From Gordius albopunctatus (taxonomy: Eukaryota), in the NCBI GenBank assembly GCA_964276515.1, contig OZ193910.1:6262001-6326000 (forward strand): DNA of 64,000 bases, given 5' to 3'. The notes under the pieces are model-generated. The model was not told where the DNA came from and searched no databases. It saw only the letters and a list, made by a program, of their open reading frames with translations. Shown piece after piece: positions 1-64,000 of the stretch (positions are counted from its first letter, which is position 1; every line of letters begins with the position of its first letter). A program made the position numbers and the translations under genes.

Positions 1-1090
1 GGAGAAAATGCCATTCCTACAATTTTTAATTTTCCAGCATATTTAAGCCTAATTATCTTATAAACCTTTATTTATTATTTTTATCAAGATTGTTTTTACA
101 ACATTATATATTTTCTTATTTATTGTTATTTAAACATGTAATTTAAATAATAAACTATTGATATTATATTCTGTTATTGTAACAACCAATGTTATTATTA
201 ATTAAAAAGACAATTCCAGGTAAAAGCCACTATTTTATTAAACGTACTATATTTTTACAAATACATACTATAATTTGAATGAGAACCGTGATGATAATAT
301 ATTAAGGTACAGTTAGGAGGAAAAATTTATGATTATATTTTACGTACAATTGGGGTGGAAAACAATTATATTATATTTTACGTACAGTTGGGTAAAAAAC
401 ATATTATATTTACGTACAGTAGGGTGGAAAACGGTTATGATTATATTTTACGTACAATAATACTTGTATAACTGGTTTAGTATAATCGGATTGAGGATGG
501 AGAACAATAATAATATATTTGTATAATGGTATTGCGCAGATGTTCCTTTTCTAGCCGTCATGATGTTTTTATCACCCACTATCATCTATCACACAATGCA
601 CCATCACAAAGCACTAGCCGCCGATAATTAAATATGAAGAGGAATATGGCGAGGGCTGATAGTTAAATATACAGAGAGAGATGGTGCCAAGTAAAATAGA
701 CAGAAAAAGGAGAAAGTGAGATAGAGATAAAAAAGGAGAATATACGAACACGCCACCTGGCGTGTAAGAGGGAGAATGCCACAGTTATGTAATAAATAAA
801 TTTTATAAAGGGATAGCAAAGAGATAGACTAATAATTCGAAGGTCACTTTTTTGAAGGATTCAACAAAATTTCGAATTCACTTATTAAGAAATCACAAAG
901 AAAACACATTAGTCTTTCAGAAAAAGATCATTCATATTGCGTCTTAAAACCATAATCAGAGTAAAAAAAACTGGAGAAGCAAAGGCGTTAACTGCAAAAG
1001 ATTGTCAAAAAATATAGGATCTCTTTACATAGATATAAACGAAAAATATATAGCCTAAAAGATATAATCAAAAATGCAAGAATCTAATCT
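1..1090 (+). pseudogene. THAP-domain protein/P-element-like transposase relic (runs off window start)
   Basis: Bases 1-45 translate ENAIPTIFNFPAYL, matching the THAP AVPTIF box. Bases ~902-1090 translate LSEKDHSYCVLK followed by a basic coiled-coil-like stretch; DHxY is the THAP HCF-1-binding motif. In-frame stops are present and the intervening sequence is repetitive. Confidence 0.5.
300..460. repeat. Short tandem repeat, ~36-bp unit, about 4 copies
   Basis: Recurring (tgat)tatattttacgtacagttggg(g)tggaaaac units. Confidence 0.75.
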
Positions 1091-4000
1091 TTAAAAAAGG
1101 GATGAAGATCAGTTGTTCCCCAAAAAGGAAGGGGGGGACCCGAGGGTCCGACTTGTAGTTCGTTTTTTCGTTGTTTTTACAAAACACATCTATACTCCAT
1201 ATAAACGTAGCCCATTTTTTATGCAATTTATGGGCTAAATAGGTGGGAAGAGGCCAGAATGCCTATGCGGTAGGAGGGGGCAGTGTTCAGGTAAGCAATT
1301 AGATAAATGTATACATTTTTGGCCTAAAAGTTAGCCGCCCACACCAACAAAAACTTACGCAATAAAAGCAAAAAGCTAGAGAAATTGCTAAAAGAAATTT
1401 ATATATCAAAGTGAAAGTTAACCGGTCAGACGAACAAAAAATCACAAAAAATCCCAAAAATTAAAAATGGTCATTATTATGTTTCAGGCAAATAAATTTA
1501 TTTTTTGCAGGGAATATTATTTGAAGAGCTCATTTGGTTTTAAAAAAAAGCTTTTTGGTATATGGAAAAAGTTTATTAAATTAGATTTTGTGATAGACTA
1601 TTTCTAATTTGACAAATTAACGTTTGAAAAATAATGTTGAAAGTTTTTACAAAGTTAAAATATATTATAATATTAACCATATTGCATAGCAATTAATAAA
1701 TTAAACTTAATCATCCATAAAAATTTGATTCATAGAATTTTATTTTCAAAATTGCGGATTGTACTTTGATTTAAAAAACTCATTTTAGATCAGATAAAAT
1801 ATTTTTTAAAAATATTTCCGAACGGATTAAAATTTAATGACCCCATGCTCCACCGTATCATTCTCATCTCTGAGTCTTGTAATAGCCTTCCTTCCTTTGT
1901 GTTTAATGCCCATGATTCACTTCACTTCCATAGAGTAACACCTGTCTTACGATGGATTTGTAAGCTTTGCTCTTCAACCATATTGGCATTTTCTTGTCGC
2001 ACATTACACCAGATATACTTCGCCATTTAAGCCACCCTTTTTGAATCCGGGCATTGATTTCAGTTGTGCAACCTCCCTCTTGATGTAGCATAGAGCCGAG
2101 GTAAGTAAACCTGTCTACTTTTAGGTACTTTAGGTGGTCCTCCAGCGATGGGGTGCTTGTACCGTTCATTTCCATGTATACCGTTTTTCGATCGTTGACC
2201 TTTAAGCCATATCCAGCTAAGCGCTTTGACCACTTTTCTGATTCTTCGAATACCTTCTCCCTTGTTTTCTCGCACATATAGCATACACCATGGCGATGGC
2301 GTCACTGTCGTCCTAAAGCAAGCTTTTGAGGCTTAATAAATATTTTTTATAAGCCGTATATTATATATATTTTGCTTTCTCAATCACCACCATATTAAAT
2401 CGCGGGGGACCGTGTCATAAGCTTTCTCCAAGTCGATAAAGACCATATGTAGGTCTTTCCTCTTCTCACCATACATATCCATGATTTTTCTTAGTGCGAA
2501 GATTGGGTCGATTGTGGATTTGCCGTCCACAAATCCGTATTGGTTAGCCGATATTCCCACCTCGTTTTCAGCCTTTTTACTAAGATCCTTTCCATAAGCT
2601 TTAAGGAGTGGTAAGTTAGCTTAATACCCTGCAATTGCCACAGTCATTAGGGTCTTGTTTGCCTTTAAATAAGGGTAGAATCGTGCTTACTCTTCATTGA
2701 TTTAGAATTCACCCTTCTACCAATATCTTGTTAAGAAGGTTCGTCAAGGTAGTGATTCCTTCTTCACGGTATTCCATCTGGGCCATTTGCTTTGTTTTTC
2801 CTATCTGAATCTTGTTCATTTGTGTCCTAACTTCATCCTCCTGAAGGAGTTCGGCCATACTTATATTTGGCTCAATTTTGGTAGGGGAATCCTTGTCATT
2901 TGCAATATTCATAAGGCTCTTAAAATATCCTTTCCATGACTTCCTTCGTCTTGAATAAGAAACTCAACATCGCGACTTTTCTTCTCCCTTGTCTTCGCCA
3001 ATTCGTACATAAGCCTACCGCCCCCTTTAAGATCCAGTTTGTTTGCCATCTAGGTGTACGCGTCATTCTTCGCTAATGCAACGGCCTTTTTTGCGGCCCT
3101 CTTTACGTCCCTATACTCTTGATAATCATCCGACTTTTTTGATTTATGCCACCGTCTATATAAATTTTTTTTCCTTCCGAAGAAATCCCTAACCGATTGA
3201 TCTAGTTCCCTATTCATAGCTTTGCCTCCTTTGGTCTGTCCTAGAACACTAATAGCTGTTTACTTTATGTCCTTAGATAGCGTTTCCCAATTGGTGTCTA
3301 CATCCCTTTGCAACTTCCTTGCACCCAAGAGTAAGGAGGCTTTTTGATGGTAGTTTTCGTTTATCCACATATCCTTTAGCTTTTGTATCGAATTCAAAGT
3401 TCATAGACCTTTCTTCTTTCGAGAAATATTCTTCTGTCAAGATCCATAACAAGGGGACGATGTCGCCTGGCGATTTCTTCTAGCGGTATTACTTTGCAAT
3501 CCTTGATACTCCATAAGTCCTTTCGCCCTATGATGCTTCCCACTTCTATAGGTCACAATATGATCTTCGCGTTTTCAAAATTAGGTGTTAACGATCGCCA
3601 TGTCATATGCTTGGGATACTTGGAAAAGTTTTTTCCCTTCTTTGAGCCTCCATAATTGCTTCATACCCGAGGCGATCTTTCCCTACGTGAGCGTTGAAAT
3701 CCGCCCCAATAATTAGCTATTCTTCCAGTCCGATTCCTTCTATTTCCTTTTCCAATGAATAGAAGAATATGTCTTTCTCTGATTCCATACACCCAATTTG
3801 GGGAGCATACGCGCACCTAACGGTTAGGAGACTCCCTTAATCTTCAATCTTAACCCACATTAGTCTGTCGGAACAACGCTTGACTTCCACCACCTTGTCC
3901 TTGAACGATTCGCTTAGAAAGATACCGACCCCGTTTCTACGATTTGATGACCCACTGTAGAAAAGCTTGTATCCTTCTCCTAATTCCCGAGTTTTCGTTC

Positions 4001-4488
4001 CGTTCCACCTCGTCTCTTGTAGGCAGGCGATGTGTACCTTTCTTCTTTTTAGCATCTGTGCGACCTCGATGCTCTTCCTCGTCAACGTTCCCACATTCCA
4101 GCACGTAATTCGCATTCTTTCCACAACTAGTTTCCTTAACCGCCTTTGTTGTGAGTTACCCCGCGTTCGTGATGACGCGCGAATTGTGAATTAATTCGCA
4201 CGAAAATAACAAATGTATTAATTAAATAGAAGGCGTTCATAGTAAAATCGCAGACGATTATTTTCGCACGCGGTAAAAAGCGAACAAAATAAGATACAAC
4301 TCATTTTGTATTTTTCGCGCGATGGTGAAAAAATTGAAATTGCATAATTATGATTTGATCAATGATATTCGGGATATACCAATGATATATGATAAATTCC
4401 ATTAAGAGTATAAGGATATTAAAAAAAATGAAGAATTTGAGAAACTAGCCCAAAAATATTTGGTCTCAAGTAATAATATAACTTTAAA

Positions 4489-5007
4489 ATGTTAATTAGC
4501 TTAGGTGAAGATATAAAAGTTAGATGGAAGAATCTCAGAGACACATATATGAAAGAGTTAAATAAGGCAAAAAATCTTAAAAGTGTAAGTGCTTTGACCA
4601 CATCTTATTGGCCTTATTTTACTGTGATGGACTTTTTAAGACCTACCTTAGAACCTAGGAGTCAATGGTCTAGTCTAGATGACTCAATAATGTTTGGAGA
4701 AGATCTATCATTTAACCTAGATAGCATGTGTTCTGATGCTTCAACTAGTTACAAGGAAAATGGTAAATTGATAAAGCTCATATTAATTAATATTCATATA
4801 GAACCTCCAACTCCCATTATTGAAAAGAAAAGTGCTGAAAACAACTTTTTGGAGAAGCTGTTTGACCTTGAAGTCAAAAAGCAGAACAAACCATCTGTCA
4901 TAACTGTAGTTGAAGAAACACTGAACAAAAGATCAGACAAGGGTAGAGAAAAATTTTCTAAAAAAATAATGTTGGAATGCTTAACCTTTATATCTGATGA
5001 TGAATAA
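4489..5007 (+). CDS. Harbinger accessory MADF/Myb-SANT DNA-binding protein (partial, probably spliced)
   Basis: KVRWKNLRDTYMKEL and YWPYFTVMDFL are typical MADF C-terminal helices. Lies inside the Harbinger TIRs. Confidence 0.85.
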   Translation: MLISLGEDIKVRWKNLRDTYMKELNKAKNLKSVSALTTSYWPYFTVMDFLRPTLEPRSQWSSLDDSIMFGEDLSFNLDSMCSDASTSYKENGKLIKLILINIHIEPPTPIIEKKSAENNFLEKLFDLEVKKQNKPSVITVVEETLNKRSDKGREKFSKKIMLECLTFISDDE

Positions 5008-5110
5008 AAATTTATTATATTTGTACAGTTACAAAATGAATTAAAAATTTTTCGATTCTAAAATATTATTATCAAAAAAATTACAAAACAATAGGCAAAT
5101 ATGTTTAGCT

Positions 5111-6200
5111 TCATGGGTGGAGTTTTTCAAAGATTGTGGGTGAAAGAATCCTTGATCTTTTTCTTTTAGAACAGGTGAGATGAGGATTTTCTTTATCAAT
5201 AATCAAGTTGTGTAAAATCACACATGTTTTTATTATTAAATCAGTTGTAGATGTTTTGGTATCCATTGGTCTCCCTAAAATCCTCAATTTGGAGGAGAGT
5301 ATACCAAATGCACACTCAACAAGCCTTCTAGCTCTAGAAAGCCTATAATTAAAGTGTCTGATGGAATTGGTGCCCAAACCTTTAAAGGGCTTCATGATAT
5401 AAGTTTTCAGTGGGTAGGCATCATCTGCCACATACACATGGGGAACTATAATATTTGAGTTTGGCAACTTCTTGTGGGAAGGAATAGGTAATACACCATT
5501 TTCCAATTGTTTAAATAAATTAGAGTTGGAAAATATACCTCCATCTGATTGACCACCTCTACTACCAACATCAACAACTATAAATTTATACCTAGCATCA
5601 ACTACTGCTTGCAAAACTATTGAAAAATAGTGCTTGTAATTATAAAATGAACTTCCAGAATTTGAAGGCTTTTTATCTCACAGTGCTTACCATCAAGGGC
5701 ACCTATGCAATTAGGAAAATTCCATAATTTATAGAAATCTTGAGCTATATTTTCAAAATCTTACAAAGATGGAGATTTCAAATGTATGGGTTGAAAAATG
5801 GAGGATATTGCATTACATGTTTCAATCAAAATATAATGTATAGTTGATATTCCTATCTTATGAGAATAGCTTATTGATGAATAAGAATTTCCACAAGCCA
5901 AATATCTAAATTAAGCTGTGTTACAAAATTTATAATGCTTACCTGATAGTTATCATCAATTTTTCTTTGGGTGAAATGGAATATGCATAGTTTGTTCTCT
6001 GTGATTTTATTTTGGTAGCTATTTTTTCTAATATATAATAAAATGTTTCCTAAAAACTACTGAAAACTAATTAATTTATTATTATACCTTGCTCATCCTA
6101 AGATAATCTAAGAATTTCACTGGAGAGTTCAATTATTTATGAAAAGTAGTGTAATATTCACTCTCTTTCATCCTATTTAGATTGATCTTATTTACATTTT
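5111..6200 (-). pseudogene. Harbinger DDE transposase (HARBI1/DDE_Tnp_4-like), intron-containing, inactivated
   Basis: [41 protein letters not shown] and FNYRLSRARRLVECAFGIL. A 1-nt loss near 5672 and a TAA near 5762 disrupt it. Confidence 0.9.
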
Positions 6201-6520
6201 TTTCATAGCATATAAATATAAGTACTTTAACGTTAGGTGTGAAACCATGGTATAAGCGAATTAAATCGCACGCATTATGAACAACGATCGCCTGCGAATT
6301 GCTTAAAAAATTTCGCGAACAAAATTCGCTTCGCTTTTTTTCGCTTCGCGCGTCATCACGAACGCGGGGTTAGGCAGTAACCCTAGTGTATTTTTCACAT
6401 TGCACGGGCGGGGTTTGCAGTGCGCGTCGTTTGTGGAGGACGCCCTAGCCTTTCTTGTAAAATCTCGTTTGAAACTATCATAATTTTGGAGTTGATTTTT
6501 ATATCCGGTTTCGACCTGAT

Positions 6521-6575
6521 GCCAACCCTCCACTTTTTGCACAGACTTGGGACCGTCGTAGGTAGTGTTATTATA
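6521..6575 (-). ncRNA. Twister self-cleaving ribozyme (type P1) at the RTE 5' end
   Basis: Minus strand reads UAA CACU ACC UAC G ACGG UCCCAAGU CUGU GCAAAA AGUG GAGGG UUG. P2 is CACU/AGUG, P4 is ACGG/CUGU, and the pseudoknots are CCC/GGG and AC/GU. Collinear with the canonical twister UAACACUGCC...CGGUCCCAAGCCCG...AAAAGUGGAGGG. Confidence 0.85.
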
Positions 6576-6721
6576 TAATAAACATAAAACTAAACTTTAT
6601 TATTTCAATATCTATATAAAAACTCGGGCCTTCGGCCCTCGTGGTAAGGAGAAGGGGGGAATGGGAGTAGGGGAAGGGAAGGGGAAACTCTTCTATATTC
6701 TGTATAAAAGTAGCATATTTT

Positions 6722-7297
6722 CTATGCAATTTATGGGCGAGAAAGGTGGGAAGGGGCGAGAATCTCTATAGGGGGGTATTACATGCAAAATAATTGGACT
6801 GACGGGCATAGGGTAAATATCAATGATAACCAATTTTAAAAAAAACGAAAAATAAAATTTCGAATCACAAATTTGGCCAATGGTCATTTTTTTCAAATAG
6901 TTAATAATATAATAACATCTTCAAGATTTGTTAGAACGTTCACCGGGATTCGGACCCACATTAATAGAGGCATAGGATTTTGTAGGGGCACAGGGACCCA
7001 TATCACTAGAGGCATAGGCCCTTGTAGTGGAGGGAATATGGTAATTATCAACGTTACCCAATTCAAAAACAAAAAATTTGGATTTATTTGGCCTATGGTC
7101 ATTTTTTCCATTGGTCAGTAGCCTGCGGACGGTCAAAAAGTCATATTATCAATGGCATTAACAACAACATAATATTAATTTATTTTAATTTGTCCTCTAC
7201 GGGTCTCGAACCCGCAACCTCCAGGTCGGGAAGCTGGTGTAAATAAAATGAAGGGTAACGGACGGACAACCAAATACCAGCCCATAAATTGCATTAG
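6722..7297. mobile_element. MITE-like repeat with atgcaatttatgggc TIRs, internal B-box and ccaat units
   Basis: atgcaatttatgggc at ~6724 and gcccataaattgcat at 7280-7294. The interior is the reverse complement of the array at 49940-51100. Confidence 0.65.
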
Positions 7298-7667
7298 TAA
7301 TTTATTGAATATAAGGTAATTGGGTAAATTTATTGTAGCGTCCCCCCCCCCCGATCACGTTATTATAGCTTTATATAAACACGCTCATACCCAGGTGACG
7401 TCACTCGTTCAATTCTCCCTATCACTCGTACTATCCCTAGCTACCTTCTGCCCACTTTTCACTTACTCCCCTCTTACCTCACAATTTTTGGAGTATCGGC
7501 TAAGTTTTATGCCAAATCAAAATGCACAGGAAAATTTACGTAAATAAGAACTTTTAAAAATCACGAGGAAAAATAAACATGCTAACATTGAGAAATATGT
7601 ATTTATTAAATTACTATTAAATAAAAAATAGGTAAAATAGCTGATATAAGATGGTACTCGGACTATG

Positions 7668-7950
7668 GTATATTTTTTATCCCATTTGGCGTTAAAGTAA
7701 AAAACGTTTAGTAATAGCATTCTGTTTAAACTATTTGGTACAGGTGCAGATAAAAAACGGTCAATTAAGCTGTTTGGTCAATAACCCATGTATTTATGAT
7801 ATTTCTAGCTGTCTCGACATTTTCCTCTTCGAAATTGAGGGATTCAGTTTGTGCAGCATAATACTTCTCTAAATCTTTAACGAATTTTGGGTGAACCGTA
7901 AATTTTTTGTCTAAAAAAATTTTGGTGACCCAAGCAATTGTAGTAGATGC
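7668..7950 (-). pseudogene. Serpin gene fragment, frameshifted
   Basis: KIFLDKKFTVHPKFVKDLEKYYAAQTESLNF..ARNIINTWVIDQT, then in another frame IDRFL..RMLLLNVFYFNAKWDKKY. These match serpin helix F and the strand-3A N-x-x-YF-x-x-x-W motif. Confidence 0.8.
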
Positions 7951-7984
7951 TTCGTAATCTTTCAAATCCTTAAAATCTTGAAAA

Positions 7985-9191
7985 TTGAGCAATAAAAAAA
8001 GTGCGGGCAGGGCTTGGGCTTTGAAAAGTGAAAATTATGAAATTATTTATTTTCATACTCTAATTTTAATATTAGAAACAAAAAAATGCAATTATTAGCT
8101 TAATGATAAAAAAATTAATTTTTCCAAACAAATCTGGTGGAACTCAAAAACCATAATGTGAAAAAGTTTGAATGAGATGTATGATAAACTAGTCATTTTT
8201 AATCTGGCAAAGATTCAATGGAAAAATTTGAAGGTATATTACCTTTTGAAAAGGCAAGCATCAAGTTAGAAGCGGATAAGACACCAACACTCTATAAAAT
8301 ATTACCCTTTTATACATCATTAAAAAGCATCCCAAATTTGTTTCCTTCAACTACGTGTAATGATGATCCTGTTGACTTAAAGATTTATCTACAAACTTAA
8401 GTCAAGAGCCCAAACTATGCTAATTTCAAAGTTTAATATCGAAAGTTATCATAAAATATCAATCTTTATTGTTTCTTAGTTTCGCACGATGAAAATTCTA
8501 CACGAGTATGAAAGAAACTTCTTAAAAACTACGGTAAAAATATTTTAAAGAAATCCATGCAAGAAAATCCTGGCTCTTCCGACATAGATCTTCTTGCATA
8601 AGTGGTCCAACTATTATTAATCCAGCTCAGGTGTTCAACACTAAACAATTATCTATTTTTTTATTTGGGACGATGATGAAACGGAAAAAGTGAAGATTTC
8701 CACGAAGTTGATACATCTTAAATCAAATTTAAACCTGAGGATGCTCAGCTAGATGTATTTTTATGGTCGAAACACCAACTTATGCTACCAAACTTACCAA
8801 AATTAGCTAGTCAATTTTTGTCAAAACCAATGGCTACGGCTACGAGTGAACTCACATTCAGCAAGGCAAGTCGTCTTATATAACAGAGAAGAACGAAATT
8901 ATTGCCTGATAGAATATATATTCTTTTAGTTTTAAATGACAATATTAAATTGTAATTTTTAATTAGAACCGATTTTATATGCTATATTTAAATTATTTCA
9001 TGAACAATACAAAAAATTTTTTATACAAATAAATAATTTTGAAACAGTGTAGACTTGTTTATACTCGTGCGGGCCTGATGCGGCGCAATTTTTGGGATTT
9101 TATTGCGGGCTGGGTGCGGGCCAAAAAATTTATATTTGTGCGGGTATGGGCCGGGCCTGAAAAATTAAATTTCGGCCCATGCAGACCTCTA
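7985..9191 (+). mobile_element. hAT transposon relic (transposase C-terminus and right TIR)
   Basis: ~8780-8950 encodes a hAT dimerisation domain (LPKLASQFLSKPMATATSELTFSKAS..RRTKLLP). gcggg subterminal repeats and a terminal tgcagacctcta are present. An inverted fragment of the same family lies at ~46090-46430. Confidence 0.85.
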
Positions 9192-10429
9192 ATCTAAACA
9201 TACTTTCCTCTGTAGGGGTTTATAGGGCACCCGGTCAAAGTCGCAGAAAAAAGCAGCCAAATTGGTCAGAACTAATCAAGGTTGGTCAGAAATTAACATC
9301 TGTTTATTGATATGATGAATTAGAATTTAAGTTTTAACCTATAATTATGCAATATACTTTACTTTTATTCATAATTTATATTATAATAATGAATTTATTA
9401 AGAGAAATACTTTACAGGTGTGACTAGATTGATGTTGAATACTAATACTTCCATAAATACATATAAATGATATTATATTTACAAATTTGGAAATAAATTT
9501 GAGCTTTGATATATTGACTAAATTATAACATATAAATAATCAAGTGGTAATATTTAACATTGCATCTCTTTCTCATTTAAGTTTTTTTATTAATATTTAC
9601 TAAATTATAACATACAAATAATCAAGTGGTAATATTTAACATTGTATCTCTTTCTCTATATTTTAGATAAGAAGATATTGTTTTTAGAAATTTCGATGGG
9701 TCTATTTCACTGTTAGTATAAAGTTCTTTTAAATTATTGATACAAGATTCTTTGTAGATTTCTTTCTTGGATTTTGGGTTTATTGTTTTTCCTTGGTTTA
9801 TTTTATAAATATTTGAGTTAGTTTCTTTATGTATCTTTTTGAGATAATAAATAAATTGATAAATATTGGGATGGGAAGCCTTTACAAGTTTCTTTAGCTT
9901 ATTGTGGAATCCTTCTGTGTGATTATTGGTTCTTGGAAGATTTGTCTCTTCATATCTTCTCCACATTTCATACTTAAATCGGGCTGCTTCACCAACCCAT
10001 GTGTCATCTATATATTTCATATACTTTTCTAATAGGGGATTATTAATTTGCTTTTATTGATGATCTAAAGACAAAAATTGTGATTTTACATCCTGCTCCT
10101 TTAAAAATGGCAAAGCCATTAAGCTTCTTAATGTACTATATATTTTTTTATTGACTTTATAGTCAATGGCTAACCCAATAGACTTAGCTTTTTTGTATAA
10201 AGCTTGAGAATAGTGAAAATAACATCCTAATAACATATAGATTAATTTAATATTAATAAACCTTTTATTTTAATTTGAGGGAATACACTTTTAAGTCCTG
10301 CTATGGCCCCAAGCTCAAAATCTATTTGAACAACTTGTCGGGCAGCAAACAATATATGCAAGGCACCATATGGTTTTTATACCATATATGTATTGTATAC
10401 AGCTAAAACAATTTAAAATTAGTAGAATT

Positions 10430-10993
10430 AACCGGCTCTATGCTACATCAAGAGGGAGGTTGCGCAACTGAAATCAATGCCCGGATTCAAAAAGGATGGC
10501 TTAAATGGCGAAGTATATCCGGTGTAATGTGCGCCAAGAAAATGCCAATATAGTTGAAGAGCAAAGCTTACAAATCCATCGTAAGACCGGTGTTACTCTA
10601 TGGAAGTGAAACATGGGCATTAAACACCACGGAAGGAAAGCTATTACAAGCCACGGAGATGAGAATGATACGGTGGAGCTTGGGGTATACTAAGCTCGAC
10701 CATATGACGAATGACTTTCTCATGACAAAAATGGGTATTCAACCTATGGCGGACATGATTAACGAAAATCGGCTAAGGTGGTATGGGCATATACTAAGAA
10801 GGGACCCGGATGACGTAAATCGAAAAGTGCTAGACATGAAAATACCGGGGAAGAGAGGAAGAGGACGACCCCGTGTCACGTGGAAAAGGCAAGTCGTCGT
10901 CAAGACATGGCACTAACCCGGTCAAGATGGAAGAGACTCATCAAAACAAACCCCACCAATGTGGGACCAAATAACTGATAAAGAAGAAAAAGA
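10430..10993 (+). mobile_element. RTE LINE 3' fragment inserted in the MULE
   Basis: YKSIVRPVLLYGSETWAL..RLRWYGHILRR..GKRGRGRPRVTW followed by an (aag)n-like tail. Same family as 1843-6569. Confidence 0.9.
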
Positions 10994-11816
10994 ATTAACA
11001 TACTTGATAGTAAATTCCTGGTGTCACAAAAAATGTCCCATCTCCAAAAAAGGCGTTTGATTGCCCCAATAAGATTAAATTAGGGAGTGTAGCAAAGATT
11101 AAGATTTCTTGATCCTCCTTATTTTGCGAAAATAAAGATCCATCAATATATGCATATTTAGGGGGCAAAACTAAATTTCTTCTGATGATAGGAATATTTG
11201 GGTGTTGCCTAGGTGAACACCTACTCATTGTTTTCTTAATTGATAATAATGTGGGTGTGGCTGATGGGAATAGTTCTATATCATTGTCTTTTTCCCTTTC
11301 CATCATAACTTGATTATAAATTTTTCTACTATATTTGTTTGGTCCTGCCTTTTTGTCATCTTTTAGGGCATTCTTTGTAATTAATGACTCATAAAAGTCA
11401 TAATCACATTCATGATTATGATTTGTTTGAACTTTTTTTAAATTTTTCTTAATCTTCAGTTTACCATTACACTGAGGTAGACGACATACACAATGTTGGA
11501 CGTCTTTGTAAACACATTTCACTCTGTATAGATATCCAGAATACATCAGAAACTCCCTCCCCATTTCTGATTTTATTCTAATATCTTGATTATCTAAAAA
11601 AATATCTAATTTTTTGAAAACTTAAGTTTACCATCTGTGGATAAAATTTTTGTATTTGTGGTATCCATCAATATAGATGATGCCTCGGACATACCTAATA
11701 ATATAAAATTATAAAACATTTGTTGCAAAAAATACTGAGTTGCATGTCAAGATTTGGTAGTTCATGATTTAAAGGAGGTTCCAAGAATTCATTTTTAATA
11801 TTTTTAATGTTTGAAC

Positions 11817-12488
11817 TAGAGATCTGCAACGGGCCGTTTTTAGAAGGTCGGCCCGCCCGTACCCGTTTTTAAAATTTCAAGGCCCGTCCAAGCCCGTTAA
11901 AAATTTTTTAAAACGAACTCTGCGTCCGTCCTAATTCATCAAAAATTTCACAAAATTTTATTTAATTTTTTGACATATTCATAGAAAGACATCAATAATT
12001 ATCATGTAAAAATAATAAATCATCAACAATTTCTGGTTTTAGGCGAGTTCGCATTTCTTAATTTCGCTCGCTGGTGGCACTCGTAGCCGGTATACATAAT
12101 ATCATATGTGCTAAATGTGCTAATTTAGGATATCTATTAAAGGATAAAATTAATTTTAAATATAATACTTGTCCTCTTTGGCTTTCCACCATTTTAACAG
12201 ATCGAAATCTGTCTCAAACTCAATAGTTTCATCTAAATATTGACTTTTTGTTTTTTCTAATTGTTTTATGTTTAAGCACCTTTGTAACTCCAAGACCTTT
12301 TATATAATCTCTGGTTCGTTTAAGCCCATTTATAAAACTTCAGGTCCGTTCAAGCCCGTTAAAAAAATCTCAGGCCCGCCCGAGCCCGTTCCATTAATTT
12401 TTAGGCCCGTCCGGGCCCGGACCGTTAAAATTTTTATGATACAAAGCCCGTCCGTACCCGCCCGCGGGCCGGCCCGTGCAGATCTCTA
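11817..12488 (-). mobile_element. Non-autonomous hAT element (internal deletion derivative)
   Basis: TIRs tagagatctgca/tgcagatctcta with 8-bp TSD gtttgaac (11809-11816 and 12489-12496). Retains the dimerisation-domain remnant YPKLAHLAHMILCIPATSATSERN. Confidence 0.92.
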
Positions 12489-12866
12489 GTTTGAACTACC
12501 TGTAGGATGTATATAATAACTACTAACTTGCAAGCTTACTTGTGGATGGCATTGTTGTACTACATGTATGATCCTTAGTTATTGCAAATTTTTCATGCTT
12601 AAGGATTCCTTTCCCGCCACATTTCCTTTTTCTACATCTCCAATAGGTCTGATGATTTTTACCCATATTAGCTTTGATGTAAGAATATTGACCAAGGGTC
12701 AGTACCTGCCCACTTCTTGAAGATTTTTTAAATTCTAATTAAACATGCTTTAAAATCTATATTTTGTATCTTACGAACCAAAACCGGGGCCGGAGGCATT
12801 TATTCACGCGTATTTCAATATATATAGAAAAATACAATGTTGCGCGTATATATGAATGTGAAAACG

Positions 12867-12939
12867 AATTTTGGGAAAAGGTTTAGGGATAAAACACAGG
12901 CGATATAATGCTGGAGGGTATCACGTAGGGGAAAAACAA
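12867..12939 (-). repeat. 3' terminal direct repeat (73 bp) of hepadna-like copy 1
   Basis: 70/73 identical to 15648-15720, offset 2781 bp. Confidence 0.95.
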
Positions 12940-12940
12940 A

Positions 12941-12976
12941 CAAGTGATGCCCGGGGGACAGGTATGTGTATTTATA
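12941..12976 (-). promoter_or_regulatory. Putative TATA box and initiator upstream of the 3' repeat
   Basis: Minus strand TATAAA at 12976-12971 and TCACTT with its A at 12945, 31 nt downstream. AATAAA follows at 12804-12799. Confidence 0.55.
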
Positions 12977-13010
12977 CATATTTGCGCAAGGGTTTTGCTA
13001 TTGTTCTAAG

Positions 13011-15029
13011 TCAATTATTTCTACCGGTAATTCGTTTTCCCCAGAAGGAAAGGTCAATCTCGCTCTCGGTTGGTAACCCGTGTTGGAGGATGAAGTCGAT
13101 ATCTTTATGCTCGGATTCGGGGGATTCCGGGATCCAATATCGTGACGGGTTGTCTGCTGGGTTTTGGTCTGTTGGTACCCAGGCCAGGTTGAAGTGGACA
13201 TTGAGCAGATGTTTCAGCCCAAAAGTTTTGACGAAGGTCGCGATGGCTTCTTCGATCGTGGGCGAATTTGAGCACCCTTTCTTGATGACGTAGTAGGCGG
13301 TAGCCGAATCGGTTATTATTTTCGGGTGATTATTGCCTGATAGGTATGATCGTATGTATCCGTAGAGCACGGCTACAGTTTCTGCCAACGTTATATGGTG
13401 CGGTTCTCTCCATTTACAACCAAAAGAGGCTACCGCATTGTAAAAACTGTTAGAGTGGGGACCGTTTTCGTCTAAGATGCCTATGTGCGAGCCTGATGCG
13501 TCCACGTAGACTGTTGTGGACGCCTTAACGTACAGTGGGATCGTGTCGTGTGTTAACCTTAGGATTGCCATGAGTTTCTCCCCGGCTAGAACGCGGTCGA
13601 ACCACGGGGGTTCCTCCTGCGTCAGACTATAGAAACTCGAAAAAAGCTTTGACATCCCTGTCAGATTATAGAAGAGGTAATTAAGTACACCTAGGGCTTC
13701 CAACAGTGTATTCTTGGGGATGTCGCGGCGTAGGGCTATAAAAAGGACGTCGGCTGCGATTCTAAGCCTATCGGCCGTTTTTGGTTTGCACCTGATTGCT
13801 GATACGTCCAGTTTGAGTTCCATACCTAGGTATTCAATACACGCGGTAGGGAGGATGGATGATTTTGCCACGTTAATTGTCATTCCCCATTCTGCGGCTA
13901 GCTCCGCGAGTCGCTCTAAATCCTCCTGTACGTAGTCGAACGAGGGGCTGTAGATCAAGAGGTCGTCGAGATATACGTTATATTTAGACTTCTTTATTGC
14001 TTTTTTGGCTAAGTCGCTGACTACCATCTGCAGGACATAAGGAGAAAATGACGCTCCCATAGGGAGCACATTGTATTCGTAGGGCTTACGTTTCCAAACG
14101 TATCCTAGATATCGTCTGGTGGCCTCGTGGACGGGTATCAAAAAGAAGGCCGCCTTAAAGTCTACTTTGGCCCCGTATCGCGCGGCTACTAGGTGTTTCG
14201 CTGTTAGCGGGATGTTTGCGAGCTTCATTGGTTTGGGTATGAAGTTTTTTGACGCTTCGGACAGGTCCGTGATTACGCGTGCGTCCCCGTTAGCCTTGGT
14301 GATGAAAAAGGTAGCCGATTGGATGAGCAGCTTGTTTGATTTTGAGGTTACTCCCGCTCGCACTAGCTCGGTGAAGAAAGCGGGCGCACCCTTGGAGTAT
14401 CGTTTACTCTTGGGCGGTTTGAAAAGGCCCCCGTTTCTTTGTATGCGCATCGTATCCAGTGCTACCCTGTAGCCGTTTGTGGCTACTTTCCTCGTAAAAG
14501 GCGACATTAGCGTGTGAGGCGTGAGCTTGCTCGTTCTAATGTCCAGGTTGCCCGTTGGCCTTGTAGAGGTTGACGCTTTAGTCCACCCGAAGAGCATTTT
14601 GTGTGCTTGTAACAGGGGTCGGATTGGTCCCGACCCCACGTCCCGACCGAGGGAATCTTCGGAGTCCGAGATGCGTTGCTCGGATTCGGACGGAAGCGGT
14701 GGCGAATCTATTTGTCGTGGTGATGTTTGCGGCGAATTATCCGGCGAACTCGGATCGTCGTCGGCGGGCGGAGAGAAGATTATCCGGCACGTCTACCTAA
14801 GAAAGAATGCGACATTCTTAAGCCACGGCTGGAAGACGATATCTTTCTCTCCGTGAGGGGTCGGTAAGCCATCGGGCCCGAACTCCCATTTGTTCGCGAT
14901 TTTCTTTAGGCGCTTTCTAGCTCCTGGCAGGGGGCGCGCTCTTTTTGAGGTTGCGGCCCTTAGATGTGCCTCTGCCCCTGCCAGCTGCCGGAAAAAACTG
15001 TTTGCGCTGCGGATCCCGTTTAATGTCAA
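13011..15029 (-). CDS. Pol of hepadna-like element: basic N-domain, Ser/Pro spacer, RT, RNase H (542-aa open part plus in-frame upstream extension across one TAG at 14793-14795)
   Basis: RT: FFITKANGDARVITDLS, VDFKAAFFLIPVH, LPMGASFSPYVLQ, YLDD, INVAKS, IEYLG. RNase H: VYVDAS, HITLAE, ITDS, WVPTDQNPADNPSR. ORF 14793-15029 is in the same frame, and copy 2 has GAG (Glu) at the TAG position. Confidence 0.88.
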
Positions 15030-15637
15030 TATTTTGCCATTTCATCTCTTTCAACCATTCAGCGTCTTGTGAAGCCGCCGTCTGCCAGTTGAATTTTATG
15101 GCCAGACACATCTTTTTTGAGCTGATCATTGATGGGGATGAGCTCCTCCAGTGTCATGGGAATCCGCGTTAGCTTCGCGCAATGTATGGCGAACCGGGCT
15201 TCGTGCTTGTCCCGTTTCGCCCCTTTACAGTCCGGGTCAGCGATTAGGTCCTCGAGGCCTTTCCTATGCAGGTTGATGTCGTCGAGAACCGATTCGACTG
15301 TACGAGGCGGCTCCGGGGCCGGAACGATCTGCATTGTTGATGGTGGCAATTCGGGGGTCGAAGGTGTGGTAACGTTTGCCGTTGGCTGCCCTAAGCTGCT
15401 TCTCTGGAGTAGCTGTTGTAGGGCTTCTGTTTAGACCCTCTGCGCCTCGGCTTGTTTGTTCAGCGCTGCTACGGTTGTCTCTTGGATCTTGGCTATCCTT
15501 GCTATAAGCCCCTCCAGTGGGTTATCCGAACCCGATCCTGTTTGGCTTGTGTATGTCGTGGGTGATGTCATAGAGTTATCTGGGGTGAGTAAAATAAAAC
15601 TGTGTTGATCTACCGTTTGGGATCTCGTGTTCACCAT
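14917..15637 (-). pseudogene. ORF1 of hepadna-like element: putative core/gag-like protein, ~240 aa, basic RG-rich C-terminus
   Basis: ORFs 15431-15637 and 15059-15349 share a frame with one TAA between them. An extra A near 15115 shifts into 14917-15129. The reconstructed protein aligns with the copy 2 ORF 44735-45181 (APEPPRT, KGLE-L-ADPD, CLAIKFNW, WLKEM, QFF-AAGRG). The capsid function is inferred. Confidence 0.7.
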
Positions 15638-15647
15638 TAACTATATA

Positions 15648-15720
15648 AATTTTGGGAAAAGGTTTAGGGATAAAACACGGTCGATATAATGCTGGAGGGT
15701 ATCACGTCGGGGAAAAACAA
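15648..15720 (-). repeat. 5' terminal direct repeat (73 bp) of hepadna-like copy 1
   Basis: Matches 12867-12939 and ends 10 nt upstream of the ORF1 ATG at 15637. Confidence 0.95.
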
Positions 15721-16533
15721 TGGGTCAAAAAGAAAAGAAGTTTCAAGGATAAAGATACAGGCCAGGAAAATCAAAAACCTATAAAAGTCCCAGCAAAATC
15801 GATACTACAGAAAAAAACAGAGAAATAGGATTTTCTCCCGTAGAATGGAAATTTCTCCATTGTAAACCCAATTCCTCCCTGTAATCGCTAGAAATTATAT
15901 TCCCGCGCAATTATTGTCTTGTTAACAATTATTGCCGAATACTTCAATTATATACCATCTCCGGAGTTGGATTATAGTTATTTGAGTGAATAAACTAGTA
16001 TTTGGAGTATCACAGATTTGGTGAATAATCGTACAAATAAATAATCCCCAGATAAGAAACGATAAATAATTCCCCCTTTGGGCGGAGGATGTAAAAGTGG
16101 TGCCCAAGCCTTATAAGGGCTGGTTCCCTTTTTGAAAGTTTCTCATGGATATGACACCTATCTTCCCTATTTAGACGCTCTGCTTGAATAGGGGGTTTAC
16201 TCAAAATTCCACCTCTAGGAATTTGATCTGCAAGCACTTGGCGAAGACTGGAAATGAACTTTGTTTGTCTGGATAGGAGCGATCTAAACTATTTTCAAAC
16301 AAAACAATCTCTTGTTTTTTTATTAAAGGCTTGTCCTCCCTCTTTCATATTTTTTAAATACTTGACTTACGAAACTTACAGCTATTTAGATGTTACACAT
16401 TTAACAATTTTTATGTTAGAAATCGCATGGGTTTAAACCCTTCCCTTTTACGCCAAGTTTGGACATCTTCGGGTGAACATACATACATATATATTATCAT
16501 ATTTTTCAAATAATTCAATATAAACGCGTTGTT

Positions 16534-19500
16534 ATGGCTCTACAACTTCTAAAATTTATTGAGTCTTCATTTTTTGTAGGTGATATCACATATTCACTTT
16601 GTATCATCGCTGTCATAGCTATGTTTACCATAGTATATCTTATTTCTATTATGGGCACTAAAGAACGAACATTTGAAGAAGCCAAGGCAGCACAAAATAA
16701 CGGTGTTTATAAGAAAAAGGGTTTCTGGCTTTTATCTTATATTGTTCCAAGAACCATTCATAAAGAAGTCGTAAAAGCCAAATTTTTAAAGGAAAAAATG
16801 AAATTAAATATGGTGAGCAAAGGCAACCATAAAAATTTTAGCTATCAGACCAAGGATAAACAAAAAATTAACAGTTCATCTAAGATTATAAAAACCTTTG
16901 CAGATGGAGGGAGGAATCTAGATAAATTAGGTGTTATATCAGATGGTCCAAAAAGCACAATCAAATATGATAAAAACATTTCACAACATGATATAAGTAG
17001 CACAAAATTTCCAAAAAATAGGAAATATGGTTCATTAAGCAAGGCTGAAAATTTTTCAGCAGATGATGATACTGCTCAAGCAAATTCACTAAGCAACGTC
17101 AACTCAAATACTTGTCAAAATAATTCACCATCAATCCTATTTGAAAACCCTATAGAAATTGAAAGCAGTAGTTGTAATGAGTTTATAGAACAAAATGAAA
17201 ACAATAAAAATATTACAGCAAATAATATAAAAGCCAATAAAAAACATAAAAAAAGAAATAAAAAATGCAAAAATCTATTACTTGGCACTCATGGTAAAAT
17301 ATTATTTTAACATATAATTATTAACAATATGAATATAGAGGATGATAATCAGAAAGGAAATTTTTCTATTGTGTTTTCAGACCATAACCATGTTGATGGT
17401 AATATATTATTTAAATTATATTTCAGGTATTTTATGCACCCTTGCCTTTAACATATTTTTGACTACTAGAATTTATAAATAAATGCACAGGCAGAAATAT
17501 AGCTTGTGAAATCATATAGCATAAATAAGAGTCCCAAATTAATGTCATAAATTAAAAACCAATATATCTTTAACTGTGCAACTCGTTACATTAATGTGCT
17601 AATAAATGGCTACTTAATATAACCGCAGAGCTTACTAATATTTACTAAATATTTCTCCATCAAGAGTTTTTTGATTTTAGTAGGTTTTTTGTTTAAAAAT
17701 TCATTCATGTGTTTATACCTTTATATTTTTCAATTGTGGTCAAGCATTTTATTATGTTTAATTTTTATATCTATTACGTTTTTATTCTCAATATTACCTA
17801 GTTTCTTTTGTATGTCAACTTTGTCATTTAATATTACAGAAGTTTCCTAAAATCATATGCCGCTTCATTTTTTTACGTAGTTTTCAAGGCCTCCGAATTA
17901 AAAATGTAAAAGCGATATTTTGATTAAAAATATACCATATAAATAGTGTGATGCCGAATTTCTCAATTGAAAGCTTATATATAGGTATTTTTATGGGCGT
18001 AGCCAGATTAGAGGGGGGCAATAATGATTCGAGGAGGGGCAAAATGATTATTTCATGAAATTTTGGCCATAATATTAATAAAATTCGACAAATTTAGAGA
18101 GGGGCAGCTGCCCCTCCCTGCCCCCCCCCCCCTTGGCTACGCCCATGGGTATTTTATTTTTGATCTTAGCCACGAATTATTTGTAAAATTAATGGCTTAA
18201 ACGTGTAGAACTTGCCTAGAGTTTTCAATGTATAAAAATTATCCAGGTTCTAGGGTGTGTGCAGAAGTTGCCGAAGAAGCTAATCAAATACCGGATGCAC
18301 CCGAAGCCTTAGAAGAGCGTTTAATTAAGGAATGTACCAACTTACCCCGAGGCAAATTGTTACTACTTTTAAACACCCTCATACAGGACAAAAAAATTGA
18401 TGCTAAAGAGATTAAAGTAATCGCGTAGTCTACTCACGCTCGTGCTATAATAACACGCGCCACAACAAACAATCGATATTATAAATATTACTGATCTGCT
18501 GCCTTTACCAAATAATCGTTATTATCTACCAACTTTTGACACTTAAAAGAACGGTCGATAAATGTTATTGTCCCAGCCATTTAGACCTTTTTTTATTTGC
18601 TAATTTAGGTTGCTAAATTATTTTTATTACCATTAATATATAATTTAAAGCTAAAACTTTAGATTTTTAATGGTAAATTTAGTTAGTACAACAGCTGAAG
18701 GATTCTATGCAAAAGCACGTTGATGAGTTGGAGGCGAAAGTTCACAAATCTCAGTCTCTGATGGAATATGCAAATATGCAGAACCAAAAACTGAGGTTGA
18801 TTCCCTTTTCAAAACAATAACTTATGGTTTATTTCATGGCCAGTGAGCATTGGAATTAGAAGGGGGGATAATGATTTAGGGAGGGCCAAAATAAATATTT
18901 TTAGAAATTTTAGCCATACTTTTAATAAATTTCAACAACTTTTTGGATTTAGAGGGTGGCAGCCGCCCCTTCCTGCCCCCCCCGGCTATACCCATGGTTG
19001 ATTAATAAGAAATTTAATATACATTGATGTTTATAAGTCTATAAATTTTTAAGGTGTTGCAAATTGAGTTTGCCGACATATCAATAATAATCCCTGGATT
19101 TCCTGATGTGTCTGTTTTTTAAGAATACTAAATTTCTTTATACTACAAATCTATTTAATTTTTATAAATATTTAAAAAAATCTTAACGCACATAAATGCA
19201 TTCTGTATGCATATACTATTTATCCTCTGCAAAACCTTCTTAAACTATTAAACTTGACTTAGAAAATAAAAAAAATATCCTTGTTTTTGAATACCATGGG
19301 GATTATATCCCTGAATTTATGTTTTTTTTGGAAATATCGTATTTACATATATTAATTTCTTATTTGTCAAGTATTTTTTCATTTAAATTAGTCACAATTG
19401 ATTGATGCATTTATAATTTTCGCTTTAAAAATTAAATCTAAAATATTCGCTAAAAAATAAAAACACACGAAATAGGTAATACAAAAAATACTCACATTTT

Positions 19501-22500
19501 ATAAATTCCTGTTTCATCTTTTATTTTATTCTTTTAATTTGCTTTAAATTATCCTGGGACTAACTATCAGGGACGACGTTCCAAACATCTAAATGTTCAA
19601 ATTTTGCGCGTTTATTTCGCTATTTACGTTTTATCATCACTAGTAATGACCATGGCCAAGAACGCTTAAAATATGCCAAGTTAGAAAATTCGTTGAAAGA
19701 GAAGATGCTCTCCATGACTCAAGAATTACAGATGCTCCATTCTCGTTTGAACGAGGCACAAGGTTATCAGCACAAAGTGATAGCGTTGCAAAAAGCTTTG
19801 GACGACGCCAAAGCCAATCATACTTTTGCCCTTAATGCGTTGAAGGAGGTGATTTTATTGGCATAAGAAACTTTTCAAAGAGGGCATAGGCGGGGCCATG
19901 TTGGAGGCATATATTATCCATATCTAAACACTATCTTTGGGGAACCGATAAATATAAATGATTAAGATAATATCCTTAAATGTTTTCATTATTCTTTCTT
20001 CCATAACTTTTACTATTTATTATTGCATAAAAATTTCACCCAAAATGGCCACCCAAATTACTTAATAATTTTTAATGCAAAATACTGTTCAGTTTATTCT
20101 ATTTTAAATTTACGGGGATGTTTTCAATGAAAGTTTTATATATTTAGGAAAATAAGAGGTGTCATGAAAATTATTCTCAAAGGGACAACGATGCTAAAGT
20201 GTTGGAAAAAAAGATGCTGCAGTTGGAAGCATCTTTCAAGAAAGATTTGGAAGCTAAAGTTAAAGCTTCTGAAGATAAGGTGGAGTCCTTAAATAATTTT
20301 TATTTATTAAAGTGATGTTTCTTATCTAATAGGTTACTTACGTGGCTAAGCAGAACGAGAGACTCTTAAACCAAATTAAATTTATGGAAAAAGATAATGT
20401 GCGGAACAAAGACCAATTTCAGATTCTTTTAGGCGAAAAGACTAACGCCTTGGCCAAGTGTGACGAACTCAACCTTAAATTGTTGGAAGTTTCGCGGGAT
20501 TTGGAATCGTTCAAGGAAAGGAACAAAATCATAACTCAGTTTGACAAAGAGGGCCGGGAAAGGGAAAACAAACTGTACTCCGAAATCATGAATCATTTAA
20601 AGGTTTTTTTGTAATTCAAAGAATAAATTTAAAATTATTGCTTAGGGCATGAGGTCGGAGCTATGCTTGCCCCAAGAATTTCTAAACTCCATCCTCAACG
20701 TCGTGCCTCAAAAAAATGAACAGATGTTGAACGATGTGTACGTCAATATTTCAAAGGACGTTGCCAAGACACAAAATTTGGTGCAGGTTGAGATGGAAAA
20801 AATGGGTGTTGCTGTGGGAGAAATGTCGCGTACCCTAAAAAGTTTGTCCGATCCAATTTCACAGCAAGGACACCAACTTGCAGCAACTAACAATCTTAGT
20901 AAGCGAATTATGCTATATCTTCGAGATTAAAATATTCGTCTTATTGTTTAGCGTCGGAAGTTTTGAATCATACCAAAAACAGCATCCAATCTATATTTCA
21001 TAGCTGGGGGAAACAGCTTCAAGTAAGCAAAATTATTGCATCGCACACAATCTTTGTTCTCGTTCTATTTACTAGCACAACGAAGATCATTGGCGGTTGG
21101 AGATTAGCGAAACGATGGATAGATTGCGCAAAATTGTCGATGACCTTCGTGATATAAAAACCGACGCTCATAAGGTACTTTTTTAAATGATATTTTACCG
21201 AGAATTTAGAAGGAAAGTCCGAAGCTGGTGACATCGTTGAACGAAACCACATCCTTTTTAACATCTGATAATTACAGCATGACACCTCCCGATTCATTAC
21301 TAAAAGATCATGAATTAAAGATCCAAGAGTTAAAGAATACAAATGATGTAAGTGTTTTTGAACTTTAAATGATGAATAATATTAAAATGAAGGAGTTGAG
21401 GAAAAAGAATTGGAAAATTGTAGAAGCAATGAAAGATAAAGAAAATTATATCACCGAGCACCTAAAGCAACGCGATATGAACGAGGAATCTGATAATCAC
21501 GTTACTAAGGTTAAATTAACCGAACGAACGAATTTAATAAAGATTATACAAAAATTGTGTGAAAACCTCGGGGATCCTATGGATTTTAATGGATTTGTTG
21601 CGGTAAGTGCGTATACGATCTTCTAATTTTTTTATGTATGGTATAGGGAGACGATAAATTCTATTCGACCCTTTTTGAAAAAGCGTTACAGCCTATCATC
21701 TGCAAAAATTTCGAGAACAAAGAAAAAATAACAGTTTTAAAAGTAATTTTTACCAAATATTTTATATATGCGTGACTGAAGAGAGAGCTTGAAATTATGA
21801 AAGATTTAAAGATTAAATTGGCCAAACAACAAACTAAACATGAAGAGCCTTGTGAAATTGCCAAAGAAAATGAAGTAATACCCTAAATTTGAAATAAATG
21901 ATATGTTTTTAGATAGAAGGCAATGTGCTTGAAGAAATATTGACAACGTTTAAGAAACATTTACTTGCCATCAAAGCTCAAGTGGAGGATAATGAGCTTT
22001 GTATAGATAAGCAAATAGAATTACAAATGGAATTATCTCGGGTATTAAATACACACTTGTCGTCTAACTTTACTTTTTTAATAGTGTTATACCTAAGATA
22101 TTAAGTTTTAATTTAACTTGTAAGTTTAATAGCGTAAATAACAATGAATCTCGAACTCATTGTTAATAAACGAGTCTAAATTCTCCTAAATAGACAATGC
22201 TAGCTAGATAAACCTGCTATTTATAATTTTATTTTTGCGCAAAAAATTATCTAAATTCATATGCAAAATATACCACTCACAACCTTGCATATTAGGAGGC
22301 CTTTAGGCTTGATTTATTATCAACTTTAAGGATTTATTAACTCTCCTGGTCTATCATCTTTATCATATTCGATGGTTATTAAAAAACAAGAGCCCTGTAA
22401 ATGATATATATAACATTTAAATATTTATATTTGCCATATCATTAATCCACAAAGAATTGTCCTTCGAATTTAGTCAAAAATCATCACAGAAGGATTTTTA

Positions 22501-23340
22501 GAAATCAAATCTGAGCATTGATTGAAAAATTTGTCGGCTCTTTTATCTATTATTTGCACGAGCCTAGGCAAGAGGGACGGCGTATTTTTTAAATAAATTA
22601 ATTGACATTCCTGACGGCTGACTAATTCAACAGCTTACTTCTATGATACTACACTGGTATAACTGGTATAAAATATTTTTAGGTTGTATCGAGCAAGAGT
22701 TGTATGTAATAATATGTTCACGGATATTGATTTAATATGCTGATTTTTCTGCGATGATTAAGCGAGAAACATTTAAAGTTTTGCGAATTTTAAAAATTTT
22801 TAAATAACGCCCAGATTTTTATTCGAAATTTTAAATCATTAAAGAATATGCCTTAATTTTTTATTATTTGTAATTAATTATGATCAGAGGTTGGTAGGTT
22901 ACGCTTGAGTTTTTTATCTTTATATTTTAAAGTTAAGCAAACTTATATTTTACTTAAATAGGGAGGATTAGAAAATTACAGTCCAAAACTTTCTTTGTCG
23001 AAACCGTTTGTCTTGCCACGATTTGCTAATCCTCACCAAGAAAAGGATTTGACACATTATGACAAGGTATGTCAAAGTGACTTGCACCCTAGTTTACAAG
23101 AACCTTGGATTGAGGTTATCATTGAACCTCTGGCCGATCCTTCTCTTTTGCGCGTAAGTTATCGTTTTTGCGCAACAAATTTTTAAAATAAACTTATTAC
23201 AGCAATTTCGAAGTGACACATATTTGTGCTACATATTGTTTTGTTTATAGGAATTGGAAGGGTATAAAATGAAGCTGCAAAATCTACAAAGAGAATTGGT
23301 AGCTTTTCAATCTCTCAACATAAGCATTCAAGCAGATTAG
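16534..23340 (+). CDS. Kinectin/ribosome-binding protein 1 (RRBP1/p180)-like ER membrane coiled-coil protein, multi-exon
   Basis: N-terminal TM segment followed by KERTFEEAKAAQ (compare RRBP1/kinectin KE-S-YEEALA-Q), then a Lys-rich region and many short coiled-coil exons (~18690-22040). Last exon 23251-23340 ends QAD*. Confidence 0.72.
17992..18147. mobile_element. hAT-type MITE, catgggcgtagcc family (other copies ~18850-18996, 25867-26025, 29298-29759, ~36613-36750, 40299-40552)
   Basis: TIR (c/t)atgggcgtagcc / ggctacgcccatg with G and C runs. 8-bp TSD is ggtatttt here and taataggt at the 29298 copy. Confidence 0.88.
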
Positions 23341-23693
23341 AATTTGTGATATACCGCACTAGAATATTGTTAACATGTTCTTTATTGAAGTATGAAGTGA
23401 TATAGTCTTTTAAACAAAAATCTGTCAAGTCATTAATAGTGCAATTTAGCATCTCAATTACCATCATCAACTAACCTGTGGTCGTTTTTTTTATAATCAT
23501 ATTATGCTGTATTAGTAGTTTTTTAAATACATTCAACTAAACATTCCTTTACATTTTCAAAAGCTTTGTTTTTTTTGTTTGCCATATTTTTAAGCTTTTG
23601 TGAGTTATATATACATAATTAAAATGGTGTAAAAGCCTCAATATGTATGAAATATTTTTGTTTATAATTGCGATTCAAATAAATGTTGTTTAA

Positions 23694-25077
23694 TTATTCT
23701 GTCCATTTGTGAGCACAATTAGGATCTGTACATACGTAATATAATCTCATTTCATCCTAAAATAAAACATATTTTAGGATATTTTGAGTTGAATGTTGCT
23801 ATATCAGTATATATATTAAAAATTGATAAAGTGGCACCAAAGTTATGTCAATTTAAAATTAACAGTGATATTTATACAATTGAACCTAAACTTAATTGTT
23901 TTTATTACTAACTAATTATATGAAATTAAAAACCTTATTGCACAGGCAAATGAATGATTGATAATAATATCTTACTTATTGATTATTTTTCAAATTAAAG
24001 TTATAAAAAGGTTTATAGGAGTGTTTTACATTTTAAAATCCATGTAAAAACATAATTAACATCTTATGGTATGCTTAATAACCATAAAATTTGGAGCCAA
24101 AAGGATACTATATTTAATGAAATTAAATCTAATTTTTATAAATTATGACCAATATTTTAAGGAAAAGCATCTAGTTTTTCAAAAGTCATCTTAACCCATT
24201 AAAGTCTACGGTTGAATTTATCATATGCAAAAATACTATATTTAATCTAGAAATTTGCATACTTAAACACCTTCTGATGTTACCGAATTTAGTTTTTATT
24301 AAAGCTTAAGATGTGATTTACATTAAAAACTAATAATAATTTATTATGTTTGCTAATTAATTGGCTTTCTCTTTTGGTAAAACAAGCAACTTTTCTCAAG
24401 ATAGTGTCCAGTCCAAAGTTCCAAGTGAAGATATTTTTCAAATCCAAACTTAAATAAAAATAATATTTTTAAATCCCAGCCTATTTAACAAATCCAAATA
24501 TAAAATTCTTTAATATTTCTAAAGTAATTATTCTTTTGTATAACTAATACAAAACCTAAACTCCATAACTATTTTTTCTAGTATTATAAACATGTCTTTA
24601 TTATTTTAAAAAGTTTAAAACATTGGCAATTGATGTAGTGAAAACAATTTATGAATTATTTAATGAGTGTTTAATAGGGATTAAATATTTACTTCAGCTC
24701 TTGTACTTTGTGCCTGAAAGAATACTGCTTCTTTATGTCCACACCTAGGACATGCATGATCTTCAGTTCGTGGTAAAGTGGGATCTGATATCACATCAGA
24801 TACAATTTGACTCAATTCATTTATTTCATGCGTAATTTTATTTACATATATACAGTTATTATCAGCAACTTCCCTATAATCACAATTCCTACACTAAAAA
24901 ATTGATTTATGACATGTGAAAATTACTCACAGCATATAACAAAATTCTGTTTGCTTTATCTTCTTTGGGATACAACATATTATTGCTAATTAATATAAAA
25001 TAAATCAACTTAGGCGGTTACCACTCTTGACAAAACTTGATGCCTACATAACCCGTGGTACCAGAAATCTCAGTCAT
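23694..25077 (-). CDS. POLR2I: DNA-directed RNA polymerase II subunit RPB9, 4 exons (25077-25022, 24985-24931, 24893-24693, 23756-23694)
   Basis: Spliced translation [95 protein letters not shown], with GT-AG introns. Confidence 0.97.
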
Positions 25078-26399
25078 ATAAAATTTATTTTGAAATTTAT
25101 CTGTTATGTGCGCTCTCGTTACAAATTCAAAATTTAAAGTGTCATCCAACTCATCATTTTCTATTAATCAAATGCCAGTACGGTTATAAATCAAAGAATC
25201 TATTTAAGAGAGGATCCAAGCTTGTTTATAGTATGAAATAAAGTTATTTAGTTTAAGGTCAGGGTATGATTTTAAATAGTCGGTATATGATATAAAAAAT
25301 TTTCATATTTATGCCTAAACTCGCATTAAGCTTAAAATAGATACAATGCTCACCTAAATATAGTGAGTCCATGTGGAGTAGGTTGCTATTTTATTTCTAT
25401 GGGTTATAAGATTTAAAATATGCTGAACACATACAAAATAGATATAAAAGTTTAATTTTGTTCATTTTTGAACCCTTGATAGGCGGATGTGTCTTGACTG
25501 AACTTCACTTTCCCATGGGAAAAAAGTCTTTTTTCAAATGGCACTACACCTTTAATAATTTTTGTGCATTATTTAACAATATCCACGGTCTCCTAGCATC
25601 AGGAATCCTTCATATTTATTCCTATCGTTTTGTCCTTCTCGGGGACGTTTGGGAAGAGTGCTTTACATTTAAAAAAAAAACTTAATAAGTGCTTACCTCC
25701 CTCAAAGTATCGAATAAGATCGATCGCCATTGCCATCGCTAAATCCAATATAATATTTTTCGTTCTTGTTTACTTTTATTTATTGTCATGCTCATGTTTA
25801 ATACTTTTTATAATAAAGCATTTTTACAAAAAGATAAATAAAAAAGTTTAGTTTTGTACCTTTCATCATAGACGTAGCCAAGGGGGGGGGGCGGCTGCCC
25901 CCCTCTAAATTCAATTTTTTTTTGAAATGTATTATATTTATTACCACATTTGCAAAAAATAATCATTTTGCAAATCCCTAAATGATTATTGCCCCCCTCT
26001 AATCTCAATGCTGGCTACGCCCATGCCTTTCATACTAATCGGCTACATTAATTCTTTATCAACTATCAAGCATAACACATATAATTGGCGTGTATATATT
26101 CTTCAAATTTTACCTAAGTCAAATGAATGACATTACATACATTAACTTGCAACGGTTTCCATTTTTAATGGGATGCCTTTATTATAGTATCTAAAACTCT
26201 CTTAATTTTTGTAAGGGGGGATATAGGTCAAAGCGCGCCCCTCTTTTGTAACATAAGTTTTAATTATAAGATTGCATAAATATAATCACGTTTAACACTA
26301 ATTCTAATAAAATTAATTCCAACTTTATAATAAAAAATTATGCCGAAACAAGCTATACAAATGTTAAATATAATCATTAATAACACAGTTCTTAAAAAA

Positions 26400-28720
26400 A
26401 CTATCATGCAATCGGATTTATAATTCTGATAGAGAATTTTGCGCTAAAAAATAATTTGTTTTTATGTTTTTTCCAAAACCTTCAGTTTCGTAGATAAACA
26501 AGGTTGAAGTTGCAAAAAATTCCCTTTTCAACCTTTTTTGAGGTTTTATTGCCACGGCATTTTTAATTTATACTAAAAAGTGTGAATTTATTCCTGTAGA
26601 TTAAAGTGTCATCTATACGTCCATTATTTTAGTTTTTTGTTTCGCCTTTATTTTTAAATTTATTCGCGTTTAAGTGAACCTATTCTCTTATTTAAATTCG
26701 TTCCACTATGGTTGGAAAACGGATTAAGGGAACATACTGCGTACGCGATGTTTACTAACACATCTCTCTCTCCCTTCACCTACTATCATCTCATTCCCCT
26801 CCACAATTTAATCAAACTCAATTTTTATAAAATTTTTAATTAAAAAATAAAACGCATGGAACTATTTTTGATGCAAAAAACACAGGCATCAAAAATTTCC
26901 GTGTTTAAATTTGTTCTTCGGTCTTAATAAATCCGGCCCGCTAACGAAAAACACCTCTCACTCGAGGCAAATGAAGCAGGTGTCGAAAAATCTTAAAACA
27001 AGGGAGCTAAGCGCTAGAAATTGACCACTGTGGTCTTTCCACAACGCCTCTGGATTTCGAATCATATCGAATATTTTTAGTATTCTATTCGGATTCAATA
27101 ATTTTATTTGAAAAAATATTAAATTCGAGACGTCGAATATTAAAATAAGGATTTAAATTCGATTCAAAAAAATTTAAAGATTCGAATTCGATTCGAATAT
27201 TTTTAAACTTTTTTTATTTCTAAATATCGCCATAAATAAATTTATTCACAAAAATGCAATGATTGAATATAAAAATATTAAAGAAGGATAAAATATCGAT
27301 ATTTTAGTCAGTCTTTGTTTGTTATATACAAAAACTTAGACGATGATTGCAGGTTGCAAATTCGATGATTTTGTATGGTCCCAAACCATTAAGTTATTTT
27401 TATTCTTCAGTATCAAAATTATTTAAATTAATATAGTCTCTTATTAAAAATTTCGCCTAGATGGCATTAATTAGAGTTTATCCATTATTTAGTTTGGGTA
27501 CCCGTACAACGGGTTATTATCTTGTTTTATTATAAATCTAGAATGTTTATATATATAAATAAAATCTCGGCGCATAAGGTTAATGCATATCAAAATATAT
27601 TATTTATAGTTTAATGATTTATGTTAAAGTTTAATGGATAAGTACAAAAATAATGTAAACATTAAATAATAGTTGACCTAAAATGTTAGCAAAAATATTA
27701 GATTTTTTTTGAAGTTGAACCCCATATTCTATGTAAAGTGCTATTTTTATATTTTATGTATGCTTATAAAATTTAAATTTAGTGATCGAGGAAAATAACT
27801 AATTTGCGGAAAGATGAAAACAGCTTAATTATTTCAAGTATAAATAATTTTTCAAATCCCTTTTTAAAAATTCGATTCGATTTTCGAATCTCACCAGGTA
27901 AAAATATTCGAGTCTAAATTCATACCTAAGAATTCGAATTCGGATTTGATTCAAAATTTCGAATCGAATCCGAATTCGAATAGAATCTAGAATCAAATAT
28001 CTCCCAAGGGTGTACTTTCCACCATTCCAATATTTCTATAAAATTCTTTACAAATATTTTCAGCTATTAGGAGTAGATTTTTTTTGTTCCATACTCAATT
28101 GTTTCTATATTATAAAAAGCGTAAAATGAATGAATCAATAACTTGTAATCTATTAATTTTTTGTAATTATTGTTTTAAACAGAACAGAACAAAAGACTAC
28201 TTAGACTACTACTTCTAAATTATTTACTTCTAAATTATTCCGGGCCGGGCCTATTATTTATGAATTAGGCCCGGCCCGGAATTTTAAAGCCTCAAAATTT
28301 GAGGGCCGGGCCTCGGGCTGCCCGTGCAGGTCTCTAGGCGGGAGTGGAAAAAAGGAGAAAGGGAGAAAGAGGTTTGATAGTAAATATCCCGTTTATAGTA
28401 TGTGTTCTAATGTATTCCTTTTTACAGACATAGTAGGACTAATTTTGCTAACGGGAAGGGGTTCACGTAATCGCGAGCAAATTTAAATATAGAGGTGAAA
28501 CAAAAAATTTAAATACTGGACTGATGAAACTTTAATCTATAGGAATAAATTTATAATTTTCAGTAAAAATTTAAAATGCCTGAAAAAAGGTTAAAATGGG
28601 CATTTTTTGCACCTTCAATCTCTTTTTCCTAAAAACTGGAAGTTTTGGGGGGAAACTAAAAACAGATTATTATTCAGCGCAAAATTTTATTTTAGAAATA
28701 TTGGTCTGATTGCGGGATAG
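26400..28720. repeat. Diverged long inverted repeat (foldback/MITE arms) enclosing nested ttcgaa-rich and gggccc-rich MITE remnants
   Basis: ~26400-26700 is the reverse complement of ~28450-28720 (gcgctaaaaaataatttgttt versus aaacagattattattcagcgc). 27050-27990 has ttcgaatcgaat ends; 28240-28336 ends in tgcaggtctcta. Confidence 0.65.
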
Positions 28721-29650
28721 AATTACAAAGTTAATACTTAAAGATCTTTTTTATTAATATGTTAAGTAACGTGAAATATATTATTTAGTTGCTTAAAAAT
28801 TTAAACAATCATCTGTTATTATAAGAATGAATTCTTTTTGTATTTGGCTCTTCTAAATTAAATTTTTTGTTAATTGAGTATATAAGTTAAATCCCTTTTA
28901 GGATTTTTTCTGTTGTATATCAGTTGTACTAACCACAAATAGAAAGATTTATGAAGGGGCCATTAATAAAAATTCCAATTCTGGCAGTCATAAGAAAAGA
29001 GGAAGATATAATAGCATAGGTGATGGGAAAAAATATTCAAGATGTAGATCAATACCGCAATCCAGGAAGTTGTGAAATAAGATGAACAGCAAAAGGCATG
29101 GGCGGCTGGAGACTGTTTAAAGGAGTAGAAAATTAAGAAGATTTAGCATTTTGAGAGCATTTTAACTATAGGTCAAAGGAAGGTAATAAAAAGTGTTAAA
29201 TTTTATATCAGTATTTAACATTTGACAGAATTTCAGTTGTCACGGAACTGAAAATTTCTTTCCTTTTTATTGTGAGGTTCATGTTTTCGTAATAGGTCAT
29301 GGGCGTAGGCAGGGGGGGGCGGCCGCCCCCCCCCTGAATGAGAATTTTTCTATTTTTTAATGTAAATTTATGTAAAAATTGGAAAAAATTAGTGTTTCGC
29401 CCCCCCCTGATTGAAATTAAGTTTTATGTTGAAAATTTTATTTGACGACCTTTTGACGCAAATTTAAATTATATAAGAATTAAATATTGAGATTAGTAGT
29501 TGCGTTTGTGTTAGTTCCTTCATACATCGTTTACATATCCTCTGTACACTGTACTGTTGATTAATAATGAGTTTTTATGTGGGTTGAGGCCAAAGAATAG
29601 CAAAATATTTTAATTACTAACGTAAATACCAAAAAATGTCTTGGCGGCGA

Positions 29651-29694
<44 letters not shown>

Positions 29695-30642
29695 CTCACT
29701 TAGTCTCGGCGATTTTTTTTGCTCGCCCCCCCCTGATCCGAAAGCTGGCTACGCCCATGTAATAGGTAAATACAAAGAATATATAGGTTAGGTAGAAATA
29801 GGTTATTATAAAACAATGTCCTTTAGGGTAACAGAATACATTATAAGCCATGAAAAATTAATAAATACTTTATTCTCACTGCACATCTCAGTTAAATCGA
29901 AGTGTTAATATTTAGGTGCTTTTTAGGGTGGACATTTAGCAACTATGCAGGAAAAAAATATAGTAAACTAGTTTTATATTGTCTTTGACGGGTCGATAAG
30001 ACATGCTTTATAATTTTTTATACGAATGGCATAACAAAACCAATGTTTTATTTCAAACCACCATTAAAATGTTCGAAAATTCATTGAGCTTGCATCGAAT
30101 CTTAAAAGGAAGTATGCTCGACGGTTTTTTTTCCATTTCTACATAATATTGGTTTACCTTTTAAGCACTTTACCTTTCCAAAATATTTTTCTCCATCACA
30201 TTCCAACCTTAACTTACGGCTCTTATAGAAGCGTAAACTTTAACCACATTTTTGGCATCCCATTCTTTTACCGCTATTGTTGCATCGTGCCTTAGCACTT
30301 TGGAAAATAAGTTATAAATTTTCTTAAATATTTTAAAACCCTTAAGCTTTTTGCAATTCATTCTTTGTTTATTTATACTAATTATATAACAATATTTAGT
30401 AAATATTAATTATTTTTAAAGAAATAATGGATTGAATAGATGAAAATATAACTCTTGCTTATTTGGAATATTTAGAAAAAATGTTATTTTTAGATTAAAC
30501 TAATATGTAGCATGTCAAGTATTTATTTGGAAAAATTATATTTTTTGAATTAAGTCTATACTTATCATTCATATTTTTGTTGATATTAGGGTATTTTTTT
30601 ATATTAAATCATATAATATTATTAGCGAATAAAACATATTTA

Positions 30643-42334
<11,692 letters not shown>

Positions 42335-42779
42335 TAAAATTAAAATTTAGAATACCATGGCGTTCTATTGTAGTTAGAATGTAAAACATGAATATTTATG
42401 TATGTTTATGCGAAGCGACACTTAACAATAATAGTCTTTTTTCATGTATGCCATGGGGAGGCAGGAATAGCAGTGACCTAGCTAGGTGAGGACCAAGGAT
42501 AGGCCCCCCCCCCAAGGGCATAATCCTTACCACTTCAGTCCACCCCCCCCCCAAGAAAAAACCTCGGGGCCCTTTGGCCCCCAAGCATTTATTTAATTTA
42601 TTAAATATCAATATAATTAATATCTTTATTAGTTTTTAAATTATATTTTTTTGGTTTAGCTAACCGAAATATTTAATTACCACTTTGTTCTTTATTAACA
42701 TGGATTGAAAAATAGCAAACAATTAAATCATAGGTAATTTTTTAAAGCCCTCAGCTCTAAACAATAGCTTAAATCAAAT

Positions 42780-45295
42780 ATATTTCTGCGTCCTCCTCAG
42801 GGATTTCGCTGTCCCAAAAATCGAGGTCGATGTGTTCGTCGTTTGGTTCTAGAGGGATGAAGTCCAAATGTTGGGCTGCGTGTTCCGGGACGGGATACCA
42901 GGCTCTCGAAGCCTCATCGCTGGGTTAACGGTGGTGCTAATCCCTTTGATGTTGAAATGTATGGCTATGAGCGCTTGTAGTCCGAAGACCGTGACGAAGG
43001 CTCCTAACAATTCTTCTACGATAGGAGAATTAGATCCTCCCTTTCGCAAGACGTAGTATGCAGTGGCCGAGTCTGTTTGAATTTGTGGGTATAGATGTCC
43101 CTCCCTACGGGCCAGGGTGTACCCGTAGCAAGCCGCGAGCGCCTCCGTAAGGGTGATGTGACCGTGACCTGGCCAAGTCCATTTCACTTTTTTGGCCGCC
43201 TTTTCGAAGGTTATTGAGGACAGCTGTCCGTTCCAGGCTATACCAATGTGCGAATTCGATGCATCGACTGCGATGGTGGTGGTATGCTGTTTGTGTAGCG
43301 GCATGGTGTCCGTGATGGAGCGCATGATCTCTTTCAGCTTGTTGGTTGCTATTATCCGGTTGAACTCCGGGGCGTGAGGGTTTGTCAATGCGTAAAACGG
43401 TGAGAAGAGCTAGGTCATCCCTGTTAAATTATAGTAGAAGTAATTCAGAGCGCCCAGCGCTTCCAAGAGAACGTTTGTGTCTGGGGCGTTCCTATCGTCC
43501 ATGCACAAGTATAAGATATCGGCTGCTAGCTTGAACCTTGTTATGGTGTTGGGCAGGATCTTTACTGACCCGACGTCCAATCTTAGTCGCATCCCCAGGT
43601 AGTCTATGTGTTGTTCTGGTAGGATGCTCGATTTGGCCGTGTTGATAGTCAGCTCCCAGTCCTTAGACATTTCGACCAGGCTTTCCAAGTCTAGTTGTAC
43701 GTTATCGCAATCGTCGCTGAAGATTAGTAGGTCATCTAGGTAGACGTTATACTGGGACCGGGTGACTGCTTTCTTTGCGAAGTCGTAGACTATCACCTGG
43801 AGAACGTATGGTGAAAACGTAGCCCCCATGGGCAAGACGTTATACTGGTATAGTTTTTTCTTCCAACCGTACCCGATCTACTTTTTGGTTATCGTGTGTA
43901 TCGGGATCGAGAAAAACGCGGCCTTTAAGTCGATTCTTTCCGCGTATCTAGCCCTCGAGAGTTGTCTGGCTGTTAGCGGTATCGTGGCCAAATTCAGCGG
44001 GTGCGGCTTGAAATTGCGTGATGCTTCCAATAGGTCAGTGATAACGCGTGCGTCCCCATTGGCCTTGGCGATGAAGAACGTGGAGGATCGGATCGCCAGT
44101 GCTTGAGTGCGGGAAACCACCCCTGCTGCCTCCATCTCCGTGAAGTACGCTGGCGAACCCTTCGAGATCCTTCTCCGCTTCGGGGGCCCGAATAGCCCTC
44201 TGTTTTTGACAATCTTGGGTCCGTCTAAGTGAGGCCTGTATCCCTCGAAAGCCACATTCAGAGTAAATCGTGACATTAATGGATGTGGCTTCAGTCTCGA
44301 GGTTCGGATATCCAGGGGACCGGTAGGCGCCGTGGTGACGTTGGGGGTTTCCCGGGTAAAGAGCAGCTTGTGTGCTCGCAAGACTGCACAGACACTCGTG
44401 GAGCCAGTATCCCCGCCGAGGGACGTAATAGCTGAGTTTATTCTGGTGGCCACCTCGACTGGTAGTTGATTATGTGGAGGGTGAGCTGGCGAGTCGGGTG
44501 GCGTGGTGTGGGAAGGCTCCTCGACGGGAGGCACTTCATTTGAAGGAGAGAATATTATCCGGCGTGTCTCCCTTAAGAAGGAAAGTATCTGCTACAACCA
44601 GGTGGGAGAGCGATTCTCTGCTTCACAGGTGGGACGGGGTAAGCCCGAAGGCACGATGTCCCAGTTGTTTGCGAGGTTGGAAAGGCGCTTTCGAACACTG
44701 GGCAGGGGGCGCGCTCTTCTCGACGTTGTGGCTCTTAAAACCGCCTCTCCCCCCTGCCAGCTGCTAGAAAAAACTGGCGCCGCGCTTGATAGGTAACTTT
44801 TACGTCCTTAAAGCGCATTTCTTTCAACCATGATGCATCGGTGCGGGTCGCGGTTGCCCAATTAAATTTTATCGCGAGGCACAAAGTTTTCAATTGGTCG
44901 TCAATTGGTATTAGGTCCTCCACCGGTTGCTCCGGATGGCATAGCTTAGCTGTGTGCATGGCGTACTTCGCTTCGTGTTTGTTCCGTTTCGCCGTTTGAG
45001 CGTCGGGGTCAGCTGTGAGCTCTTCAAGACCTTTAATATGGAGATGAATATCCTCCCAGACCGATTGCGAGGTCCTGGGAGGTTCTGGCGCTAGCAGGAT
45101 CTGCACGGTCGATGGCAGCCCTGACCCGGATGCTTGAGTAGCCCCCGGCAGTGATGTGGGGCTACTTGCATTTACTGACATCTTTGCGAGTTTTCGCTGC
45201 TTTCAACGTCCGCCCTCTGAGATATTGGTGTTAAGGTTCCGAACAGGTTGCGTCTAGGTGTTTTTAGTGAGTTAGACCTAGTAATTGGCTTAAAA
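42780..45295 (-). mobile_element. Hepadnavirus-like retroelement, copy 2 (diverged, degenerate, no terminal repeats found)
   Basis: ORFs 43878-44534, 43410-43835 and 42849-43388 are in one frame (IDLKAAFFSIPIH, LPMGATFSPYVLQ, YLDD, VDAS, HITLTE, QTDS, NPA[D]EASR after a 1-nt deletion). ORF1 44735-45181 is homologous to copy 1. Confidence 0.85.
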
Positions 45296-45499
45296 CATAA
45301 ACTATTAACATGTATTCGGAGAACAACACCAAAATTTTTATGAGGTAAAGGGGGGAGTGAGTAAGAATGAGCAGAAGGTAGCTAGGGGGTAATATGAGCG
45401 ATGGGCGAAATGATCGAGTAGTGTCCCCCAGTCATTCTCGTGATTATATACCTATAAACACGTGGGAAGAATAATAATAGAAGCCTAGATAATAAATAT

Positions 45500-45696
45500 A
45501 AAATTGTGATAAAAAAATTAAAATATATTATAAAGAATTTTGCCCCCCTCCCTTTATTTGTCCCGTTGGTTTGCCCCCCCCCCCTTATTTTTTACCCTCT
45601 TTTTGACTGGTGCCCCCCCCCCCTTATTTTTTACCCTGGGGCGCAAAAGGGGGGCAAAGTTCTTAATAATATATTTTAATTTTTTATCACAATTTT
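45500..45696. repeat. Small inverted-repeat element (MITE-like)
   Basis: aaattgtgataaaaaaattaaaatatatta..tttgccccc versus gggggcaaa..taatatattttaattttttatcacaattt. Confidence 0.75.
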
Positions 45697-47479
45697 TGGA
45701 TTAATATATGATTTAAAAATATTGATTAGCATTATATGTCAGCTGCCAACTCTAATAGTAAGCTATAATAAAATCTGCTGAAAACCATGTTTAGTTTCAA
45801 ACAAGCATGCTAGATACCACGGTATATATCAAGCAACTCTGCTCGATGCCCAGCTAGTTTATATCTTACTCAACCGGCAGTCATCAGCAGCTTTAATCTG
45901 CTAGTGCTATTAACCGGGTTATTAAGCAGCATCTGCTCGTTATGCTAGATGGGAATGGTAGGAGATATGATAAGTGCCTATTACCAGCGTTGAGTAGTAA
46001 ACCATTTCGAGCATTTTAACATCTCTACTTGGGATGCATTTTAATGATATATAAAAGGGTAATATTTATAGAGCGTTGGTGTCTTACCCACTTTTAACTC
46101 GATGTTTGCCTTTTCATAAGGTAAAAGCATTTTAATTAATAGCATGATATATTTTATGGAAATGCCTCCAAGTTTTTCCATTAAATCTTTGCCATAAAAA
46201 TGAATATTTCATCATACATCTCATGCAAACTTTTTAACATAATGATTTTTGAGTCCCACCAGATTGTTGTATGGAAAAATATATTTTTTTTTATCATTAA
46301 GCTAATAAGTGCATTTTTTGTTTCTACAATATAATTAGAATATAAAGCTAAATAAATTCAATTTTTTTAATTTTTAAAGCCCGAGCCCGGCCCGCACTTT
46401 TTTTATTCCTCTTTTTTAGGCCCAGCCCTTGAACTATTCAAGTATACATTAAATTTTTTTTTAAAATGATGATTGTAAAATTACTTCAGTAATTTTTTAT
46501 TGTGGTTAAAAAGTTTATTTCCACGAAACAAAGTTACATAAATAAGCGAAATACAAAAATAAAGACATATTGGTTAAATACAAAGATCTATATCATTATC
46601 TTCTAAAATGGGCCACGAGTTGGCAAAGGATTTAAAGTTGTATCGTGCAACAAGAAATCCATAGTTGTCCTGAATAAAAAGGACGCAGAAATTAAAGATT
46701 TCGAGGTGCGTTTTCAGATTTCTTTAAAAAACCGCATTGCCTGTTTGCCAAAGTATGATAAAAATTTAAGCCACAAGTCATGGGAATAAATTTTAACTCA
46801 ATTCACAACTCTAATTTGCAATACTCCAATCGGCAAAAATATTAATTAAATTCATTAATTTCTCAAAAAATTATCGCTTATTTATAAAATATCAAAGATG
46901 TTTTAATACCATAAATTATCTAGGTTGTACGGTATAATCTATACACATATGCATCCTTTTAAATCGTCATTGGACAAACTATATTTTTTGTTTTGTTTTT
47001 AGAATCAATTATATAAATGGCAAAAAAATATTAGAATTAAAACAAATTATTTTTACATTAAAAGATTATATTACCATAGAATAGATAGACCGCTTATCAA
47101 CGCACAAAATGTGTACCCTTTTCCCACCATTTTAAAGATTACACGGTAAAAGAGTGATTTGTGATTGAGAACAAATTATTGTGCTCAGTACTCAATTCAT
47201 AGTAATTTAATTATTTGTTCAGTATAAAATTCATATGTTCAGTTTTTTATTCAAATCTTGCTCAGTAATTTTTTTAATTATGCAAAGTAACTACGAACAA
47301 GTTTTTAAAATAAAAACCTAAAGGAAGCTTCGAACCCGCATCTAAGTAAGAGTCTCTTGTGTTACACATGGAGTCAAAATGCTCGTCTCAAAAGTGGTTT
47401 AATTTTGTTAATATGTTAGTAAAAATTTTTTTATTATATAAGCTGCTCCTTCTTTTGCGCTCATTTTAAATAATTTTAT

Positions 47480-48145
47480 ACTTTAATACTAGTCTATGAG
47501 ATAAGAATACTGGCAGACAAAGTGTACCGGAAGGAAAATTGCCATCATTTATATAAAGAATGGATCAAGAAAAAAATACATGGTATGAGGAGTGTAGACA
47601 ATGTATTCAGAGCGCAAATAATGCCTAAGAATCAGCCAATAGGCTAATAAAAGATGAATTTTTACTTATAGAATGCCTACCACTAAGTAGGTTTAAGGTC
47701 ATGGCTTTAGACAAGGTTAAAGATTAGTCTTCTGAATATAAATACTCCCAAAAATTGTCAAAACCGATGATAAATTTGAAGCTATAGACAGAAGGTTATG
47801 AATTTGGAAGAAATAATATTAATAGCCTGCCAAAACATCTTAATAGTACTGAGTATTGTATACCAGCAAGAAGTATTATGATTAGTGAAAATGACATTAG
47901 CAATGTCAAAGAATTTTTGGCTTTGGCTATGTGAATTGCCAAATGATTGTGAAAGATGCTTTAAAGGCAAGTGCAATTGTTGCTTTTTATACAATATATT
48001 TCCAAACATGTTGTTTTGTTGGCAATTAAACTTAAATTTTGCCAACCACCTAAAAAAGCCAAATGTTTGGGTCAAAAAAGAAAGCGAAGTAGACCCATAT
48101 AGGCAAAATCAGCCTTTATTGTTTAGTAATAGTAAGTTTAGATAA
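47480..48145 (+). pseudogene. MULE-type transposase C-terminal relic (SWIM zinc finger)
   Basis: GKCNC..F, then in the adjacent frame KHVVLLAIKLKFCQPPKKAKCLGQKRKRSRP. This resembles SWIM CxC..xH followed by a KRKRGRP tail. Confidence 0.55.
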
Positions 48146-48411
48146 TTTAACACTGATTATATAACAAATTTTAGGCTTTTGAAATGAAAATTGTATCCAG
48201 CAAAGTTTGTCTATTTTCCATTTTCAATTGTTAATAATTATTTTGTGATTATATTGAAATAAATTTTTATATTTTGCCTTTATAAAGCTTAAGATTGATA
48301 ACTCTCAATAAATTTGCAAATAAATACATTATAAACACAAGCATAGTAAAATTTAAGAAGGGAGAGACAGAGAATTTTATAATGGGAAATATAGGTCATT
48401 ACTTTTCATAG

Positions 48412-49202
48412 TGTAAGGATCTGTAACCTTTCCATGCGGGGATTAGTATTATAACTACCATTTGTATTATATAAAAGGTTGATTATCAATTTTGTAACGT
48501 ATTGACGAGAATATATATTGTGTGTTCAGCTGTTTGTATTATTGATATCAAGATATATGTATTTTTCTTTGTGACTAAATTACATTATTTGGCGTACAGT
48601 TTTAGTCAGCATATTTAGGATATTAACTAAACAATTGGTCGTCACGCGGTCCGCAGGCAGGACAGCCGGCAGCGATAAGGCAAACTAGAGCCTTTTGCAG
48701 TGGATGCAGAAGCTGGCACCGAATGCCGATGTGTAGGTGAGGAATCTTGTCCAGGCAAGCAAGGCAGGAGAGGACGGTACCGCCGGTAGAATCGGTAGTG
48801 TCGGTGGTTTCGATAGCGCCGGCAGTAACGTTGACAACGGCGGAGCCTGTACGTGTGGAAGTGGTTACAATGGACACCAGTCAGGTCGTGGTCAGCCCGG
48901 AGGAAGAGATGACGTTATTAGGAAATACTCCAGGGCGGGACAGCACGGACCTGGTGGTTCCTCAATTTGAAAGAATGAGGTGTAAGGATCTGTAACCTTT
49001 CCATGCGGAGATTAGTATTATAACTACCATTTGTATTATATAAAAGGTTGATTATCGATGTTGTAACGTATTGACGAGAATATATATTGTGTGTTCAGCT
49101 GTTTGTATTATTGATATCAAGATATATGTATTTTTATTTGTGACTAAATTACATTATTTAGCATACAGTTTTAGTTAACATATTTAGGATATTAAGTAAA
49201 CA
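48412..49202 (+). mobile_element. TRIM-like miniature LTR retroelement
   Basis: 222-bp TG..CA LTRs (48412-48633 and 48981-49202), 5-bp TSD catag, TGG-starting PBS after LTR1, PPT gaaagaatgagg before LTR2, and a 347-bp GC-rich interior. Confidence 0.92.
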
Positions 49203-49939
49203 CATAGCTTTTCTAATTAGCTATATTTATTTGAAGGGTGAGAAGGGAGGAAAAAATTCAAGACACTAAGATACCTTTTAATTGATAAAAATTTAACAAT
49301 CATGTATCCAATTTGTTTAATTTAGCCAAAATTAAAAAATATTTTAATTTTCACAAACTCAATTTAACTTTATTTTTACAAAATATTAACGCTAAATAGT
49401 AGTATTATTAATTAAAATTACTGGGCATTTTTTTGAAATTACGGAGAATTTTATATTTATAACTGAGAATTATTAAGTTTATTTACTGAACATTTTTGAA
49501 TTTTTTACTGGGCACATTAATAAAATACTAAGCATTTTTGAATTTTTTCCTGGGCATTTAAATAAAATCCGTGATTATATAGATATTAGTAATTTTTATA
49601 ATTTATTAATCTTAAAAATGTAAATAAAAAAATATTGAATTGGGTGGATATCAAAAACAGAATTCTAAAATAAATATTATTTACACTATACAATTAAAAT
49701 TGTAAAAAATGTGATGAAAGTTTGTTTATTAATATAGCGCCATCTATATTTTGTATAATATTAATTTATTGACGTTTGTTCAAATTTATAAACTAGTAAG
49801 GAAGGTGATGAGAGGTAATAGGAGTGCGAAGTGCCTCCGGCAGGGATAAGTTATTTACCGATGTGTTGTCAATCAAATTATCGTTAATTGGTTGTAACTT
49901 ATATATGCGTTTGATATACACGTTTTACTTTCTATTAAT

Positions 49940-51100
49940 TGCTATGCAATTTATGGGCTCGTTTTTTGGTGTCCGTCCGTTACCCTCCAATGTATTCACA
50001 CCGGTTTTCTGACTTGTAGTTTCGAGTTCAATCCCCGGAGAGGACAAAAAATTAAATTAATATTTTGTTCTTGTTAATACCATGGATAATAGGACTTTTT
50101 GACCTTCCGCTGGCTACTGACCAATGAAAAAAATGACCATTGGCCAAATAAATCGAAATTTTTTTTTCGTTTTTGAATTGGTTGACATTGATAATTACCC
50201 TATGTCCTCCACTACAAGGGCCTATGCCTCTACTGATATGGGTCCCAGTGCCCCTACAAAGGCTTATGCCTCTATTAATGTGGGTTTGAATCCCGGCGAA
50301 CGTTCTGAATTGCTGGTTCTATACCCGGAGAGGGCAAAATTTTTATTTTTTTTCAAATTAAATTAATATATTGTTCTTGTTAATACCATTGATAATATGA
50401 ATTTTTGACCGTCCGCAGGCTACTGACCAATGAAAAAATGACCACTGGCCAGATAAATCGAAATTTTTAATTTTTCGTTTTTGAATAGTTTAACATTGAT
50501 AATTACCCTATGCCCTCCCCTACAAGGGCCTAATTAATGTGGGTTCGAATCCCGAAGAAGGCAAAATTTTTATATTTTTTTAAATTAAATTAATATATTA
50601 TGACTTTTTGACCTTCCGCTGGCTACTGACCAATGAAAAAAATGACCATTGGCCAAATAAATCGAAATTTTTTTTTCGTTTTTGAATTGGTTGACATTGA
50701 TAATTACCCTATTTCCTCCACTACAAGGGCCTATGCCTCTACTGATATGGGTCCCTGTGCCCCTACAAAAGCCTATGCTACTATTAATGTGGGTTCGAAT
50801 CCCGGAGAGGGCAAAATTTTTATATTTTTTTAAATTAAATTAATATATTATGACTTTTTGACCGTGCCCTGCCTACTGACCAATGGAAAAAATGACCATT
50901 GGCCAAAATGTGAATAGGAATTTTTTTCGTTTTTTTAAACTCGTATGTATTTATAGACCGTCTCTGGGTACTGACCAATGGAAAAAAATGACCATTGGCC
51001 AAAATGTGATTCGAAATTTGTTTTTCGTTTTTTTTACTTGTATGTATTTATAGACCGTCTCTTGGTACTGACCAATAAAAAAATGATCATTGGCCAAATT
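49940..51100 (+). repeat. Tandem array of ctactgaccaatgaaaaaaatgaccattggccaaa units with B-box-like ggttcgaatccc
   Basis: About six recurrences (~50115, 50420, 50624, 50873, 50969, 51066) with variable unit length. Starts with the atgcaatttatgggc terminus. Confidence 0.85.
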
Positions 51101-51477
51101 TTTTTTAATTAAAGGCTAAAATTTCAAAATGCTCCTCCCAAAATCATTATAAAATACTGAACCAAATTCTTGAATATTTGGTGATCAAAAAACGCCTATT
51201 GTTGAAGTGTTTTAAATCAGTGGTTCTTAACCTTTTTATACACGCGGCCACCCCCGCCCCCAAATATTTTATAATTTTTTTGCGCCCCCCCCCCATTTTT
51301 TCCATAATAATTTATATTTGTTAAATTATCTATAATATATTGATTTTCTATTATTGTTTCATTTTATTATATAATGAACATAAAACTAAACTTTATTATT
51401 TCAATATCTATATAAATAACATAAAAACATCTACCTTTTTAATACCAGCATGGCGTGAGTGGTTATATCGAACGCCT

Positions 51478-53514
51478 TGTAAACAGGAGGTTCCAATTCT
51501 TGTTCACTTTTGGCACAGATGATTATATCGTCTGCAAAAATCATTGCCCAAGAAGCTTCCTCGCCCAAATCCTTGGTAATATTATCCATTATCATTACGA
51601 ATAGGAAGGGACTAAGAGCTGAACCTTGATGAACTCCAGTGTTAATGGCAAAGCCCTTTGTAGTCCACACCGATGTTCTAACGTACGTTCTATTTCCCTT
51701 GTACATATCTTTTATTGCTCTGACGTATACTTCTGGCACATTGTTGTCTTCAAGACATTTCCAAACTAAATTACGAGGAACTTTATCGAACGCTTTTTCT
51801 AGATCGATGAAACACATGTGCAAATCCTCTTTCCTATATTTAAACCGTTCCAGTAATATTTTAACACTGTTTTGAATTGATTATCTCGAATTTGAACCAA
51901 ACTCCGAAGCCGTTTTTCGATCACTTTTTCCCACACCTTGAAAGTGTGACCTCATAAGCTTTATCCCTCTGTAATTGTTGCAATACTGAATGTCCCCTTT
52001 CATCTTGTATATCGAGATCATGTAGCTATCCCTCCACTCGTTAGGCATTTTACCCGTTTTCAAGATATTGTTGAAAAGGTTGGCGAGGAATTGTGCACCA
52101 GTATTGCCTAACGCTTTGAAGCCCTCTATTGATATATTGTCGGGTCCAAGAGCTTTTCCTGACTTTAGTTTACCCATAGCAACTTTGACTTCCGTTTTAG
52201 TGATCCAGTCCGCTGTGTATAATTCTCCTATTGTATTTTCCTGGTTAGTGTCTTCGACTACAGGCCCCTTTTCAATATATAAATCGCTATAATAGTCGAA
52301 CCATCTTTGTAGTATATGGCTGTCGTATGTTAGTATTTCTCCCTTTTGACCCTTGATTAGCCGGCATTCTAGGTAATCTTTAGAATTTCGGGCCCTTGAC
52401 TTTGCGATTTTGTAAATCAATCTTCCTCCTTCCCTTGAGTTTTACCTTTATATCGTCGTACACCTTGCTTTTAGCTTTCGCTACGAATTTTTTAGCCGAC
52501 CTTTTAGCTACTTGGTAAGCTTGCTTATCATTACTATCCTTGCTTTTATACCAAACTTTGCACAATCGCTTCTTTTCCTTGATACATTTTTGCACTTCTT
52601 CATTCCACCACCACGTCTCTTTAACAATTATTTTAGTGGGATTGCTTTCACCTAGTATTTGTCGTCCCGTTTTTCGCATTGTGGCAGCTATACCATTCCA
52701 TTGATCCTCACATGGATTATTTTCCTTGAATTCAGCATGTTTAATTACTTGTTCCTGAAAATGTTGAATATTTTCCTTTAGTTTCCTCCATTGTATAGTA
52801 GCGGCTGCTCTTTGTACCTTTTGCCCTTTAATATAAAGTCCATCACCAACAGCTTGTGTTGGCAGGCCAATATTTCACTCGGTATTACCTTAACATTTTA
52901 AAAATACTTTAAGTGCGCTCTGTTTATTGGAAAGAAATCTATCTGAGTTGTACGGCTGCCACTTTTGTACGTTATAAGATGTTCCTGTCTCTTTTTGAAA
53001 AAGGTATTTCCTATTGCTAGGTCAAAAGCTTGAGCAATTTCTAGAGATTCCGTACCTCCTTCATTTCTTAGGCCATAACCCCGACCACCGTGATTTCTTT
53101 CAAATTCTCCCCTTGATTTGCCCACGTGTCCATTGAGGTCCGCACCGATAATTATTATTCCCTCTTTACCGAATTGGGATAGAAAATCTTCAAGTTCCTT
53201 CCAAAAACACTCTTTTTCCGTCTCAGAGCATCCACTTTGAGGGGAGTATGCTGATATAACGTTTATCGTAGTAGATTTATAACAAAGCTGTATCGCCATA
53301 ATTCTGTCATTGATTCTTTTAACGTCAACGACAGTTTGCTAAAATTCTTCCGATAGCACTATACCGACGCCATCCCGGTGAGTTTCTGTACCGTAAAAAT
53401 AAAATTTGTATCCGTCCCCTATGTATTTTACTTTTTGGCCCTTCCATTTGGTCTCTTGTATACAAGCGATATCAATTTTTCTCCTCCTTAGAACGTCTGC
53501 CAATTCTCTGCTCT
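51478..53514 (-). mobile_element. Second RTE-family LINE fragment (APE plus RT)
   Basis: IACIQETKW, ISAYSPQSG, GADLNGHVG, GKALGPDNI, NYRGIKL, FIDLEKAFDKV, GVHQGSALSPFLF and FADD. Frameshifted. Confidence 0.93.
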
Positions 53515-53947
53515 TAAAAAATAATAAAAAAACTTGACTTCTCTCGCAACCTTAAATTTTTCGCAAAGTGTGTAATGCTACTAAAATTTTAAAAGCCAAA
53601 AAAAAAGCATTTTTATTGACCAATTCTCATATAAAACAAATTTATAAAACAAAAATACACTTATTAACAAATAACACGTATAAATGACATAATTTGAAAG
53701 AGTAAGGGTAACGCGATTGAAGCTTAAAAATATGTATTGCACTTTGAGGGTCTTAAGTATGATGTTAACAATTATGGACGATGCACAACGCTGCATAGGG
53801 GTCCCAAATATGGGCAAATTAATTTTAAAGGTAAAAAAGCGTTTATCATATTATTAAATATGAAAGACATGATTGGAGAGTGCTGGACTTAAAGCTGGAA
53901 ATGAAGGTTGGCGTATTAATGTAGCTCTTGCGCTAGGGTGTGCACGT

Positions 53948-56900
53948 TCAGTTTTGCTTATATTTAATTTCAGAAGGACAGATAACTATAGACATAAAAT
54001 TGGTTATGATTAGTTATAAAATACATATATTGTGAAAAAGTTTAGCGTTGTATATTTGAAAAAACAATCAAGTGTTGCAAGTCGATTAAAAATTGTGCTG
54101 TATAAATTTAACAAAAAAATATAAATATTTATCAACATACCTTTTAGTATGTAATCTGTGAGAAGACTAGGAACTTGATCGTCATCGTTATTGATTGCGG
54201 TCAAAACTATAATAAATTGAAATAAGATTGTAATTAACACACATCGGGTTGCAAGTTACTTTTTATCAATATTCTTAAAGTTGCTACGTCCGGAGCTCCT
54301 TTGCCATGATTGTACGGAATGACGGTAGTTAAATACTATAAGGCAAATATTTATTCATAATTATTAACGTGAAAATTCCAACGAACATATTAATATTGAC
54401 AAAATTAGGGAAAAATTTAATTTTTAAAGCTTTAATAACCTGACTAGATGGTGAAACTAATTGACTTCCCTGACTCAATTTCCTCAGAAACCCCCCGTTC
54501 AAAAAGATGGAGGAAGAGCGCTGAGATGACTCGTCAGCGAAATTGGTCATGGAAGATGAGGAGCTAATGCTAGCACTGGAAGATATCGTAGAAGACAACA
54601 CGGATCCCGGAGAAAATGCATTAACGCTTAAATTCCTTGGCCTCCCACCCGTAGAAGAGGGCGTCAGAGTATTGTTGTTATGCTGATTTTGAATTAAGTT
54701 CGCTAGCTTGCCCACAAGAGTTAAGGCTAAATTGAGATTATATTATATAACTTTGCTGTATCCCCATTTAATTCTAAAAATATTAAATAATTAGTTAATA
54801 GTAATACATCAAATGTACACTGAATCTGAAAAATACGATATGAACAATAGTTTCAAACTCTTAATTCTCCTACAAAAAATTATACATCATTTATTTTATG
54901 TATAATATTATTGAACTTTTCGAGCAAGAAGAAATCTCGCTAAATTTGAACTTTACAAATTTTTGTTTTAAATAAGATGTGTAAACGTAAACGATGGCTA
55001 ACTTTGTAAATTTAGCTTGAAAAGTATTAAATTTGTTAGTAAAATTTGAATGCTCACTGTTTAAAAGATTTTTACCTGTGCACTTTCTTAAACTTTTGTA
55101 CCAATATATTTCACAATCTATTTGAAGGCATACTATTATCTGAAAAGGCTATTAATTTATTTGATAACAAATAACTAACCTAAATTTTAAACACCTTAAA
55201 AGGCAAATGTTAACGATAAAATTACGTGGCGTTGCAGAATTCTGAACATGTTCAGACACTTGATTATCTTCATCTGTTCCGTTAGTAACGGCGGTGGCAG
55301 TTTCAAAAGTAACATTGGGAGAAGGTTTGATTATATTGCACGATCCGATATTGCGCTTTTTTGCTTGAATTGAATGCAGGAGTGATATAAAAGTATTTTT
55401 AAGTTCCTTCTCATACCCCAAACAGTCTCGCAAATCCAATTCACTGACTAACTGCTTAGATTGTTCCTCAATGCCTTGCTCCGCATTTTTCTTGATATCC
55501 ATTATCCTCTCTACTTTGTAGGTCAGTAAATCTAAGGAATATGAATGTTAAACAAAAATAATCGTAAAAACCTAATTTTAAAATAAACTTTATTGCCGAT
55601 TCAATTCGAGTTTGCTGTCAGCAATTTTATAACTTAAATTTCATTTCCTATTAATATGCACAATTATGCTAGATGCTATTTTATTTAGGACATTTTAAAA
55701 TACAACAGGACCATTATATATGATGTATAGCTAACTAATAACAAAAAAGCTTTTTTGACTATTTGAACCTAATGTAGTATACCATTAAAAACTAATTAAG
55801 ATAGATATAAATATTTTGACAGATTTATCATTGTGAATAATAATAATTTCCATTTTTTACCAAACCCTAATTAATAAAAATTAAATTCGATAATAATATG
55901 TCGATTCGTCGAAAAAATACGATTTTCGACCGACCATCTAAGATCAGGATGATTTTTGGTCATTTTGTACGCCTCATTTATTAGAGTAATTTCTGAACAT
56001 TTTAGCCATTTTGGGCCAATACTTTTTAAGTTATGGACGTTTAAAGAGCCAAAATCACGTTCGGGAGCGTTTTATGGATTTTACTATTTTTGAAAATAAT
56101 TGCGTTATTCACTCAAAATTTGGTGCATTTTATTCCTAAAAAAATTCTCTATCGAAATAATTTAACCAAAAACCAGGGGTTTGAACCCGCCCAAAATAAA
56201 ATCGGGTTCGTGTTTGTCATAAATTTTGAAAATCGGGTTCGGGTTTAAGGAATTGGGTTCTAGTTTGGGTTTAAGAAATTATATTAAAAATGCCGGAAAC
56301 ATAAAAATATTGAAATTAAAATCGTATGGTTTTTGTTACATTGTAATGATAGAGAAAACTGAGATATTCAATTCACAATATATTTTTGAATTAAAAACCC
56401 GAACCCGAACCGTTTTTTGTATTCATCGGTTTCGGGTTCTGTAAAACATCGGGTTTTACCCGGTTCGGGACAAACCCTTGCCAAAAACCTCAAACTTTTG
56501 CGGTTAATTTTTTGTAAACAAATTAGTTAAAAATCATAAAAGCATATTTACCCTTTAAATGAAATCATCAATTTCACAATGTGCACTCCTTTATGACCCA
56601 TTATCATATTTCAATCATAAAAATTAAATTTTTACCAAAAATATTTATAGATGGCGTATAATCAATTATCGCAATAACATATTATGATGTTTGTTTTTTA
56701 TCAAATTGCAAATTTATAAAGAATCTTAAATTTTGAACTTTTATCTATGCGATGGGCAAGTAACCGAGTTTGAAAATAAATTTAATTTTAATTAAAAATG
56801 TTCACAACTAGCAAGCAAAATTTTTTCATATTTAGCATGGATTATCAGTAAAAAAATAAAAATATATGAGTAATTTTGCCATCATATTAGTATTTATTTT

Positions 56901-59900
56901 TTTCCAACCTCACATTAATTTTAGACTACCCCTATATCATTTAAGTTAAAATTCAAAATCTAATTTTTAAACTCGGATAATTGCCCATTGCGCAGAAAAA
57001 AAGAGCAAAATTTAAGTTTATTTTTATTCCAATATTATTTATTCACCATATATTCTTTATAAATTTGCAATTGATAATAAAAAACATCATAATAGGTCAT
57101 TGTGATAATTGATTATACCGCCATCTATAAATATTTTTAGGGGAAATGTAATTTTTTAAATTTTTGACCATCTCGTAGCCGCTCCCAAACTTTTTATGAT
57201 TGAAATATGATAATGGATCATAAAGGAGTGCACATTGTGAAATTGGTGATTTCATTTAAATGGTAAATATGTTTTTAAAATTTCTTACCAATTTGACCAC
57301 AAAAAATAAACCGCAAATGTTTGAGGTTTTTAGTTAAATTATTTCGATAGAGAATTTTTTAGCAACAAAATGCACCAAAATTTAGGTGATTAACGCAATT
57401 ACTTTAAAAAATATGACAAAAATAGTAAGATCCATGAAACGCTCCCGAACGTGATTTTGACCCTTAAAACCTCCATAAGTTAAAAAGTATCGGCCCAAAA
57501 TGGCTAAAATTTTCAGAAATTACTCTAACAAATGAGGCCTACACCTTCACCAAAAATTATCCTGAACAGAGATGGTGGGTGGAAAACGTTTTGATTTGTC
57601 TGGCCCCCATTAATGCTGTAAAAACTCCTGGAGGGTTGTGTTTGGTCGAGCATTCAGACCAAAAAACGTCTAAGCTTAGTCAAAATTGGAAAAACAGATT
57701 GGAGTCAGTTGGAGCAAAGGCTGAGCAAACAAAACCCAGGCCTTTTTACGACACTAATTTATAGATCCATATTTGAGTTGGTTAATATAGTGAGACCATG
57801 GTGGGTGTAGGGAGGATAGGGGTCTATGCAAAAGGAATTATTGACTCCGTCACTATCAAAAGTGTAGGTGGATGGCGATGAAATTTCAGGCGTAACGCCG
57901 CTATCTTGTGACGCCGATGGGCTATCCTATTTCATGTAAAAAATTAAGATTATTATTTAAAAAAAGTACTGTGAAAGACATGCTTACAATCAGAGGTCAG
58001 ATTTGTTTAGAAATTTATGCCCGAACCCGGCCCGATTCAATTTCTTAACCTCATTGCCCGCCCGAGCCTTCTAGGTGTCGGCCCGAGCCCGCCCGAAACA
58101 TTAGAGCAGCTCGAAATATTAAATTTGTCTGTTAGGCCCGAAATTTTGCGATCTCAAATTCTTTCAACCACTATTAAAAAATAAGCATTTAATTAATGGC
58201 ATATTGAATAAAACAAATATAGCAATATTTTATTATCCCGGAAAAAATCTAATTTCCTATATTACTTAAAAGTCGAATGATTTTTCCAAATAAAACTTTT
58301 TATCATTAATTTTAATCCTAATAGGTCAAAAAAGCTTAGAATTTGGTACTTCTATAGCATTTTCATATAATCAAATAAAAAGGTAACCAAATAATACATT
58401 ATCTAAAGAATTTCATTAAGCCCGAATTTCCCGAATCCTATCATCGTGCCCGCCCGGGCCCGCCCAAAAAATAAAAATTTAGGACATTTGCCCGGCCGAC
58501 CCACGGGCCGGGAAGTTTAGGGCACCGGGCCGGGCGGCAATCTGGTCTCTGCTTACAACTGCCTAATTTCCAAGGAAAATGACTCTTGAACATTTTTATA
58601 GCAAATATTTAATCTAAATTGCATTAATCATGATTCATGTTAAAAAAGTCTACACCGACTGAGCATGATGCATTTATTCATTATATTTCTAGTCTATTTA
58701 ATTATTTAAAAAACATGCTTACAAATAAAGAAAGTAACGGTTTCATATAAAAAATAATGCAAAATTAATTTAATCGATCGAGGACCCCTTTGTAAAGGTC
58801 AGCAACCTACTAGACATTCTGGTTCTTGTTAGTTGACATTGCTATCGACGTTTTAAAAATTTTTGTACTTTGTCATATAATCAATAAATATTTAAGGGTA
58901 TGCCATTAAATCTTTGAAAATGCAAAACAACAAATTAATCTATAATTGAGCTATGATTAAATCTGGGACTCAATATGCAACTTACATCCCGAGAAAAGAT
59001 TAAGCATTTTTTAACTTTAATAATTTTCCTTTATTTGCTAAAGTAATATACATTGAAAACTTAAAAGCTTGCATCTTTATTTTTGTGTGCGCAACTTTTG
59101 GCCATTTTAGTACATTATATGTTTCCTGCAAAAAATAAACTTTTTTGGTGAAAATAAGTGGTGACGGTTTCTCCTTTTCTGAACCTCACTGGATTCTTAA
59201 TTTTTTGTAAATTTGTCCGATTTGTTGGTATGGGTGGCAACTTTTTAGCCATGAATGTATACATTTTTCTGACCCCCTGCTTAGGGCTTGTCTTAATATC
59301 GGATTCAGATTCAAATGGCGCGAATTTATCTTTATCAAATATCCTATTCAATTTCGTGTGTCAAACTCGGTTGTAATTATTAATATTTTGTTTTTTGATA
59401 GTTAAAAACTTTTTTTTGTTTATTTCAACTATTGAGATTAATCGCTGTTATATAATGCGTCTGACATGTAAATCTGCTGTGAATTCGAAGTTTAGACACG
59501 GCTATGTTATAACCCGTACAGCGATTTTTGCTGCGCAGCAAAATCCGATATTAAGACAAGCCCTTAGAGATAAAGCATCTCCGCCTTCAACCCTCCTCCC
59601 CCCTTGACCGCTACATAAGCATGAGCGTCTGACCCCCCCCCCCTCTTTCCCCTTTACCACTGAGCTAACGTCTGTGCCTCTCAAGCCTTAACTCTTAATA
59701 GTGTACACAACAATTTGGATTTAAAGGCAATTCGACCAGAACTATGATAGCGCATGTTTACTTTGAGTATGCGATTGATTTCTTTGATGACATCCTCGGC
59801 GGTTTCGATAGGCAAAGACTCGAATTCTGAATTGTGGACAAAAGCTGAATCCCTTTGTGAATTAGAGTTTGCCTTGTTACGCGTACTGCCAACAATGTCA

Positions 59901-61000
59901 ACACTACCGAAATCCCCCTCATCCCCAGACGTCGCTGAACTATGAGGATCCCCGTTACTATCGTGTGTGTGCTAACAACGCGTATGACAAATTAGTGCAA
60001 ATAAGGTTTCAGCAATTTTTTTGTTAAAATTTAAGCAATGATTGTTTTTAGGGCAACCATAATTTTAAATGGGGTTATACTTATAATTGCATGAGGTCGA
60101 GGAGGAAAGGTTTAATAATTGTGCGCAATAACACGTAGAGAAAATATCATGACCGGAATTATATCCGACAACAGCCACCACAATACATTGTGGGGGGGGG
60201 GGGCTCTTCCCATTTCTCGCAGTAAAAATTCCAAAACTTCCCCTTTACATATTAACATCTATTTCTCAGGGCTAACACCATATTTTGTTTTAACTAATGA
60301 TCTAAGTATTCGAGCTTTAACAACCGATCCAGATCTCAAGGTGGGCCACATTTTCCTGGCTACGACCACAACGATGTACTTTTATTTAGAGAAAATATAG
60401 TTAATCAAAAGCCTATTGGTGCAAAAAATCGATGAATTGTGAGGATAACTAGGATAAACAGGGACAAAAAGACGAAATCAAGCAGTTTACACCTTCGTGT
60501 TAGATTAGAGTACGACAAAAACGGCGTTCCCCTCTTCACATTGGTTTTCATGGGGAAGGGGGGGGGGGGGGTAGAAGATTTGACCTAAAAATCGATAAAT
60601 GCGTTTGAAGCGCCGTTGTGAAGCACAAGTGTCAAATTATTTTCAGTAACATACAATTATAAAAAAGCGAAAATCGTTGGCGTGAAGATGAATGTAAATA
60701 GATAAATAAAAAATTTATCCCGGTAGTTCATTTATTAGCAGCCCCATCGGTGAACTTTTAGCGAATGTGAATAATTAAAATTGTTGTCATATTCCTCGCG
60801 AATAAAATGTCAAAATACTTTAATGGGATGATTAAGATTTTCATGAAAAGCAAACAAAATAATTAATATCGCATTTCTAAGACATAAACTTCATTGATCC
60901 GTGTGTTGAGGCTGGATGGTGCTGCGTACAACTTTTTCGCGATTGTTTTATCCCAATCGATCGGTAACAACGAACCAAAGTTGCCCGTTAAAGTCCACCA
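53948..61000 (-). CDS. unc-76: FEZ1/FEZ2/UNC-76 family fasciculation and elongation protein, multi-exon (5' exons not resolved, probably extends beyond 61000)
   Basis: WWTLTGNFGSLLPIDW (~60950-61000), IETAEDVIKEINRIL (~59765-59810), EEQSKQLVSELDLRDCLGYEKELKNTFISLLHSIQAKKR (~55350-55500), and C-terminal DDDQVPSLLTDYILK|VICPS with stop at 53948. Confidence 0.85.
55930..57580. mobile_element. Long foldback (palindromic) element in an unc-76 intron
   Basis: ~55930-56790 (excluding the nested MITE) is the reverse complement of ~56950-57580, e.g. aaatcacgttcgggagcgttt / aaacgctcccgaacgtgattt. Confidence 0.85.
56174..56480. mobile_element. hAT-type MITE nested in the foldback left arm
   Basis: caggggtttg / caaacccttg termini with 8-bp TSD ccaaaaac. 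Absent from the right arm. Confidence 0.88.
57991..58551. mobile_element. hAT-type MITE
   Basis: cagaggtcagatt / aatctggtctctg termini, TSD cttacaat/cttacaac, cccg subterminal repeats. Confidence 0.8.
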
Positions 61001-64000
61001 CGTCCTATTTAGAGAGGAATTTGTTTTAAAAAAACTTTTGCATTTCTTATAACGTATATGTTGTTTATTTTTCAAACAGTTACTTTAACATGCTTATTAA
61101 TAAATTAATGGCCAAGCACTCAGATTACATATATTGTCGTATGTAATGAAGCAATTGAAAATTCTTGAAAAATTATTATCAGTGTGGTTGCGGTCCATTT
61201 ACCAATCCAACTAGTTTATATTTACATTAAAGCTAACCACTATATACATTTAATGAATGATTAATCGAAAAATAAGATTGGGGAAATGGAGGAGTGCTTT
61301 CATTAACTCCTCATTTAATATGAAGGCACTTTAAATTAGCGTTCAAATGGGAAATAACATTAAATACATGATATATAAAAAGGGAGTCAAATGGGAGACC
61401 AACATGAGACATAGAGATCGATTCGCGATAAAATTAGAGCATTATATATTGACTGCAAAATACAAAATGTATAAAATTAATGCGATGAGATGAGGCTATT
61501 TTAATATGTCCCCCGAAGGCAGGTTCCCAAATAATAGCGTCATGTGTGTGTGCGATCTTAATTCTTGGCTGTGCTGCTAATGTGAAAAATGTTAGCTTAA
61601 TGGGCAGCGGGGGGGGGGAAGGTTTAATAATGATTTGATAAGGATTAAAAAAATTTGTAGATCTTGGTTTTCTTCAATAAGGATGGTCTTTATAATTTTC
61701 AAAGAACCAAAAAATTTTGCATATATATGATAAAATTTTAGTAAGCTACTAATCTTAAATTAAGTAATATTTATGATAAATGTTAAAAGTTGTTTGACAT
61801 GTCATAATTGTGTCGGCCTGCCAAAATGTTTAGTAAAAGCTTTAATGGGAAGATTTTTAAGGGGAAGATGTATCGGGTGCGGGTGAACCTAGAGAATCAA
61901 AAATCAATGTGAGATATGCTTAAAAACAATTTCTAGTAATAAAAATATATGTGGCGCCATAGAAATTGTCCCGATGATAAAAAACAAAGTTCTCAAGGCC
62001 TCAGGCAAATTTGACTGAAGCAGAAAGACTTTTACTACCCCCACCCACAATCAAAATGTAGAAAGAAGGTTATCATGTTTTGTAGTTAAAATATTTAGGG
62101 AATTTTTCCCTCCGAACTTTACTGCCACGATTAGAACATTCGAATAAATATAAAAATAAATAATATTAATTAATAATTTTTATTGTGGGAATGCTAAAAA
62201 GAAGGAGGACGGAGTGGAATGGAACCAAAGCTCGGGAGTTAGGAAAAAGATAGAAGCTATTCTACAGTGAGTAGTCACCAATTCGTAGAAACGAAGCCTT
62301 GCATTTGATTTTATAAAAAATACAATAATAAAAAAACATATAAACCGAATATGAGTATTTTTAAGATTTGTTTGGGTAATAATTTAAATTAATTGTTATG
62401 TAATTATTAGACTACCCCTCGTCTGTAGAAAATATTTCTGTTCCGTCATCTATATCCAACGCCTACGTGCCCAACACTTTACCTCGCTTATTTAATTCTC
62501 ATTGACTTTTAATATTTTTCCTTTAAAAATATACCTTCTTCATGTCGCCAATAAGGTAGGTAGATATTATAAATGATGATGATTCTATAATTTTTTTTGC
62601 GCTCTGGGAATGTGAAGAGAATTAATAAAGGATACATTTTATATCAAAAAATATATAATATAAAATAAATATCATTGACCGATAAATCAAAATTAATAAT
62701 TTGTGTTTATTAAGGAGGTATTTTTGTGGAAAAAGAGCTCGAATTTTAAGTTAGGATTGTTCGTCTAGTAGTTTACAATAACTATATAATATCAATACGT
62801 ATGTAATCTAGTTTGTGTGTTCTTGAGGAGGAATAACAAAAAACCACTCTAAATAATATATATTTTTATGTTCACCCCTTCCTCCAAAATTGCACTTTGA
62901 GGCTTAGCAAAACGATAAAGATCCATAGAGGTGGTACAAGGGAGTGAGTTTGTTTATTATCTCAGCATAAATAAATTTAATAAAGTGGCGCGTAAAAACA
63001 CAAAAATTGTGACGAGTAACATCAAATTTACTCGGGGATAGTGTTTATATTCACAAAAATAACTGCAGGCAATTTTGTTGGACTTTTATTTTTTCGTTGG
63101 CCATAGCTAAATTGTTGTTAAATTTAATGACCAAAACTCTCACTTATAGGTGGCAATTTTTAAAACATGACCCCGTTTTCTCACTAAATATAAAATATAT
63201 AACTTCTTTTATTAAAATTTTAAACTTTTGTGATATTAGCGTGATAAAGAATGATGGTAGGTTATATGAACTTTACTTGTAGGTTTTATTGATCAGATTA
63301 ACCCCCCCCACTCCCTCCATCTGTTCTATTGGTTGGGATAACAAAAATTCAAGGCGGCAAATATTTCCTAATCATTTATTCAACTCGCGAAACGAGAAAA
63401 ATTTTTTTCGCTTAAAATCGAAAACCTTATACTCACACCACAATTTGGCTGAGCAAATTAGTAAAAATATACCTAAAATATAATGGATTTGGCTATAAAT
63501 ACATGACGTTGAAATTTTGCGAAATGACACCGGCTAACACAACAGGTCCGTTGTTGAATTTTTAAACTAATCAAAAGTCGTTATTACTTTAAATTTCATA
63601 CGCATTAAATCATAAAAGATAAAAATCTTCTAATTAATTTTTTGCCAACCAGACCGTAAAGAATTATAGATAGCAAGGAGTTTGAATGCAACTAAGTCAT
63701 ATTTAAGTTTAAGGTCTTATATTCAGGCACAAAATTAAAATTAAGATATATTAAAAAAGTTGCATCATTCACATAATATATAAGTTTATGGAAATCTCTA
63801 GACTATTTTTTCTAATTATTTTATAACTTTTCATTAAAAATATCTTAATTACATAAAAGCTTGAATAAGTTAATTAAGAACCTGAAATTTTAAATTAATT
63901 TTAATCTATGCATGCAAATGATAAAGTTTCAATAAGCTTGATGATTAATTAACCTTTATATTAGTTTTCAAATGGACAGTTTGGTCCTAAATTGATTTTG

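Follow-up and report, generated by a model that had tools for sequence, protein, structure and literature searches.

A compact RT-RNase H element with terminal direct repeats in a horsehair worm genome and its possible relation to hepadnaviruses

We analyzed a 64,000-nucleotide window of the Gordius albopunctatus genome (contig OZ193910.1). The 2.78-kb element in this window is a decayed chromosomal copy from a multi-copy family, and both of its coding frames, ORF1 and Pol, are broken. Judged by its RT-RNase H, the element likely lies within the grade that also yielded the hepadnaviruses (the HEART grade), before or without the acquisition of a terminal protein. Our best explanation, for which the arguments on either side are about evenly balanced, is an element of pararetrovirus style that lacks a terminal protein, likely uses an RNA with terminal redundancy for its replication, and would be captured into chromosomes by DNA repair.

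The origin of hepatitis-B-like viruses from retroelements is an open question, and HEART elements are the proposed ancestors. The locus supplies a complete unit including its two ends, together with a candidate promoter and a second gene that was under selection, and a nematomorph genome that has been sequenced contains relatives. For a member of this grade that has neither integrase nor terminal protein, gene content, termini, priming, and the route of insertion thus become directly testable.

The unit, its flanks and its relatives

The features of the unit are summarized in Table 1. The two copies of the terminal repeat (R) are identical at 70 of 73 nucleotides, are spaced 2781 bp from start to start, and flank ORF1 and the overlapping RT-RNase H frame, in agreement with the original prediction. 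GC content was 0.48–0.53 over 13001–15000 and 0.25–0.42 elsewhere in the window, except for the bin 15001–16000 (0.46) and a second copy, so that the unit is GC-rich as had been claimed. The 3' limit proposed at 12775 was unsupported as an element end. A poly(A) signal was absent from within R, a point against the pararetrovirus-style reading.

Table 1 Features of the element and its surroundings in the window.
Feature	Position	Strand	Remarks
5' terminal direct repeat (R), 73 bp	15648..15720	(-)	ORF1 ATG begins 10 nt after R
3' terminal direct repeat (R), 73 bp	12867..12939	(-)	
ORF1, ~240 codons	14917..15637	(-)	ATG 15637, stop 14917-14919
Pol frame, 676 codons	13011..15041	(-)	One in-frame stop 14793-14795
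Stem-loop, ORF1/Pol overlap	14914..14994	(-)	Just past T-run; kept in second copy (44689-44770); candidate frameshift or packaging signal
Non-coding segment	12940..13010	(-)	TATAAA 12976-12971; TCACTT 12947-12942, 31 nt downstream; predicted promoter directly upstream of R
Candidate primer site, 12 nt	15701..15712	(-)	Exact complement to 3' region of vertebrate tRNA-Trp; post-hoc lead
AATAAA	12799..12804	(-)	3' flank; candidate part of element; 12823-12847 covered by one contig per run
Separate high-copy repeat, truncated piece beginning TG	15719..16156	(-)	Based on contig depth and loose ends
Second diverged copy	42770..45202	(-)	ORF1 44735-45202; Pol frame from 44807

The 5' R adjoins the truncated high-copy repeat with a 2-nt overlap, and the usual continuation of that repeat is absent from the window. 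No target-site duplication was seen at the 2.78-kb copy. R itself was considered as a target-site duplication and rejected, as the upstream repeat family is not continued in R and one other family copy carries R joined to ORF1 (a contig matching 15224–15716 with 55 differences). No contig linking the 3' end across R back to ORF1 was found among the 15 of 352 joints listed or among the 12 listed in a second survey, both of assembled contigs; this speaks against the pararetrovirus-style reading.

The repeats bear on the main rival to the pararetrovirus-style reading, a recombinase-less offshoot of VIPER-, Ngaro-, or PAT-type elements that kept Gag and RT-RNase H, forms circular cDNA, and receives a recombinase in trans, with R corresponding to A1/A2. 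We consider this rival rather unlikely, at little more than half the weight of the preferred reading. The A repeats of VIPER (83–414 bp) are described as occupying the same positions as R, and VIPER RNase H as grouping with hepadnaviruses (PMC6681497); active insertion would also account more easily for many copies. The expected B1/B2 pair was not detected, as the segments beside the 3' R aligned at chance level (70 of 500 shuffles scored equally high). The unit has only an A-type repeat pair, with neither inverted terminal repeats with an ICR nor an A1/B1-A2-B2 structure.

The second copy lies 30 kb away in the window, was missed in the original prediction, and is approximately 55% identical in Pol. 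Its Pol frame has three in-frame stops and shifts frame near 42915. No terminal repeat was found in it, and a search for R-like sequence remained at chance level, which counts against the pararetrovirus-style reading. Between the two copies, pS was approximately 0.8 and pN 0.22–0.38 over the RT, thumb, and RNase H, and the values for ORF1 were 0.77 and 0.26, respectively, indicating that the copies, which represent two subfamilies, diverged under purifying selection. Because the second copy has the same compact ORF1/Pol layout, these values show that an arrangement free of a recombinase is of long standing and has been subject to selection.

Further co-linear copies were found in public runs, and the R-ORF1 junction and the Pol-to-TATA order were common to other copies. 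No RNA run was listed among those containing the family. The closest proteins were XP_065317776.1, XP_065315139.1, and CAK9296138.1 of the horsehair worm Gordionus (37–41% identity), which belong to the same family as the element (clade support 100/100) and are annotated merely as uncharacterised. No relatives were found in viral contigs by protein search or RT pattern. Scanning metagenomes for the pattern yielded 38 loci, of which most were LTR-type RTs or matches by chance; four (L021, L023, L047, and L052) are members of the P0018 family. The 10 ORFs scanned from three of these four loci, which are fragments, gave no recombinase match.

Coding content

The Pol frame agrees in length and overlap with the predicted frame of ~670 codons. 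It comprises, in order, a conserved N-terminal segment, a variable spacer, a DIRS-like pre-RT region, an RT (YLDD), and an RNase H. The first Met appears only at codon 149, and Pol would be expressed via a frameshift or a non-AUG start inside the ORF1/Pol overlap. The folding energy of the hairpin in this overlap was unexceptional (z −1.6 and −0.7).

RVT_1 was the sole Pfam domain above the cut-off. The absence of integrase, tyrosine recombinase, protease, and endonuclease, claimed in the original prediction, was borne out by the Pfam scan of 6/6 minus-strand frames of the two copies; the lack of any recombinase remnant in these frames argues against the VIPER/Ngaro-type rival. The element also has no methyltransferase. 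All four Pol motifs quoted as hepadnavirus-like were found in the frame. They are not diagnostic, as PMG....P occurs in 19 and N[PLI]AD.[PF]SR in 23 of the best 150 matches, some of which are DIRS-type elements bearing a methyltransferase. The pre-RT region matched DIRS-type proteins with an hhalign probability of 96.5, which favors the VIPER/Ngaro-type rival.

No PF00242 (terminal protein) match was obtained at E up to 10, and the N-terminal profile of Pol matched those of 8 hepadnaviral N-termini with an hhalign probability of 0.3. The structure model of Pol residues 1–223 had a pLDDT <50, so a very remote terminal-protein fold could escape it. The variable spacer precedes the T3-like helix instead of following it, and the active site is YLDD, not YMDD, in both copies and the Gordionus relatives.

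ORF1 has the predicted length of ~240 codons. It is not intact, having an in-frame stop at 15431–15433 and a frame change near 15110, and the description of a preserved candidate capsid gene does not hold for this copy, in which Pol is interrupted as well. Its layout consists of an N-terminal coiled coil, a Pro-rich linker, a conserved all-alpha domain, and a basic GRGRG tail. No match was found in Pfam, PDB sequences, or the ESM Atlas, and a word-indexed homolog search gave nothing among longer proteins. Comparison with five orthohepadnaviral cores was not significant (shuffle p 0.19–0.98; hhalign probability 0.07), nor was that with 2 avian core N-terminal pieces. The fold model was all-alpha with poor confidence (pLDDT 48.8) and gave generic matches, with no hepadnaviral core among those listed, an absence that carries no weight. 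ORF1 likely encodes a capsid or Gag-type RNA-packaging protein; its coiled coil and basic tail also fit the Gag of the VIPER/Ngaro-type rival. By eye, ORF1 echoes core motif II and the FF..GRGRG tail of published proto-nackednaviral cores.

These echoes would also fit if the element were a true nackednavirus or proto-nackednavirus that was endogenised, used protein priming, and had a terminal protein and a hepadnaviral core diverged past detection. The unit size falls within the 2766–3105 bp given for nackednaviruses (PMC5604429), the layout is that of a core overlapping P with no long overlapping frame across Pol, and the conserved N-terminal segment and variable spacer of Pol fit as well. 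The terminal-protein searches, the YLDD active site, and the position of the spacer speak against this explanation. The repeats showed no epsilon-like fold above chance level (z 0.07 and 0.27), no DR1/DR2 pair was present where expected, and other unannotated elements sit nearer the hepadnaviruses. We regard it as improbable.

Phylogenetic position

Four trees were constructed, three of them including hepadnaviruses and none containing a labelled HEART, nackedna-, Ngaro, or VIPER sequence. The family was placed outside core DIRS-1 in all four, including the tree without hepadnaviruses, and a branch with full support divided its RT-RNase H from that of Ty3/gypsy in 4/4. In three trees, the family grouped with hepadnaviruses and unannotated, methyltransferase-less short RT-RNase H elements (supports 91, 97 (starred), and 93/92). 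This hepadnavirus grouping is of moderate support: the two trees built under a mixture model left the deep grouping unstarred, long branches are involved, and several other unannotated elements branch nearer the hepadnaviruses than the family does. In AU tests on a group picked after viewing a tree, forced grouping with core DIRS-1 was rejected (p-AU 0.0055), which also counts against the VIPER/Ngaro-type rival, and forced grouping with hepadnaviruses was not rejected (p-AU 0.34).

Similarity searches were mixed. HBV P had the best TM-score among the named viral folds in BFVD (0.38 versus 0.26–0.29 for caulimoviruses). In the ESM Atlas it ranked 12/30, and the two top clusters were from Euglenozoa, the home of VIPER/TATE, in favor of that rival. 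The best solved structures were Ty3 and foamy-virus RTs. Bit scores were 7–39 for hepadnaviral Pols versus 71–97 for unrelated DIRS-type matches, and the RNase H, which likewise aligns with DIRS-type as the rival would have it, gave E 6e-17 with DIRS-type profiles and 2e-8 with hepadnaviral ones. Word-indexed homolog searches returned almost only Ty3-type RTs (19–34%). Kuafuorterviruses were ruled out by eye on the AMGMPGSE and KLADD motifs. The hepadnavirus-like character originally proposed is supported in part: the trees (at moderate support), the rejection of core DIRS-1, and the HBV P TM-score speak for it, and the motifs, terminal protein, pre-RT region, RNase H, and core do not.

Non-coding signals, proposed replication and comparison with known systems

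TCACTT in the predicted promoter is a sequence that we take to be initiator-like, based on the initiator consensus. The TATA box is present only upstream of the 3' R, and R begins 6 nt past the predicted initiator, which fits a circularly permuted genome. The segment is covered by 17–21 variant contigs per run. Only one internal repeat of at least 12 nt was found (13 nt, near 14689 and 13120), outside the non-coding region. The tRNA-Trp complement matches at 12/12 positions in the 5' R and 11/12 in the 3' R, with a vertebrate tRNA as the reference; this gives a weak hint of a primer derived from tRNA-Trp.

The same signals could belong to a reduced LTR retrotransposon with short LTRs (a 71-bp U3 and a 73-bp R/U5) that lost its 5' U3 and uses an integrase in trans. 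The U3-R order at the 3' end, the tRNA-Trp match, and the top solved structures agree with this. However, the tRNA match falls within R instead of following it and has no TGG end, no remnant of protease or integrase and no TG...CA ends were found, and the branch separating the family from Ty3/gypsy largely refutes this explanation, making it very improbable.

The element encodes solely ORF1 and the overlapping RT-RNase H. In the pararetrovirus-style reading, transcription of a putative circular DNA from the predicted promoter downstream of Pol would give an RNA with redundant termini, and copies would reach chromosomes via host DNA repair without an enzyme of their own. It is doubtful, though conceivable, that the family represents a lineage of animal pararetroviruses, so far without a name, that lack both an envelope and a terminal protein and have ~2.8-kb circles, a remote homolog of the hepadnaviral core, a DIRS-grade RT-RNase H, and priming by a host tRNA-Trp fragment instead of a protein. 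If so, this lineage would be the missing intermediate from before protein priming arose in hepadnaviruses; genomes related to those of horsehair worms would contain its fossils, and its relatives would lie among the numerous short metagenomic contigs that lack annotation.

LTR retrotransposons and Ortervirales differ from the element in having protease, integrase, TG...CA LTRs, and a PBS after the 5' LTR. DIRS-1-type elements share the pre-RT helix, the GY motif spacing, and RT and RNase H profile similarity; unlike them, the element has no recombinase, methyltransferase, or inverted terminal repeats, and the AU test rejects the grouping. VIPER/TATE, Ngaro, and PAT share a Gag-like ORF1, an RT-RNase H without protease or integrase, and direct-repeat copies at the 5' terminus and close to the 3' terminus, whereas the element lacks a tyrosine recombinase and B repeats and is only 2.8 kb long; the Ngaro and PAT RT signatures in a published alignment also differ by eye. 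Proto-nackednaviruses and nackednaviruses resemble the element in size (~2.8–3.4 kb), a core overlapping P, no envelope frame, a TATA near the terminal redundancy, and association with invertebrates (rotifers). In contrast to the element, in which none of these features was detected, they have recognisable core motifs, a terminal protein, YMDD, DR1/DR2, and in most cases epsilon. With no terminal protein, YLDD, and no significant core match, the element falls outside the definition of both nackednaviruses and proto-nackednaviruses.

HEART elements (Gong and Han 2018) are described as RT elements in invertebrate chromosomes that fall on the same side of the tree as hepadnaviruses (PMC12691608, PMC12440569, PMC11551314); few, mutated sequences are known, and their mode of mobilisation is given as unresolved (PMC12440569). 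Published alignments contain seven HEART RTs, all from Ixodes ticks, with PFG and YIDN or HLDN, whereas the element has PMG and YLDD (compared by eye). The element is like HEART in being an invertebrate chromosomal RT element that falls, at moderate support, on the hepadnavirus side.

Layout and coding content of the element

We confirmed the compact unit that the original prediction had described between 73-bp direct repeats 2781 bp apart. The terminal repeats (R) are identical at 70 of 73 positions, and the GC-rich minus-strand segment (0.48-0.53 over 13001-15000) carries ORF1 and an overlapping Pol frame. ORF1 is broken in this copy by a stop codon and a frame change. Pol contains one in-frame stop, and its first Met does not occur before codon 149. 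The RT aspartates (D294, D359, and D360) and the RNase H residues (D514, E554, and D578) are all present, and RVT_1 was the sole Pfam match above the cut-off in the element. The three minus-strand frames were scanned both in this copy and in copy 2, a second, diverged copy, and neither yielded a recombinase, integrase, protease, endonuclease, or methyltransferase; the original prediction had noted no motif for the first four in this copy. A reduced LTR element seems very improbable.

Features of the element and its surroundings in the window
Feature	Position	Strand	Remarks
5' repeat R	15648-15720	-	
3' repeat R	12867-12939	-	
ORF1	15637-14917	-	~240 codons; starts 10 nt past 5' repeat
ORF1 stop	15431-15433	-	
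ORF1 frame change	near 15110	-	
Pol	15041-13011	-	676 codons; overlaps ORF1 end
Pol stop within frame	14793-14795	-	
TATAAA	12976-12971	-	35 nt past Pol stop
AATAAA	12804-12799		one contig per run covers this flank
Truncated repeat piece	15719-16156		possibly an LTR; far more abundant than element, depth up to ~90x unique flank; sharp TG end at 16156 with variable flanks; usual continuation absent from window
Copy 2	~42.8-45.2 kb	-	~430 bp upstream of most 5' exon-like ORF of TRPC-type gene
MADF protein and DDE_Tnp_4 transposase	4477-5677	opposite strands	Harbinger/PIF-type transposon remnant
FLYWCH-domain fragments (10998-11621, 12526-12738) and downstream ORF	9625-12738		flank 3' side of element; likely MULE-type transposon remnants
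277-codon ORF	16477-17310	+	N-terminal hydrophobic segment, Lys/Asn-rich tail; single-copy depth; no Pfam match; likely host exon
TRPC-type channel gene exons	37350-42346	-	TRP_2 domain (E 2.5e-17), ankyrin repeats
Local duplications (292 nt 100%, 223 nt 96%) and complex short-repeat array	38244-39367, 48411-49202, 50024-51113		
Decayed non-LTR retrotransposon	51434-53338	-	endonuclease and RT pieces

Copy 2 and the wider family

Copy 2 has the same ORF1/Pol overlap, and its Pol is 52-56% identical to that of the first copy. It is decayed, with three in-frame stops and a frame change close to the Pol end. A terminal repeat was not found there. Synonymous sites between the copies are near saturation (pS ~0.8), and pN was 0.22 in RT, 0.26 in the ORF1 domain, 0.35-0.38 in the pre-RT region, thumb, and RNase H, and 0.51 in the spacer. 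Pol codons 42-90, upstream of the first Met, are also constrained (pS 0.63, pN 0.32), so a frameshift or a non-AUG start likely lets Pol begin within the overlap. In this region both copies keep a stem-loop preceded by a T-run; its folding energy is ordinary.

Two public runs of one study contain this stretch, and their contigs were aligned to the window. Co-linear contigs were 84-89% identical to it over 12968-14352, 14908-15355, and 15224-15716, and the two stop codons of this copy were absent from most of the contig depth. Summed depth in run X1, which is not a copy number, was 745-1270 over Pol versus 163-203 in the unique flank. The element belongs to a family. Among 1.84 billion representatives, only three proteins were close (37-41%), all from the horsehair worm Gordionus (XP_065317776.1, XP_065315139.1, and CAK9296138.1). 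The TRPC channel exons at 37-42 kb show the host to be an animal; it is presumably a nematomorph or a similar invertebrate.

Ends and mode of insertion

An initiator-like TCACTT lies 31 nt downstream of TATAAA. The 3' repeat starts 6 nt past this predicted start, a point equivalent to where the element begins at its 5' end. This order, with Pol-TATA-R on one side and R-ORF1 on the opposite side, is what opening a 2781-bp circle with a 73-bp redundancy would produce. The 5' end adjoins a truncated foreign repeat with a 2-nt overlap, and no target-site duplication was seen at the element, which is consistent with capture by repair. Two results count against the circle and repair reading: no contig joint across the repeat was present among the 15 of 352 joints listed or the 12 in another comparison, and no poly(A) signal was found inside R. 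We infer a compact pararetrovirus-style mode of working, to which we give an even chance.

A B1/B2 pair flanking the 3' repeat was rejected, as 70 of 500 shuffles scored as high. Neither an epsilon-like fold nor a DR1/DR2 pair in suitable positions turned up in the element. Within R, 12 nt match the complement of vertebrate tRNA-Trp, where shuffled windows give an expectation of 0.04 each. We take this match as a lead only, since it was spotted post hoc, with many tRNAs to choose from, and the TGG end is missing.

Phylogenetic position and comparison with known systems

Trees were built from 17 hepadnaviral Pol stretches (nine cut N-terminally by the locus edge) and 161 search proteins; 22 of these 178 sequences, with no usable RT motif or too short, were left out. 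The methyltransferase (MT) label is based on a motif search, not Pfam. The RT-only tree (FastTree, 156 rows) placed the clade of the window and Gordionus with hepadnaviruses and nine methyltransferase-less elements (support 91). The RT-RNase H tree (62 rows) put the clade with these partners again, in a starred group of 27 rows (97), and so did its mixture-model counterpart (40 rows), in an unstarred group of 17 rows (93/92). Forcing the clade with ten core DIRS-1-type rows, a group picked after seeing the tree, was rejected (p-AU 0.0055); forcing it with hepadnaviruses was not (0.34), which is no proof of a clade. When hepadnaviruses and the search protein P0115 were removed, the family still grouped with methyltransferase-less elements (86/90). 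The phylogeny rejects a core DIRS-1 grouping and, for RT-RNase H, places the family on the hepadnavirus side with moderate support only; its main gap is that sequences labelled as HEART, nackedna-, proto-nackedna-, Ngaro, or VIPER are absent from every tree.

The methyltransferase-less partners are unnamed proteins on contigs of 1.4-4.1 kb, and in a scan of 30 proteins three of them (P0026, P0050, and P0078) exceeded the Pfam threshold for the hepadnaviral C-terminal domain. The search proteins P0017, P0018, P0026, P0046, P0050, P0078, P0089, P0115, and P0130 and the metagenome loci L021, L023, L047, and L052 represent a broad unnamed RT-RNase H group without methyltransferase and with low-complexity N-termini, which joins hepadnaviruses in three trees and deserves a survey in its own right.

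The motifs originally likened to HBV polymerase are shared with other elements (PMG....P in 19 and N[PLI]AD.[PF]SR in 23 of the 150 best hits). Hepadnaviral Pols matched the element Pol at 7-39 bits versus 71-97 for other matches. Its N-terminal region resembled DIRS-type pre-RT regions (probability 96.5) rather than terminal protein (0.3), and its RNase H was closer to DIRS-type (E 6e-17) and methyltransferase-less (1e-16) proteins than to hepadnaviruses (2e-8). In Foldseek against viral proteins only, HBV P ranked third and had the top TM-score among named matches; an unnamed 634-aa protein led the list. Euglenozoa clusters, which we guess to be VIPER/TATE, led in the ESM Atlas, where HBV P ranked 12 of 30. 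A recombinase-less VIPER/Ngaro relative is a possible but rather unlikely alternative.

ORF1 was predicted, at low confidence, to be all-alpha and had no significant fold or sequence match in the databases searched; against five orthohepadnaviral cores it scored no better than shuffles. By eye only, it resembles the published cores of proto-nackedna- and nackednaviruses at motif II and in the basic tail. We regard a true proto-nackednavirus as improbable.

The literature compared comprised PMC12691608, PMC11551314, PMC12440569, PMC6681497, PMC5604429, PMC12241316, PMC7555719, PMC5029493, and bioRxiv 2023.06.26.546503. None of the papers listed by our searches describes an element of this kind from a nematomorph, and a search of supplement S4 of PMC12691608 did not find 'Gordionus'.

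The interpretation as an envelope-less pararetrovirus or HEART-like family is partly supported: the hepadnavirus-side position stands at its moderate support, and membership in Blubervirales does not. The element has neither a detectable terminal protein nor the YMDD of that order, its active site being YLDD, and neither the recombinase nor the termini of the DIRS order were found in it. In gene content and termini, it could match HEART.
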